A stretch of 62,748 bases of DNA, counting the filler, from Nitrospirota bacterium (GTDB taxonomy: Bacteria; UBA2233): assembly GCA_011620345.1 (NCBI GenBank). It is 3 parts of 3 records of this genome, joined end to end, with 100 filler letters (N's around TTAATTAATTAA, not from the genome) between each part and the next. Parts side by side here need not be neighbours in the genome. Positions count along the whole stretch, not along the records: positions 42,011 to 62,748 come from WOZJ01000063.1; 2 more parts are not named here. One strand, 5' to 3'. Below the pieces are notes generated by a model. It did no database searches. It saw nothing but the letters and a program-made list of their open reading frames with translations, and was not told where the DNA came from. The position numbers and the translations under genes were made by a program. Positions 1-62,748 of this stretch are shown here, piece after piece (the first letter of the stretch is position 1; every line of letters starts with the position of its first letter).

Positions 1-305
1 TGTTTGAGGCGCTTAAGCAGAAAAACCCGAGCTTAAGGCCAGTATTTTCCAGGCATGGCGATGGGATGAAAAGGGCCGAAGGGGAAGTTGCTATCCTAGC
101 GGTTCGAGGTGGGGACGTGGTTGGAGACCATACCCTGTTTTGCTTTGGGGAGGGAGAACGGTTAGAACTGACCCATAGGGCGCAATCTAGAAGGGCATTC
201 GCAAAAGGTGCGCTCCTAGCTGCCAGCTGGATCCACGGCAAACCGCCAGGTATTTATACGATGGCCGATGTCCTAGGCCTTCCAAGCCTGACCAACAACG
301 AGTAA
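1..305 (+). CDS. dapB: 4-hydroxy-tetrahydrodipicolinate reductase, C-terminal part (5' truncated by window)
   Basis: Frame open from position 3; motifs VRGGDVVGDH, ELTHRAQSRRAFAKGA, PGIYTMADVL. Confidence 0.92.
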   Translation, partial: FEALKQKNPSLRPVFSRHGDGMKRAEGEVAILAVRGGDVVGDHTLFCFGEGERLELTHRAQSRRAFAKGALLAASWIHGKPPGIYTMADVLGLPSLTNNE

Positions 306-319
306 GCAGAGGGAATACG

Positions 320-1480
320 ATGGAAATACGCCTTTCCGAACGCCTCAGAAAGCTCCCGCCGTACTTGTTCCGAGAGGTCGACATGCTAAAACAAAAGGCC
401 CGTCAGGAGGGAAAGAGCTTGATCGACCTGAGCATCGGCGATCCCGACATGCCGACCCCAGGGTTTATCGTGGAGGCCATGGCCGAGGCTATAAGGGACC
501 CATCGAGCCACCGTTACCCCTCTTATGACGGGCTGACGGAGTTTCGCGAGGCTGTGGCCCAGTGGTACAACGAGCGCTTCGGGGTGGAGCTCGACCCAAA
601 AAACGAAGTCGTCGCGTTGATCGGGTCCAAGGAGGGAATCGCCCACCTGCCGTTTGCACTCCTGGACCCTGGCGATGAGGTGCTCGTCCCGGACCCAGGC
701 TACCCAGTGTACACGCAAGCCTCAATCTTGGCGGATGCAATCCCGAAGCCCTTCCCGCTTACATGGGAGTACGGCTTTTTGCCGAAAATGGAAGTGCTCG
801 AGGCTGCGGCAGGCCCTAAAACAAGGCTTATCTACTTGAACTACCCGAACAACCCGACCGCGGCCAGGGCTCCCCTCGGGTTTTTCGAGGAGGTGGCGGC
901 CTGGGCCAAGGTCAAAGGGATCGTTATCGCCCACGATGCCGCCTACAGCGAGGTTTTCTTGGATCCCCCAACCCATAGCTTTTTGCAGGCATACGGCGCC
1001 AAAGAGGTAGGCGTAGAGTTCCATTCGCTCTCGAAGACGTTTAGCATGACAGGCTGGCGGGTTGGGTTTTGCGTAGGAAACGCTTCCGTATTGAAGGCCC
1101 TTGTCCAGGTAAAAAGCAACATCGATTCGGGGGTGTTCGAGGCGATACAGAGGGCCGGGATCGTCGCCTTACGAAACGCAAAGCACGCCTCGCGCGCGAT
1201 CGCTTTGGTGTACGCCCAAAGAAGGAAGCAAGCGGTAGGACGCCTCAAGTCCGCCGGTATCGAGGTCTTTCCGTCGGATGCCACGTTCTACCTCTGGTGC
1301 AGGGTTCCGAAGGGCTCCGATTCCCGCGCCTTTGCAAAGCGCCTGATCGAGGAGAGCCAAGTCGTCGTCACCCCGGGCGTAGGGTTTGGCAGCATGGGAG
1401 AAGGGTTCTTCCGAATCAGCCTGACGGCCCCGGACGAAATGATTTCAACAGGGGTCGAGCGCATCGTGCAAGCTTTTTGA
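320..1480 (+). CDS. dapL: LL-diaminopimelate aminotransferase (class I PLP enzyme)
   Basis: LPPYLF N-terminus, IGSKEGIAH, NYPNNPT, EFHSLSKTFSMTGWRVG; follows dapB. Confidence 0.88.
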   Translation: MEIRLSERLRKLPPYLFREVDMLKQKARQEGKSLIDLSIGDPDMPTPGFIVEAMAEAIRDPSSHRYPSYDGLTEFREAVAQWYNERFGVELDPKNEVVALIGSKEGIAHLPFALLDPGDEVLVPDPGYPVYTQASILADAIPKPFPLTWEYGFLPKMEVLEAAAGPKTRLIYLNYPNNPTAARAPLGFFEEVAAWAKVKGIVIAHDAAYSEVFLDPPTHSFLQAYGAKEVGVEFHSLSKTFSMTGWRVGFCVGNASVLKALVQVKSNIDSGVFEAIQRAGIVALRNAKHASRAIALVYAQRRKQAVGRLKSAGIEVFPSDATFYLWCRVPKGSDSRAFAKRLIEESQVVVTPGVGFGSMGEGFFRISLTAPDEMISTGVERIVQAF

Positions 1481-1489
1481 GGCTGCCAG

Positions 1490-1987
1490 GTGGAGGAAGT
1501 CTACCTCGGCGTGGGCTCCAACATCCCGCCGCGGTTCCAGTGGGTCGGGGTTGGGCTTGGCTGGCTCTTGAAGGAAGGGGCCATCCAGGGGCCGGTTTTT
1601 TCACGGGCCTACATAAGCAGCCCCTGGGGGGAGGGGAGCTTTGGCGAGGCGTACGTAAACCTAGTGCTTCGAGCAATGACCCCGTTGGCCCCGGAACCCT
1701 TGCTCGACGCGCTGAAACGTGCCGAGCGTGTTGCCGGAAGAAAAGAAGCCTCCAAGAACGCCCCAAGAGAGCTTGATCTGGATATTCTTTTGTACGGTGC
1801 ACGGATCATAAAGACCTCGAAGCTTGAGGTTCCGCATCCAAGAATCCCTAGGAGGCGCTTTGTCCTGGAGCCTATGGCAGATTTAAACCCTGGGCTTGTG
1901 CATCCAGGTCTCAACCGGCCTATTCGTTCGCTCCTTGCTTTGTGCCCCGATTCGGGCTTAGTCCTTCCTTTGTTCTGTAAGCGATAA
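1490..1987 (+). CDS. folK: 2-amino-4-hydroxy-6-hydroxymethyldihydropteridine diphosphokinase
   Basis: YLGVGSN, PRELDLDILLY, PHPRIPRRRFVLEP motifs. Confidence 0.92.
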   Translation: MEEVYLGVGSNIPPRFQWVGVGLGWLLKEGAIQGPVFSRAYISSPWGEGSFGEAYVNLVLRAMTPLAPEPLLDALKRAERVAGRKEASKNAPRELDLDILLYGARIIKTSKLEVPHPRIPRRRFVLEPMADLNPGLVHPGLNRPIRSLLALCPDSGLVLPLFCKR

Positions 1988-1998
1988 AGAGACTTGCC

Positions 1999-2886
1999 AT
2001 GTCCCAAGAAAAGCAAGAATTGCAAAGAAGGCTCCCTAAATGGCTTCGGGTGCCCAGTCCCGTGGGGCCCGGGCCGGATGCTACATGGAGGGCGTTAAGC
2101 GGGCTAGGCCTCAACACGGTCTGCAATGAGGCGCGTTGTCCCAACCTAGGGGAGTGTTTTGCCCGCCAAACGGCAACATTCATGATTTTGGGAAAGGTTT
2201 GCACGAGACAATGCCGATTCTGCGGCGTTCCAAAGGGCGGGCCTGACCCATTGGATTCAAAGGAGCCCGAGCGGGTCGCGAAGGCAGCGGAAATGCTCGG
2301 AATGAAACATGTCGTGATAACCTCGGTTACGAGAGACGACCTGCCAGACCAGGGCGCCTTGCAGTTCCTGGCCACGATCCAGGCGGTAGCGAAAGCCCTT
2401 CCCAAAGCAGGGATTGAAGCCCTTACCCCCGACTTTCAGGGCAAGGCAAGCCTTGTTGAGCTTGTTGCAGCCGCTCCTGTCCGGGTCTTCGCCCATAACC
2501 TGGAGACGGTCCCAAGCCTTTATCCAAAAGTACGTCCGGGAGCAGAATTCGAAAGGTCCCTTGAGGTCCTAAGGGCCGCCAAAAAGGCCAACCCTTTGGT
2601 CTTTACGAAGACGGGCTTCATGCTGGGGTTAGGGGAGACACTCTCAGAGCTATTCTCGGCGCTTAAAGCCGCAAAGGATGCGAATGTCGACATGGTAACG
2701 CTCGGCCAGTACCTAAGGCCAAGCATAAAACAACTCCCCGTAGAGAGGTTCTTTCCGCCCGAGGCGTTTCAAGAGATTGGCAAGAAGGTCAAAGCGCTAG
2801 GGTTTCGCTCTGTCGTCGCCGGACCGCTCGTTCGGAGTTCCTACAGGTCCAGGCAGGCGCTTGAGCAAGCAGGCGGGACCTCTTAA
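1999..2886 (+). CDS. lipA: Lipoyl synthase
   Basis: CNEARCPNLGEC auxiliary-cluster motif, CTRQCRFC radical SAM motif, HNLETV, VRSSY. Confidence 0.95.
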   Translation: MSQEKQELQRRLPKWLRVPSPVGPGPDATWRALSGLGLNTVCNEARCPNLGECFARQTATFMILGKVCTRQCRFCGVPKGGPDPLDSKEPERVAKAAEMLGMKHVVITSVTRDDLPDQGALQFLATIQAVAKALPKAGIEALTPDFQGKASLVELVAAAPVRVFAHNLETVPSLYPKVRPGAEFERSLEVLRAAKKANPLVFTKTGFMLGLGETLSELFSALKAAKDANVDMVTLGQYLRPSIKQLPVERFFPPEAFQEIGKKVKALGFRSVVAGPLVRSSYRSRQALEQAGGTS

Positions 2887-2899
2887 GCCCCGCCTGCTT
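2867..2899. terminator. Hairpin between convergent lipA and sod, probable bidirectional terminator
   Basis: AAGCAGGCGGG (2867-2877) and CCCGCCTGCTT (2889-2899) are a perfect 11-bp inverted repeat. Confidence 0.6.
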
Positions 2900-2904
2900 C
2901 GATT

Positions 2905-3528
2905 TTAGCCGATAAACGAGCCAAGTGCCTCGCAAGCCTTCTTACACTTGGCGAAGCGGGCGTTGATTATATCCCAGTTGAGATTACCGAAGAAATTTTC
3001 GATATAAGGCGGCCTTTTGGGCCCTTGGTCGACGTAGTAGGCGTGCTCGTATACATCCAGGACGATCAACGGCAGAGAGCCTACATACCCGTAGAGGTTG
3101 TGGGCATCCAAGCCGTTGACGACAAGCTCGCCGCTAAAGAGGTCGCAAGAAAGCAGTGCCCAGCCCCTTAGCGCGATTCCTGAAGCCTTGAGTTCTTCCT
3201 GGCACTTTTCCATCGAACCAAACGCCTTTTCGACTGCGGCCTTGAGCTCAGGCGAGGGCGATCCTTTGGCACCGAGGTTCTCGAAGTACAGCTCATGAAG
3301 AACAACTCCCATGTAGTTGAAGCTTTCTTCGACTTTGAGCGCCCGGTACTCCGAGAAGTTTTGGTTTGCCTTGGAGCGGTCGGCACCAGCCAGTTTTTCT
3401 TGAATTTCGTTGTACTTGGTCACGTATCCTTTGTAATGCGTATCGAAGTGGAAGTCGATTTGCTTGTCGGAAATCCCGTTCAAATTCTTCGGCTTGAGGT
3501 TGTCCCTCGGGTTTAAGGACTTCGACAT
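2905..3528 (-). CDS. Fe/Mn superoxide dismutase family protein
   Basis: HFDTHYKGY, LHELYFENL, LDVYEHAYY metal-ligand motifs; ATG at 3528 after GGAGG. Confidence 0.88.
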   Translation of the reverse strand: MSKSLNPRDNLKPKNLNGISDKQIDFHFDTHYKGYVTKYNEIQEKLAGADRSKANQNFSEYRALKVEESFNYMGVVLHELYFENLGAKGSPSPELKAAVEKAFGSMEKCQEELKASGIALRGWALLSCDLFSGELVVNGLDAHNLYGYVGSLPLIVLDVYEHAYYVDQGPKRPPYIENFFGNLNWDIINARFAKCKKACEALGSFIG

Positions 3529-3641
3529 TTGTGACCCTCCTGTTTTTGTTTTAAGCTTTTTTAGACAAGAAAAACCAGAAAGCCCAAGCATAATTATTCT
3601 ATCCGTATCGTCTTTGGGCTGTCAAACCCATAAGGGTCGTC

Positions 3642-5390
3642 ATGCAAGAAGAAGACAAAAAGAAGCCGCTAAGCAAAGAAGCGTTCGTGGCCATGCTCGA
3701 GAAGGTCGCTTTTTTCTTGGAGCTCGAGGGTGCCGACCCGTTTCGAGTCCGCGCTTATGAAGAGGCGAAAAGGGCGCTTCAAGCCTCCGAGGTGGACATT
3801 GGCGATATCGCACAGGACAAGGCCAAGGTTAAGGGCATTGGCAAGCATATCCAAGAGCTTATCCGAGAATACCTTGCTACAGGGGGCCTAGGCCTTTTGG
3901 AGCAGCTAACCCAGAAGTATCCCGTCTCGCTCCTCGAGCTTGGAAAGATTCCCGGGCTTGGGATAAAAAAAATCAAGGCGCTCTACGATGCGCTCAAGGT
4001 TTCAACGCCCGAGGAGCTTCGGTATGCAATAGAGGAAAACAGGCTGCTTGGCCTCGAAGGCTTTGGCATAAAAACTCAGGAGACCCTGCTTAAGCACCTA
4101 TTCCTTTACGAAGAGAGACTCGGAGCCGTCCTCTTGCCCACAGGGGATGCGATTTGGAAGACGCTTCAGGATGGGCTTCAAGAAAGGCTCCCGGAAGTTC
4201 GGCTGTTTCCAGCGGGCGAGCTAAGAAGGCGCTGTCCCGTTCTTGCAGGCATCGATTGCCTGGCTGTGGCAAGCGACCCGGCTTTGCTTTGGAAGGCACT
4301 CGATGAACCTTTTCCTATTCTGAACGATGTCGTCAAGCAAGCTGACGAAGCCATCGTCGGGAAAGGGGATGGCGGCGTTCGCGTGGCCTTGACGTCCGTT
4401 TCCGCGCGCTCGTTCCCCACAAGATACTTCTTTACGACAGGAAGCTCCTCCCACGTAGAGGAAATCACCCGCCGGCTTGGCGCGGGCGGGTATTCTATGG
4501 CCCCAGAAGGCATCCATACGCACGGCGAGGAAAAGCCTGTCGAGCTCCGATCAGAGGAGGAAATTTACGCCTTGGTTGGCCTGCCCTGGATCCCGCCGGA
4601 GCTGAGGGAAGGGCTTGTGGAGTTTGACCCTGCTGTCCTTAAGAACCTTCCCGACCTCGTAAGCCAAAGCGATATCCAAGGGGCCCTTCACGTCCATACG
4701 CGGTTTAGCGACGGTATGGACGAACTCGAGGCTATGATTGCGCATGCAAGATCGCTCGGGCTTGCCTACATCGGCATTTCTGATCATTCCAAGTCTGCCT
4801 ATTACGCGGGGGGGCTTACCCAAGAGAAGCTCTTCGAGCAAAAAAAGCAAATCGAAGGACTAAGGGAGGATTTTCCGGAAATTCGAATTTTCCACGGTAT
4901 CGAATCGGACATCCTGCCGGACGGCTCCATCGATTATGACGAGGCTGTTTGGAAGCAGCTCGATTTCATCATCGCATCCGTACACAGCCATTTCCAAATG
5001 GACAAGACCGCCATGACCGAGCGGGTCCTTAAGGCGATAAGAAACCCTTACGTAACAATCCTTGGCCATCCTACGGGCAGGCTCTTGTTGGCCAGGGAGC
5101 CTTACGCAATCGATTTAGAGGCCGTCATCCAAGAGATTGCAAGGCTAGGGAAGGCGATCGAGCTGAACGCCCACCCCCAGAGACTCGATGTCGATTACCG
5201 CTGCGCCACAACGCTTCTTGCCTCGGGCGTTTTCGTCTCTATCAATCCTGACGCCCATCAGCGCTCCGGGTTGACCGACATTCGATACGGTGTCGATGTC
5301 GCAAGAAAGGCAGGGCTTCCCAAGGCGCACATCCTGAACGCCTTAACGGCCTGCGAGGTGGGTGAGTTTTTCATGCGGCAGGGCTTGTAA
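3642..5390 (+). CDS. polX: DNA polymerase X family protein with C-terminal PHP domain (non-canonical polymerase site)
   Basis: FRVRAY, HhH motifs GIGK and IPGLG; PHP motifs HVHT..SDG, DHS, HPTGR, DAH. Confidence 0.9.
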   Translation: MQEEDKKKPLSKEAFVAMLEKVAFFLELEGADPFRVRAYEEAKRALQASEVDIGDIAQDKAKVKGIGKHIQELIREYLATGGLGLLEQLTQKYPVSLLELGKIPGLGIKKIKALYDALKVSTPEELRYAIEENRLLGLEGFGIKTQETLLKHLFLYEERLGAVLLPTGDAIWKTLQDGLQERLPEVRLFPAGELRRRCPVLAGIDCLAVASDPALLWKALDEPFPILNDVVKQADEAIVGKGDGGVRVALTSVSARSFPTRYFFTTGSSSHVEEITRRLGAGGYSMAPEGIHTHGEEKPVELRSEEEIYALVGLPWIPPELREGLVEFDPAVLKNLPDLVSQSDIQGALHVHTRFSDGMDELEAMIAHARSLGLAYIGISDHSKSAYYAGGLTQEKLFEQKKQIEGLREDFPEIRIFHGIESDILPDGSIDYDEAVWKQLDFIIASVHSHFQMDKTAMTERVLKAIRNPYVTILGHPTGRLLLAREPYAIDLEAVIQEIARLGKAIELNAHPQRLDVDYRCATTLLASGVFVSINPDAHQRSGLTDIRYGVDVARKAGLPKAHILNALTACEVGEFFMRQGL

Positions 5391-6246
5391 GCCTTGCCAT
5401 CCGCTCTCGCGCTTGCACGCTCTCCGGAGCGTCTGGATAATTCCGGATAAGCCTGCCAAGAACCTTCAGGGCATCCTCTTTTAAGTTTAAGCGCTCGTAA
5501 CACTCGGCCTCTTTCAGGAGGGCTTCGGGAGCCTTGTTTCCCTTAGGATACCGGACGACTACCGTATCGTACTCGTAAATAGCGTTGGCAAAGAGCCCTT
5601 GGGCAAAAAACGAGTCGCCTACAAGGAACTGGGCATCGTCTCCCACCTCGGCCTCGGGGTGGCGCAAAACCAAATCCTGGGCTACTGCCCGAGCCTTGGC
5701 ATAATCTTTTTGAAGAAGCGCCTTCTTTGCTTGAAGGAGAAGCTTTACGGCCGGGTCCTCGATGGACTCGAGCAGCTCGAACTCTTTTGTAACGGCACTT
5801 ACGGTTTGGTTTGGCTCTTCTTTCGCCTCAAACAGGGGATCGAGCCTCAAGGGCATCGGGGCCAAGCTTGGAGATTTTTGGGGTTTTTGAGGCGCCGGGA
5901 AAGAGACCTTTGGCGGCATGATGGGTATAGGCGTAAGGCTAGGCTTGCCGGAAGTACCTTGAAGGATTTTGGCCTCGAGCGATGTAAGCCGCTGCTCCTG
6001 GGCCAACTGCTTTTGGCTGACCTCGCTAAGCGCAACCCTGACACTATCGAGCTCTGTCTCGATATTCTTCTGGCCTTCGGCCATTCGCGCGTCCAGTGCC
6101 TTGATCTGTTCTGCCACATCTTGGAGAATCTTGCGTTCGCCCGCCTGCTTAGAGTTTGTCGTGGCGCACCCGGCACCAAAAGCCCCCACGCTAAAGGCGA
6201 GGGAAAAAGCAACCACGGAACTTTTGGCTTTCCCAGGGTGCACCAC
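5371..6246 (-). CDS. Tol-Pal associated coiled-coil/TPR lipoprotein (CpoB/YbgF-like)
   Basis: Lipobox-like GAGC, coiled coil, Pro-rich linker, TPR region YPKGNKAPEALLK..YPDA. Confidence 0.78.
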   Translation of the reverse strand: MVHPGKAKSSVVAFSLAFSVGAFGAGCATTNSKQAGERKILQDVAEQIKALDARMAEGQKNIETELDSVRVALSEVSQKQLAQEQRLTSLEAKILQGTSGKPSLTPIPIMPPKVSFPAPQKPQKSPSLAPMPLRLDPLFEAKEEPNQTVSAVTKEFELLESIEDPAVKLLLQAKKALLQKDYAKARAVAQDLVLRHPEAEVGDDAQFLVGDSFFAQGLFANAIYEYDTVVVRYPKGNKAPEALLKEAECYERLNLKEDALKVLGRLIRNYPDAPESVQARERMARLTSPAA

Positions 6247-6265
6247 GGGTTTTCTTGGATCTTGG

Positions 6266-6661
<396 letters not shown>

Positions 6662-6747
6662 CTATTCGCCTATGGGGCCTCGAAGCGCCCTTTAACGCAA
6701 GATCATTAATAAACGCAAGGAAAGCAAAACCGCTTGCCAGCGCGCAA

Positions 6748-6776
6748 TTTACAATGCGCCTATATCATGTTAGGAT
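6748..6776 (+). promoter_or_regulatory. Putative sigma70 promoter P1 of the lipoprotein-GGDEF-flagellar region
   Basis: TTTACA-17nt-TAGGAT with extended -10 TG. Confidence 0.45.
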
Positions 6777-6872
6777 GACTTGCGGGGAGCTTTAAAAAGG
6801 CGGCCGGATGCCCGAAGTTGATTGGATAGAGGATATAACCTATCCGGATCGCCGCAGTTAAAGGCGAGAAGC

Positions 6873-6900
6873 TTGACTTGAGCTCCGGGGGGCGTAAGAT
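6873..6900 (+). promoter_or_regulatory. Putative sigma70 promoter P2
   Basis: TTGACT-16nt-TAAGAT. Confidence 0.4.
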
Positions 6901-6944
6901 ATGCTTACGTCTCGAGAAGATGACTCTGGAGGCAGGAGGGGGTA

Positions 6945-7388
6945 GTGCATGGCATGAAACATTCCGGCTTTGGCGATTGCAGGCTATGGATGCTTCCTAT
7001 GTTAATGGGCCTTGGCGTTGTATGCTTTTTTGCTCCAGGGTGCGCCTCTAGCAAGGATGCCTTCAAGGGAACGCCCGTGCCCGTCGTAACCCACGAGGGG
7101 TTGAACGCGGCGGGAGCAGAGACTTTACGGAGCCTTCGTAAAGACCCCTCCATCGAGGCATTCGTTTCGCAGCACGGTATTCCAAGCTATCTCATAAAAA
7201 AAGAAGATAGGCTTTTTTTGGTGTACACCCAAACCAACTTGGTGTACGCCTTCGAAAAAAGCTTACTGGAGAGAACGTACAAGCTTCTTTACGCCAAATC
7301 TATCCCTTCGGATATTCGCAACGCCCTCTCTTTCGAGGATCAAGCTGCTATCGAAAAGAACCTTCCTTTATACAGGGCTAGCCCCTAG
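6945..7388 (+). CDS. Hypothetical lipoprotein
   Basis: Hydrophobic segment ending FFAPGC (lipobox-like); GGAGG upstream. Confidence 0.6.
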   Translation: MHGMKHSGFGDCRLWMLPMLMGLGVVCFFAPGCASSKDAFKGTPVPVVTHEGLNAAGAETLRSLRKDPSIEAFVSQHGIPSYLIKKEDRLFLVYTQTNLVYAFEKSLLERTYKLLYAKSIPSDIRNALSFEDQAAIEKNLPLYRASP

Positions 7389-7389
7389 C

Positions 7390-8829
7390 ATGAAGGGCGA
7401 CTCTGCCTTGCCCAAAGAACATGGCTCCGATGCGAGCCCAAATAAGGTGTTCTTGGTGGGGTTTACCGAAAAAGAACGCGGTACACTCGAGGCGCTCCTT
7501 GGTTCGCTCCCCAAGCCGCCAGCAGTAGAGGTTGTAAACCACGACCTCCATGCCTGGCTAGACGACAAAGCCCTTCAGCAAAAGATAAAAGGAGGGTTAC
7601 CGATCGTCCCTTCGATCGTGGTGCGACGCTCTCCGAAAATGTTCGAACGCTTGCTAGCCCTGCAGCCGGATACCTACGTCCTGGTTGGCGGGGACCCCTT
7701 AGATCTTGAGCTTGGACCCGTAAAGAACAAGCCGCGCCATGTTCTAAAAAGGCCCGTTACAGCCGAGAACCTACTTTCGCTTTTTCTGGAAGCTCGAGGG
7801 CATTCCACTGAGTCCTTGCAAGCTCCGGTCGTTGGGGATAGGCAAATTCCCAAGGTTCATGCTCTTCAAGGGGCTACCCCAGAATCTATAGATCTCTTAA
7901 GGAAAGTCTACCAGTCGCTGGATCTAAAAAAGGCGTACGCTGGCGCCCTTTTAGCCCTAAGTACGCTTACAAAGGCGGGGGCGGGGGCGGTACTCGAGCA
8001 GGTGCGTGGGGAGCAAGGCTGGCGTATGCGGTGCCATGAGGGCATGGAGCCAGAAGGAATTCATGCACTCCAGGCCGTGATACGCCAAGTAGAAGAATCC
8101 AGCCGCATAAAAGAGCCCGTTCTTGACCAAATACAGCCTATAGGCAAGTTCTCGCACCTTTCTCTATACCCGATCCCCTTGATGGATGAGGGGTTGGCGT
8201 TGATTGCCTTACTTTCTGAAGGACCTTCGGGAGGTTCTTTGCCCTGGATATACGCAGACGTAATCCCTGCACTGCAGAATGCCTGGATTTTTACCTCGAT
8301 CCAGGACAAGAGCTTTGCAGACCCCGTTACAGGCGTATTCAACAGGCGCTTCCTGGAAATCGAGCTTCCGAGGGAACTTTTTAGGGCAAAGCGCCATCAA
8401 AGAAGGGTAAGCATCCTCTTTGTCGAAGCTGACGGCATGGCTGACCTTGCAAGGAATCAAGGAGAAGATGTTGTCTATCGGGTATTAAAAGAGACGGCCC
8501 GTCGGCTCTCTCCTGACGATGGATGCATTCGGAACGTCGACTTACTCATGAAATACGGAACTTACAGCTTTGTCATCGTTTTGATCGAGTCTGACTATCA
8601 AAGTACGCTTAAGGTTGTTGCCCCTCGCGTGTTGAGGGTGATTAGGGAAAAGCCATTCCTTGAAGGGGAAGGAATGAGTTTTTCTTTGACTGCAAGCGTT
8701 GGGATAGCGAATTTCCCGATCACGAGCTGGGATTGGAAACTGTTGTTGGCCGCGGGAGAGAAGGCGCTCAAAGAAGCCCAAAGGGCGGGCGGAAACGTGG
8801 TTGTTCTGGCCAAAGAGAGCAGCGCATAG
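7390..8829 (+). CDS. GAF-like/GGDEF domain protein with degenerate active site
   Basis: DPVTGVFNRR, TASVGIA and AQRAGGN are GGDEF-fold landmarks; the signature reads KYGTYSF. Confidence 0.8.
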   Translation: MKGDSALPKEHGSDASPNKVFLVGFTEKERGTLEALLGSLPKPPAVEVVNHDLHAWLDDKALQQKIKGGLPIVPSIVVRRSPKMFERLLALQPDTYVLVGGDPLDLELGPVKNKPRHVLKRPVTAENLLSLFLEARGHSTESLQAPVVGDRQIPKVHALQGATPESIDLLRKVYQSLDLKKAYAGALLALSTLTKAGAGAVLEQVRGEQGWRMRCHEGMEPEGIHALQAVIRQVEESSRIKEPVLDQIQPIGKFSHLSLYPIPLMDEGLALIALLSEGPSGGSLPWIYADVIPALQNAWIFTSIQDKSFADPVTGVFNRRFLEIELPRELFRAKRHQRRVSILFVEADGMADLARNQGEDVVYRVLKETARRLSPDDGCIRNVDLLMKYGTYSFVIVLIESDYQSTLKVVAPRVLRVIREKPFLEGEGMSFSLTASVGIANFPITSWDWKLLLAAGEKALKEAQRAGGNVVVLAKESSA

Positions 8830-8839
8830 GGGAAAAAAG

Positions 8840-9118
8840 ATGACGACAAGGGTGCCCGTTGCAATAGCACTTCGCTACGACCCTAAGGCCGATATGGCGC
8901 CTAGGATTATTGCCAAGGGAAAGGGCGCAGTAGCCGAGCGCATCAAGCAAGAGGCCATGGGGCACGACATAAAGATTGTCGTGCAGCCCTCTGTAGCCCA
9001 GGCGCTTTTTAGGCTCAAGCTGAACGAAGAAATCCCCAAGGAGCTCTACCTTGCCGTAGCGCGCGTGCTTGCCTATATTTACGAACAACGCGGACTTTTG
9101 GGCGATCGTGGTAAATAA
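8840..9118 (+). CDS. Stand-alone FlhB C-terminal-like protein (FlhX/YlqH-type)
   Basis: AIALRYD, APRIIAKGKG, EEIPKELYLAVARVLAYIY. Confidence 0.88.
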   Translation: MTTRVPVAIALRYDPKADMAPRIIAKGKGAVAERIKQEAMGHDIKIVVQPSVAQALFRLKLNEEIPKELYLAVARVLAYIYEQRGLLGDRGK

Positions 9119-10097
9119 ATCGATTTTTGCGGCATTCTTTGCCGTCTTGGCCTTTTGGCTCGGGCCCGTAAACGCACAAGAGGCCCAAGAGGAGGAAGAT
9201 CGGATCCTAAAGGCCCTTGAAACCGCCAACAAAGACCCCCGGGCAGCCTTTCTGGAGCTCGACCGCTTAAAGGGCACGTTTGATGTTTCCAACGCTCCGC
9301 TTCTAAGGCAGGCCTTGCTTGCGATCGCAAAAGCCTATCCCCTTGAGGCCATGGATCTATTCATAAAGTTTGAGCCGGCCTTAGCCATTGAAGATGACGC
9401 GGCGTTTACGGAAAAAATGGCGGAAGTTTTTGAAGCGAACGGGCTCGAGCTCAAGGCCGTAGACCTCTACGAAAAGGCGTATCGTGGAGGTGCCAACGCC
9501 ATGCTCGTACCGCTAGTGAGGCTTCTTGAGGCGAGCGGCAAATGGGATCGAATCCTCTCGCTCAAACAAGATATTGGGGCTTACGGTGAAGAAGAAGGCC
9601 AAAGAGAGCTTTTTGGAGCCCTTGGAAGGGCCTATTTGGAGCTAGGAGACCCAAAAGGGGCATTCCCAGAGCTGCTAAAGGCAAGCCCAGCTTTGGATAA
9701 CTGCTTGAACAGGGGGATAGCCCTTATGGAGTTAGGCCATCCGGATGCTGCGGACGATTCGTTTTCGCTTGCGTTGGATATGGCCCTTCGTGGGAACAAC
9801 CCAGAAGGCATCCGTCGCGCAATTTTACTGAAAGCGCGAAACCTTGAGCAAGCCAAGCGCTACAAACAGGCCGCGAGTCATTACGGCCTGTTTGTAGAAA
9901 AATTTCCAAAAGATCCATTGGTCGAATGGGTAAGAATGCGCAGGGGCATTGCCTTGCTTGAAACAGGCCAGGTAGAGCAAGCCAGCCCTTTGTTCTCGGC
10001 TCTAGCCAAGAGCAAAGACAAGCAGATTGCCGTGGTCGCGAGGGCATTGTTCGGGTTTGCGAACATTGCCCTAAAAAATCTTCAAGAAGTATATTAG
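9108..10097 (+). CDS. Exported tetratricopeptide-repeat protein
   Basis: Signal peptide ending VNA-QE; repeated helical TPR-like patterns. Confidence 0.7.
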   Translation: MVNKSIFAAFFAVLAFWLGPVNAQEAQEEEDRILKALETANKDPRAAFLELDRLKGTFDVSNAPLLRQALLAIAKAYPLEAMDLFIKFEPALAIEDDAAFTEKMAEVFEANGLELKAVDLYEKAYRGGANAMLVPLVRLLEASGKWDRILSLKQDIGAYGEEEGQRELFGALGRAYLELGDPKGAFPELLKASPALDNCLNRGIALMELGHPDAADDSFSLALDMALRGNNPEGIRRAILLKARNLEQAKRYKQAASHYGLFVEKFPKDPLVEWVRMRRGIALLETGQVEQASPLFSALAKSKDKQIAVVARALFGFANIALKNLQEVY

Positions 10098-10114
10098 GGG
10101 GCACAGGAGGGCCT

Positions 10115-10537
10115 ATGCCAGCTCGAGGGCTGTTCGATATCCGGTTTACGCTGCTAGAGAAGGTTATGGACTTGAGCTCCTTCCGCCACGATGCGATCGC
10201 TTCCAACTTGGCGAATGCGAACACGCCTGGATACATCGCAAGAGACGTGGTCTTCGAGCAAAAGCTTCAAGAGATCTTGGACAAGCGTGATTCATCTCCG
10301 CTTGCGCTGACCGACCCGCGCCATTTGCCCAAGCCTTTTACCCCAGCCGCGTTGGAGCATGCGGATGGAGATACTAGGCCCATACTTGACTTGGCGGCAG
10401 GGAACGATTTAAATACTGTAGACATCGACCGAGAAACTTCTGAGCTTGCAAAAAACCAGGTTCTCTACCTTGCAAACAGCGATATGCTGCGCAGAAAGTT
10501 CGCCTACCTCCGCTATAGCATCCAAGAGGGCAGGTAG
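10115..10537 (+). CDS. flgB: Flagellar basal-body rod protein FlgB
   Basis: IASNLANANTPGY, NTVDIDRE; operon order. Confidence 0.93.
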   Translation: MPARGLFDIRFTLLEKVMDLSSFRHDAIASNLANANTPGYIARDVVFEQKLQEILDKRDSSPLALTDPRHLPKPFTPAALEHADGDTRPILDLAAGNDLNTVDIDRETSELAKNQVLYLANSDMLRRKFAYLRYSIQEGR

Positions 10538-10605
10538 CCCAAAAGTGGGCGATTGCATCGCCTTTCGTGTGCGACACGAGGCGGGTCATTCGAAAAGGAG
10601 GGTCT

Positions 10606-11046
10606 ATGTCGGTATTTGATGCGTTCAACATCGGGGCTTCAGGTCTTTCGGCCGAGAGGTTCCGGATGAACCTGGTCGCTTCGAACTTAGCCAACGCGAA
10701 CGCGACCCGCTCGGAAGACGGCGGGGCCTACCGAAGAAGGGATGCCGTGTTTTCGGCTCTTCCTTATGGTGAGGCAGAAAAAGGCGCTCTTTCCGGGGAA
10801 CCAACTAGCCCGTTGGCCAAGGTTGGCGTGGTCGGAGTGGATATCGATCAAAGAGACCCGAGGCGAATGTACGACCCTGGCCATCCAGACGCCGATGCCG
10901 CAGGGTATGTCTCTTACCCAAACATCAACGTGGTCGACGAAATGGTCAACCTCCTCAATGCACAGCGCTCTTACGAAGCGAACGCCGCAGGGATCGATGC
11001 GGCCAAACAAATGGCCCTCAGGGCGCTTGAAATCGGGAGAGGATAA
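10606..11046 (+). CDS. flgC: Flagellar basal-body rod protein FlgC
   Basis: ASGLSAER, YDPGHPDA, PNINVVDEM, RSYEAN. Confidence 0.95.
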   Translation: MSVFDAFNIGASGLSAERFRMNLVASNLANANATRSEDGGAYRRRDAVFSALPYGEAEKGALSGEPTSPLAKVGVVGVDIDQRDPRRMYDPGHPDADAAGYVSYPNINVVDEMVNLLNAQRSYEANAAGIDAAKQMALRALEIGRG

Positions 11047-11049
11047 GAA

Positions 11050-11370
11050 ATGGACCCTGCAATCACGCCGCTGGCCGCATACTATGCCGAGAAGGTATCC
11101 GGCATCGTCGCCGGGCCGTCGGCTCAGCCGGGGCAAAAAACAGACCCGGCCGAATCGTTTTTCTCGATGCTCAATAAGGCGATGAACCAAGTCAATGACG
11201 ACAAACTCCAAGCCGAGAGGAGCGCTGAAGAACTCTCTTTGGGCAGGAGCCGCGACGTCCATTCGACAATCATCGCGATGGAAAGGGCCGATACGGAGTT
11301 TCGCCTGCTTCAGCAGGTGCGCAACAAGCTCCTGGATAGTTACAACGAGCTCTTTAGGATGTCCGTCTAA
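11050..11370 (+). CDS. fliE: Flagellar hook-basal body protein FliE
   Basis: QVRNKLLDSYNELFRMSV C-terminus. Confidence 0.93.
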   Translation: MDPAITPLAAYYAEKVSGIVAGPSAQPGQKTDPAESFFSMLNKAMNQVNDDKLQAERSAEELSLGRSRDVHSTIIAMERADTEFRLLQQVRNKLLDSYNELFRMSV

Positions 11371-11372
11371 GC

Positions 11373-13085
11373 ATGAATGCATGGCTCAAGCGCGTCTTTG
11401 AGGGCGCAAGGGAGCTTTTTGGGCGCTTAAGCCCCCTGCAAAAGGGCCTGGGTCTTGCAGGTTTAGGCCTTTTGCTTGCGTTGGCGCTGTTTTTCGCGTT
11501 TCGAGGGACTGAGCCGATGTATGCCCCTTTGTACAAAGGGCTTGCATCCTCGGATAGGGAGGCCGTTTTGGTTGAGCTCGAAGAAAAGAAGGTCTCCTAC
11601 AGGGTCCAGGGCGAAACCAAAGAGATTTGGGTTCCAGCGGAGCAGGTGCGTGCCCTGAGGGCCGATTTGGCCAGCAAGGGCTTGCCGAAGGCGCTTCCTG
11701 TCGGGTTTGAGCTGTTCGATCAAACCAGGGTGGGGATTACAGAGTTTACCCAAAGGGTAAACCTCTTAAGGGCCCTTCAAGGGGAGTTGGAGCGCACCAT
11801 CGAGACGATTGAGGGCGTGGAACAGGCGAGGGTGCATCTCGTCCTCCCTGACGAGACGCTTTTTGTGGAAGACGAAAAGCCTGCAAGCGCCTCTGTGGTC
11901 CTTAAGCTCAAAAGGGGGATAGATCTGGCCCCAGAGCAGGTCAAAGGGGTTTCCTTCCTCATGTCTCGTGCGGTCAAGGGGCTGGACCCAAAGAACGTTA
12001 CGATCGTGGACGAACGGGGCAAAGTTCTAACCTTCGAAGAGGACGAAAGCGCTGGGATAGCAAAGCTTACGAACACCCAGTTTCGGATTAAGCGGGCTTT
12101 TGAAGGGGAACTCGAGCGCAAGCTTCTTCAGATGCTCACTCCGGTTGTCGGAAAGCGCAAGGTACTCGTCTCTGCGTCTGCCATGCTCGATTTCTCCAAG
12201 GCGGAGCATACTCAGGAGACGTACGACCCAGACGCAACGGCAGTCCGCTCCGAAGAGCGAGAAAGAGAGTCGGAGGTAGGGCTGGGGCCTCCATCCCCTA
12301 TCGGCGTGCCCGGCGTCATGACAAACGTGCCCGCTGCCGGGGGTCAGCAGCCTGCCCAACAGCAGGCGACGAACCAGCGCTCGAAATCGCACGACATCAC
12401 AAACTACGAAGTTAGCAAACTGATTCGCCACGTCGTGGAGCCTTACGGGGTCATCCGAAGGCTTACCGTTGGGGTACTTTTGGATGGGAAGCGGCAAAAC
12501 GGTCGTTACATCCCCTTGAACACTCAAGATCTGGCCAAGATTGACGGCTTGGTGCGGGGGGCCATAGGCTATGATGAAAATCGAGGCGATCAAATCCGTG
12601 TGGTCAACATTCCGTTTGCCGAGGAAGGGGTTATGAACGAAAGGGAGCTTGCCCTCGAGATGGCCCGTCACGAGTTTTGGGTCAGCATGTTTAAACTAGG
12701 GATCGTCGCGCTTGGGCTGGTCCTGCTCGTATTTTTCGTGGTTCGTCCAGTATTGAGCTTTTTCTTCCCTCGAAGGCCCGCCGAAGCAAAAGGGGGTGCA
12801 GTTTTGGAAGAAGGAGCGCTCCCCGAAGAAGGGCTGAATGCCGAGATGCGCGGGCCTATCTTTCCCGAAGAAGGGGAGGGGACGCCTTTGCAGGCGAAAC
12901 CTCCGTCAGAAAAGCCGGAAACGCAGCCTTCCACAACCAGTGAACCGAAGTACTTCGACAGAATCCTGAGGGCAAGCGGAGAGAACCCGAAAGTTCTCGC
13001 AAAGGCCCTAGAGGTGCTTGTCAAGGGGCAAGAGGCCAAAAGGTCTCCCTCGTCACCAGCCGAGGTTGAAGCCGGGCAAGGTTAA
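11373..13085 (+). CDS. fliF: Flagellar M-ring protein FliF
   Basis: GFELFD, RALQGELERTI, ARVHLV, ASASVVL, NYEVSK; two TM helices. Confidence 0.95.
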   Translation: MNAWLKRVFEGARELFGRLSPLQKGLGLAGLGLLLALALFFAFRGTEPMYAPLYKGLASSDREAVLVELEEKKVSYRVQGETKEIWVPAEQVRALRADLASKGLPKALPVGFELFDQTRVGITEFTQRVNLLRALQGELERTIETIEGVEQARVHLVLPDETLFVEDEKPASASVVLKLKRGIDLAPEQVKGVSFLMSRAVKGLDPKNVTIVDERGKVLTFEEDESAGIAKLTNTQFRIKRAFEGELERKLLQMLTPVVGKRKVLVSASAMLDFSKAEHTQETYDPDATAVRSEERERESEVGLGPPSPIGVPGVMTNVPAAGGQQPAQQQATNQRSKSHDITNYEVSKLIRHVVEPYGVIRRLTVGVLLDGKRQNGRYIPLNTQDLAKIDGLVRGAIGYDENRGDQIRVVNIPFAEEGVMNERELALEMARHEFWVSMFKLGIVALGLVLLVFFVVRPVLSFFFPRRPAEAKGGAVLEEGALPEEGLNAEMRGPIFPEEGEGTPLQAKPPSEKPETQPSTTSEPKYFDRILRASGENPKVLAKALEVLVKGQEAKRSPSSPAEVEAGQG

Positions 13086-13111
13086 GGCGAAAACAAGGAA
13101 TAGGTGCAACG

Positions 13112-14365
13112 ATGGAAGAACCGGCGCAGGAGGATTGGTTAGGTACGCGGCCAGAGGACGAGGCCTCGCGTGTAGACGATGTCGTCCGGTTTGGCGAACC
13201 TAGGGACAAAAGATCGGGCGGGGACGAGAGCACGCAGCAGATGCCGCTCGATTCGCTCACAAAGGCGCTTGTGATTTATTCCATTATGCCAAAGGACATG
13301 GTTGCGGCCGTCTCGCAAAGCCTAAGCCCGGAAACGCTCGAAACCTTGCTTAAGGCGAAGTCGGAAAGGCGAATCGAAGGCTTCAGCGAGGATGCGGTCA
13401 TGATCATCGTGGACGAGTTTATTTTCTTAATAGGCCATGTCTTGGGCGTTCTTCAAGAAAAAGAGGGAAGGACTGCCCAAGAGGAGCAAAAACAAGAGGA
13501 AGCGCCTTCTGCCCCCCAAGCAGAAGAACCACCTCCAACAACANNNNNNNNNNNNNNNNNNNNNNNNNNNNNNNNNNNNNNNNNNNNNNNNNNNNNNNNN
13601 NNNNNNNNNNNNNNNNNNNNNNNNNNNNNNNNNNNNNNNNNNNCTCCAACAACAAAAGAATGGTTCTCCTTCCTAGAGCATCTCGATAGGGAATGGTTTT
13701 TGGAGTTGCTTATCGGAGAGAACCCGCAGGTGATCGCCGTCGTTTTGTCGTACGTCAACCGGGAGCATGCCGCCTACGTGTTGTCTCGCCTGCCGGTCGA
13801 CAAAAGAGCGGAGGTCGTCGAGAGAATGGTGAGGTTGGGAAGCGTCGTTCCGACGGTCCTTGAGAGTCTTGAAGGAATCCTAAGGGAACGGCTGAAAGAA
13901 TTCGTATACGGCGTTGTGATAGGCGAAAGGGCGGGTTCCCTAGACCAGGTTTCCCAAATTTTGAACCGGCTCGAGGAGGCGGATGTTAGAACGATCCTGC
14001 AGAAGATAGGGACAAAGGACCAGGAGTTGGCCAAAGCCCTAGAGGGAAAGCTGCTCACGTTTGAAGATTTAAACCTGCTGGACAGTAGGGATATGCAAAG
14101 GCTTTTAAGGGGGGTGGATATCAATCAGCTTGCACTCGCCTTAAAGGGGGCATCAGAGCAGATGCGACAAAAGATACTTTCGAACCTGAGCACAAGGGCA
14201 AGGGAGGTCCTGCGAGATGAGCTCGAAGCCCTGGGGCCAAAACGCCTCTCCCAGATCGAAAAGGCGCAAAAAAGTATCGTGGAGTCCGCTAAGGAGCTAG
14301 CCTCTCTCCTTGAGAACCCTATTACGCTGCCGACCGTCGGAGGAGGTGATGTTGTTGTCCAGTAG
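13112..14365 (+). CDS. fliG: Flagellar motor switch protein FliG (spans a 100-N gap)
   Basis: ENPQ motif, LTFEDL, LALALKGA, NLSTRA, GPKRLSQIEKAQ. Confidence 0.9.
   Translation: MEEPAQEDWLGTRPEDEASRVDDVVRFGEPRDKRSGGDESTQQMPLDSLTKALVIYSIMPKDMVAAVSQSLSPETLETLLKAKSERRIEGFSEDAVMIIVDEFIFLIGHVLGVLQEKEGRTAQEEQKQEEAPSAPQAEEPPPTTXXXXXXXXXXXXXXXXXXXXXXXXXXXXXXXXXXPTTKEWFSFLEHLDREWFLELLIGENPQVIAVVLSYVNREHAAYVLSRLPVDKRAEVVERMVRLGSVVPTVLESLEGILRERLKEFVYGVVIGERAGSLDQVSQILNRLEEADVRTILQKIGTKDQELAKALEGKLLTFEDLNLLDSRDMQRLLRGVDINQLALALKGASEQMRQKILSNLSTRAREVLRDELEALGPKRLSQIEKAQKSIVESAKELASLLENPITLPTVGGGDVVVQ
13544..13643. other. Scaffold gap (100 N)
   Basis: N run; both flanks share CTCCAACAACA. Confidence 0.95.
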
Positions 14366-15323
14366 CGATTCGAGGCCTATAGTCCTCCCATCGTTCGATA
14401 CCGATACGGAGCCAGGGCTTGAAGCTCCGATCAATGAAAAATCTGCTCCCTTAGCCATCAAAGAGGGCGTGAACAAAGAAGAGCCATTGGCTGAAGAGGA
14501 ACAAAAAAGCCAGCCTCCTGAAATGGAAAATCATGCAACCGAGCCTCCTACTGAACCTGTTAAGCAGGGCTCAGTGGAGGAAGAGGGCAAGGCCGTCTTT
14601 CGCCCGGCCGGGATTGAGGCGTACGAGGTCGTGAGAAATCAACTCTACGAAGACGTTCAGCCCTTAAAAGAAGAGATCCTCAATGAGGCGAGAAAGGCAA
14701 AAGAGGCGCTTATCGAAGAAGGGCTACGCTATAAAGAACGCTTAATTCAAGAAGCCCACCAAGAATCCCAAAAAACGAAAGAGCGCCTTCTTTCCGACGC
14801 CTTAGCCGAGGCGGAAGAGCTTAAACGGGGTGCCTTCGAAGAAGGTCGAAAAGAAGGTGTCCTTCAAGGTAAAAAGAGCATCGAGGCTGAAGCAAAAACA
14901 CAGCTTGAAGCCTTGAAAGCGTTACTGAACGAGATGGGCAGTCTCAAGCCAAAGGTGATTTCAGAGTGCGAGAGGGATATTATCGGGCTTTCCGTCCAAG
15001 TTGCCGAGAAGATACTTCAGCGAGAAGTTCAGCTTGATCCTGGTACCGTTCTTGACCTTGCCTCGAGGGTGATAAAGGAATTCGAAGGTCGTTCCGGAGG
15101 GATCAGGGTTAAGCTCAACCCGGAAGACTACGCCTATATTCTCCAGCTTGACCCAAAAATTCTCGAGGACAAGGGCCTAAGCGAAGTGGTTTTCGAAAAA
15201 GATCCCTCTTTGCAAAGGGGGGGCTGTACCCTTGAAACCTATCAAGGGAGGGTCGATGCGAGAATCGAAAAGCAGCTAGAAGTGATTCGGCAAAAGCTCC
15301 TTGAAAGGGCAGGCCATGCATAA
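14349..15323 (+). CDS. fliH: Flagellar assembly protein FliH
   Basis: GxxxG repeats (EEGRKEGVLQG), LNPED, GGCTLET, GRVDA. Confidence 0.9.
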   Translation: MLLSSSDSRPIVLPSFDTDTEPGLEAPINEKSAPLAIKEGVNKEEPLAEEEQKSQPPEMENHATEPPTEPVKQGSVEEEGKAVFRPAGIEAYEVVRNQLYEDVQPLKEEILNEARKAKEALIEEGLRYKERLIQEAHQESQKTKERLLSDALAEAEELKRGAFEEGRKEGVLQGKKSIEAEAKTQLEALKALLNEMGSLKPKVISECERDIIGLSVQVAEKILQREVQLDPGTVLDLASRVIKEFEGRSGGIRVKLNPEDYAYILQLDPKILEDKGLSEVVFEKDPSLQRGGCTLETYQGRVDARIEKQLEVIRQKLLERAGHA

Positions 15324-16620
15324 TTGGGAGAGCGCCCTCAAGGATATTGAAACCATCGAAAGGTTCGGTAAGGTTCTTCAAGTTGTCGGCCCGCTGGTAG
15401 AAGGGTACTTGCCCGGGGCTGTCGTGGGGGATCGTTGCGAAATTCTTCCAGAAAACGGCAGGCCGTCGGTTCAAGCAGACGTGGTAGGGTTTCGAGAGAG
15501 CAGGGCGCTGATGATGCCCTTTCAAGACGTTCGGGGTGTGGGAGTAGGTTCGGAAATTCGGCTTACCAGGGATGAAGCCAGCGTGCCCGCGGGCGAAGAG
15601 CTGCTTGGGCGCGTCATCGATGCGCTTGGCAACCCGATCGATGAGCAAGGGGCGTTGAACCCTTCAAAGCGCATTCCCTTGGAAAAGGGTCCCATCAACC
15701 CCTTAAAGAGGGAGCTGATCTCCGAGCCGTTGGATGTCGGGATTAGGGTGGTGAACGCGCTGATGACGATCGGAAAAGGCATGCGGATGGCCATATTCTC
15801 TGGTTCCGGCGTGGGCAAAAGCATTATGCTCGGGATGATGGCCAAATTTACAAAGGCCGACGTGGTCGTGATCGCGCTGGTTGGCGAACGTGGCCGTGAG
15901 GTGTCAGAGTTCCTAGAAGTAAGCCTAGGAAAAGAAGGCATTTCCAGGTCCGTGCTCGTCGTGGCTACGGCCGATGAGGCTCCCATCCTTAGGGTTCGGG
16001 CCGGGTTTCTCGCCACGTCTATCGCTGAATATTTTTGCAGCCAAGGCAAGGATGTGCTCTTGCTTATGGACTCGCTTACGAGGCTTGCCATGGCCCAAAG
16101 GGAGATAGGGCTTTCCGTGGGGGAGCCTCCGACTACCAAGGGGTATACCCCTTCCGTGTTTTCGCTCCTTCCTCGGGTAATGGAACGGGCGGGAAGCTTT
16201 AGAGGAGAGGGCTCGATCACCGGGCTTTATACGGTCCTCGTAGAGGGGGATGACATTGCTTTCGACGGCATCTCCGATGCGATCCGGGCGGTCAGCGACG
16301 GCCATATCCTCCTCTCAAGAGAGCTTGCCTTCCAAAATATCTATCCCGCCGTGGACGTCCTGCGTTCGGTCAGCAGGGTAATGTCGCGCGTAAGCCCAAA
16401 AGAGCACCTCGAGTTGGCCAACAGTTTCCGCGATATGCTGGCCAACTACCAAAAGGCCGAGGATCTGATTAATATCGGCGCCTACGCAAGAGGGTCGAAC
16501 CCCAAGATAGATGCAGCGATCGCGAAGCATGACAGAATGCTCGCGTTGATTCGTCAAGGCGAGAACGAGAGGGTCGATATGGCGAAGAGCCTGGCCCAGT
16601 TAAAAGATCTGTTCCGCTGA
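15316..16620 (+). CDS. fliI: Flagellar export ATPase FliI
   Basis: Walker A SGSGVGKS, GERGRE, DSLTR, GEPPTTKGYTPS. Confidence 0.96.
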   Translation: MHNWESALKDIETIERFGKVLQVVGPLVEGYLPGAVVGDRCEILPENGRPSVQADVVGFRESRALMMPFQDVRGVGVGSEIRLTRDEASVPAGEELLGRVIDALGNPIDEQGALNPSKRIPLEKGPINPLKRELISEPLDVGIRVVNALMTIGKGMRMAIFSGSGVGKSIMLGMMAKFTKADVVVIALVGERGREVSEFLEVSLGKEGISRSVLVVATADEAPILRVRAGFLATSIAEYFCSQGKDVLLLMDSLTRLAMAQREIGLSVGEPPTTKGYTPSVFSLLPRVMERAGSFRGEGSITGLYTVLVEGDDIAFDGISDAIRAVSDGHILLSRELAFQNIYPAVDVLRSVSRVMSRVSPKEHLELANSFRDMLANYQKAEDLINIGAYARGSNPKIDAAIAKHDRMLALIRQGENERVDMAKSLAQLKDLFR

Positions 16621-17078
16621 TGGACCAAAAAAGGATCCGAGTGCTCCTAAATTACAAAAAGCTTCTTGAGGAGCGAGCAAGGGCCGAGATGCTCAAGGTT
16701 CTCACCATATATGAAAACGAGAGCGATGCCCTCAAAGACCAGCAAGGGCTCAAAAAAAAGGCCTACGATGGCCTTATGGAAGAAATCAAGCGTGGCGTGC
16801 TTGCCAAAGAGGGGTTGCTGTTCGTAGACTACTTAAAGTGGTTGGATTCGTTAATTGAGTCTCAAAGGGGCCTTCTGGAGCGCATTCAGGATGCACTCAG
16901 CATGAAGCGTGCAGAGCTTCGCTACCATGCCAAAGAGACAAAAAAGGTAGCCAAAGTTGACGAGAAAATCCAAGAGCGTCAACGATACCTGGAAGAAAAA
17001 AGGCAAGGTAGCTTTCAGGATGCCTTCGGGCTCATGATGAAGGCAAGACTCCAAAACTTGCAAACGGGGCCGTCTTGA
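16620..17078 (+). CDS. fliJ: Flagellar export protein FliJ
   Basis: About 150-aa coiled coil directly after fliI. Confidence 0.75.
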   Translation: MDQKRIRVLLNYKKLLEERARAEMLKVLTIYENESDALKDQQGLKKKAYDGLMEEIKRGVLAKEGLLFVDYLKWLDSLIESQRGLLERIQDALSMKRAELRYHAKETKKVAKVDEKIQERQRYLEEKRQGSFQDAFGLMMKARLQNLQTGPS

Positions 17079-17713
17079 TGGTCAGCCAAAGAAAAAACCC
17101 CGCAGCAGCCAGGGGCAAGACGAAAAGGAAGGCCCTAGTAGGAGTTCTTTTGGGCGCGGTCGTTATCTTGGCCCTTTTTAAGGTAGGGTTTGACCTTTAC
17201 AATGCCTCCCAAAAGAGGGCCTTGGAAGATCAAGCAATGAAGGTCGCAAACCTTCAAGCCCAAAAAAAGCAGCAAGGCGCCGTTGCCACGCCGGAGCATT
17301 TTCAGAATCTACTGAAAGAGCTTCAGCGCGAGAAACAAAGAATTAGCGCGAAAGAGACGGAGCTTGCCAAGAAGGAAGCGTTTGTAAAAAACTTGGATGC
17401 AACGCTCCAAGCGCGCGCCAACGAGCTGATCGCTCTCGAGCAGCGCTTGGTTGCGCTTTCGCTAGATGCCGAGCGAACAAAAGACGAGCGCATCAAGAAG
17501 CTGTCCGGCGTTTACGAAAACATGGATCCAGAGCAGGCTGCCAGGGCAATCGAGGAAATGGACCCAAACCTTGCGGTAACGCTTTTCTTGCGAATGAGAA
17601 AGAGGGAGGCGGGAAGAATCCTGGGCGCCATGGACCCGCAAAAGGCCTCTAAGATTTCGCAAGACCTTATCAGGCTCCAAGGGGCTCCTACGAGCTCCAA
17701 CCAAGCGCTTTGA
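17075..17713 (+). CDS. MotE/YlxF-family flagellar protein (TM, coiled coil, MgtE_N-like)
   Basis: YENMDPEQAA, AGRILGAMDPQKA; lies between fliJ and fliK. Confidence 0.8.
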   Translation: MMVSQRKNPAAARGKTKRKALVGVLLGAVVILALFKVGFDLYNASQKRALEDQAMKVANLQAQKKQQGAVATPEHFQNLLKELQREKQRISAKETELAKKEAFVKNLDATLQARANELIALEQRLVALSLDAERTKDERIKKLSGVYENMDPEQAARAIEEMDPNLAVTLFLRMRKREAGRILGAMDPQKASKISQDLIRLQGAPTSSNQAL

Positions 17714-17722
17714 GAGGATAAA

Positions 17723-18336
17723 ATGCCTAATGCCGCTTCGTTAAACCCAATTCTTTTGCTTTTGTCCGCTCCCCCTGGGCCGTCCAAGGGTGCTAGCACT
17801 GTGGCTACTCAAGGCCAACTCCCCGGCCTTTTTCAAGAAGGCGAGTTTGCAGGGCTGCTGGGATTACTAAATGAATCCGGCGGGTCGGGTCGCATGCCAA
17901 AGGACCAATCAGACCTACCCAACCAAAAAAAACCCGACGTATCCGGCGAGGCCCTGCTTGTAGGCTTGATCGGCCAAGTTCTTCTTCAAAAAAAAGACTC
18001 CTTCCTAAACGGCCAACTAGGCCCACAAGCCAAAGATGCCTATAGGACTCTACTTGAGTCCTACATAGGCATGGTTTCGCGTTCCAAAGGGGAACAGGGT
18101 GAGGGCATCAGGCATTACGGTGGGGGCAAGGCCGCAGGCAAAATGCCAAGCCTTAATCGCATGCTTCCCGCCACAGGCTTGCTAGGGATAGCCCCAGAAA
18201 GTCACGGGGATCTTTTATCCGACGTGAAGGATCTTTTGCGGCCTACTCCTCTGGGAACCCAAAAGGCAAAATCGCCCGCTTCTTTCCAAGAAAAAAACTC
18301 TGCCGCTTCGATCCTGTCAAAAACCCCGCTCGAGCC
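17723..18336 (+). CDS. fliK: Probable flagellar hook-length control protein, N-terminal part (contig end)
   Basis: Low-complexity sequence at the usual fliK position; the diagnostic C-terminal domain is not visible. Confidence 0.5.
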
Positions 18337-18436
18337 NNNNNNNNNNNNNNNNNNNNNNNNNNNNNNNNNNNNNNNNNNNNTTAATTAATTAANNNNNNNN
18401 NNNNNNNNNNNNNNNNNNNNNNNNNNNNNNNNNNNN
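18337..18436. other. Artificial contig linker
   Basis: 44 N + TTAATTAATTAA (stops in all six frames) + 44 N. Confidence 0.95.
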
Positions 18437-18437
18437 C

Positions 18438-21400
18438 AAGGAGAAGCTTCCCAGCAGTAAGCACGAATGGAGCCACACGCTCTATGCCTTCTTGTACAAC
18501 AACCAGCTCGTCGCCGACGCGCTCAAAGAACTGTACGGCGCCGACCAGGGTTACCGCGAGCCGCAGTACCGAGAATCGGCGCTGTTCGCCGCGAAGTTCA
18601 CGATGACCGGTCAACTGGTGGAGAACAGTTTCGTGCTCTCCAGCGAGGCTTGGTTCCTCGGGCGGGCGCTGGCGAAAAAGGACTGGACGCGCGGATTCGA
18701 GGACGATCAACGGGTCGCCGCCGAGCAGGCCCTAACGCAACTTCAAGGCCAGGTGTCCGGCGATGCACTGCGGGACTTCACCCTGTGGGTGCTGCAGTTC
18801 CTAGGCGTAGCGGACTTCTTCGCTGCCGTGGATCGCCCCCCGCTACTGCGATTCCGTTCCCAACCCGTCAACCCTGGCAAGCACGCATCGGAGGACGATC
18901 CGCTCAACAGCTTTCTGATCGAAGACCTGGCCGCCGTCGCCGACAGCATCGGCAAGGGTGTGACGAGCGAAGCGCTGAACCAATACCTGCTCCGCCACGA
19001 TCCGCAATCGCGCCTGCACATCGACACCGACGTCGCTTCCGGGTCGCTGATCGAGCGGCTGATGCCGCAGGCCTATGCCGATAGTTGTTGGCCTTCCGAG
19101 CAGCACCTGGGGCTTGTGCATTCCCAGCAACTGGCCGTGAACACCGTTTTGTCCACGCTTGCCGGTGGACAGGGGCTGCTGGGGGTCAATGGCCCGCCAG
19201 GCACAGGCAAGACGACTCTGCTACGCGACTTGATCGCCGCCATCATCACCAGCCGGGCCGACGTGCTTGCCACGCTGCGCCGCGCATCCGACGGCTTCGC
19301 CAGCAACGCACTCGAAGTCAGCAACGATGGCGGCAAGGAGCAGAAGGCCTTCAAGCTCAATCCTTCGCTGTACGGCTTCGAGATCGTGGTTGCTTCATCC
19401 AACAACGGCGCCGTGGAGAACATCACCCTCGAACTGCCCCAGCGCGACAAGATCGATGAGAGCTGGCTGCCCGAGGCCGAACACTTCGCCGACCTGGGTG
19501 AGCTGATCGCCGATAGACCGGCCTGGGGTCTGATCTCCGGTGCGCTGGGCAACAAGAGTAACCGTAGCAAGTTTGTGCAATGCTACTTCGACGGGAAGCG
19601 CCCATTTGCCGGACCGGGCCGTGCGGACAGCAACGCAGAAGCCAACGATGAGGCCGAGACTGACGACGAGAATGTCGCCAAGGCCCTGTTTGCTGGCCAG
19701 GCGACTGCGGCCGAGACCGATGGCGAACAAGCGCTTGCGCAGCAGCAACAACAAAAGAAAACGCCGGAAGGCATGATGGCATGGCTCGACAGGCACATCC
19801 TGCTCAACAAGGAGCGCACGTCGGAACAACGTCAGGCCCTGTGGCAGCAGGCTGTTTCCGAGTACGAGGCGGCCAAGGCACAGGTTCGCGCGGCATGCGC
19901 CGATGCCTACCGCGTTCGAGCACTGGTCCAGACTCTGGAAACTACCAGAAAGAAGTTCGCCGAAACGGCCGCAACCATGCAGGCGCTTGAACAGCACCTA
20001 ACGCACATGCCGGAACAGCAGGCGCGCCTGGACGCCGAGGAATGCCGCCTAGCCAACGCGGCATTTAAGCATGCTCTGGAGGCGCTCGCACAGCACCAGG
20101 CCACCAAGCCGGGGTTCTGGGCGAACTTGTGCAGCCTTTGGGGGGCGTCACGCGCTTGGAACGCTGCGCTGAAGCAGCTCCAAGACCGGTACGACATCGC
20201 CAAGGCCGAGTTCGATCGGGTCGTACGGCTCTCCAAGCAGTTCGAGGACTCCGGCCAGCAATTGGAGCGGCAGATCGCCGGCGCGCGGCAGGCGTTGCAG
20301 CGATGGCAGGCGGAAGATCAATCCCTGACGCAACAAGCCAGCGATTTGGCCAGCGCCTGCCGGGCCGACCACCTGCTGGCATGGCTACGCGGCGGCGTCA
20401 TCGGTCGCGGCGACGCCATCGAACTGGCCGAGCCCTGGCACATCGAGGGTTGGCGACAGGCCCGTGCGCGCGTCTTCATCCAGGCCCTGAAGCTGCATCG
20501 GACGTTCTTTGAGCTGGAGGCGGCACGGATGCGCTCCAACCTGTCCCTGATCAACACGATGCTGACCGGCCAGCGCCTGCAGGGACTCTCGGGCGATGCG
20601 ATTCGCTCGGTTTGGGCCTCGTTATTCATGGTTGTGCCGGTACTCAGCAGCACCTTCGCCTCATTCGCGCGCTCGTTCCACTCATTGGGCCCGGGAGAGA
20701 TCGGCTGGCTGTTGGTGGATGAAGCCGGACAGGCTCCCCCGCAAGCGGCGGTGGGCGCACTGTGGCGCTCCAGGCGCGCGCTGCTGGTGGGCGACCCCCT
20801 GCAACTCAAGCCCATTGTCACCGTGTCCGACGCGGTGCTGGAACACATGCGCACGCACTACCGCGTCGATGCGCATTGGCTCCCCAATAGACAGTCCGCG
20901 CAGACCTTGGCGGACCAGGCTACGACGTGGGGCCGCATGGCGGGACCGGTCGGCAGCAAGACGTGGGTGGGTTTGCCCTTGGTCGTGCATCGGCGCTGCG
21001 ACAAACCGATGTATGAGCTGGCCAACCGCATCGCCTACGACGGCGCCATGGTGTACGGCACCGTCGCGCCGCGCGCCGATAAGGAAACGTGCGCCCGTCT
21101 GCCGACGGGATGGATCCACGTCAGCGGAACATCCGACGGGAACTGGGTGCAGGCCGAAGGAGATGCCCTGAAGGCACTGCTCGCCCTGCTGGGCGAGGAT
21201 GGCGTGGATGGGGCCGACATCTCGGTCATCACGCCCTTCAAGGCTGTCCAGGAAAACCTCAAGCGCCTGCTCGGCAACACGATGGTTTCCGGAACCATCC
21301 ACACCATGCAGGGCAAGGAGGCACCGATCGTCATCATGGTGCTGGGCGGCAATACCGAAGGTTCCGGCGCACGCGATTGGGCAGTCTCGGAGCCCAACCT

Positions 21401-21524
21401 GTTGAACGTGGCGGCAACGCGGGCCAAGCGCCGCTTCTACGTGATCGGCGACCGGAACGACTGGCAGAAGCGCGCTCTGTTCTGCGATGTCATGGACCTC
21501 TTGCCGCTCCAGCGCCTTCCCTAG
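18438..21524 (+). CDS. SF1 DNA2/NAM7(UPF1)-like helicase with coiled-coil insertion, 5' truncated
   Basis: GPPGTGKT, ASSNNGAVEN, DEAGQ, VGDPLQL, HRRC, GTIHTMQGKE, NLLNVAATRAK; frame open from the contig start. Confidence 0.9.
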   Translation, partial: KEKLPSSKHEWSHTLYAFLYNNQLVADALKELYGADQGYREPQYRESALFAAKFTMTGQLVENSFVLSSEAWFLGRALAKKDWTRGFEDDQRVAAEQALTQLQGQVSGDALRDFTLWVLQFLGVADFFAAVDRPPLLRFRSQPVNPGKHASEDDPLNSFLIEDLAAVADSIGKGVTSEALNQYLLRHDPQSRLHIDTDVASGSLIERLMPQAYADSCWPSEQHLGLVHSQQLAVNTVLSTLAGGQGLLGVNGPPGTGKTTLLRDLIAAIITSRADVLATLRRASDGFASNALEVSNDGGKEQKAFKLNPSLYGFEIVVASSNNGAVENITLELPQRDKIDESWLPEAEHFADLGELIADRPAWGLISGALGNKSNRSKFVQCYFDGKRPFAGPGRADSNAEANDEAETDDENVAKALFAGQATAAETDGEQALAQQQQQKKTPEGMMAWLDRHILLNKERTSEQRQALWQQAVSEYEAAKAQVRAACADAYRVRALVQTLETTRKKFAETAATMQALEQHLTHMPEQQARLDAEECRLANAAFKHALEALAQHQATKPGFWANLCSLWGASRAWNAALKQLQDRYDIAKAEFDRVVRLSKQFEDSGQQLERQIAGARQALQRWQAEDQSLTQQASDLASACRADHLLAWLRGGVIGRGDAIELAEPWHIEGWRQARARVFIQALKLHRTFFELEAARMRSNLSLINTMLTGQRLQGLSGDAIRSVWASLFMVVPVLSSTFASFARSFHSLGPGEIGWLLVDEAGQAPPQAAVGALWRSRRALLVGDPLQLKPIVTVSDAVLEHMRTHYRVDAHWLPNRQSAQTLADQATTWGRMAGPVGSKTWVGLPLVVHRRCDKPMYELANRIAYDGAMVYGTVAPRADKETCARLPTGWIHVSGTSDGNWVQAEGDALKALLALLGEDGVDGADISVITPFKAVQENLKRLLGNTMVSGTIHTMQGKEAPIVIMVLGGNTEGSGARDWAVSEPNLLNVAATRAKRRFYVIGDRNDWQKRALFCDVMDLLPLQRLP

Positions 21525-21924
21525 CGCGAAGCTGGATTAGCGGCACAACCTTAGAGTCGCGTAGAGTCGCGCCAGAGGGCTGGGATCAGTCCGAGCGCTG
21601 GCCGTAGTACACTGATTGCCCGGAGGTAAGCGAAGCACGCAGCGCCGCAAGCGTCGTGATCGACACGCCCAGCGCCTACGCGGCATCGCCTATGCCTAAT
21701 AATCTTTCCATTTAGGCCTGCCTGGATTGCTCTCGATGGAAGGCGTTTCATGCCGAAAGGGCTCTGATTTGTGGTGAATCCTTGCTATAATGTGGGCTCA
21801 GAGGGCCAAAGGCTTGAGGTTTTTTGGCACGGTGCCGTGATGCTATTTGACCGTCGACGCCCTCTGGGCTTTAAAGGCGCGTTTTTTGACTTGATGCCTA
21901 TAACCAACGCATGGAGGGAAAGCC

Positions 21925-22179
21925 ATGGAACCTCGCGGACTGCTTGCGTACCTCATCATCGGGCTCATTGCCGGCTGGCTGGCTGGAAAAATTCTAGAGG
22001 GCCGTGGTTTTGGGCTTCTAGGGAACATCGTTGTGGGTATTGTGGGCGCCTTTATCGGAGGATTTTTGTTCGGAATTTTGGGTCTTTCAGCCTACGGGTT
22101 CATCGGCTCGGTCGTGATGGCGACCATCGGCGCGATCATCCTTTTGTATGTCGTTGGGATAGTCGTCAAGAGGGGGTAG
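21925..22179 (+). CDS. GlsB/YeaQ/YmgE (transglycosylase-associated) stress membrane protein
   Basis: IIGLIAGWLA, GIVGAFIGG, ATIGAIILL. Confidence 0.92.
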   Translation: MEPRGLLAYLIIGLIAGWLAGKILEGRGFGLLGNIVVGIVGAFIGGFLFGILGLSAYGFIGSVVMATIGAIILLYVVGIVVKRG

Positions 22180-22261
22180 TGGAGCATGGGAAACGCTAGA
22201 AGGCTGTTTTTTGACCCTTTAAGGGTTTCATGAAGGGTAAAGACCTTAAGTATCGGAATCG

Positions 22262-23050
22262 ATGAGCATAGGGAGCACCCAAACGATGCGATTTTCAAGA
22301 AGCCACGCATTGATTATCGGTGGAAGCTCGGGGATAGGCCTCGAGACGGCAAAGAGGCTGATCGAGGCCAAAGTGTCCATCACAATCGTGGGTCGAAACC
22401 CAAAAAAGCTCGATGATGCCAAAAAAATCCTCGGCGACCCACAAACCCAAACGTTCTTGTGCGACCTTGCTCATCCCGACGAGCTGGATCGGCTTATTGA
22501 GCATATGCGGGACCATCTCCGCGATGTGGGATATCTTGTGAACGCGGCGGGGACATTCTTGCCAAAGGCCTTTTTAGAGCATACACAAGAGGACTACGAC
22601 GCCTATATGGACTTAAACCGGGCGATCTTTTTCATTACCCAGCAGGCGGCTAAGAATATGGAGTCCCATGGCGGAGGGGCCATAGTGAACGTGGGATCGA
22701 TGTGGGCCCATCAAGCAATCCAAGCCACCCCCTCCTCGGCCTATTCTATGGCCAAGGCTGGCCTCCATGCCTTAACCAGGAACCTGGCGATCGAGCTGGC
22801 CCCAAAAAAGATCCGGGTCAACGCCGTCGCCCCTGCCGTCGTGGAAACGCCCATTTACGCGGCTTTTATCCACCCCGACAAGATTCATGAGAGCCTTCAG
22901 GCCTTTAATACCCTACACCCCTTAGGAAGAGTTGGGCAGCCTCAAGATGTCTCCAGCGTGATCGCGTTCCTTCTTTCTGAAGAGGCAGGTTGGGTCACGG
23001 GTGCCGTATGGGACGTAGACGGCGGGGTCATGGCCGGGCGGACACTTTAA
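22262..23050 (+). CDS. Short-chain dehydrogenase/reductase
   Basis: GGSSGIG, NAAG, YSMAK, DGG. Confidence 0.92.
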
Positions 23051-23072
23051 ACAACACGAAGGAGGGCGGGCG

Positions 23073-24107
23073 ATGAAGGCTCTTGTGTACCATGGGCCGG
23101 GGAAATACGGCTGGGAAGAAAAGCCGAGGCCTTCCATCCAGGAGCCGACCGATGCGATCGTCCGTATCACGCACACGACGATTTGCGGCACCGACCTGCA
23201 TATCCTCAAAGGAGACGTCCCGGCCGTACGGCCGGGACGTCTCCTAGGACATGAGGGCGTTGGCGTGATCGAAGAAGTTGGAGAGGAGGTTGAGGCCTTC
23301 AAGCCTGGTGAGCGCGTGCTTATCTCTTGCATCACATCCTGCGGACGGTGTGATTTTTGCAGGAAGAACATGTATGCACACTGCCGTAACGGCGGCTGGA
23401 TCTTGGGGCATTTGATCGATGGAACTCAAGCGGAATTTGTTCGTATACCGCAAGCGGACAACAGCCTTTATAAGCTGCCTCCAGGCCTCGATGAAGCCGT
23501 GGCGGTCATGCTTAGCGATATTCTTCCTACGGGCCACGAAATCGGCGTGCGCAACGGCGAAGTCAAGCTCGGCGATACTCTGGCCATCGTCGGCGCCGGG
23601 CCGATTGGCCTTGCCTGCCTTTTGACGGCGCACTTCTACTCTCCGGCCGAGATTATCATGGTCGATATTGACGAGAACCGGCTTGAGGTCGCAAGGAACC
23701 TTGGCGCCACGCAGGTAGTGCGTGAGGATCCTGTACGGCGGGTCCTCGAGCTGACGGAGAACGAGGGGGTTGACGTGGCTATCGAGGCTGTAGGCTTACC
23801 GGAGACCTTCGACATCTGCCAGAGTATCGTCAAGCCTGGAGGGCACATCGCCAACGTAGGCGTGCACGGTAAGCCCGTAGAGTTCCACATCGAGGCTTTG
23901 TGGATCAAGAACATCACGCTGCGAACCGGGCTTGTGAATACCGATACGATCCCGCTCTTGCTCAAGACCCTCAAAGCCGGACGCTTGGATCCCGGCCGGC
24001 TCGTCACGCATAGCCTAAAGCTTGATGAAATCGAGCGAGCCTACGCCGTGTTCGGGAATGCTGAGCGTGAGAAAGCGATCAAGATGCTGCTTGTGGCCGC
24101 CCATTAG
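23073..24107 (+). CDS. Zinc-dependent alcohol dehydrogenase (MDR family)
   Basis: ICGTDLH, GHEGVG, CGRCDFC..C, GAGPIG. Confidence 0.93.
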   Translation: MKALVYHGPGKYGWEEKPRPSIQEPTDAIVRITHTTICGTDLHILKGDVPAVRPGRLLGHEGVGVIEEVGEEVEAFKPGERVLISCITSCGRCDFCRKNMYAHCRNGGWILGHLIDGTQAEFVRIPQADNSLYKLPPGLDEAVAVMLSDILPTGHEIGVRNGEVKLGDTLAIVGAGPIGLACLLTAHFYSPAEIIMVDIDENRLEVARNLGATQVVREDPVRRVLELTENEGVDVAIEAVGLPETFDICQSIVKPGGHIANVGVHGKPVEFHIEALWIKNITLRTGLVNTDTIPLLLKTLKAGRLDPGRLVTHSLKLDEIERAYAVFGNAEREKAIKMLLVAAH

Positions 24108-24172
24108 CAGGCCTCTGAAGCCTTTTGGGGCGAGCGCCATCCTGGCGCGACCCTTAGGGCACTTTGCGAGGG

Positions 24173-24622
24173 TCAAGGCTTGAGCTTTTTTTGGGTCCAG
24201 ACGTCTAAAGACCAGGGGCCGGAGCCCGCGAGCAAAAGAAAGAGCGAGCCCAAAAGCATCGCATAGTCTGTCCTGGCCTCGTGGGCCATCTTGAAGAAGC
24301 CCCCTTCGATCAGGATTGGGATCTTGGTCGTGAGGATCGCAACCAGCATGTCGACGATGAGGGCAAGCGCCGCGAGGCGTGTCAGAAGACCGGCCAGCAT
24401 GAGGATGCCGCCGCCGACCTCAACCAGCCCTACGAAGGGAGCCGTAATTTCCGGGTAGGGGATGCCTATCTTGAGGAACCGGCCAACGCCCAGGGCATCC
24501 GGGTAGATGAACTTTTGGATTCCCTCCGAAAGGAACACCCCGCCGACCATCAGCCGGATGAGTAGGGCAGCGGCCGGTGCGTTCGTTCCAAAGAGTACCT
24601 CGAGCCACTTCGTGAACGTCAT
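24173..24622 (-). CDS. DoxX family membrane protein
   Basis: LIRLMVGGVFLSEGIQK, GLLTRLAA, GSGPWSLD. Confidence 0.9.
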   Translation of the reverse strand: MTFTKWLEVLFGTNAPAAALLIRLMVGGVFLSEGIQKFIYPDALGVGRFLKIGIPYPEITAPFVGLVEVGGGILMLAGLLTRLAALALIVDMLVAILTTKIPILIEGGFFKMAHEARTDYAMLLGSLFLLLAGSGPWSLDVWTQKKLKP

Positions 24623-25767
24623 TGCTCCTCCTCTTGGACGTAACGGAGGAAGTCTCGAATGATGGGGGAGAGTTGGGATTTTTCTAGCAAAAAGGCGTCG
24701 TGGCCGTAATCGGAGTTTACCTCGATAAACGAGATGTCCGCGCCGCGCCTTTTAAAGGCCTTGACGAGCGCCTTGGAGTCCTCGGGCGGAAAGAGCCAGT
24801 CCGAGCTGAACGCCGGAATCAGGACTTTTGGCCCCTTGCTCCAGTCGTATTGGGGAGCCTCCTCCCATTCCTGGAAGAAATCGAAGATGTCCATCGCCTT
24901 CGTGATGTAGAGGTAGGAGTTGGCGTCGAACCTCTCGACGAACGTCGTGCCCTGGTGATGAAGGTAGTCCTCGACGCTGAAGCTCGGCTCAAACCAGGAT
25001 TTACCCATCTGGATGGAGGGCTGCCTGCCGAACTTCTCGAGCATCGATGCCTTGGAAAGGTAGGTAATGTGGCCGATCATCCTGGCGGTGGCAAGCCCCC
25101 TGGCCGGAGGCTTGTGGCCGTAGTAATCCCCGCCCCGCCAGTTGGGGTCTGCCATGATGGCAAACCGCCCGACCTCGTCGAAGGCGATGTTTTGCGGGGA
25201 AAGCCTGCCCGTCGTGGCGCAAGGCACTATGCTTTGAACGAAATCATGAAAGTATACCCCCCAAAGGAGCGCCTGCATCCCTCCCATCGAGCCGCCGATC
25301 ACGCTTAGGACCTGCTCGACGCCTAAATGCTCCAGCAGCAGGCGTTGGGCGAAAACCATGTCTTTGACCGTGATCATGGGGAAAAGGATGCCGTAGGGCT
25401 TGCCAGTGTCGGGGTTGAGCGAGGAAGGGCCGGTCGAACCAGAGCAGCCCCCAAGAATGTTCGAGCATACGACGAAGTAGCGATCGGTATCGATCGCCTT
25501 CTTGGGGCCGACAACGAAATCCCACCAGCCAGGCCTTTTGTCGTGAGCCGTGTGATAGCCGGCCACGTGTGCGTCGCCAGACAACGCGTGTACGATGAGG
25601 ATGACGTTGTCCTTCGCTGCCGAGAGCTTGCCGTAGGTCTCGTAGGCGATCGTGACGTTCTTGATCTCTCCCCCTAAGGCAAGCCGAAACGGTAGCCTCT
25701 CTTGTTCGATTTCATAGGATAAAGTCCTGACGACCCCGACGGAGTCGGGTTTTGTTGTAACGTCCAC
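24619..25767 (-). CDS. metX: Homoserine O-acyltransferase
   Basis: HALSGD, GGSMGG nucleophile elbow, RFDANSY, GHDAFL. Confidence 0.95.
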   Translation of the reverse strand: MDVTTKPDSVGVVRTLSYEIEQERLPFRLALGGEIKNVTIAYETYGKLSAAKDNVILIVHALSGDAHVAGYHTAHDKRPGWWDFVVGPKKAIDTDRYFVVCSNILGGCSGSTGPSSLNPDTGKPYGILFPMITVKDMVFAQRLLLEHLGVEQVLSVIGGSMGGMQALLWGVYFHDFVQSIVPCATTGRLSPQNIAFDEVGRFAIMADPNWRGGDYYGHKPPARGLATARMIGHITYLSKASMLEKFGRQPSIQMGKSWFEPSFSVEDYLHHQGTTFVERFDANSYLYITKAMDIFDFFQEWEEAPQYDWSKGPKVLIPAFSSDWLFPPEDSKALVKAFKRRGADISFIEVNSDYGHDAFLLEKSQLSPIIRDFLRYVQEEEQ

Positions 25768-25770
25768 CGG

Positions 25771-26415
25771 TTACCTTTTCTTGGCGATGGCAAAAAGGCC
25801 TTCTTGGCCTAGCATGTTGGCAAAAAGCCCCGGGAGTCGGACTTCACGGTTTTGGACGAAGGTGCGCTTTTCTAGCACCCGGATGTCGGAGCGCTCAAGA
25901 AAGCCTTCGAACTGCTTGAATGTAACGGGATGGATGACGGAGGCGTTCCACCAGTCCTTGCCGTAGTCCATGCTGAAGCGCAGCTTCCCTTTGAACAGGA
26001 ACTCAAGCCGGATCGGCAGGTATCCCGCGTTTGCGAACGTAACGATGGCCACCTTGCCTACCCGGACCATCTCATGCAAGACGACCTCGGGCCGCTTGAG
26101 CAAGGGCAGCGTATCGAGCAACAAAACGACGTCGAAGCTCAAATCGGGGTAATCCTGAAGCCCTTCGTCGATGTCGCTCTGGTATACGCTAAGGCCGCGC
26201 TCGAAGCACTTCCTTGCCCCTTCCTCGGAGATCTCGATTCCGTGCGCCTTGGCCTGCCGGTATTTCTTGAGGAACCCCAAGAACCACCCATCGCCGCAGC
26301 CTAAATCCAGCACCTGCGCCCTTTGGGGAATCATTTCCACGATGCGCTTGTAGGATGAGGGTAGCTTGCCGTTCAGGAGGGCCTTAGACCGGGCTAAGGC
26401 CCCAAGGTGCTGCAT
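25771..26415 (-). CDS. metW: Methionine biosynthesis protein MetW
   Basis: VLDLGCGDG, DIDEGL; adjacent to metX. Confidence 0.9.
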   Translation of the reverse strand: MQHLGALARSKALLNGKLPSSYKRIVEMIPQRAQVLDLGCGDGWFLGFLKKYRQAKAHGIEISEEGARKCFERGLSVYQSDIDEGLQDYPDLSFDVVLLLDTLPLLKRPEVVLHEMVRVGKVAIVTFANAGYLPIRLEFLFKGKLRFSMDYGKDWWNASVIHPVTFKQFEGFLERSDIRVLEKRTFVQNREVRLPGLFANMLGQEGLFAIAKKR

Positions 26416-26521
26416 AGGCTTGCTCCTTGCCTTGTCTCGAGCGTTTGAGTTGACGCTCCTTAATCATTCATTATACTAAAAGCCCTAATACTCCTTCAAC
26501 GCAACCCTTGGTTCTATTTGG

Positions 26522-27595
26522 ATGCCAGCCCTAGACATAAGCCGCTTGTCTAACCACGCGCAAGGCCTGCTAAAGGCCGCTTACCGGGCCGGAAGGCTCC
26601 CGGGGGCCTGCATTTGGGTCGCAAACGCGGGCGAGCCGCCCTTTTTCATCTTCCATGGGTTTTCGCTTCTTTACAAAGACGCTCGCCGGTTTGCGGACGT
26701 TCCCGTTCGGCTGAGGCCGGATACGCTCTTCGACCTGGCCTCCTTGACCAAGCTCTATACCGCCCTCGGGGCCGCGCTCCTTATCGTCCAAGGCAAGCTC
26801 AGGCTCGAAGACACCTTAGACCAGGCCTTCGGGGTTTATACGGGCTTGGAGCCCGTCCGGTTGGCGCATCTTTTGAGCCATACCGCGGGTCTGGCCCCAT
26901 GGGTTCCTCTGTTTCAAAACCCGGAACACCTTGCAAACCCTTGGCCCTACCTCGCTGGCTTCCGAAACGGCCCCCCAGGGAAGGAGGCTTGCTATTCGGA
27001 CCTGGGATACATGCTGCTAGGCAGGTGGATCGAGCTTGCATCCGGCACGCCTCTGGATCAATTCCTTGCCAAGGCCGTTCTAGAGCCCCTTGGGCTTGGG
27101 GCCGCTTGCTTCAACCCCAAGTTTTCCCAAAGGCCCCTAATTGCGGCTAGCGAATGGCAGGCCGACCCCCCGAGGGGGATGGTCTGGGGCAGCGTGCACG
27201 ACGAAAACGCCTACGCCTTGGGCGGTGTCGCGGGCCATGCCGGACTGTTCGCGACGGCCGATGACGTCGGCAGGTTCGCGCTTGGGCTTATGGCGCTTCG
27301 CTCTGGCCCGCTTTTTCTGGCTAGGGAGCTCCTTTGGCGTTCCCGTCGAATCAGCCGGGAGCTTTCCGTGTCCAGCCTTGGGTTCGAGAAGGACAAGGCC
27401 TTCTACATGGGTAAGTTCGCTGATGTCGGGGCCTTTGGCCACACGGGGTTTACTGGAACGAGCCTGGTGATTGTTCCAAACGACGGGCTTTGCGTCGTTT
27501 TCTTGAGCAACCGCGTTCATCCTTCAAGAAACCGCGGCAAGATCAACGACTTAAGGGAGGCCCTGGCAAACCTGGTGTTTGAAAGCCTCCGTTAG
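26522..27595 (+). CDS. Serine hydrolase, beta-lactamase family
   Basis: FDLASLTK (SxxK), LLSHTAGL, YSD, VHDENA, GHTGFTG. Confidence 0.9.
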   Translation: MPALDISRLSNHAQGLLKAAYRAGRLPGACIWVANAGEPPFFIFHGFSLLYKDARRFADVPVRLRPDTLFDLASLTKLYTALGAALLIVQGKLRLEDTLDQAFGVYTGLEPVRLAHLLSHTAGLAPWVPLFQNPEHLANPWPYLAGFRNGPPGKEACYSDLGYMLLGRWIELASGTPLDQFLAKAVLEPLGLGAACFNPKFSQRPLIAASEWQADPPRGMVWGSVHDENAYALGGVAGHAGLFATADDVGRFALGLMALRSGPLFLARELLWRSRRISRELSVSSLGFEKDKAFYMGKFADVGAFGHTGFTGTSLVIVPNDGLCVVFLSNRVHPSRNRGKINDLREALANLVFESLR

Positions 27596-28281
27596 GCCGT
27601 CTCGATCTGGGCAACCAGGCCGTCTTCCATCCTCACGACCCGTTCTGCGAAGCTTGCTATTTTTGGGTCGTGTGTCACCAAAACGATCGCCTTGTTCGTG
27701 CCACGGGCCATCCCATCGAACAAGGCGAGTACCTCCTTGCCGGTTTTCGTATCGAGGTTGCCCGTGGGCTCGTCGGCCAGGACGACGACCGGGTCGTTGA
27801 CGAACGCGCGCGCGATGGCCACCCGCTGCATCTCGCCTCCGGAGAGCTCGTCCGGCCGGTGGCGTTTGCGTTCGGAGAGCCCTACCATTTCAAGCAGGCC
27901 ATCCACCTTGGCCTGGACGGCCTTGAGTGAGGCTCCGCCCAAAAGCAAAGGGAGCGCAACGTTCTCCTGCGCAGTAAGAGTGGGCAGGAGGTTGAAGAAC
28001 TGAAAGACGAACCCGAGCCTACGCCGCCGAAACAGCGTAAGTTCGGTATCGCTCATCGCCGTGACCGGCCTGCCTTCCAAAAACACCTCCCCTTGGGTTG
28101 GCGTATCCAGCCCGCCCAAGAGGTGCAACAGCGTCGATTTGCCGGAGCCCGAAGGGCCCATAATGGCGATCCGCTCGCCTTGCCGAACCTTTAGGCTCAC
28201 TCCCCTTAAGGCCTGAACCGTCCTTTTGCCCAAGTGGTAGCTTTTGACAACCTCTCGGACCTCCAAGGCGTCGTTTTTCAT
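27592..28281 (-). CDS. ABC transporter ATP-binding protein (LolD/MacB type)
   Basis: GPSGSGKS, GFVFQFFNL, LSGGE, LADEPTGNLD, VTHD. Confidence 0.93.
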   Translation of the reverse strand: MKNDALEVREVVKSYHLGKRTVQALRGVSLKVRQGERIAIMGPSGSGKSTLLHLLGGLDTPTQGEVFLEGRPVTAMSDTELTLFRRRRLGFVFQFFNLLPTLTAQENVALPLLLGGASLKAVQAKVDGLLEMVGLSERKRHRPDELSGGEMQRVAIARAFVNDPVVVLADEPTGNLDTKTGKEVLALFDGMARGTNKAIVLVTHDPKIASFAERVVRMEDGLVAQIETA

Positions 28282-28283
28282 GT

Positions 28284-28472
28284 TTACCATCTTCGAAACT
28301 GCACCAGGCCCTTTTCGAACCTTCGGAACATGAGCCCGAGCACCATAAGTCCCACGCCCAAAAGCAGGAACCCTAGCGCCAGAATATAGGCCAAAAGCTG
28401 GGGGTAGGCGAAGATCAGGGCAGCAAAGAGAACAAACAGAAGCCCCGTCGAGGCGATCGAGATGCTTACCAT
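28284..28472 (-). CDS. Small two-TM membrane protein
   Basis: Hydrophobic 62-aa ORF tightly packed between clpB and the ABC ATPase. Confidence 0.65.
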   Translation of the reverse strand: MVSISIASTGLLFVLFAALIFAYPQLLAYILALGFLLLGVGLMVLGLMFRRFEKGLVQFRRW

Positions 28473-28474
28473 GG

Positions 28475-31075
28475 CTAGGACTCCCTTTGGAACACGAACG
28501 CGCCGTGCTGGAAATCGATCACGACGAGCTGCCCGTCGCGGATTTCGCCCGCAATGATCTTCTTGGCAAGCTCGGTTTCTATCTCTCGCTGGATGAGCCG
28601 CTTTAAAGGTCGGGCGCCGAACAGCGGGTCGTAGCCCTGTTTGGCGATCGCCTTCTTGGCCTCGTCCGTGATCTCGATCGTGATGTTACGCTCTTCCTTG
28701 AGCCGACGACTCAAACGACCGACCTGGATGTCCACGATCCGGGCTAGGTGCTCTTCGCCGAGCGGATGGAAGACGACGATTTCGTCCACGCGGTTTAAAA
28801 ACTCGGGCCTGAAAGATTGCCTCAAGAGCCCCAAAACCTGGGTCTTGATCTTTTCAAAAGGGATGCCAGCCGTTTGCCCCTCGAGAATCTCCTGACTTCC
28901 GATGTTGGAAGTCATGATAACGACCGTGTTCCGAAAGTCTACCGTTCGGCCGTGCCCGTCGGTCAGCCTGCCTTCGTCTAGGATCTGCAAGAAGATGTTG
29001 AACACGTCCTGGTTGGCCTTCTCGATCTCATCGAACAACAGCACGCTGTAAGGCCTCCTTCGGACGGCCTCGGTCAGCTGACCGCCTTCCTCAAACCCGA
29101 CGTAGCCGGGCGGGGCGCCGATTAGCCTGGAGACCGTGTGTTTTTCCATGTACTCCGACATATCGATTCGGATCGTAGCATCCTCAGAATCGAACAGCGC
29201 CTCTGCAAGCGCCCTGGCAAGCTCTGTCTTGCCCACGCCCGTTGGGCCCAAAAAGATAAAGCTTCCTATCGGCCTTCTGGGGTCTTGAATGCCGCTGCGG
29301 CCTCGAAGCACGGCATCGGCCACGGCTTTGACGGCCTCGTCCTGGCCGACTACGCGGTTATGGAGCGTATCTTCTAACTTTAGCAACTTTTGCATCTCGC
29401 CTTCAAGCAGCTTTGTCAAAGGGATTCCCGTCCAGCTTGAGACGATCTTGGCGATGTCCTCAGGATCAACCTCCTCCTTGACGAGCCTTCCTTCGCCAAG
29501 CGCCTGGAGTTCCCTTTCGGCCTCTTGGAGCTCCCTTTCGAGCTCGGGCATGCGGCCGAACTTGAGCTCCGCCACTTTGTTCAAGTCGTAAGCTCGCTGG
29601 TGGCGCTCGGCCTCTATCTTCGCCTCCTCGATGCGTTCTTTGATCTTGTGGATTTTCGAAATAATGGCCTTTTCTTCCTCCCAGCGTGACTTGAGCTTGT
29701 CCGCTTGGGCCCTTAGCCGGCCCAGATCTTCTTGGATTTTATGCAGCCTGGCTTGGCTTGCCGGGTCAACCTCTTTTTGTAGCGCCTGTTCTTCGATGGA
29801 TAGCTGCATGATCCTTCGGTTGATCTCGTCCAACTCTTGGGGCATGCTGTCCATCTGGGTGCGCAGCCTGGCGCCCGCCTCATCGATCAAGTCGATTGCC
29901 TTGTCCGGCAGGAAACGCTCCGTGATGTAGCGGGACGAGAGCTTGGCAGCGGCGATCAGCGCGCCGTCCTTAATCCGTACGCCGTGGTGGACCTCGTAGC
30001 GCTCCTTGAGGCCGCGCAAGATGGCGATCGTGTCTTCTAGGCTTGGCTCTGAGGTGATGACGGGCTGGAAACGGCGTTCAAGCGCTGGATCCTTTTCGAT
30101 GTACTTACGGTATTCATCGAGCGTGGTTGCGCCGATGCAATGGAGCTCGCCCCTGGCCAGCATGGGCTTTAGGATGTTCGAGGCGTCCATTGCCCCCTCG
30201 GCCGCGCCGGCGCCCACGACCGTGTGCACCTCGTCGATAAAAAGGACAACTTCGCCCTTTTGTTCCTGGACTTCCTTGAGGACGGCCTTCAAGCGCTCCT
30301 CGAACTCGCCCCGGTACTTGGCCCCAGCGATCAGCGAGGGCAGGTCGAGCTGGACAATTTTCTTGTTCTTCAGCGACTCCGGCACGTCCCCTCCGATGAT
30401 CCGCTGGGCGAGACCCTCGACGATCGCCGTCTTTCCGACGCCAGGCTCTCCGATCAAGACCGGGTTGTTCTTCGTGCGCCTAGAAAGGATCTGGACGACC
30501 CGGCGAATCTCTTCGTCCCTGCCTATTACGGGGTCGAGTTTGCCTTTTCTTGCCAGGTCCGTCAGGTCCCTGCCGTAGCGCTCCAACGCCTCGATCGTCG
30601 CCTCGGGCGTAGTACTTTCTACCCTTTGATGGCCCCTGACTTGAGCCAGGATACCGAGCACGTTTTCACGGGTGACACCCATGCCTTCCAGAATTTTCGC
30701 ACCCTCGGCCTTTGGTGTTTCGGCAAGGATGGCCAAGAGCAGGTGCTCGGTCGAGACGAAGTCGTCCTTTAGCTCTTTGGCCTGCTTGTCGGCTTCCAGG
30801 AGTACCCGGTTGAGACGCTGGGTTGCATAAATTTGTCCCGAGCCCGTCCCATACACCTTTGGAAGGGAGGCCAGGTGTGCTTCGATCCGTTCGAGAGCCG
30901 TTTTTGGGGCAACGCCCATCCTCTCGAGCACCCTTGGAACGATGCCGTCTTTTTGGGAAATAAGCGCAGCCAGCACGTGCTCCGGGAGCATCTCCTGGTG
31001 GCTGAAGCGCGTGACGATGATCTGTGCCTGTTGGATTGCTTCTTTCGATTTGTCCGTGAAACGTTCTAAGTCCAT
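28475..31075 (-). CDS. clpB: Chaperone/disaggregase ClpB
   Basis: Two AAA+ modules ([16 protein letters not shown]), long middle coiled coil, GARPLKR. Confidence 0.96.
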
Positions 31076-31089
31076 ACCTATATCCTCCT

Positions 31090-31124
31090 TTTAAAAAGAA
31101 AGGCCGTGGGAACTCCCACGGCCT
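31090..31124 (-). terminator. Intrinsic terminator-like hairpin between hsp20 and clpB
   Basis: Minus strand AGGCCGTGGG-AGTT-CCCACGGCCT followed by TTCTTTTT. Confidence 0.65.
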
Positions 31125-31158
31125 GAACCTTCCCACCGTCTTAATGGGGAAAGGGTTT

Positions 31159-31620
31159 TTATTTCAGCTCGATCGGGATTGCCTTCGAGACGTGCTGCTC
31201 GCTCTTGGGAAGATAGACCGTAAGGATTCCGTTCTTTAGCTCAGCCTTGGCCTTCTCGGACTGGACCTCGCAAGGCAGCTGAATCGCCCTGGCAAACGTC
31301 CCATAGAAAATTTCTTGGGCAAGCAGGTTTTCCTTCTCCTCTTTGGTCTCCCGCCTTACCTCGGCCTGAAGGCCTAGTCTATCACCCATCACCTCGAGTT
31401 TTAGGTTTTCTTTGTTCACGCCGGGCAAAGAGGCCTTCACGATCACCTCTTTTTCCGTTTCGGACATCTCCACCGCCGGGGCCCAAACGGCCGCTTGCTC
31501 TTCGCCCGGGGCTAGCGACCTTCTACCCAGCACATCGCCAAACAGCTTGTCGATGTCGGTGCGGAAGTCCATCATGGAACGCATTACATCCCGAACGGGG
31601 TCGAACCTTACGAGTGCCAT
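31159..31620 (-). CDS. Hsp20/alpha-crystallin small heat-shock protein
   Basis: WAPAVEM, LPGV, YGTFARAIQLP, KNGILTVYLPK. Confidence 0.93.
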   Translation of the reverse strand: MALVRFDPVRDVMRSMMDFRTDIDKLFGDVLGRRSLAPGEEQAAVWAPAVEMSETEKEVIVKASLPGVNKENLKLEVMGDRLGLQAEVRRETKEEKENLLAQEIFYGTFARAIQLPCEVQSEKAKAELKNGILTVYLPKSEQHVSKAIPIELK

Positions 31621-31671
31621 CGTTCCTCCTCCTTTTATTTTATGTTTTTTGAAGCGTCGTGAATGCTTTTC

Positions 31672-31691
31672 CATACGATGCGCATCGTATG
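31672..31691. promoter_or_regulatory. Perfect 20-bp palindrome in the hsp20 leader
   Basis: CATACGATGCGCATCGTATG, downstream of a minus-strand TTGACA (31731-31736). Confidence 0.5.
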
Positions 31692-31812
31692 TGGATTCTT
31701 CACTAAAATAAATAATTCATCCAAAGCGCGTGTCAAGAAGCGGTTTGACGCCGCCTTTTTGGCCTTGTTAGAGTAAGAAGGATGCAATCAAGGCTTTAGG
31801 GGGCAGAAAAAA

Positions 31813-32598
31813 TTGGATTTAGGGTTGAAAGGGAAGGTGGCCGCCATCACGGGCGCCTCTAAGGGGATCGGCAGGGCGATTGCGATTGCGCTCGCCAAAG
31901 AGGGCGTGCATATTGCTGCGTGCGCAAGAAACGAAGCCCCCTTGAGGGCGCTTGGGCGTGAAATCGAGGCCCTTGGAGTCCGGGCGTTCGTTCAGCCGGC
32001 CGACGTGACGCACGAAGGCCAGATGAAGGCGTTTATCGAAGGCGCCGTAGCCTCTTTGGGTCCTCCTTTGCTTCTTGTCGCAAACGCGGGGGGGACGCTG
32101 GGCGGCCGTTTCCTTGAAACGAGCGAGGAAGACTGGCGTGGCACGCTCGATGTCAACCTGTTCCACGCTGTCCGGGCGATCCAGGCGGTTGTGCCTTCCA
32201 TGCAAAAAGAAGGGACGGGCAGCATCGTCGTGATCTCTTCTATCTCGGGGCTTCGTCCTGGCTCCAGGGCCCAGTACGCCGCGGCCAAGGCTGCCCAGAA
32301 TGCGCTCGTTAAGGGCCTCGTCTGGGAGCTTGCACCTTTTGGCGTGAGGATCAACGCCGTCCTTCCGGGCTCGATCTACTTTGAGGGCGGAAACTGGGCA
32401 AAGCTCAAAGACCAGTCGGCCGAGGTGTTCGAGGGCTTCCAAGATAGGGAGTTTCCCTTCAAACGTCTCGGAACGCCGGAAGAGGTGGCGGAGGTCGTGA
32501 CGTTCGTCCTTTCCAGCAAAGCGAGCTGGGTCAACGGAGCGCTGATTGTGGTCGACGGCGGGCAGGGCTGGCCGAGCGTCTCGCTTAGGGGCAGGTAG
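31813..32598 (+). CDS. Short-chain dehydrogenase/reductase
   Basis: TGASKGIG, NAG, YAAAK, VDGG. Confidence 0.92.
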   Translation: MDLGLKGKVAAITGASKGIGRAIAIALAKEGVHIAACARNEAPLRALGREIEALGVRAFVQPADVTHEGQMKAFIEGAVASLGPPLLLVANAGGTLGGRFLETSEEDWRGTLDVNLFHAVRAIQAVVPSMQKEGTGSIVVISSISGLRPGSRAQYAAAKAAQNALVKGLVWELAPFGVRINAVLPGSIYFEGGNWAKLKDQSAEVFEGFQDREFPFKRLGTPEEVAEVVTFVLSSKASWVNGALIVVDGGQGWPSVSLRGR

Positions 32599-32726
32599 AG
32601 GCACGAGCCGAGGACGGGACGCGCCGGGGCAATCGATCCAACTTTTGGAACATTGATTGTTCCTGCCGCAGTAGAAGACAATAGGGTATAGACCGAGCAA
32701 AAGGCCAAAAAAAGCAGGAGGGGGCG

Positions 32727-34385
32727 ATGGGATACCTAGACGGCGGAGAGATGGTGGCCAAGGTACTCAAAAAAGAGGGGATCAAGGCGATTTTCACGCT
32801 CTGCGGGGGGCACATTCTTCCCGTGTACGAGGGTTGCCGGAAAGAGGGTATCGCCGTGGTCGATGTCAGGCATGAGCAGGCGGCGGCGCACGCGGCCGAT
32901 GCCTACGCGCGCATTACCCGCGGGATCGGGGTGTGCGTCGTGACGGCGGGGCCTGGCGTGACGGACGCCGTGACGGGGATCGCCAACGCCTTCTTCGCCA
33001 AGAGCCCCGTCGTCTGCATCGGAGGGGCGGCGCCGTTCTCGACGCTTGGGAAGGGCAACCTGCAGGAGATGGACCAGGTTAGCCTGATGCGTCCGATCAC
33101 GAAGTGGGCCGAGGCGGTCTACGAAACCAAGCGGATCCCCGAATTCTTGATGACCGCCATCAGGCAGGCGCTCTCGCCCAAAAAAGGCCCGGTCTACCTA
33201 GAAATTCCGATGGATACGGTCTTTGGCAGGGAGGACGAGGGGACGATTGCCTGGCCCAAGTCCTTCCGCTCTCTATTCCGGATGGGGCCCGAGCCGAAGG
33301 CGGTCGAAGAGCTTGCGGCCCTTCTTAGGCAAGCCAAAAGGCCCGTTGTGATCGCAGGGAGCGATCTTTACTGGGACAAGGCCTGGGAGGTCTTACGGAT
33401 CTTGGCTGAAACGCAGCGGGTTCCGGTGTTTTTGAACGGCATGGCAAGGGGGGCGTTGCCCTCGGACCACCCCAATTTCTTCCAGTACACCAGGAGAAAA
33501 GCCTGTCAGGGTGCCGATTTGGCCGTCGTGATTGGCACTCCGCTCGATTTTCGGCTGGATTTCGGGTCCCCGGGCCTTTTTCCGGAGCACCTCAAGCTTG
33601 CGATGCTGGGCGATCCAGATATCCTTGGAAAGAACAGGGAACTCACGCTCGGCGTTCCGGGCGATATCCATTTGGCGCTCGAGGGCCTGCTCGAGTCGCT
33701 GCCCCAAGTGGATAACGAGCCGGACCGCATGCGCTGGATAGAACAGCTAAGGGAAGACGAAGAAGCAAAGGCAATGGCCGAGGAGGAAAAGGCTAAGATC
33801 GGCTCGTCCCCGATGTCTTCGTCCCGGTTTTTGAAGGAACTCCGCGAAGCGCTCACGGAAGACGACATCTTGATCGGGGACGGGGGGGATATCGTAGCCC
33901 TTGGCTCCAAGCTTATTCCGGCCAAGAAGCCGGGCCATTGGATGGACCCGGGGCCGATGGGATGCCTTGGCGTGGGCGCGCCGTTCGCGATCGCGGCCAA
34001 GCTGCTCCATCCCCAAAAGAACATCGTAATCCTTTACGGCGACGGTTCTTTTGGCTTGAATGGGTTCGAGTTCGACACGGCCGTGCGCTTCAAGCTGCCC
34101 ATCATCGGCGTCATCGGAAACGACGCGGCCTGGAGTCAGATCCGCAACCCACAGCTCGACCTCTACGGAGAGGAGGCCTCGATAGGCACTGCGCTTTCGG
34201 CCACGCACTACGAAGAGGTCGTCAAGGGGCTAGGCGGGTACGGTGAGTACGTGGAGGACCCTGCAGCGTTTAGGGGAGCCTTTGAGCGCGCCAAGGCCTC
34301 GAACAAGCCGGCGCTTTTGAACGTCCGGATCGACCCAAAGGTGGGCAAGGAGCAGATGGGCGTCCGCGGTGGAGCCATCTACTAG
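32727..34385 (+). CDS. ThDP-dependent enzyme (acetolactate synthase-like; 2-hydroxyacyl-CoA lyase/oxalyl-CoA decarboxylase-like)
   Basis: RHEQAAAHAAD, TAGPG, GDGSFG...NDAAW. Confidence 0.88.
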   Translation: MGYLDGGEMVAKVLKKEGIKAIFTLCGGHILPVYEGCRKEGIAVVDVRHEQAAAHAADAYARITRGIGVCVVTAGPGVTDAVTGIANAFFAKSPVVCIGGAAPFSTLGKGNLQEMDQVSLMRPITKWAEAVYETKRIPEFLMTAIRQALSPKKGPVYLEIPMDTVFGREDEGTIAWPKSFRSLFRMGPEPKAVEELAALLRQAKRPVVIAGSDLYWDKAWEVLRILAETQRVPVFLNGMARGALPSDHPNFFQYTRRKACQGADLAVVIGTPLDFRLDFGSPGLFPEHLKLAMLGDPDILGKNRELTLGVPGDIHLALEGLLESLPQVDNEPDRMRWIEQLREDEEAKAMAEEEKAKIGSSPMSSSRFLKELREALTEDDILIGDGGDIVALGSKLIPAKKPGHWMDPGPMGCLGVGAPFAIAAKLLHPQKNIVILYGDGSFGLNGFEFDTAVRFKLPIIGVIGNDAAWSQIRNPQLDLYGEEASIGTALSATHYEEVVKGLGGYGEYVEDPAAFRGAFERAKASNKPALLNVRIDPKVGKEQMGVRGGAIY

Positions 34386-34404
34386 CGTGCGCGTGTGGGC
34401 ACCG

Positions 34405-35694
34405 ATGAAGCGGCTGGCGCTGGCTTGCCTGTTTGTCCTGGGGATTCTTCCCAATGCCTTGGCGCTCCAGGTGATTGAGCCAGAAGGGGATAGGGGGCCG
34501 TTCTTCATCAACTTCCGCTACCCCCACCTGTTTTTTTCGTTTTACATCGATACGCCGGCCGAGATATCCCTCGACTTCGAGGCTGGCCAAAGGGGAGGCG
34601 TCGAGCCCTCGACGTTTTTGTGCTTCTTGAACAGCCACTACACGTTGGGGTTTTCTCTTCAAGAAGGCCAACGCTCCGGCCGCTACAGGCTTTATTTGGG
34701 GCCCGTGCTAAGGGGGAGGCACAGCGTCCGGATCGATCTCGTTCAGCCAAAAAAGGAACGCAAGACCCCGGAGGCCGTCCTGGATCGGGTTCGGTTTCTT
34801 GGCGCCGAACCCGGGGATGAGCACTTCAGCGTCCTTCGACACACCCCGCTGTACATCCTTGAGACACCCGAGCGGGAAGCCCCGCTTTTTGGCCGCTTTT
34901 GGTATAAGGAAACAGACCAAGGGCTAGAGCTTGCCTATGGCCTCACCACCACGTGCGCCTCGGAAGGGCAAGAGCTTGTGAGGGCGCTTGAAACCACGGG
35001 GCTTCCGTTTCGTCAGCTTGAAACGCTAAGTGCCCGGATCAGCCCTTTTGGGCTTATTCTTGGGCTGGACTTCTATCAGAACGGACGTTTAGCCCCTTTT
35101 CAAGGCCGTTTGGAAGGAACGCACCCCTTGCTTTCTCTTAATTTGGCATCGGGCGAGCTTAAAGAAGCGAAAGCGCTTCCCAAAGAGGGCGTATACCGGG
35201 TTGACCCGACACGCTACGGTTCATTAAAGGACGTGACTTTTTTTGAGGATCTTCCTTGGATGCTTGCGCTCGCCAACGGAATCGCAAAACGATCGGGTAT
35301 CTTGGAGGGCACGTCGAATCCATCCAGCCAGACCCCAGCCGATTTGTCCTTTTATCTCTTTTTTCGGTTCCACTTGGACGAAAACACGGCCAGGGGGCCA
35401 TTTGGGTTCGAGGTGGAACTGGCAGACGGAACACGCCTAAAGACAAAGGGGGCTACGGCAAACCCAGACCGAGACGGCGTGTTTGGGTTTGCCGTAAAGA
35501 GCCCAAGGCGCTTGGGTGAGCCAGACGTCGCGAGGTTTCGCGTGATCGAGGGTCAAGGCGGGGCGCTTGCTTCGAACGTAGCCCTAGATCAAGCCTTTGC
35601 CCTGGACACTGACCGTGGCGTATACGCATGGCGAGCGTCGGGCCAAACCTGGTACCCGGCGCTTTCGGGCTACTGGGAGAGACCAACCCGCTAA
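34405..35694 (+). CDS. Hypothetical exported protein
   Basis: Long ORF with signal peptide MKRLALACLFVLGILPNALA. Confidence 0.65.
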   Translation: MKRLALACLFVLGILPNALALQVIEPEGDRGPFFINFRYPHLFFSFYIDTPAEISLDFEAGQRGGVEPSTFLCFLNSHYTLGFSLQEGQRSGRYRLYLGPVLRGRHSVRIDLVQPKKERKTPEAVLDRVRFLGAEPGDEHFSVLRHTPLYILETPEREAPLFGRFWYKETDQGLELAYGLTTTCASEGQELVRALETTGLPFRQLETLSARISPFGLILGLDFYQNGRLAPFQGRLEGTHPLLSLNLASGELKEAKALPKEGVYRVDPTRYGSLKDVTFFEDLPWMLALANGIAKRSGILEGTSNPSSQTPADLSFYLFFRFHLDENTARGPFGFEVELADGTRLKTKGATANPDRDGVFGFAVKSPRRLGEPDVARFRVIEGQGGALASNVALDQAFALDTDRGVYAWRASGQTWYPALSGYWERPTR

Positions 35695-35697
35695 GGG

Positions 35698-36312
35698 CTA
35701 GCGCACGAGCTTCGGGTTCTCTAAAACGAGCGTCACCGGTCCTGCGGGGGTCTGACGAAAACGTACCTCCCCTAACACGACCAGGTGGTTCTGGTTGCGG
35801 CTGTACTCCGGAATAGTCGCGAGAATCGTCGTTGCCTGGTTCGGGATCAAAGGAAAATCCCCGAGCACCTTCCCGTTCAGCTCGATCTGGATATGCGCGC
35901 TCTCGGCCGCCATCCCCGGGTCTTCAAGCCGTGCCACGGCCTGGAGTGTGCTATATTGCCTCGTAAGCCCAAAAAAGTAAAACGTTTGGAGGGGCTTGTT
36001 CAAGAAGGGCTCTAGCCCGTTTGGCTGGATGGTTGCCTTAAGGGCGTTTGTCGCGGTACCGAACTCGAGCGTGACTGGCGCGCCTTTTGGCATAACTGTC
36101 GCGTTTGCGTAAGGAACCCCAGTCTGCGTCCCCTGCTCGATAAACCTGCCGACTTCGAAATTCTTGGCTGCGGGCGAGTTCGAGATGAGCTCGACCAAAG
36201 AAATCCCCTGGCCCAAAGTGGCGGTTGGGGGCTCGACCAAAGAAACCCCCTGGCCTAAAGCGGCCGTTGCGGGAATGACCAACATGGAAAAGAGAGCCAA
36301 AGCACTCCGCAT
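35698..36312 (-). CDS. Exported protein with possible NPCBM-like beta-sandwich
   Basis: Signal peptide, GAGGAG RBS; LTRQYSTLQAVARLED...IELNGKVL resembles the NPCBM pattern. Confidence 0.5.
   Translation of the reverse strand: MRSALALFSMLVIPATAALGQGVSLVEPPTATLGQGISLVELISNSPAAKNFEVGRFIEQGTQTGVPYANATVMPKGAPVTLEFGTATNALKATIQPNGLEPFLNKPLQTFYFFGLTRQYSTLQAVARLEDPGMAAESAHIQIELNGKVLGDFPLIPNQATTILATIPEYSRNQNHLVVLGEVRFRQTPAGPVTLVLENPKLVR
36189..36272. repeat. Imperfect 42-bp tandem duplication (14-aa repeat)
   Basis: Units begin GCTCGACCAAAGAAA at 36189 and 36231; protein reads ATAALGQGVSLVE / PTATLGQGISLVE. Confidence 0.85.
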
Positions 36313-36437
36313 AAAACCGATCTCCTCGATGTTGAACGTCAAGCGGGTATTAATGAGGTACTTTAACCTGGTTTCTTCGTTTTGGCAAGCCGCCTTTCTT
36401 CCTTTCCAACCGGCTTACGAACGGTTAAACTAAAAAA

Positions 36438-37292
36438 ATGGCCACTAACTGGACATCCACGCTTTCTGTCAGCTCGCACCCAAGGGACAACCTAGGGCTC
36501 GGCTACGTCTACGCCGTCGCTTCACGCCGCTCGGGCGGTATATCCGTGGGGATCAACGTGAACCCAAACAAGGCATGCAACTATCGCTGCCTTTACTGCC
36601 AGGTCGAAGGCCTTACACGGGGGAAGGCCCCGGCACTCGATTTGAAGCGTCTCAAGATGGAGCTCAAGGCGTTCTTGGGGGATGCTTCGAGGGCACAAGA
36701 GTCCGAAGAGCCGTATTCGATCCGCGACATCGCCATTTCGGGCGATGGCGAGCCAACGAGCCTGGAGGCCTTCGACGAGCTCGTGTTGACACTCCGCGAA
36801 GCGCTCTCTGAAAGCGGCCTCCTTGGTCGAGTCAAAGTTGTCCTCATTACGAACGGAACGTTGCTTCGGAGGGCACGCGTCCAGAAAGGCCTTGCGCTTT
36901 TGGCCGCGATACAAGGCGAGGTGTGGTTCAAGCTGGATTCGGCAAGCCAAGAGGGGATTCTGCAGGTTCACGATACGAGAGTTCCCCCGTCTAAGTTGTT
37001 CGAAAACCTAAAGGCAGCCTCGAGCCTTTGCCTAACCTGGGTCCATACGCTGTGCTTTCGGCTGGACGGTACGGCCATTCTGGATATGCCAAGGGAGCGT
37101 GAGACGTACCTTGCGTTTTTGGGAAGGGCTCAAAAAGAAGGACTCCCGCTCGGGGGGGTCGTGCTGTACACGCTTGCCAGGCCATCCCTCCAGCCCGAGG
37201 CGCCTAGACTTTCCGCCGTTTCGGAGGCCTGGCTTCAAGCTCTGGCGTCGGACGTTCACGGCCTTGGGCTCGACGTTCGCGTGCATCCCTAA
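36438..37292 (+). CDS. Radical SAM protein
   Basis: SRRSGGISVGIN, CNYRCLYCQV, SGDGEPT, LITNG. Confidence 0.9.
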   Translation: MATNWTSTLSVSSHPRDNLGLGYVYAVASRRSGGISVGINVNPNKACNYRCLYCQVEGLTRGKAPALDLKRLKMELKAFLGDASRAQESEEPYSIRDIAISGDGEPTSLEAFDELVLTLREALSESGLLGRVKVVLITNGTLLRRARVQKGLALLAAIQGEVWFKLDSASQEGILQVHDTRVPPSKLFENLKAASSLCLTWVHTLCFRLDGTAILDMPRERETYLAFLGRAQKEGLPLGGVVLYTLARPSLQPEAPRLSAVSEAWLQALASDVHGLGLDVRVHP

Positions 37293-37310
37293 AGTCTAGC
37301 GGAGGCGGTC

Positions 37311-38108
37311 ATGAAGCACGTTTGGTGGTTGCTCGTTTTGTTCGGCTTTTCGATCGTCCTAGAGCGGCGTGTTGTCGCGGAGGGGGAGGTTTTGCTTCCA
37401 CCCAAAGGGAGCTCTTTTACCTACAAAGTCGTTGTCGAAGGCAAAAAAGCCGCCACGATGACCCTTTGGGAAGAGCCTGGCACAAGACTCGAAACGCACA
37501 CCTTCCTTGGCATAGTCAAGGGCTTTAGACCCCAGATCGAAGGACTTTCGGAATCCCTACCCGTAAAGGATTGTATCCATTGGGTGGTCACCCGGCCAGG
37601 CCAGAAAGGCTACCGAGCGGATTTCTACTACGCGCTAGAAAGTTCAAGCATCCGGCTTTACTTCGAACAGACCTCGGATGGAGGAATGGCGTTTTACGAA
37701 GACCCCCTGCCAGTGCTGGTGTTCCCGTTCAAAGCCGGAAAAACCTTTTCCGGCAAGAGCGCGTTTTATCTTAGGATGCCCGATACTGGTATGACCTTAA
37801 TGCACGAGTACCGTTCGAAAGATCTAAAGAGCGATACGATTGAAGGCAGCGTAAGGATGGTCGAGACACGTGTCGCTAACGTGGAGGCAGGCGCGTTTCT
37901 ATGCATGAACACGCTAAGCGTGTTCCAGGCCAAAACCGGGCGCCTCTTTTCGTCTGCCAGGACTAAGGTTGAAATGGAACGGTTTTGGTCCGAAGATTTG
38001 CGCTATTTCGTCAAGGAACATTCACGAATCCGAATGGATGCAATGATCGATTCGGAAGGAACGATCGAGCGGGAGCTGATAAAGTTTTCGCAAGACGGCA
38101 GGGATTAA
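37311..38108 (+). CDS. Hypothetical exported beta-rich protein
   Basis: GGAGG RBS, N-terminal hydrophobic segment, VEAGAFLC motif. Confidence 0.65.
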   Translation: MKHVWWLLVLFGFSIVLERRVVAEGEVLLPPKGSSFTYKVVVEGKKAATMTLWEEPGTRLETHTFLGIVKGFRPQIEGLSESLPVKDCIHWVVTRPGQKGYRADFYYALESSSIRLYFEQTSDGGMAFYEDPLPVLVFPFKAGKTFSGKSAFYLRMPDTGMTLMHEYRSKDLKSDTIEGSVRMVETRVANVEAGAFLCMNTLSVFQAKTGRLFSSARTKVEMERFWSEDLRYFVKEHSRIRMDAMIDSEGTIERELIKFSQDGRD

Positions 38109-38187
38109 ACGCTCTCTATCTATGGCTCGATCTTTGCTGTAGATGGATCGAAAGCGCGAAAGGCCCAAAAGCAAGACTGAAGAAGGG

Positions 38188-39129
38188 CTAGGCGTCCTTC
38201 GGTTGCTCCCCTTTTGGCTTTTTTTGTATGTAGCGAACGAGCCCTAGGACGTTCGTCCAAGGGGGGTTGATTCGCTCGTAGAGCGTACAGGTAGCTTCAT
38301 CAAGCCCAAGCGCATGAAATTCCTGCTTGAAGGCGTTCTCGAACTGCTCCTTTAGGGTATCGGGGTCAAGCCCGTCTTCCAGCCCCTTTTGAATAAAGCG
38401 CTCGAAGCGCAACAGACGGTCTTTGAGCGAGGCTAAGTGCTCCTTTGTGTCGGTGAACGGACCGAAATGGGTTAGGAACAATACCGAAGGGTTTAAGGCG
38501 GCAAGCGTATCGATCGATCGAACCCAGTCCTCGACGTGGATGTCAGGCGGGGGGCAGGGAGGGACTGCCGGCCCTTCTTTACCGTAGCGCACGCCTCCGA
38601 TATCGCCGCATACGATCGCCCCGTCGATAAAGTAGGCCAAGTGGTGAACGGCGTGCCCCGGTGTATCGAGCGCGACGATTTGGACGTCGCCTAGCGAAAC
38701 GCGCTCTTTGTCCTGAAGGATCTTCACGCGGTCCTCTGGAATAGGTCGAATCTCTCCCCATAGCTCTTCCGCCATCCCGCCGTAGAGGCGCTTCACCGAG
38801 CTCCAGAGCCTTTCGGGCTGGACGAGGTGTGAGGCCGCCTTGGGGTGGGCGTAGACCTTCGCCCCGTGTTCGGCAAACCACCATGCCGCGCCGGCGTGGT
38901 CTAAATGAACGTGCGTGACGAACACGTGCCGCACGTCCTGAGGGGGCACTCCGGCCCCTAGAAGACCGGCCTTGAGCCCTTCTAAGGACGACGCCGGGCC
39001 TGTCTCGAACAGGGCCGGGCCCTCTTGGGTGTTCATCAGAAAGGCCCCGACAGCGGCTTTGTTTCCCAAAAATAGGGTATCGAGCGTTTGAAGTTCCATG
39101 CCTGCCTCCGGCTCCAAGACAGGAGCCAT
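38188..39129 (-). CDS. MBL-fold metallo-hydrolase
   Basis: THVHLDHAG, TPGHAVHH, GD, THFG. Confidence 0.92.
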   Translation of the reverse strand: MAPVLEPEAGMELQTLDTLFLGNKAAVGAFLMNTQEGPALFETGPASSLEGLKAGLLGAGVPPQDVRHVFVTHVHLDHAGAAWWFAEHGAKVYAHPKAASHLVQPERLWSSVKRLYGGMAEELWGEIRPIPEDRVKILQDKERVSLGDVQIVALDTPGHAVHHLAYFIDGAIVCGDIGGVRYGKEGPAVPPCPPPDIHVEDWVRSIDTLAALNPSVLFLTHFGPFTDTKEHLASLKDRLLRFERFIQKGLEDGLDPDTLKEQFENAFKQEFHALGLDEATCTLYERINPPWTNVLGLVRYIQKKPKGEQPKDA

Positions 39130-39240
39130 ACGATATTTTCTTTTAGGATAGCCCTAGCATGTCCAGATGTTCAACGCTATGCAACGATAAGCCCGATTTG
39201 GCGTTTCTCGGGAAAGGCGATAACGGTTGAGCCTTGTCGT

Positions 39241-40158
39241 TTAAAACGCTCTGTCTCTATCGATTTCGTCCAGCCTTTGGACGCTTAGGCGTTCCATGAG
39301 CCTTTCAAGGGGCCTTGCTTGGTTCATCGTGTACAGATGAACCCATGGGCTTTTTGAGGCAAGGATTCCCTCAACCTGTTGTGCGGCCCAGCTTACGCCC
39401 ACTTCCAGGCATTGCTCTGGCGTTACGGCCTTTTGGAAGGCGCTAGTGAGCGGGGCGGGAATCTTGGTACCCTTTGCGATCCCAGGAATGCCCAAGAGTT
39501 GCTTTTGGCTTGTCACGATTAAAATGCCCGCAATTACCGGCACCTGGATTCCAGCAGCCTCCAGCGCGTCCAAGAACTCGAAAAAGCAGCGGTTGTCGAA
39601 GAACAGTTGGGTGATGATGAACTCCGCACCCGCTTCAATTTTGGCCTTTAGGTGCCTTAGCTCTTCGCTTCGGCTTACGGATTCAGGGTGGCCTTCGGGG
39701 AAGCCCGCAACGCCGAGACAAAGGCCCGTAGCGCGCTCCTTGATGAACCGGACAAGCTCGATCGCATGACGAAAATCGCCTTCGATTGGGGCGTCTTGGG
39801 CGTTCTTTGGCGGGTCTCCGCGCACCGCCAGGATGTTTTCTATGCCATCCTCGAGGTAGCATTCGAGAATTTTGGCCACCTCTTTTTGAGAGCTGGAAAT
39901 CCCGGAGATGTGCGGGACGATGGGGGTACGGGTGATGCGCGTAAGCTCCCGAACGAGGGCAAGGGTCTGCTGCTTGCTAGAGCCGCCCGCCCCGTAGGTC
40001 ACGTTGATAAAGGCAGGCCTTTTTTGAAGAAGCTTTGGGAGCGCTTTCTCTAGCCGGACTTCGGCTTCCTTAGTCTTGGGCGGGAAGATCTCGAGGCTAA
40101 TGGAGGGCTTTCGGTTGGCAAGGAGTTCGCCTAAGCGCATGGTGCCGAGTGGTTCCAT
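39241..40158 (-). CDS. metF: 5,10-methylenetetrahydrofolate reductase
   Basis: SLEIFPPK, VTYGAGGS, RGDPP, FPEGHP, ITQLFF, YTMN. Confidence 0.93.
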   Translation of the reverse strand: MEPLGTMRLGELLANRKPSISLEIFPPKTKEAEVRLEKALPKLLQKRPAFINVTYGAGGSSKQQTLALVRELTRITRTPIVPHISGISSSQKEVAKILECYLEDGIENILAVRGDPPKNAQDAPIEGDFRHAIELVRFIKERATGLCLGVAGFPEGHPESVSRSEELRHLKAKIEAGAEFIITQLFFDNRCFFEFLDALEAAGIQVPVIAGILIVTSQKQLLGIPGIAKGTKIPAPLTSAFQKAVTPEQCLEVGVSWAAQQVEGILASKSPWVHLYTMNQARPLERLMERLSVQRLDEIDRDRAF

Positions 40159-40160
40159 TC

Positions 40161-41783
40161 TCAAAAGAGGCCTAGGGTGTTTCCTTGGCCGTCCACGTCG
40201 ATCCCAAGGGCTGCGGGGCGCCTAGGAAGGCCAGGCATGGTCTGGATGTTGCCGGCGAACGCCGTAATGAACCCGGCACCCGTGGCGATTCGAAAACCTT
40301 CGATAGGGACGATAAAGTCCTTTGGTACACCTTTTTTTTGGGGGTCGTGGCTAAGCGACATGGGAGTTTTGGCGATGTTCACGGGAAGACCGGTTAGGCC
40401 AAGCGCCTTGATTCGCTCGAGCTCTTTCACCGCCTTCGGCGAAAAGCGAACATCGTCCGCCCCGTAGAGCGTTGTGGCGATTCGATACAGCTTATCTTGC
40501 ATGGTGCATTCTTGCGTGTAGAGCGGACGAAACCCTTGCCCTTCCGTATGGGCCTCGAGCAGCAATTCGGCCAGGTCCATTACGCCTGCCGAGCCCATCG
40601 CATGGGCGTGTACTTGCCTTGTCCCAGACGCTCCATACCCCAGGGCAGCGTCCTCGATCTCCCGAAGGGCCCCTGGGGCGTCGCCTGCAAACACGTTCAA
40701 CGCGACAAGGCAAGGTAGCCCGAACGTTCGGACGTTCTCGATATGCTTTTGCAAGTGCGAAAGTCCAGCCTTTAGCCAGCCATTGCCGTGGGTTAAGAGC
40801 CCTTGGAGGGTGACGACGAGCACGACCAATTCCGGAGCCGTTCCCAAGGCTGGCACCTTGATGTGGGCTAATTTTTCGAGCCCGCAGTCTGTCCCGAACC
40901 CCGCCTCGGTCACGACGATGTCGCCTAAGGCGAGGGCCAGGGTATCCGCCACGACCGAACTCGCCCCATGGGCGATGTTCGCGAACGGGCCTGCATGAAC
41001 AAAGCACGGGGTGTGCTCGATCGTCTGGACAAGGTTTGGGAGGAGGGCATGCTTTAAGAGTGCTGCCATCGCGCCAGAAGCGCCCAATGCCTCGAGCGTC
41101 ACGAGCCCGCCTTGGGCATCGAACCCCACGCTTGCCCGGCCAAGCCGGAGCCTTAGATCGTCCAAGCCTTTCGCGAGAGCCAAAATGGCCATTGTCTCGG
41201 AGGCGGGCGTAATTTCGAAGCGTGTTTCCTCGAGTTCTCCGCCGATCCCCGCCACGATGTGACGAAGCTGCCGCTCGTTCAAATCCATCACTCTAGGCCA
41301 CCATACAGATCGGGGTTCGATCCCCAAGGCGTTTCCGTGGAAGCGGTGGGCGCCAAGGACGGCGGCGGCCAGGTTCTGGGCCTGGGTAACGGCGTGGAAA
41401 TCGCCCGTGAAGTGCAGGTTGATCTCTTCCATCGGCAGGATTTGGGCAAACCCGCCCCCGGTGGCGCCCCCCTTGATCCCGAAAACGGGCCCCATCGAGG
41501 GTTCCCGAAGGGTGAGAATCGCCCTCTTGCCAAGCCGCCAAAGTGCCATGGCAAGCCCGATCGCGACGGTCGTCTTTCCTTCGCCCCTGGAACTGGCCGG
41601 GTTGATCCCGCTGACGACGACGTAGCGGGCCCGCTTGGGTGTGCCAAGAGGTGCCTCAAGCTTTACCTTTGCGATATGCTCCCCATACATGAACAACCGC
41701 TCGGGCGAAAGGCCAAGCCCGCCTGCAACCTCGCGGATCGGCTTGAGGCGGACCTTGCTTGCAATCTCGAAATCTTTGGTCAT
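40161..41783 (-). CDS. fhs: Formate--tetrahydrofolate ligase
   Basis: GEGKTT, KGGATGGG, NLHFTGD, GPFANIAHG, TEAGFG, MPGLP. Confidence 0.95.
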   Translation of the reverse strand: MTKDFEIASKVRLKPIREVAGGLGLSPERLFMYGEHIAKVKLEAPLGTPKRARYVVVSGINPASSRGEGKTTVAIGLAMALWRLGKRAILTLREPSMGPVFGIKGGATGGGFAQILPMEEINLHFTGDFHAVTQAQNLAAAVLGAHRFHGNALGIEPRSVWWPRVMDLNERQLRHIVAGIGGELEETRFEITPASETMAILALAKGLDDLRLRLGRASVGFDAQGGLVTLEALGASGAMAALLKHALLPNLVQTIEHTPCFVHAGPFANIAHGASSVVADTLALALGDIVVTEAGFGTDCGLEKLAHIKVPALGTAPELVVLVVTLQGLLTHGNGWLKAGLSHLQKHIENVRTFGLPCLVALNVFAGDAPGALREIEDAALGYGASGTRQVHAHAMGSAGVMDLAELLLEAHTEGQGFRPLYTQECTMQDKLYRIATTLYGADDVRFSPKAVKELERIKALGLTGLPVNIAKTPMSLSHDPQKKGVPKDFIVPIEGFRIATGAGFITAFAGNIQTMPGLPRRPAALGIDVDGQGNTLGLF

Positions 41784-41910
41784 CCAAAACCGCCCTTTTC
41801 CTGTCTCGCTCCGCCGGTTTCGTGGAGCGCTTCGTACAAGATTCATCATTGTAACGTTTTTTGAGGACTGGGTGTAGTTATGAGAGCCCGTCTCTGCGAG
41901 CACTTTGGCT

Positions 41911-42010
41911 NNNNNNNNNNNNNNNNNNNNNNNNNNNNNNNNNNNNNNNNNNNNTTAATTAATTAANNNNNNNNNNNNNNNNNNNNNNNNNNNNNNNNNN
42001 NNNNNNNNNN
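41911..42010. other. Artificial contig linker
   Basis: 44 N + TTAATTAATTAA + 44 N, identical to 18337-18436. Confidence 0.95.
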
Positions 42011-42051
42011 TAAGCAGAGGGTCGCTGGTTCGAATCCAGCACGGCTCACCA
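42011..42051 (+). tRNA. 3' half of a tRNA, probably tRNA-Lys (truncated by contig start)
   Basis: T-arm GCTGG-TTCGAAT-CCAGC, acceptor strand ACGGCTC, discriminator A and CCA; anticodon ends in T. Confidence 0.85.
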
Positions 42052-42065
42052 TTCTCTTTTTTCAT

Positions 42066-43332
42066 CCTCCCCTAGCACTGGATACCCCGGCCTTTAGACC
42101 GGGGAGGAAAGCGCCTTTTAGGTTGTGATCCGTTTAGTCCTATGGTAACATATCCTATATGAGTACGAAAACGGTATCCCTCAAGTTGGTTACGTCTGCG
42201 GAGCAGGCTTCTGGGCTGTGCAGCATGGCCGAGGCCTACGCCAAGGCATGCGACATGATAGCAGCGTTCGCCAGGGAGCACCGCTGCTGGAACAGGGTAG
42301 CCCTTCACCACTTGGCTTACTACCCGGTCAGGGAAGCAATGCCTGCGCTGGGTTCGCAGATGGTGTGCCAGGCCGTGCACCGCGTGGCCGACACCTACAA
42401 AACACTCAAAGCGAACGGTAAGATCCGCAAAGACAGGCCGGTGCCATCCGTCGCTTTCCAGCCTACGTCCGTCAGCTACGACAAAAGGACATACTCGATA
42501 CAAGGCGACACGCTCTCGCTGTTCACGCCGTCCGGACGAGCCAGGATTCCGTTCGTCTGCGGCAAACATCAGCGCGACCTTATGGCTTCGGGCACCCCGA
42601 AGGAAGCTAGGCTTGTCGTCAGAAAGGGCGTCTGGTACTTCAACCTTGCTCTGGACATCCCAGACGTGGCCCCAGTCCAAGGCAGCGGGGTTATTGGCGT
42701 GGACGTCGGGGAAAACAACCTCGCCGCCACCAGCACTGGCAAGGTATGGGGCGGGGGGAAGCTCAGACACGACCGAGACAAACATCTTGCCCAACGCAGC
42801 AGTCTCCAATCCAACGGTAGCCGCGCAGCTAAGCGTAAACTCAAGGCTATCTCCGGGCGCGAGGAACGGCACGTAAAGCACATCAACCACGAAACCAGCA
42901 AAGCCATAGTAACCGAAGCCCTGCGCGCAGGCACCAGCGAGATCCGTATGGAAGACTTGACCCACATCCGGGCCAGCATAAAGGCCGGGAAGCGTATTCG
43001 GGCCAGGCTGCACCGCTGGGCCTTCCGACAGCTGCAGGACTTCGTCTACTACAAGGCCAAGGCCGCTGGCCTTCGTGCAACCTACACCGACCCCGCCCAC
43101 ACAAGCCAGACGTGCAGCGTTTGCGGGGCCATCGGAAAGCGGGAGAGGCATCTGTTCTCCTGCGCGTGCGGAACACGGCTGCACGCGGACGTGAACGCGT
43201 CCAAGAACATTGCCGGGTTTGCCATGCCTATCGGCTTGGCGAGGGGCGTCCGTAACTCGTCCTGCATATTCGCGCATCAGGCCAGTCCTCCTGCAGCGAA
43301 AAGCCCCTCCCTTTAGGGATGGGCGTAGTTAC
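42066..43332 (+). mobile_element. Non-autonomous IS200/IS605-family element (IS1341-like, tnpB only)
   Basis: Left hairpin CCCCGG-CCTTTAGA-CCGGGG; right hairpin GCCCC-TCCCTTTAGGGA-TGGGGC; cleavage sites TCAT and TTAC fit guide tetramers GATA and AAAG. Confidence 0.88.
42159..43316 (+). CDS. tnpB: RNA-guided endonuclease TnpB
   Basis: RuvC-I GVDVG, RuvC-II MEDL, RuvC-III HADVNA; zinc ribbon TSQTCSVCG...CACG. Confidence 0.94.
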   Translation: MSTKTVSLKLVTSAEQASGLCSMAEAYAKACDMIAAFAREHRCWNRVALHHLAYYPVREAMPALGSQMVCQAVHRVADTYKTLKANGKIRKDRPVPSVAFQPTSVSYDKRTYSIQGDTLSLFTPSGRARIPFVCGKHQRDLMASGTPKEARLVVRKGVWYFNLALDIPDVAPVQGSGVIGVDVGENNLAATSTGKVWGGGKLRHDRDKHLAQRSSLQSNGSRAAKRKLKAISGREERHVKHINHETSKAIVTEALRAGTSEIRMEDLTHIRASIKAGKRIRARLHRWAFRQLQDFVYYKAKAAGLRATYTDPAHTSQTCSVCGAIGKRERHLFSCACGTRLHADVNASKNIAGFAMPIGLARGVRNSSCIFAHQASPPAAKSPSL

Positions 43333-43503
43333 TTCAACTCCTGTCTGCCTAGAATCTCCAAAAGCCTATCCATAGGCGTAAACCCTCGTTACGAAAGGCC
43401 GTTGATCGAGGCGGCTTAGAAAATACCTCGAGGGTATTTCCTAGTTCTCTAGGAATTCTTTCTTCGTTATAGAAGGCGTTTGCTTGAAAAGAGCGGGCCT
43501 ATG

Positions 43504-43528
43504 GTTTAAGCTAAAAAAGTCAGGCTAT
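43504..43528 (+). promoter_or_regulatory. Possible SigB/SigF-type promoter
   Basis: GTTTAA-13nt-GGCTAT versus consensus GTTTAA-N12-14-GGGWAW. Confidence 0.4.
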
Positions 43529-43563
43529 ACACACAACCATATTATGAAATAGGAGATTCCACG

Positions 43564-44412
43564 ATGTCGCAGGAGGCCGGAGTGTGCAGTCGCCCTAGGG
43601 AAGAAAGGCTGAAAGGCTGCCCTGAGGCCGGTCAAAACCAATTTTTTGCCCTCAACGAAGCGCTGGACCAAGCCGAAGTGCGTCGGATTGCCAACGGCGT
43701 GACCGACTTCCTGAAATCCGGGGGGTTTTCCAACACGTTCGAAGATCAAGCGTTTGAGGCCAAGTTCCGTAACGGGATGGAGCGCTGGCTCGAAAGCCTG
43801 CTGGATGACGATCTTCCGGAAGAATCCTACGCCCAAGACCGGATCAGGATCGGGCGCTCCTACGTCAAGAGGGGGCTCGCCATGACCATCATCCTCAAAT
43901 CCTACTCCTATATCCGAAACGAGCTGATGCGCCTCCTTGAAGGTTCCCCCGTTTCAATGTTTACCGCCCTCAGTCAAAGGCTCGATGACGACCTAAGCTT
44001 GGTTCTCATGGCCTACGAAAAAGAACAGGTTCGTCTTGCCGAGGAGAGCCTTTCCAGCTACCGGACGATCCAGGAGCTCTCGAGCCCGATCATTGAAGTC
44101 TCAAGGCAAACGCTGCTCGTTCCGATCGTCGGCGAGATGGACGAGCAGCGCACGGACATCCTAGAGGATAAGCTACTTCAAGAGGTCGCCTCCAAAAAGG
44201 CCAAGCAAGTGCTGATGGAGTTCAGCGGCTGCGAAATTAGGGATACCCACCTGACCAAGCGTCTTTTCGAAGTATGCAGGGCCGTAGAGCTGCTTGGGGC
44301 ACGCGTCGTGTTCGTCGGCATTCGCCCCTCTTTGGCGCGTACGCTCGTTTCTATCGGGGCTGACTTCGCCGGCTTTCGTGTCGTAAGGTCGCTAGCCGAC
44401 ACCCGGGCTTAA
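43564..44412 (+). CDS. RsbR-like protein: globin-like sensor domain plus STAS domain
   Basis: IQELSSPII, LVPIVG, GARVVFVGIRPSLA; N-terminal RIRIG and helical globin pattern. Confidence 0.85.
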   Translation: MSQEAGVCSRPREERLKGCPEAGQNQFFALNEALDQAEVRRIANGVTDFLKSGGFSNTFEDQAFEAKFRNGMERWLESLLDDDLPEESYAQDRIRIGRSYVKRGLAMTIILKSYSYIRNELMRLLEGSPVSMFTALSQRLDDDLSLVLMAYEKEQVRLAEESLSSYRTIQELSSPIIEVSRQTLLVPIVGEMDEQRTDILEDKLLQEVASKKAKQVLMEFSGCEIRDTHLTKRLFEVCRAVELLGARVVFVGIRPSLARTLVSIGADFAGFRVVRSLADTRA

Positions 44413-44700
44413 GAAGGCCCAGAGTCCCAGTCCTCACGGAGCCGATGCCTTAGGAGCTTGCCAGAGGGGTTCCTGGGCAGGCTGCCAACGAACCGCACGT
44501 GGGCCGGCACGGGGAACCAATATCGCCCGTATGCAACCACCCCCTCGAAGGGCCTCTGCCGTTTCCTTTGGCCTGCCAAAGTAGTCCGCCATGACGACCG
44601 GACTACGCACGAGAATATCCCCAGCTTGTTCCGGCCCAAGGACGCGGCCGCACGTATCCACGATGGATACCTCCGTAGAAAAGAGCGGCTTTCCAGCCGT
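44409..44700 (-). pseudogene. Remnant of an AMP-forming acyl-CoA ligase (MenE/FadD-like)
   Basis: AGKPLFSTEV..GDILVRSPVVMADYF, WLHTGDIG and LPRNPSGKLLR lie in different frames, with the intervening segment deleted. Confidence 0.8.
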
Positions 44701-44875
44701 AAGGTTCAGCGTAAGCCAAGAGAGGTTTCTTTTCGAGACGATAAGGATCTTTGAAAGCCCGAGCCGCCTTGAGCGCCCGTGCGTTCAAGGTTGTACGCTC
44801 GAGGGATCTTCGCTAAACTAAAAAAACTGCTTTCTTTGGCCTTTTCGTCTTGTATGACCTTGGAAGGAGGCCGGA

Positions 44876-45616
44876 ATGGTTTCGTTTTCACTCGTAAACC
44901 TGCTCGTTGCGTTCGGGGCCGGGGTGCTCTCGTTCCTATCGCCCTGCGTCCTGCCGCTCGTTCCAGCGCACCTTTCGTTTGTCGGCGGGTTTGCGGGTAA
45001 GGACCTCGAACAGGCCTACGGGGCCGACCCGAAGGCATTCAGGGGGCGCATCTTTGTTCGCTCCCTTATGTTCGTTTTGGGGTTTACGCTCGTGTTCCTC
45101 CTTTTGGGGCTCGTCGTCGTCGGGCTCTTGGGGCCGATCGGCCGCTATAAGGGCTGGTTCGAGCGTGCGGCCGGCGTGCTGATTTTGATCCTTGGCACGC
45201 ATCTTTTAGGGCTCATCCGGCTCCCGTTTCTTTCGCGCGACGTCCGCTACCATGGGGCCATCCAGGGCTCGGGCTCACTCGTTGCGTTCCTTACGGGCGC
45301 GGCGTTCGGGTTTGGCTGGACGCCGTGCGTAGGGCCTATTTTGGCGGGCATTCTCGCGCTCGCAACGTTCCAGCATACGTTCTGGCAAGGGTTTTCCCTT
45401 TTGATCGCCTACAGCTTAGGGCTCGCGCTTCCGTTCTTCTTGGCCGGCGTGTTCGTCCCGCAGTTCTTTTCCTTATTTAAGGGGCTTCGCTCGAAAACGC
45501 TCGTGTTCGAGAAGGTGTCGGGCGTGCTGCTTATCGGTCTTGGCATCGTGCTCGTTCTTGGCAAGATGGGAACAATCTCGAGCTATCTGGTCGAAATCGG
45601 CCTTCCCACAATCTAG
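44876..45616 (+). CDS. ccdA: Cytochrome c biogenesis protein CcdA
   Basis: SFLSPCVLPLVP and GWTPCVGPIL. Confidence 0.94.
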   Translation: MVSFSLVNLLVAFGAGVLSFLSPCVLPLVPAHLSFVGGFAGKDLEQAYGADPKAFRGRIFVRSLMFVLGFTLVFLLLGLVVVGLLGPIGRYKGWFERAAGVLILILGTHLLGLIRLPFLSRDVRYHGAIQGSGSLVAFLTGAAFGFGWTPCVGPILAGILALATFQHTFWQGFSLLIAYSLGLALPFFLAGVFVPQFFSLFKGLRSKTLVFEKVSGVLLIGLGIVLVLGKMGTISSYLVEIGLPTI

Positions 45617-46275
45617 CCTGCCAGGCCAGGCCACCAAAACCCTTCGGGCGGAAGGCCCTTAAGCGCGTCCCCGCCCTTCAAGGTAACCCGCCTCCCTTCG
45701 AGCTCGAGCAGGCCTTTGGCGAACCAATCGAGCGCGAGCGGATAGATCTCATGTTCTTTTTGGAGAATCCTGCTGGAAAGCGCCTCTTCCGTGTCATCCT
45801 CGAGCACGGGGACAGCGGCCTGGATGATCGTTGGGCCGGAATCCACCCCCTCGTCCACGAAATGCACCGTACAGCCCGATACCTTAACGCCGTATGCAAG
45901 CGCCTGCGCTTGTGGCTTCAGCCCAGGAAATGCGGGCAAAAGGCTCGGATGGATGTTGAGGATCCGGTTCGGGCAGGCATTGAGAAGCGTAGGGCCCACG
46001 ATTTGCATGAACCCCGCCAAGCATACCCCATCGATCCGCCAGGCTCTAAGAAGCTCTACCATACGGTGTTCTTGTTCGGCTTTGGAGGGGAAATCCGCCC
46101 GGGCAACGACTTCCGTGGCGACCCCTAAGTTTTTGGCCTTTTCAAGCCCCGGTGCGCTCTTGTCGTTCGAGACGACGAGCGCTACCTTGGCCTCGGCCCG
46201 CCCTTCTTTGCAGGCCTGCACGAGCGCGACCATGTTGCTTCCGCGCCCAGACAGGAACACGGCAACCCGCTTCAT
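45613..46275 (-). CDS. purN: Phosphoribosylglycinamide formyltransferase
   Basis: SGRGSN, LAGFM, NIHPSLLP, GCTVHFV. Confidence 0.96.
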   Translation of the reverse strand: MKRVAVFLSGRGSNMVALVQACKEGRAEAKVALVVSNDKSAPGLEKAKNLGVATEVVARADFPSKAEQEHRMVELLRAWRIDGVCLAGFMQIVGPTLLNACPNRILNIHPSLLPAFPGLKPQAQALAYGVKVSGCTVHFVDEGVDSGPTIIQAAVPVLEDDTEEALSSRILQKEHEIYPLALDWFAKGLLELEGRRVTLKGGDALKGLPPEGFWWPGLAG

Positions 46276-47309
46276 GCAAGCTTGCCCTCGTAGCGAATAT
46301 GGGGCCCTTGGGGGTAGCGCTCCGCCAGCCGTCCGATCACGCTTGGCGTTTCACCGGCCTGGCCAAGCAGCGCCATCGCCTCTTCAAGCCTTGAAGGGCT
46401 TACGGCTACGACGAACCCCACTCCCATGTTGAACGTCCCAAAGGCGTCTTCTTCTTGGATCTGGCCTTTTTCCATCAGCCAGCGAAACAACGGTGGAACG
46501 GAAAGCGAGCCCAGCTCCACCACGGCCTGTACGTTGTTGGCCAGCATCCTTGGGACGTTTTCCGTGATTCCCCCACCCGTGATATGCGCCATCCCCTTGG
46601 GAATCCCCGCCGAAACAAGCCTTTGGACTGCATCCACGTAGATCTTTGTCGGCGCAAGGAGAACCTCTGCAAGAGGCTTGTTTTCAAGCTCGGGGAGTCT
46701 ATCCCTTATGCCATAGTGGTTTTGCTCGAAAAGAACCCTCCTTACGAGCGTGAAGGCGTTGCTGTGAAGCCCGCTGGATGCAAGCCCCACGAGCACATCG
46801 CCCGGCGCGGGGTTGTCCGTCGTGATGAGTGCGCGCTTGGGAACGCTACCTATCCCAAACCCCGCAAACTCGAACAGGCCATCTTGATACATTCCCGGCA
46901 TCTGGGCGGTCTCTCCGCCCACAAGGTCCATCCGTGCGGCTTCCAAGCCCTGGGCCAGCCCCTTTGTCAGCTCATCTAGGGTGTTTTCCTCGAGCGAAGA
47001 GAACGCAAGGTAGTCGAGGAAAAAAAGAGGCTTGGCCCCCGTCGTGATCAGGTCGTTGACGACCATCGCGACAAGGTCGACCCCTAAGCCCTGGTAAGCG
47101 CCGGCCATCCTGGCAACGAGGATCTTTGTGCCGATGCCGTCGCTCGAGGCAACGAGGAATGCCCCCTCTTCCATCCCGAGCACCGCCGCAAACCCTCCCA
47201 TTCCGTGGCGAACCTTGTCCGCATGCAATATCTTCGTGCGAAACCGGAGCTTTTCGATGAACCTCTTGGCAACGTTACGGTCAACTCCCGCGGCCCGGTA
47301 AGCGTTCAT
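46272..47309 (-). CDS. purM: Phosphoribosylformylglycinamidine cyclo-ligase
   Basis: YRAAGVD, DGIGTK, GGETA, SSGLHSN, HITGGG, TFNMG. Confidence 0.96.
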   Translation of the reverse strand: MNAYRAAGVDRNVAKRFIEKLRFRTKILHADKVRHGMGGFAAVLGMEEGAFLVASSDGIGTKILVARMAGAYQGLGVDLVAMVVNDLITTGAKPLFFLDYLAFSSLEENTLDELTKGLAQGLEAARMDLVGGETAQMPGMYQDGLFEFAGFGIGSVPKRALITTDNPAPGDVLVGLASSGLHSNAFTLVRRVLFEQNHYGIRDRLPELENKPLAEVLLAPTKIYVDAVQRLVSAGIPKGMAHITGGGITENVPRMLANNVQAVVELGSLSVPPLFRWLMEKGQIQEEDAFGTFNMGVGFVVAVSPSRLEEAMALLGQAGETPSVIGRLAERYPQGPHIRYEGKLA

Positions 47310-47450
47310 GGCTCTCCTTTGCTGCATACGCTGTTCATCCTCCTTTCTATATATACCATCCCTGAACCCGGATGTCCTAACGGGCTGCCTTTTGAACAGG
47401 TTTTGTGGTATAATTTTTTTCTAGAAAAACACACGCTTCGGGGAGGGTGA

Positions 47451-47813
47451 ATGGTGCTAAACCCCTACGTGTTTCCCGTTCAGGTAGGCATGCCTAAGGA
47501 AATGGCGGGGCTTTTGCAAGCGCTTGGAACGACGGCCCTGAGTGGCGTTTCCCCTTTTAGCGCAATATCGCCCATAGGCGCATACACAACCCGCGTCGTC
47601 GACCGTGTAACGCTTTCCGAGGGTATACAGCAAGGGCGGTTCCGGCGTTTCGCCAACCCGGAACTCGGGCTTGAACGTGCCTACCGAGAGGCCTGGACAG
47701 GCCTTTCTTCTACCGAACCCGGCCCCGAAGGGACGTTCGTCGCCTACGGAGCAGACCGGCTCGTACGAACCTTTGGCGGCTCTGGCAGGCCAAGAATAGA
47801 CGTAGTTGTGTGA
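47451..47813 (+). CDS. Hypothetical protein
   Basis: GGAGG RBS, extended -10 TGgTATAAT at 47406-47414; overlaps the marR start. Confidence 0.6.
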   Translation: MVLNPYVFPVQVGMPKEMAGLLQALGTTALSGVSPFSAISPIGAYTTRVVDRVTLSEGIQQGRFRRFANPELGLERAYREAWTGLSSTEPGPEGTFVAYGADRLVRTFGGSGRPRIDVVV

Positions 47814-48328
47814 CCGAGATGAGCCCCCCCCTCAAGGCGGCTCCTTCGCCAAAAAAGGCGAGCCCGGCCTCGTTCAACCAAAGAAAGAGCGCCCGGGACG
47901 AGCTTGTGTATTTTCGGATGGTCAGAGTCCTGCACGGGATCTACAACCGCCTTCAGCGCGTGCTCGTCCAGGCCGGCGTAACGGCCCCCCAGTTCGAAGT
48001 TATCTCGCTGCTCGTGCGGATGAACGACGCCAAGCTCAAAGAAATAGGCAAAAGGCTGCTGATCACCGGAGGAAACGTTACGGGCATCATGGACAGGCTA
48101 GAAAAAATTGGCCTTGTCCTTCGAGTGCGCGATACGGACGACAGGCGGATCATCAAGGCCAAGCTTACCCAAAAGGGGCTAGAAACCTTCTACAACGCGG
48201 ATGCTCTCTATAAAATGGAGCTCAAGGAGGTTTTTGGGGCCTTGAACAAGCAAGAAAAACGAATCTTGGCCGGCCTCCTTCGGAGGACTGAGCTTCGGGC
48301 GAGGCGCAGGGCTGCGTCCTCCCTTTGA
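47810..48328 (+). CDS. MarR-family transcriptional regulator
   Basis: TAPQFEVI, NVTGIMDRLE, DRR, LTQKG. Confidence 0.92.
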   Translation: MTEMSPPLKAAPSPKKASPASFNQRKSARDELVYFRMVRVLHGIYNRLQRVLVQAGVTAPQFEVISLLVRMNDAKLKEIGKRLLITGGNVTGIMDRLEKIGLVLRVRDTDDRRIIKAKLTQKGLETFYNADALYKMELKEVFGALNKQEKRILAGLLRRTELRARRRAASSL

Positions 48329-48512
48329 TCCCCTAAAAAGTCGGTTTTTTCATCCTTCGCTCCCTTCCGTGCCAAACGATCTCAAGCTTCCGCTTGCAAA
48401 AACCTTTCTAGCGCGAAAATGCGAGGGGATTCACCCTTTTAGGCCATCCTGCGATGAGTTTTGCTATAATCAAGCCTAGGTGTTCGAAAATACCAAGGCG
48501 GCTTCAGGGGCG

Positions 48513-49202
48513 ATGGCTTTTGTGCAAACGAGCGTCTATCACGATTGTCTCGCATTCCTTCGTGTCTCCGGCTCAAAGGCGGGGGGACGGATGGCTGCCG
48601 AGGCGTCTTTTTCCCTCCCAAAGGGCGGAATCCTAGGCGTTTTTGGCGCTCCAGGAACTGGCAAGAGCACGCTCACTAGGCTCGCTGCCCTAAGGGAGAT
48701 GCCCTCCGATGGGTACATCGTGTGCTTTGGCCGGAACGTGCTCAAGTGCCAGTTGGCACAGCTCCAGCAGATGCGCCTTAGGATAGGAGCGGTGTTGGAA
48801 GGAAGCAGGCTAATCGAAGAGGCCAGCGTGGCGTTCAACCTCAAGTGCCTTGCCCCTTTGGCCGAGGAGTGCTCTAAGGGGACCCTTAAGGAGCGCACCG
48901 AAGCACTTTTAGAGCTTTTGGAATGCCCCGGCAGTTTGCAAGCTTTCCTGAAATCGCGGGTAAGCATCCTGCCGGAGAGCTTAAAAAGGAGGGTGCTGTT
49001 CATGAGGGAGTGCCTTCTTGCGCCGGAGCTCCTCGTCCTCGATTGTCCGTTCGAGTTGCTCGGACATCGCCTTGGCCAACGCTTCCTCTACGGCGTTCAA
49101 GGGGTGCTTCAGAAGACAGCGGGCATCCTCTTGACCGCCTCGAGTCCGGAAACGGCCAGGGCGCTGCAAGACCGCTTCCCCTGGGTCAGGCTCGAAGCGT
49201 AG
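48513..49202 (+). CDS. Degenerate FtsE-like ABC ATPase
   Basis: Walker A GAPGTGKS, EMPSDG, RLRIG; signature, Walker B Glu and H-loop are altered; synteny. Confidence 0.6.
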   Translation: MAFVQTSVYHDCLAFLRVSGSKAGGRMAAEASFSLPKGGILGVFGAPGTGKSTLTRLAALREMPSDGYIVCFGRNVLKCQLAQLQQMRLRIGAVLEGSRLIEEASVAFNLKCLAPLAEECSKGTLKERTEALLELLECPGSLQAFLKSRVSILPESLKRRVLFMRECLLAPELLVLDCPFELLGHRLGQRFLYGVQGVLQKTAGILLTASSPETARALQDRFPWVRLEA

Positions 49203-49205
49203 ACG

Positions 49206-50024
49206 ATGGAAAGGCTCCAAGGAACCATATTCTGGGCTCGCTCTCTGGGCTGTCTTTGGTGGGCTATCGCCAAGGATACCTCAGACACCCCGAGATTTTT
49301 GGGGCGGGTAATCCTCGTCTTTTCCATGCTATGGGGGGTGCTCCTCATCGGGGAGCCGATGGGCTTCTGGATCATCCAGCCAAAAACGCTTGCCTGGGTC
49401 TTGGCGGACCCAGGCATGGCCTCCGACATGCAAACCCTCACCGGTCGCCTTGCCAACCTCCAAAAACGCCGCAAAGACCTGGCCCTCACTCCGGAACGCT
49501 TGCCCAAACATCCAGAAGCAAGAGTTTGGAGGCTTACGGTGCGAACCGTCCTTCAGCCCAATGGGCGCGTGGCTCTCGAACGTCCGCTGCTTGAAGGACT
49601 GCAAGGGGTACGGGTTCTCTGGCAAGAACCTGTCCCGCTTTTGGGGTTCGACGACTCAACGGCCGCCAAGCGTTTCCTAGCCGTTGCGTTTGCTTGGGTT
49701 GCTTCGCTCGGGTTCCTATACGGAATATTGCTCGCCTCCGGGCTCGAGCGAACCCGCCCCCTCTGGAGCGTGTGGTTTTGGCATGGGCTTGAGCCTTCCA
49801 GGCTAAAAATCCTCATGGGCGGGCATCTTGTAGCTACGGGGTTGCGCGATGGCCTACTGGCGGGCGTGGCAAGCGCTTGGCTTGCCTTTTGGTTCAAGCT
49901 CGTGGCCCTCCGGGACTTTCTCGTCGTAGGGGGCGCTTGGATGGTGCTTGTCGTCGGCCTTAGCGGGTTGATTCTTGTAAAGCGTTTTATGAGGAAAATC
50001 CTTGAAGATTCTTGTTCGGCTTAG
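49206..50024 (+). CDS. Divergent FtsX-like membrane protein
   Basis: One TM, a periplasmic loop, then three TMs; lies between the FtsE-like and M23-like genes. Confidence 0.45.
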   Translation: MERLQGTIFWARSLGCLWWAIAKDTSDTPRFLGRVILVFSMLWGVLLIGEPMGFWIIQPKTLAWVLADPGMASDMQTLTGRLANLQKRRKDLALTPERLPKHPEARVWRLTVRTVLQPNGRVALERPLLEGLQGVRVLWQEPVPLLGFDDSTAAKRFLAVAFAWVASLGFLYGILLASGLERTRPLWSVWFWHGLEPSRLKILMGGHLVATGLRDGLLAGVASAWLAFWFKLVALRDFLVVGGAWMVLVVGLSGLILVKRFMRKILEDSCSA

Positions 50025-50538
50025 GGCTCTTTCCTTACCGATTGCCGCGCTCATTCTTGCGACTTGTGCTGGCTTGGCATGGCTTCGAGGCGCTGTACCG
50101 TCCCTACCCTTGCAAGCCTTCCATCGCGGGCATGTCCAAATGCGTACGATGCCCCAAAGCCACCCTCAAGAGCTCACGGAAGCTTGGCTAGCGCTCCAGC
50201 GAGAGGCGAAAGAGGCGCTGGACATCGGGCTTCCATCCGAGCCGGCAGAACCTCCCAAGCCGCTGTGGGGTGGTGTTATAATAAACGCTGAGAATCCTTT
50301 GGTGCTCGCCGGAGCGTCTGGAAGGCCGATCTACATAGGGTTCGTGAACGGCCTTGGTTATGTCGTCGTACTGGACCACGGAAACAGGACATACACGATT
50401 TATGGCCTCCTCAAAGAAGTGTTGATCCACAACCTAGAGCGCGTCGCGAAGGGCCAGGCGATAGGGCTTGCCCACACGGAGCCTGGAAGGCGCCTCTATG
50501 CCGCATATTTTGCCGTGCAAAAAGAGACAACGCGCTGA
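50002..50538 (+). CDS. Short EnvC-like/M23 peptidase-fold protein
   Basis: GLGYVVVLDHGNRTYTIYGLL...VAKGQAIG matches the M23 pattern without the Zn ligands. Confidence 0.7.
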   Translation: MKILVRLRALSLPIAALILATCAGLAWLRGAVPSLPLQAFHRGHVQMRTMPQSHPQELTEAWLALQREAKEALDIGLPSEPAEPPKPLWGGVIINAENPLVLAGASGRPIYIGFVNGLGYVVVLDHGNRTYTIYGLLKEVLIHNLERVAKGQAIGLAHTEPGRRLYAAYFAVQKETTR

Positions 50539-50602
50539 AAACCCAAGCCCTGGAGCCAAGCCCCCTGTATCCAAACCCACACCAGAAAGGAGTTTTGCCT
50601 TT

Positions 50603-51937
50603 ATGAGTGCAACGCCAAAGCAACGTCGCAAGTGGATTTTCATTCTAAGCGCGTTGAGCTGCCTAGCGGCGGTCTTTTACGGCCTGGATGGCCTGGCATT
50701 AAAGCAAGATCAAGAATCCTCAACCTTCGGGCAGTTCAAGCTTTTCACGGAGGTCATGTCCGTAGTCAGGGAAAACTACGTCCAGAACCTCGAAACCGAA
50801 CAGCTGATTCAAGGCGCGATGAAGGGGATGATCAGTCAGCTCGACCCGCACTCGTCCGTCTTGACGCCCGAGGAGTTCAAAGAGATGCAGATCGAAACGA
50901 GCGGGTCGTTTGCAGGCGTTGGGATGGTCATCACACTCAAGGACGGTCTTCTTACCGTTGTTTCGCCCATAGAAGACTCGCCCGCCCAAGCAGCAGGCAT
51001 ACGGTCCGGCGATGTAATCTTGAAGATCGACGGGGCCGCGACGCAGGGAATGACGACAGAAGAGGCGGCAAAACGTCTTAGGGGACCCAAAGGTACCAAG
51101 GTCAAGCTCTTGGTCCTATCAGACGGCACGCAAGAACCCAGAGAGGTCGGGTTGGTACGGGACGTCATCCGCGTCAAGAGCGTAAAGACGAGCATGCTCG
51201 CCCCGGGCTACGGGTACGCGCGCGTTTCGCAATTCCAGGAAAACACGTCCAAGGAGCTTGCCAGGCAAGTTGCGCTTCTTCAAAAGCAAACCCCGCTTCG
51301 CGGGCTCATACTCGACCTTAGGAATAACCCCGGAGGGCTACTGGACCAGGCCGTTACAGTGTCGGATTTCTTCCTCAAGAAAGGCCTGATCGTCTACACC
51401 AAAGGCCGAAGGGCCGACCAGGAACTTAGCTTCAGAGCCAAAAACGACGGCAATGAACCAACCTGCCCGCTTGTCGTGCTTGTCAACGCCGGCTCGGCAT
51501 CGGCCTCCGAGATCGTGGCAGGGGCGCTCCAAGATCAGCGCCGCGCCGTTGTTTTGGGATCGCAGACGTTTGGCAAAGGCAGCGTTCAGTCGGTTTTTCC
51601 TCTGGACGAGGGGTGGGCCTTAAGGCTCACGACGGCGCTATACTACACGCCCAAGGGCCGCTCCATCCAGGCGACAGGGATCGTCCCGGACATCACGGTC
51701 GCCGAGGGCGGGGAAACGGACTTCAAGCGGCTAAAAAAAGAGCCCCTTACGTTTAGGGAGCGCGACTTAGAGCGGCATTTTGAAAATGGAAGCGAGAACA
51801 AAAAAGAAGACGTACCAAAACCTGTTCTGAATGGGCCTGTCGATTTGTTGACAACAGACCCTCAAGTAGAACGCGCCTACCAAATCCTAAAGGCGCTCGA
51901 GGCGCTCGAGGCCCCTCTGCAACAGAAGAAAGGATAA
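50603..51937 (+). CDS. ctpA: Carboxyl-terminal processing protease (S41) with PDZ domain
   Basis: LDPHS, PDZ domain, DLRNNPGG, SASASE, FGKGSVQ. Confidence 0.93.
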   Translation: MSATPKQRRKWIFILSALSCLAAVFYGLDGLALKQDQESSTFGQFKLFTEVMSVVRENYVQNLETEQLIQGAMKGMISQLDPHSSVLTPEEFKEMQIETSGSFAGVGMVITLKDGLLTVVSPIEDSPAQAAGIRSGDVILKIDGAATQGMTTEEAAKRLRGPKGTKVKLLVLSDGTQEPREVGLVRDVIRVKSVKTSMLAPGYGYARVSQFQENTSKELARQVALLQKQTPLRGLILDLRNNPGGLLDQAVTVSDFFLKKGLIVYTKGRRADQELSFRAKNDGNEPTCPLVVLVNAGSASASEIVAGALQDQRRAVVLGSQTFGKGSVQSVFPLDEGWALRLTTALYYTPKGRSIQATGIVPDITVAEGGETDFKRLKKEPLTFRERDLERHFENGSENKKEDVPKPVLNGPVDLLTTDPQVERAYQILKALEALEAPLQQKKG

Positions 51938-51949
51938 ATAGGAAGAGGC

Positions 51950-53137
51950 ATGATGGACTTGCTCCATGGAATCACCGTCTTGGATTTAACGAGGCTCTTA
52001 CCGGGGAACTTTTGCACGCTGTGCTTGGCGGACTTGGGCGCGGAAGTGATCAAAGTCGAAGACCCCGTGCGAGGGGACTACATTCGCTGGATGCCGCCGT
52101 TTTTTGGCGAGGAGAGCGCCTACCATCTGCTCGTGAACCGAAGCAAGAAGAGCGTTTGCTTGGACTTAAAACAACCTAAGGCCAAGGAGTCCTTCCTTAA
52201 GTGCCTCGAGCGTGCGGACGTGCTCGTCGAAAGCTTCAGGCCCGGCATAATGGCAAAACTAGGCTTGGACTACGGTACGCTCAAGGGCCTTTTCCCTAGG
52301 CTTGTCTACTGCGCCATCACGGGCTACGGGCAAGACGGCCCATTTCGAGACCGGGCGGGCCATGATTTGAACTACATCGGGTTTGCCGGGCTGCTTTCGA
52401 CGACGAAGGATGGGGCCGGCAGGCCTGTCATTCCTGGCATTCAGGCGGCCGATTTGTTCGGAGGGGGGCTCATGGCCGCCCTTGGGATCGTCTCCGCCCT
52501 CATCCGGTGCCAAAGGACGGGGGCGGGGGCATTTTTGGATATCAGCATGACGGACGGGGCCGCCTTCTCCCAGCCCGTCGCCCTTGCAGAGCCAATGTTT
52601 GAACAATCCCAAGAGGGGTCAACAATCAAGGTCTTGACGGGCGGGGTCGTGTGCTACAACGTCTACGAGACGTTGGACGACAGGTTCGTAACGCTCGGCG
52701 CGATCGAGGAGAAGTTCTGGCAGAGCTTCGTTGAGGCCGTAGGCAAGCCAGAGTGGAAGTCCCGCCAGTTCGACGCGGCGGATTCCTCCGACCAGAGCTC
52801 TGTCTACGGTGATCTCTGCGTTCTTTTCCGGCAAAAATCCATGCAGGAATGGGAAGCGATGCTTTCTAAGGTCGATACCTGCTTCGGCGTCGTCCAGACG
52901 CACGCGGAGGTGCTTCGCCACCCGCTCTTTCAGGCCCGGGGGTTATTTGGAGAGATGAGCGATCCTGAGCTTGGGACGATCCCGCAGGTTATGAGCCCGA
53001 TCAAGCTAGACGGCGCCCCGTTCCAGCCAAAGGCAAGGGCGCCAAAGTTCGGCGAGCATACGTTCGAGGTCCTTACAAGCTACGGGGTCGATTCCGCCAC
53101 GCTCGAGGCACTAAAACGCTCGGGCGCGGCCCGCTAA
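51950..53137 (+). CDS. CaiB/BaiF class III CoA transferase / acyl-CoA racemase
   Basis: LADLGAEVIKVE, ESFRPG, GYGQDGP, AGHDLNY. Confidence 0.92.
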   Translation: MMDLLHGITVLDLTRLLPGNFCTLCLADLGAEVIKVEDPVRGDYIRWMPPFFGEESAYHLLVNRSKKSVCLDLKQPKAKESFLKCLERADVLVESFRPGIMAKLGLDYGTLKGLFPRLVYCAITGYGQDGPFRDRAGHDLNYIGFAGLLSTTKDGAGRPVIPGIQAADLFGGGLMAALGIVSALIRCQRTGAGAFLDISMTDGAAFSQPVALAEPMFEQSQEGSTIKVLTGGVVCYNVYETLDDRFVTLGAIEEKFWQSFVEAVGKPEWKSRQFDAADSSDQSSVYGDLCVLFRQKSMQEWEAMLSKVDTCFGVVQTHAEVLRHPLFQARGLFGEMSDPELGTIPQVMSPIKLDGAPFQPKARAPKFGEHTFEVLTSYGVDSATLEALKRSGAAR

Positions 53138-53141
53138 GCGC

Positions 53142-53792
53142 ATGGCAGGCATCATAGGTTCGGACGAATCGGGGAAGGGAGATTACTTCGGCCCCCTTGT
53201 CGTCGCGGCCGTGTTCGTGCCGGAAGAAAGCCTGGATGTCCTGAGCCTGCTGGGCGTCAAGGACTCCAAGCGGCTTAGCGATACAAAGGCCTTAAGGCTT
53301 GCCGATGAGCTTGGCCAGAGCTACCCAAACAGCATCGTGGCCATTTCCCCAAAACGTTACAACGAGCTATACGGGAAGTTTGGCAACTTAAACAGGCTTC
53401 TTGCGTGGGCGCACGCAAGGGCGATCGAGAACCTGCTTGTCGCCCACGAACCCAAACTGATCCTTGTAGATCAGTTTGCCGACCCCAGCGTACTCAAGCG
53501 CGCGCTGTTCGAAAAGACAAGGAAAAACGTTCTCCTCCAGCAGGTCAGGGCCGAAGAACACCCCGCTGTTGCCCTGGCGAGCATCCTGGCGAGAAGCAAG
53601 TTCCTTGTGAGTTTAAGGCAGCTTGGAGAGGAGTTTGGGCTCTCACTTCCAAAAGGTGCGTCGGCAGAGGTCGAGCAGACCGCACGATCCTTCTACCAAA
53701 CCTTCGGCCTAGAAGGGCTCCACCAGGTCGCCAAGCTCCATTTCAAGACCACCCAACGGGTGGTCCCTCCGCAAGCCCCCCAGGGCGTATAA
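53142..53792 (+). CDS. rnhC: Ribonuclease HIII, catalytic domain only
   Basis: GSDESGKGDYFGP, DSK, VDQF, ASILAR, KLHFKT. Confidence 0.88.
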   Translation: MAGIIGSDESGKGDYFGPLVVAAVFVPEESLDVLSLLGVKDSKRLSDTKALRLADELGQSYPNSIVAISPKRYNELYGKFGNLNRLLAWAHARAIENLLVAHEPKLILVDQFADPSVLKRALFEKTRKNVLLQQVRAEEHPAVALASILARSKFLVSLRQLGEEFGLSLPKGASAEVEQTARSFYQTFGLEGLHQVAKLHFKTTQRVVPPQAPQGV

Positions 53793-54102
53793 CAGACAGC
53801 TGCCTCCACTCGCAAAATGCCAGCCGGGCCGCGTTGACCGTGCTTTCGCAAATGCCCGCAAACCTTCAAGGGCCTTGAGGGCATTTGCGGCATGGAAAGG
53901 GGGAAAAGCGTCGTCTTTTTCATGCTGTACTTTTCGGTGGCCGTTGAGATACGCTAAAACTTGAAAGAGTTTTGCAAAAGAACGAAGGTGCCAGGCAGCG
54001 GAATCCGTGCTCATTGTCGAAAAATCCCTTTGAGTTCTTCACTGCAGGTTCAATGTATATTTAACTATCCGTTAGAACTGGGAATGCATAAAGCGGGGAG
54101 AC

Positions 54103-54399
54103 ATGACGACCTATTTCGTAACCCGGCATCCGGGTGCAAGAGAGTGGGCTGAGACAAATGGGGTTCAGGTGGACCGGTTAGTGGAACACCTTGACGTTCG
54201 AACCATTCAGCCCGGAGATATCGTGATCGGCTCCCTTCCTGTCAACCTCGCTTGGCAGGTGTGCGCTAGGGGAGGGCGCTATTTCCACTTAAGCTTAGAA
54301 ATCCCGCAAGAATGGAGGGGGAAAGAGCTGACCAAAGAGCAGATGGATGCTTTCGGGGCCACAATAGAAGAGTACGTCGTTCGACGAGCGGAGCCTTGA
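54103..54399 (+). CDS. csx16: CRISPR-associated protein Csx16 (VVA1548 family), orphan
   Basis: FVTRHPGAREW, HLD, GDIVIGSLPVNLA, LSL..RGKEL; 98 aa; GGGGAG RBS. Confidence 0.88.
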   Translation: MTTYFVTRHPGAREWAETNGVQVDRLVEHLDVRTIQPGDIVIGSLPVNLAWQVCARGGRYFHLSLEIPQEWRGKELTKEQMDAFGATIEEYVVRRAEP

Positions 54400-54637
54400 C
54401 CCAAGGGGGTACGTCAAGCCTTTTACGCTTGCGTCTTACTTTTGGGGTTTTTCCCTTGTTGGGTTCCACAGGTTAAAGCTCCTGCGACAAAGCCGGAAAG
54501 TAAGAGCGTCCTAACGCAAAGGCTTTTTAAAGCACCGCTTTAAAAATGAGGCTGCGCCTCCTTTCCCGGTACGTGCGTGTTCTTGCCTTATTTGGTCGAT
54601 GGTCATCGTTTCGCCTCTAAATTAAGCGCTACATCCC

Positions 54638-54665
54638 TTGACGCCCCCTTCTTAAATGCCATAAT
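54638..54665 (+). promoter_or_regulatory. Putative sigma70 promoter of the acyl-CoA dehydrogenase pair
   Basis: TTGACG-16nt-CATAAT with extended -10 TG. Confidence 0.5.
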
Positions 54666-54719
54666 AGAGACACTATGCTGGCTCTTGGATAAGCGTTTTC
54701 AAGAAGCGCATTCTGTGGT

Positions 54720-54739
54720 TTGAATGAACGTTCATGAAA
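54720..54739. promoter_or_regulatory. Palindromic operator candidate (TetR/FadR-like)
   Basis: TTGAATGAACGTTCATGAAA with perfect core ATGAACGTTCAT. Confidence 0.45.
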
Positions 54740-54829
54740 TATGTTTCTTTTGGCAAAACAACTCTAGCAAGAGCAAGTGGGATGCTTTCCCAATGGAGGA
54801 ACCATCAAGCCCGGCATGGAGGTGCCTAG

Positions 54830-55900
54830 ATGATCGATTTTGGTTTGAATGACGAGCAAAGAGAGCTCAAGGCCTTGGCCCAGGATTTCGCCAAGGAGCG
54901 TATCCGCCCGCTTAACCGGGATGCCGAAAAAGGGGGGGTCCCCGAAGCGCTGAAACGAGAGGCGTTCGAAGTCGGTTTCTCACGAATGGCCTTACCCGAA
55001 GGGTTGGACGGGCTAAACCTGGGCTATCTGGAACAGGCGCTTGTTTTGGAAGAGCTAGCATGGGGAGATGCCGGGATCGCGCCGATGCTCCTAGGGAGCG
55101 GATTTGCCGGGCTTGCCATCAAAGAGCTTGCGAGCGAACCCCAAAAGGAGCAGTTCCTTGCACCATTCGCGAAGCCTGAAAATTTTGCGCTGCTGGGGGC
55201 GCTCGCCTGGGCCGAGCCGACGGCCGGGTTCGACCTTAAAGCCTCCGAGGTTCACGAAAAAAACGGGAAGCTCTACGGGCAAAAAGGCCTCGTTTGGCCC
55301 TGTCCGGCAGGCCTTTACGTAGTGCTGGGCAACGACGGCGCCTGGGTTCTCCAAGGAACGCCAAAAACTAAACCCTCCCAAACACGCTTGGGCCTCCTGG
55401 CTACCCCTGCAGGATGGCTAAGCTTAGACGGCGAGCAAGCCGAGCGGCTTCAAGGAGATGGCCGTATCGGACGGCTCCTTGCCGGTGTTCGCGTCTTATT
55501 GGGGGGAATGCTCTGCGGGGTCGCGAGGGCAAGCCTCGAGTACGCGCTCGAATACACCTCTCAAAGAACGGCTTTCGACCAAGTGATTGCACAATTTCAG
55601 GGGATTTCTTTCGCTGCGGCAGATATGCACATGGAAAACGACGGGGCCACTCTTGGGGTCCTCAAGGCCGCTTGGGCGCTCGATAGCGGCCTTGAGGAGG
55701 CGGAAAAGCTCTCTTTCCAAGCGCTCGTGGCCGCATCAAGGGCTGCGCTGTTCTCGAGCAACTGGGCCGTCCAAATGCTTGGCGGCCATGGCTATACTTT
55801 TGATTACCCTGTTGAAAAATGGATGCGGGATGCAAGGGCGCTGGCCACGAATGCAGGTCAAGAAGAAGCCTTTATGCACCTTGCCGACACAGCTCTTTAA
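54830..55900 (+). CDS. Acyl-CoA dehydrogenase family, probable non-catalytic subunit
   Basis: EELAWGD, RTAFDQVIAQFQ, VQMLGGHGY, PVEKWMRDA; lacks the IxEG motif. Confidence 0.85.
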   Translation: MIDFGLNDEQRELKALAQDFAKERIRPLNRDAEKGGVPEALKREAFEVGFSRMALPEGLDGLNLGYLEQALVLEELAWGDAGIAPMLLGSGFAGLAIKELASEPQKEQFLAPFAKPENFALLGALAWAEPTAGFDLKASEVHEKNGKLYGQKGLVWPCPAGLYVVLGNDGAWVLQGTPKTKPSQTRLGLLATPAGWLSLDGEQAERLQGDGRIGRLLAGVRVLLGGMLCGVARASLEYALEYTSQRTAFDQVIAQFQGISFAAADMHMENDGATLGVLKAAWALDSGLEEAEKLSFQALVAASRAALFSSNWAVQMLGGHGYTFDYPVEKWMRDARALATNAGQEEAFMHLADTAL

Positions 55901-55913
55901 GGAGGACCATGGC

Positions 55914-57131
55914 ATGGCGCTTGAATTTCTTGAATCGCCACAGCAGCAAACCATTCGAGAGTTCGTCCACTGGGTGGCCAAAGAGAAGATGCGTCCGAAC
56001 GCGCTCGAAGCGGACAGAAACCAAGAAGTCCCTATTGGGCTCTTGACCGAGCTCAAAGAGATGGGAATCACGATGGACACGGGTTCGGGCGGAGGCAGGC
56101 TAGAGGAAGGCTCCGAGAAAAAAGCGGGGAAGGCCCCAAAGGAGTTTAATCGGCTTATCGTGACGGCTGTCGAGGAGCTTGGCTGGGGGGACGCAGGCAT
56201 TACGCTGAGCCTCTCTGGAGCAGGGTTGGGTGGCCCCCCCGTTTCCTCCTTCGGTACACTAGAACAAAGGGAGCGCTTTTTTGGGATCTTCAAGGACAAA
56301 GAGCCGAAATGGGGTGCTTACGCCACGACGGAGCCTCAGTGTGGCTCGGATGTCTCTGGCATCCGTACGCGCTGCGTAAAAGACGGAGACGCCTACATCT
56401 TAAACGGCACGAAGACGTTCATCACCAACGGCAATATCGCTTCGTGGGTCGTCGTGTTCGCCACGATCGACTTCTCTTTAGGTAGAGCCGGCCACAGGGC
56501 GTTCGTCGTCGAGAAGGGGATGCCCGGTTTTATTCAGGGAGAAAAGGTCCATAAAATGGGTCTTCGGGCGAACGACACGGCCGTTTTGTACTTCGAGGAC
56601 TGCCGAGTACCCAAAGAAAACCTGCTTGGCGGCGAAGACCTGTACGAGGCCCGCCAAAGCGGAGGGTTTCGTGTCGCGATGGGTACGTTCGATGCAACCC
56701 GTCCGATCGTGGCCGCGATGGCGCTCGGTATCGCAAGGGCCTCCTTCGAGCATACCCGAGACTTCATCAAGGAAAACTATAACTTAGACAGGCCTATCGC
56801 TCGTTACGGAAGAATAAAAGAAAAGCTGGCTGAAATGGAGCTTAAGCTTGGGGCTGGCCGCCTCCTAATCCAAAAGGCCGCATGGATGGCCGACGTAGGC
56901 AGGCCTAACACGCTCGAAGCCTCGGCGGCCAAGGCGTACATGGGAAAGGCCGCTCTCGAGATATGCGCGGAATGCATCGATTTGATCGGCGATTCTGGCA
57001 CCACGCAGGATCACCTGCTCGAAAAATGGTTTCGGGATATTAAGGTTTACGACATCTTCGAAGGGACGGGGCAGGTCAACAGGCTTGTTGTGGCACGCAG
57101 GCTCTACGAGCCCTTCGGCATCCGCGTGTAA
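55914..57131 (+). CDS. Acyl-CoA dehydrogenase family, probable catalytic subunit
   Basis: TEPQCGSD, NGTKTFITN, KMGLRA, DIFEGT. Confidence 0.92.
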   Translation: MALEFLESPQQQTIREFVHWVAKEKMRPNALEADRNQEVPIGLLTELKEMGITMDTGSGGGRLEEGSEKKAGKAPKEFNRLIVTAVEELGWGDAGITLSLSGAGLGGPPVSSFGTLEQRERFFGIFKDKEPKWGAYATTEPQCGSDVSGIRTRCVKDGDAYILNGTKTFITNGNIASWVVVFATIDFSLGRAGHRAFVVEKGMPGFIQGEKVHKMGLRANDTAVLYFEDCRVPKENLLGGEDLYEARQSGGFRVAMGTFDATRPIVAAMALGIARASFEHTRDFIKENYNLDRPIARYGRIKEKLAEMELKLGAGRLLIQKAAWMADVGRPNTLEASAAKAYMGKAALEICAECIDLIGDSGTTQDHLLEKWFRDIKVYDIFEGTGQVNRLVVARRLYEPFGIRV

Positions 57132-57246
57132 GAGCAAAAAGGCTCAAAGTAAGAAAGCTGGGGCTCCTTAGCGGCTAAATGGCATGTGTATTGCTACAAT
57201 ATGTTCCTATTAGTAGAAGTCGTAGAATTACTAAAGGAGCACTGCC

Positions 57247-57411
57247 ATGCCAGAAACCACAAAAGCAATTGCCTTCCATCAAGACGCTCGCCCCATCCAG
57301 GGCAATAAGACATCCAAGAAGTTCGAACCGGGGGAAGGCGCGCCGATCTACTGCGCCTTCCCCAAGGTCACGTTCGGAGAAGCACTGGTAGAGGAATACC
57401 AGCCGTATTGA
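57247..57411 (+). CDS. Small ORF (54 aa), possibly a truncated gene
   Basis: AAGGAG-7nt-ATG; MPETTKAIAF...ALVEEYQPY*; below the ORF-track length cutoff. Confidence 0.35.
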   Translation: MPETTKAIAFHQDARPIQGNKTSKKFEPGEGAPIYCAFPKVTFGEALVEEYQPY

Positions 57412-57880
57412 GCAAAGACGGCAGCGCTCGTTAGGCCAAGAAGATTCCTCGATGCCAAAATCGAGGGGTCTTGAGATGGGCTGGGTATCCCCGCTGGAGA
57501 GACCTAAAAAAGGTGAAACAAAATCATACACCACCCGGAGGGGTATTTTAGCGAGTACAACGGCAATATTCGCTTGCGATTGAGCAAGCTGCGTAATATT
57601 TGATACATTCCAGCCAAGAAAAGCCCCATCCTCGCTACGCGTTTGTCAGCGGTGTGAACCACGTAGCGGAAAACGCTTCCATGAGTGAGATCAAAGGGGG
57701 GGGCTGTTCGATACCTCTGCAAAAGAAGCCTTGAGGCTCATGCAAGAGGCCCATCAAAATATGTACAACGAATGGCCGCCTGCCGACGGGCATAGGAAAA
57801 ACTTCTCGGACCAAACCAGCAAAATAGGTAGAGGAATACCAGCCGTATGGAGCAAAGCCGGCAGCGCTCGTTAGGCCAAG
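57387..57880. repeat. Two 54-bp direct repeats (57387-57440 and 57827-57880)
   Basis: GGTAGAGGAATACCAGCCGTAT(T/G)GAGCAAAG(A/C)CGGCAGCGCTCGTTAGGCCAAG, 52/54 identical. Confidence 0.92.
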
Positions 57881-57898
57881 GAAATACGGCAATCAGGC

Positions 57899-58897
57899 CT
57901 AGTGGACAACCTGCATCACCTCGTCCAAAAGTTCCTTTGGAAAATCCTTCCCAACGAACCTGTCTGGCACCTTGGACGTTGCCTGCCTAAAATTGGCATA
58001 CTCCTCGGGGGTAAGTTTCACCACCTCCATCCCGTATTCCTGGAACGCCGCAAGTGATTTTTCCTCGACCTCTCTGGCTTTTCTGACAACAACGGGCTCG
58101 ATCTCCTTGATGAGCCCGATCACCACCTCGAAGTCTTCCTTGGAAAGCTGCTTTGCAAGCGATTCATAGCCCTTCTTTGTCATGGCGACCGAGGCGATGC
58201 TAGTGTACCACTTGGGAAAGTTTACGTATTTGAGCAGCGTAAACGTCTGCGTGCCGAGAACCCATACGGCCGGTCCCGGTGTCGCATCCAGCATGCCCGA
58301 GCGAAGCGCGGGGATCGATTCAACCTCTGAAATAGGTATGGGGCGGGTCCCGATGGCCTGGAGGATCTCCCCGCCCACGTCGTCCCAGGTGCACACCTTG
58401 ATGCTCGCCGCATCGTGAGGCGATCTTACTGGGGTGGTCTTCGTGTAGAGCTGGTTGTAGCCTTGCTCCAAGATGGCCAGCATTTGAAAGCCGTGCCGCT
58501 CGGCATAGGACTTGAGCCTGCCCCCGATGAGCGCCTTGGCCTTGTCGAGCTCTTCGTAGGAATCGAGCCGAAACGGCAAGACGGCCAGCACCTTGCTTTC
58601 TGGGCAGACAACGCGCGTTCCGAGCGTCGAAAAAGCACCGAGGTGAACCTGGCCAAGCTTAAGCTTCTTGATAACGTCGTGATCATTGCCCATCACCCCG
58701 CCCAGATAGGTAACGAGCTCGACCCTTCCTTGGGTGCGCTTTTTGATTTTCTCCTTCATGCCTTTAAGAATGTCGGCAAGCTCCGTTCCGTCAGGGGCAA
58801 GGGTTGCAACCTTGAGTTGTACCGTACCGGACCAGGATAGCGAAGGCAAGGCAAGATACAATGCCGCTAGAATCGTCAGGAACAAGCGCGTTGCCAT
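57899..58897 (-). CDS. TRAP transporter substrate-binding protein (DctP/TatP-like)
   Basis: Signal peptide, LKVATLAPDGT, YLGGVMG, ALRSGMLDA. Confidence 0.85.
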   Translation of the reverse strand: MATRLFLTILAALYLALPSLSWSGTVQLKVATLAPDGTELADILKGMKEKIKKRTQGRVELVTYLGGVMGNDHDVIKKLKLGQVHLGAFSTLGTRVVCPESKVLAVLPFRLDSYEELDKAKALIGGRLKSYAERHGFQMLAILEQGYNQLYTKTTPVRSPHDAASIKVCTWDDVGGEILQAIGTRPIPISEVESIPALRSGMLDATPGPAVWVLGTQTFTLLKYVNFPKWYTSIASVAMTKKGYESLAKQLSKEDFEVVIGLIKEIEPVVVRKAREVEEKSLAAFQEYGMEVVKLTPEEYANFRQATSKVPDRFVGKDFPKELLDEVMQVVH

Positions 58898-59026
58898 AAT
58901 TAAACCCCTTGGTTGTATTTTTTCCAAAGGTGCACTCTTTTTCCATATCATGAATATAACGTATATTCAAGCGCGGCGAAAAAAGAGGGTCTCTTTTAGG
59001 CGTCTATACTAGCAAAAAAGGAATCT

Positions 59027-59857
59027 TTAGGCTTTCTCGGATAGCGATGTCGTTATGCGCAAGACATCTTTTAGGATGGAACGAAACGCCGCCGGTGTGA
59101 CCATGTTCGGACCGTCGGAGAGCGCCCTGTCCGGGTCTGGATGCACTTCGAAGAACAGCCCATCCACGCCGACGGCCGCGGCCGCCCGCGCCAGGGGGGC
59201 GACGAACTCGCGCTTTCCGCCAGAACGCTCCCCCTCCGCCCCCGGAGCTTGGACGGAATGGGTGGCATCGAAAACGACGGGAACTCCAAGCCGCTTGAGA
59301 ATGTCGAGCGAGCGAAAATCGACGACCAGGTCTTGGTAGCCGAAGCTAGTCCCCCGCTCGGTCAAGAAGACCCTATCGTTTCCGGCATGCCTGGCTTTTT
59401 CAACAATCCCGCCCATTTGCTGGGGGGCCATGAACTGCCCTTTCTTGATGTTCAATGGCTTGCCCGTACGGGCCGCTTCCAGGACAAGGTCGGTCTGGCG
59501 GCACAAAAACGCGGGGATCTGGAGCACGTCTACGACTTCTGCCGCGGGTCTAGCCTGCCAAGGTTCATGGATATCGGTCAGGATCGCCACCCCGGCTTCC
59601 TTTTTGACCTTGGCGAGCACTTCCAGCCCTTCTTGGATCCCAGGCCCCCGAAAGCTTCCGTGAACACTTCTATTTGCCTTGTCGAAGGAAGCCTTGAACA
59701 CGAACCCGACGCCAAGCTCCTTCGTGATTCCTTTGAGCATCTTGGCGATCTCGAGCGTCAAGGCTTCCGACTCTACCACGCAAGGGCCCGCGATTATAAG
59801 CAACGGGCTTCCAGGGCCCAAAGAGAGCCCGGGAATGATCTCGATTCGTTCCATCAT
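59027..59857 (-). CDS. kdsA: 3-deoxy-8-phosphooctulonate synthase
   Basis: AGPCVVE, KASFDKANRS, PAFLCRQT, DATHSVQ. Confidence 0.96.
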   Translation of the reverse strand: MMERIEIIPGLSLGPGSPLLIIAGPCVVESEALTLEIAKMLKGITKELGVGFVFKASFDKANRSVHGSFRGPGIQEGLEVLAKVKKEAGVAILTDIHEPWQARPAAEVVDVLQIPAFLCRQTDLVLEAARTGKPLNIKKGQFMAPQQMGGIVEKARHAGNDRVFLTERGTSFGYQDLVVDFRSLDILKRLGVPVVFDATHSVQAPGAEGERSGGKREFVAPLARAAAAVGVDGLFFEVHPDPDRALSDGPNMVTPAAFRSILKDVLRITTSLSEKA

Positions 59858-61470
59858 CAACCCGGGATCCTCTGAGATGCATGCTTCCCTGCGGCCTCGA
59901 GGAACGAAACAAACAAAGGATGCGGGGCCAGCGGTTTGGATTCAAACTCGGGGTGGAACTGGCATCCCACAAACCAAGGATGTCCGGTAAGCTCGACTAC
60001 CTCTACCAAGAGCCCGTCTGGGGAGCGGCCCATAACGCGAAGCCCCCGCTCCTCAAGAAGGCTCCGGTACTCTGGGTTGACCTCGTAGCGGTGCCTGTGG
60101 CGCTCGTAGACCTCTTCCTTGCCGTAGGCGCGAAACGAAAGCGAGCCCGAAGAGAGGCGGCAAGGATAGGCCCCAAGCCGCATCGTCCCGCCCAAGTTTT
60201 GTTTGCTTTTCTGCTCCTCCAAAAGCGCGATGACTGGGTAGGGCGTGTTTGGCTCGAACTCTTCGGAGTTGGCATCTTCGAGCCCCAGCTCGTTCCTGGC
60301 AAACTCGACAATCGCAAGCTGCATCCCCAAGCAAATCCCGAAGAAGGGCAGGCCGGAGAGCCTGGCGTTCTTGATGGCCGCGAGCATACCCAGAATGCCC
60401 CTTTGGCCAAAACCTCCGGGAACAACGATCCCGTCAAGCCCTTGGAGCATCTCCTCGGCGTTTGTTTCCTCGAGCCTTTCCGAATCGATGTAGCGGATGT
60501 CCAAATGAAAACCCGTCTGGATACCTGCATGCACAAGGGCCTCTGAAAGGCTTTTGTAAGCCTCGGTAAGTCCCATGTACTTGCCTACCATACCTATGGA
60601 GAGCGTTTTCTCGAGCCCGTAGAAGCGCTCCACGAGCCTTCTCCAGCCCTCGAGCTTGGGTGCGCGTGTCCAGATGCTCAGCTTCTCTATAATCCGTTCG
60701 TCGAGCTTCTGAGCACCAAACAAAAGGGGCACCTCGTAGATGCACTCCACGTCCTTGGCCGTGATCACGCAGCTTGCCTCGACGTTCGTAAACAGCGCGA
60801 TTTTATCCTTAATGGCAGGAGGAAGATCTTGATTTGTCCGACAAAGCAAAATGTCTGGCTGGATTCCGATTTCCCGCAGCTCCTTGACGGAGTGCTGGGT
60901 TGGCTTGGTCTTGAGCTCCTTGGCCGTCTCAATGTACGGCACGAGTGTAACGTGGACAAAGAGGACGTTTTGCGCGCCCAATTCTCCTCGCATTTGTCTT
61001 GCGGCCTCCAAAAACGGGAGCGATTCGATGTCTCCCACCGTGCCCCCGATCTCGACGATTACGATGTCGGTTTCTGGGCTCATCTTGAAGAACGAGCGTT
61101 TGATCTCGTCGGTTATGTGCGGGATTACCTGAACAGTGTCGCCCAAGTAATCTCCCTTACGCTCTTTTTGAAGCACGCTGAAGTAGATCTTGCCCGAAGT
61201 GATGTTGTTGTCCTTCGTCATGCGCGCAAGCGTAAACCGCTCGTAATGACCAAGATCTAGGTCTGCCTCGGCCCCGTCACGGGTGACATACACCTCGCCG
61301 TGCTGGTATGGGTTCATCGTGCCCGGATCGACGTTGATGTAGGGGTCTAGCTTGATGAAGTTTACGTTGAGCCCCCTGGCCTCAAGGAGCGTCCCCATCG
61401 AGGCGCTGGCAAGCCCCTTGCCCAAAGAGGAAAGAACGCCGCCTGTTACAAAGATGAACTTTGGCCGCAT
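59857..61470 (-). CDS. pyrG: CTP synthase
   Basis: [30 protein letters not shown]. Confidence 0.97.
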
Positions 61471-62198
61471 AGGAGGAATGCCTCGGCTTTTTGTAGGTCT
61501 TCTGGGGTATCGATGCCAAAACTTTGCGTTAGGGCAACGATTACGCGGAACTCGAAACCATGCTCTAGTGCCCTTAGCTGCTCGAGACGCTCGATTTCCT
61601 CGAGCGTTGCAGGAGGCAGGCCGGAAAACAGCTCGAGCGTACGGCGAGACATCGCATAAACTCCGTTGTGAACGAAAGCCCGTTTCGGCCCCTCTTGAGT
61701 CCTTTGCTGGCAAGGAATGGGGCTTCTTGAAAAGTACAGCGCCCTTCCTTGCGTATCCATCACGACCTTGACCCGGTTTTGGTCCTCAAACTCTTCCCAA
61801 CGAAGGATGGGGGCTGCAGAGGTATAAATTAGCCCATCCCTGCCTTCGTGAACAATCCCATCGCCTAGCGCCTTGAGTAGAGACGGGGCGATGAAAGGCT
61901 CGTCTGCTTGAAGGTTCATGATAAAGTCGTCTTCGACCCAAGGCAGTGCCTTGGCGATTCTGTCCGTTCCAGAGGCGCAAGGCTCGTCGACAAGCACCAC
62001 TTCGGCTCCCGCCTTCTTCGCTTCGTGAAGAACCCCCGAATGGTCGGAGACCACCACGATCCTCGAAAATATCCCAGCCTCTTTGGCCCGCCCGATCGTG
62101 CGTGTGATCAAGGCCTTACCGCCTAGCAAAGCAAGCGGCTTGCCAGGAAGCCTCGTCGAGCCAAAGCGTGCAGGGATCAAACAAGCAAGGCTTGGCAT
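61446..62198 (-). CDS. kdsB: 3-deoxy-manno-octulosonate cytidylyltransferase
   Basis: [32 protein letters not shown]. Confidence 0.95.
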
Positions 62199-62566
62199 GG
62201 GTACTCAACGGTTTAGGTTTCTTTCTGGAAGGCTGCCTTGCTTATCTTAACCCAAAGCCCCCCTGGAACCCAACGGCCCCGAAAGGCCGGACAATCGCGC
62301 TATATGCCATAGGAGGGTAAGAGGGAATAGGCATAGCGGTAACAGATGAAGAAAGCCATGCTCTCCGATCCGAGGCCTCATTTTTTATAATCCCCGCCCC
62401 TCGAGCTGGCCTCGTCCATTGTCGAGACGGCTCTCTATCTATAATGACGGCATTGCTGTTAACGCCGTGTCATTCTGGTGCTAAGCTAGAGGCTAAGCTA
62501 AATGGTAGAGGCTGACGAACATGAAAACATCGGTCGACGATCATCGATAACCATGGGGAGGAACCA

Positions 62567-62748
62567 ATGCATCAGCGGACAGTCATCATGGGTTCTCTGG
62601 CTCTTGGGCTCGCTTTCGCAACATCGGTGGCGCACGGATTGACGCCCACCGAACAGCTGGGCAAATTCATCTTCTTCGACCCCAAGCTGTCGATCAACGG
62701 CAATCAGTCCTGCGCCAGCTGTCATGCGCCGGAGGTTGGCTGGACAGG
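62567..62748 (+). CDS. Di-heme cytochrome c peroxidase / MauG family, N-terminus (runs off window; absent from ORF track)
   Basis: GGAGG RBS; translates MHQRTVIMGSLALGLAFATSVAHGLTPTEQLGKFIFFDPKLSINGNQSCASCH (CxxCH). Confidence 0.88.
   Translation, partial: MHQRTVIMGSLALGLAFATSVAHGLTPTEQLGKFIFFDPKLSINGNQSCASCHAPEVGWT

Follow-up and report, generated by a model that had tools for sequence, protein, structure and literature searches.

The window analysed here is a stretch of 62,748 nucleotides from the Nitrospirota bacterium assembly GCA_011620345.1, and a tnpB gene that it carries raises the question of where the unit around such a gene begins and ends, how this unit might have moved, and whether it could encode an RNA-guided nuclease. 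The current analysis makes it highly probable that the gene belongs to a 1267-bp non-autonomous, IS1341-like, tnpB-only element of the IS200/IS605 type that is inserted 3' of TTCAT and that would be mobilized by TnpA acting in trans and retained through TnpB homing. This best explanation is based on the ends of the element, their motifs, the presence of tnpA in related elements, the intact residues of the protein, and the conserved RNA or DNA structure.

The window consists of several contigs joined together, with runs of N around the linker TTAATTAATTAA at positions 41912 to 42010. The contig that bears the element begins at window position 42011, within a tRNA-Lys gene (anticodon TTT), the 3' part of which occupies 42011 to 42051 on the plus strand; 14 nt separate the end of this tRNA at 42051 from the element. 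The 5' part of the tRNA-Lys and the tRNA-Glu gene are not on this contig but on another contig of the same assembly, C48, which holds tRNA-Glu(TTC) and tRNA-Lys(TTT) and whose terminal sequence is identical to window positions 42012 to 42065. Both tRNA genes were called by ARAGORN. Contig C48 stops at window position 42065, the final base of the predicted TAM, and the overlap with contig C72 that was searched is 54 nt long. A break at this very position would be expected of the assembly graph if the sample also contained the empty-site continuation, although the overlap could equally stem from branching on the side of the tRNA.

The limits of the element were fixed by two empty sites. The first-pass annotation had placed the element at 42066 to 43332 and had proposed that relatives lacking it should carry the joint ...TTTTTTCAT^TTCAACTCC..., which has now been found twice. 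The DNA search for such sites covered 61 genomes, namely, the genome that contains the window and 60 of its relatives. In the sister species (G001), positions 59641 to 59694 of contig C54 match window positions 42012 to 42065 with 100% identity over 54 nt, and the sequence that starts directly after 59694 (corresponding to window position 42065), at 59695 to 59958, matches the window from 43333 onward with 89% identity. The order in this genome is tRNA-Glu, tRNA-Lys, and ...TTCTCTTTTTTCAT joined directly to TTCAACTCCCGTTTACC..., followed by the downstream gene that is also found in the window. The second empty site comes from the sequencing run X18, where a 1614-nt contig (record 25) joins 42065 to 43333 and skips exactly the 1267 nt (the count under 'both' is 0). 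This contig has no differences from the window in the left 55 nt and 17 differences in the right 668 nt, so that the flank is ∼97.5% identical; the empty allele departs from the window at 43347, which is position 15 of the predicted guide. Both sites therefore join 42065 to 43333, and, because the bases at the two junctions differ (T versus C at the left and C versus T at the right), no shifted alignment of the boundaries is possible, which defines the element as precisely 42066 to 43332. It has neither a target-site duplication nor terminal inverted repeats and is inserted 3' of a 4- to 5-nt motif (TTCAT).

The filled allele is represented by contigs spanning both junctions in runs X1 and X10, and the region is covered only in parts in run X16; no contig skipping the element was found in X1, X10, or X16, with the coverage of X16 being partial. 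One of the four runs (X1, X10, X16, and X18) may be the source sample, so these runs are not all independent. Given that the presence or absence of the element differs between strains with ∼97.5% identical flanks, its insertion or loss must have been recent. In X1 and X10, there are other contigs that track the element to 43323 and then continue into different tails. The divergent tail in X10 ends in TTAC and is followed by other flanks, while the tail in X1 is mixed (agreement of 0.58, reading GTAAC). Such tails are as expected if more related copies sit elsewhere in those communities.

The position of the insertion next to a tRNA gene would also be compatible with the edge of a tRNA-targeted integrative island or with a serine-recombinase (IS607-type) element, as some TnpB genes ride on IS607 elements. 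Either origin appears extremely improbable here. The empty sites contradict both versions, as they lack precisely the 1267-bp tnpB unit and nothing else, and the insertion point lies 14 nt past the tRNA and not inside it. In addition, the ends follow the hairpin-plus-guide design of IS608, and the related elements described below carry a Y1 tnpA and no serine recombinase.

To place the IS200/IS605-type element in the context of its family, related loci were collected in protein-guided scans, which provided 85 loci, 5 of them from genomes and the other 80 being the best of 491 metagenome relatives; among these 80 metagenome loci, L039 is the window's own contig. Both ends could be found in 49 of the 85 loci, which fall into two length classes. 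The short class includes 33 loci of 1248 to 1291 bp that carry tnpB only, along with a copy shortened to 1085 bp by a deletion. The long class includes 15 loci of 1619 to 1688 bp with the same end design as in the short class. The two long-class members that were checked, L036 and L037, have a gene for a Y1 transposase upstream of tnpB (in L036, it matches NF033573 with an E value of 1.1e-43); the left end of the former reads ...TTCAT and then AGAATCTCC..., and that of the latter reads ...GTCAT and then AGAACTCTCC.... The existence of tnpA-bearing and tnpB-only size classes with a common end design indicates that this lineage has both autonomous and tnpB-only forms.

At the left side of the element, the putative TAM and left cleavage motif TTCAT (42061 to 42065, plus strand) belongs to the flanking DNA, outside the element, and is retained where the element is missing, at the empty sites. 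It consists of TCAT at 42062 to 42065, preceded by a T at 42061. The left end itself (42066 to 42158, plus strand) comprises the guide tetramer GATA, a subterminal hairpin, and a weak promoter-like sequence. GATA occupies 42081 to 42084, that is, positions +16 to +19 from the cleavage point, and is followed by an 8-bp stem formed by 42085 to 42092 with 42097 to 42104, with one C/A mismatch and the loop TTTA. These placements of TCAT and GATA agree with those originally proposed for this locus. The promoter-like sequence, TTGTGA-N17-TAACAT at 42123 to 42151, just 5' of the tnpB ATG, was read by eye; it is weak and was not called in a promoter scan.

A left-end profile built from 16 seeds matches 56 of the 85 related loci upstream of tnpB, and in each of these 56, CAT is located no more than 4 nt from where the profile starts. 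After merging of identical 25-nt flanks, these loci represent 49 distinct insertions. Position -4 in their left flanks is T in 48 cases and G in one; position -5 is most often T (34 cases), with G and C in 6 cases each and A in 3; and positions -6 to -10 are mixed. The CAT at -3 to -1 is set by the anchoring of the boundary and hence does not constitute an independent count. Evidence for the TAM that is free of anchoring comes from positions -4 and -5, from the two empty sites, and from groups of loci with the same left end; thus, eight loci with the common left end CGGATTGTCC... have eight different flanks, every one of them ending in TTCAT. GCAT replaces TCAT in a single insertion, represented by two loci (L041 and L042), and L046 is ambiguous. 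The assignment of (T)TCAT as the TAM, originally proposed for this flank alone, is thus supported by the left-flank motif of 49 distinct related insertions (T in 48/49 at -4 and in 34/49 at -5) and by the empty sites, although TAM function as such is a prediction from these alignments.

The left guides are similarly consistent. Among the 51 distinct left ends, the tetramers found beside TCAT are GAAA (38 ends), GAGA (6 ends), and GATA (5 ends), so that 49/51 conform to GA[A/G/T]A; the remaining two are one GAAA beside GCAT and one GCAA beside TCAT, and the flank is TCAT in 50/51. Position 3 of the guide is therefore free and positions 1, 2, and 4 are constant, which is what is needed for the rule by which GATA predicts TCNT. 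The distance from the cut to the foot of the left hairpin varies from 16 to 22 nt among these 51 ends, and the hairpin has 8 of 8 pairs in 30 of them and one mismatch in 20.

The core of the right end (43300 to 43332, plus strand) consists of AAAG at 43300 to 43303, a hairpin at 43304 to 43323, a 5-nt spacer, and TTAC at 43329 to 43332. The TTAC forms the last four bases of the element, the very last of which, 43332, is fixed by the empty sites. The hairpin pairs 43304 to 43311 with 43316 to 43323 in an 8-bp stem with one mismatch, and the tnpB stop codon TAG (43314 to 43316) straddles the boundary between its loop and its 3' arm. The pattern of AAAG, 8-bp hairpin, short spacer, and TTAC was detected in 72 of the 85 related loci. 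Of the 13 that it misses, L038, L058, L071, L106, and L045 (which reads TTAT) lie at contig ends; AAAT in L041 and L042, AAAA in L105, AAGG in L113, and TTAT in L108 are sequence variants; the hairpin is deleted in L085; and an insertion is nested within it in L062 and L065. The expectation that a right guide AAAG should select TTAC at 43329 to 43332 holds at this locus and in the relatives detected with the pattern, whose 67 distinct right ends all combine AAAG with TTAC. The 67 distinct right flanks are unrelated and show no conservation. When folded alone as DNA, the two hairpins are no better than shuffled sequences (z of -0.88 for the left one and -1.63 for the right one). However, both are real, as relatives keep them with compensatory changes, so the subterminal hairpins described earlier at the two ends, 42085 to 42104 and 43304 to 43323, are retained here.

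The right boundary also defines where an omegaRNA guide would start, namely, at 43333. The putative guide is the flanking sequence at 43333 to 43352 (plus strand), which begins with TTCAACTCCTGTCTGC; its length of 16 to 20 nt is assumed from other TnpB systems.

The tnpB gene itself (42159 to 43316, plus strand) encodes a protein of 385 aa. This protein matches the Pfam entries PF07282 (E value of 1.9e-20) and PF01385 (8.5e-8) and scores 163 bits, against a cut-off of 100, with the NCBIfam entry NF040570, guided_TnpB (RNA-guided endonuclease TnpB family). The RuvC residues D182, E265, and D344 and the zinc-binding residues C319, C322, C335, and C337 are invariant in an alignment of this TnpB with four relatives, and they align to the motifs GIDLG, MEDLT, and ADYNA, which we take to be RuvC I to III, and to the pair of CxxC motifs in 8j1j, a chain of the Cas12f type. 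The open reading frame is full length, and its product is 73 to 75% identical to its relatives. Accordingly, alignment and family profiles agree with the original description of a 385-aa TnpB that keeps its three RuvC acidic residues and its zinc ribbon. The protein is intact with its catalytic residues kept, and nuclease activity can be predicted for it. In a tblastn search of a plasmid collection, the top match was 53.7% identical and annotated merely as 'transposase', and no named IS was obtained for this TnpB. Another TnpB, encoded on contig C40, is 41% identical and represents a different lineage.

The last ∼195 nt of the element (43139 to 43332, plus strand) form a putative omegaRNA scaffold, the 5' end of which may lie near 43139 or farther upstream. 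In an alignment of 63 distinct elements over the 230 nt that end with TTAC, the RNAalifold consensus contains 32 pairs in 5 helices, and 26 of these pairs show compensatory changes. The consensus cells are paired in 93.9% of cases, versus 40.9 to 46.6% when the partners were slid; the covariation score is 0.614, versus 0.061 to 0.133 for the slid controls; and none of 500 shuffles attained the observed values in any of the five measures. Projected onto the window, the consensus helices are 43139-43143/43159-43163, 43174-43178/43214-43218, 43219-43228/43233-43242, 43243-43247/43259-43265, and 43304-43311/43316-43323; in the copy described here, the second of these has just 2 standard pairs out of 5. 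The helices supported by covariation in the scaffold as modelled for this copy are 43139-43147/43155-43163, 43219-43228/43233-43242, 43244-43248/43258-43262, about 43268-43280/43288-43300, and 43304-43311/43316-43323. The minimum-energy fold of this copy (43135 to 43332) has a free energy of -85.3 kcal/mol (z of -2.64). Its helix at ∼43268-43280/43288-43300 includes six compensated pairs and reaches 73% pairing across the family. In contrast, three of the eight helices of this fold lack conservation among relatives (66%, 45%, and 40% paired) and were left out of the scaffold model for that reason. A search of 41000 to 44500 against Rfam at permissive thresholds produced no family match. The covarying helices lie inside the tnpB coding region and overlap its codons, and the terminal hairpin doubles as a signal for TnpA at the DNA level, so that some of the covariation may have a cause other than RNA. 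With that proviso, the structure is as expected of an omegaRNA scaffold, and covariation supports the earlier suggestion that a putative omegaRNA overlaps the 3' end of tnpB.

As the first-pass annotation had pointed out, there is no tnpA within the element. The profile PF01797 had 0 matches in the element's own assembly (72 contigs, 96.83% completeness), and the corresponding control was positive in 6 of 14 known genomes. Nor are there other copies of the element in its own genome, in which the sole other match is the 54-nt contig overlap. A search for further copies and for a tnpA in this genome, as had been proposed, thus returned neither, leaving a single-copy element. Since the Y1 TnpA is absent from both the element and the assembly but present in L036 and L037, this copy can be regarded as a non-autonomous derivative, and the absence of tnpA, combined with the single copy, means that it may be immobile at present.

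These observations invite the view that the element is a stranded relic, whose ends and reading frame merely look intact, which does not move, and whose TnpB and omegaRNA are inactive, with TnpA gone and the hairpins decaying. The lack of PF01797 matches in a 96.83%-complete assembly, the single copy, the one mismatch in each hairpin, and the family helix that is not formed in this copy would all fit that view. We nevertheless find it unlikely: the full-length reading frame is 73 to 75% identical to those of relatives and has all catalytic and zinc residues, one mismatch is also seen in 20/51 left ends of relatives, and the variable presence of the element between strains with ∼97.5% identical flanks points to a recent gain or loss. 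Domestication of TnpB for a host function, such as RNA-guided regulation, would likewise agree with the lack of a transposase in the genome and with the fixed-looking place of the gene beside a tRNA operon, in the same orientation. However, the gene is missing at the same site in the sister species and in a close strain, complete transposon ends have been kept, the RuvC residues are intact, and the guide region is just the local flank, all of which makes a domesticated TnpB very improbable.

The preferred explanation, that of a tnpB-only IS200/IS605 element, suggests the following cycle. By analogy with IS608 and ISGst, a Y1 (HUH) TnpA provided in trans from elsewhere would bind both subterminal hairpins on the top strand. 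GATA would pair with TCAT of the flank, and AAAG with the terminal TTAC; these pairings, as transferred from IS608, would set the two cleavage points. The element would then depart as a single-stranded circle, and the flanks would be resealed without a scar to TTCAT/TTCAAC. Transcription of the right end together with the 3' end of tnpB would yield a structured omegaRNA that runs into the flank. The complex of TnpB with this RNA would recognize TTCAT plus the flank, which is the resealed empty site (the donor joint, TTCAT then TTCAACTCCTGTCTGC...), and would cut it, whereupon recombination with a filled copy would restore the element. In this scheme, we infer that the RNA is transcribed and processed, how long its guide is, that TnpB cleaves, and where TnpA comes from.

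A further-reaching possibility, which we regard as rather doubtful, is that natural populations of a host without a transposase of its own currently see the element move. It would then represent a natural case of a tnpB-only element that is kept or spread by a trans-acting TnpA and RNA-guided homing, from a lineage nearer in sequence to Cas12f than to the ISDra2 TnpB. This reading draws on the coexistence of filled and empty alleles at ∼97.5% flank identity and on the assembly break exactly at the left junction. If true, a nuclease of 385 aa that uses TTCAT as its TAM would become available.

In all checkable points, the inference made in the first-pass annotation is correct. The finding leaves TnpB biology unchanged, and its interest is practical (a compact nuclease) rather than conceptual. 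It provides a fully specified candidate TnpB system, with the protein, a scaffold of ∼195 nt, the predicted TAM TTCAT, the start of the guide, and a natural target, along with ∼490 metagenomic relatives whose coherent end motifs can be used for RNA design. It also illustrates that transposon ends can be predicted with single-base precision when the guide/cleavage-site rule of IS608 is applied to raw sequence. In the papers searched, no TnpB paired with a TCAT TAM was found; no priority is claimed.

Among known systems, the nearest solved structures by sequence are those of Cas12f (8j1j/8j12 and 7wju/8dzj), matched by the family profile over residues 47 to 351 with E values of 8e-34 to 2e-32; among the solved structures, no chain named Deinococcus or ISDra2 TnpB was matched at E values up to 0.1. 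Cas12f acts as a dimer. Unlike Cas12f, the protein described here comes without a CRISPR array, its guide would be taken from the right end of the transposon and the flank, and it is shorter (385 versus 422 to 446 aa).

The end design can be compared with that of IS608 (ISHp608), the Helicobacter pylori element with a Y1 TnpA. As described by He et al. (2011; PMC3201880), the left cut of IS608 falls 3' of a TTAC located 19 nt 5' of the foot of the left hairpin, and the right cut falls 3' of a TCAA located 10 nt 3' of the right hairpin; both sites are read by 4-nt guides located just 5' of the hairpins, with AAAG as the left guide. The tetramer GAAT, named as the right guide in the first-pass annotation, occurs in PMC5934647. 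The two elements share hairpins at both ends, 4-nt guides 5' of the hairpin feet, a left cut 19 nt from the hairpin (42066 to 42084 in the window), insertion 3' of a short motif, the lack of duplication, and scarless excision, which is presumed for the element in the window; the guide-site pair AAAG/TTAC consists of the same words in both. However, AAAG/TTAC is found at the left end of IS608, where TTAC is the target, whereas here it is at the right end, and the target is (T)TCAT with the guide GA[N]A. Furthermore, the spacing at the right end is 10 nt in IS608 versus 9 nt here (43324 to 43332), and the current copy is without tnpA.

In the ISGst elements of Geobacillus stearothermophilus, as described by Meers et al. 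(2023; bioRxiv 10.1101/2023.03.14.532601), TnpA excises the top strand and leaves a scarless donor joint composed of the TAM and the right flank; the element's own guide RNA, in which the guide is the right flank, directs TnpB to cut this joint, and recombination restores the element. In that study, TTCAT is the wild-type TAM of an IscB element, while the TnpB2 tested there uses TTTAT. The element described here has in common with ISGst the logic of a TAM/TEM plus DNA guide, the flexible spacing, and the predicted self-targeted donor joint. It differs in that TTCAT belongs to IscB in ISGst, and in that the element here represents a different TnpB lineage. In its organization, it resembles the tnpB-only, IS1341-type members of the IS200/IS605 family, in which, as here, a lone tnpB lies between IS605-type ends. 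In kind, then, this is a textbook tnpB-only IS200/IS605 element, an identification that is correct and not surprising.

Two public sequencing runs, X1 and X10, in which contigs bridge both junctions of the filled form (the site with the element), also contain contigs of a second kind. These match the tnpB-only element (window 42066-43332) as far as window 43323, where the right hairpin ends, and then switch to a different tail. In X10, the tail beyond window 43323 is GTGAAGTTAC, whereas in X1 it is mixed (agreement of 0.58, reading GTGAAGTAAC); unrelated flanks follow in both runs. In X1, the sequencing depth within the element also exceeds that of its flanks. Given the divergent tails, the unrelated flanks, and the raised depth in X1, related copies appear to be present at other sites in both communities. 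Two related elements (L062, about 1180-1260, and L065, about 2635-2720) carry an extra palindromic block of ∼40 nt within the right-end hairpin, between the 5' arm of the stem and the loop. This block looks like a small nested insertion.

At the left junction, the last base of the TTCAT flank motif (window 42061-42065) is the exact end of contig C48 from the same assembly (L002 1385-1554; window 42011-42065), and C48 overlaps C72, the contig that carries the element, along the 54 nt used in the search (window 42012-42065). Such an arrangement is compatible with a branch of the assembly graph at the left junction, as when a single sample contains both the filled and the empty allele; a branch within the tRNA would yield the same overlap. 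The N runs flanking TTAATTAATTAA occupy window 41912-42010, between contigs C65 (18437-41910) and C72 (from 42011 onward). The window consists of several distinct contigs joined in series, and no feature should be read across that interval.

The left end contains a promoter-like sequence, TTGTGA-N17-TAACAT (within window 42123-42161), that ends 7 nt upstream of the tnpB ATG and was not called there in a consensus promoter scan. The same position is occupied by TTTACT/TATGAT in L034 and by TTGACT/TAGTAT in L035, and TCCTATATG is kept in all three elements. This placement and conservation suggest that the left end holds a promoter that could yield a leaderless or near-leaderless tnpB mRNA. Nearly all of tnpB (42159-43316, plus strand) is spanned by an antisense ORF of 401 aa (window 42072-43277, minus strand). 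Long antisense ORFs over tnpB are also found in L034, L035, and the tnpA-carrying L036 and L037. High G+C content and codon pattern probably give rise to these ORFs as a side effect.

A second, intact-looking TnpB of 383 aa is encoded in the same genome (C40:37653-38804, plus strand; L004 1225-2376), directly 3' of a dnaB-like helicase gene and close to the contig end. Its lineage differs from that of the element TnpB, with which it shares 41% identity across residues 112-353. The nearest genomic relatives, L034 and L035 (74-75% protein identity), come from one Thermoleophilia MAG and one Pseudomonadota MAG, in a search that covered one other genome of the window's genus and otherwise genomes related at the domain level only; this distribution indicates that the element has probably spread horizontally.
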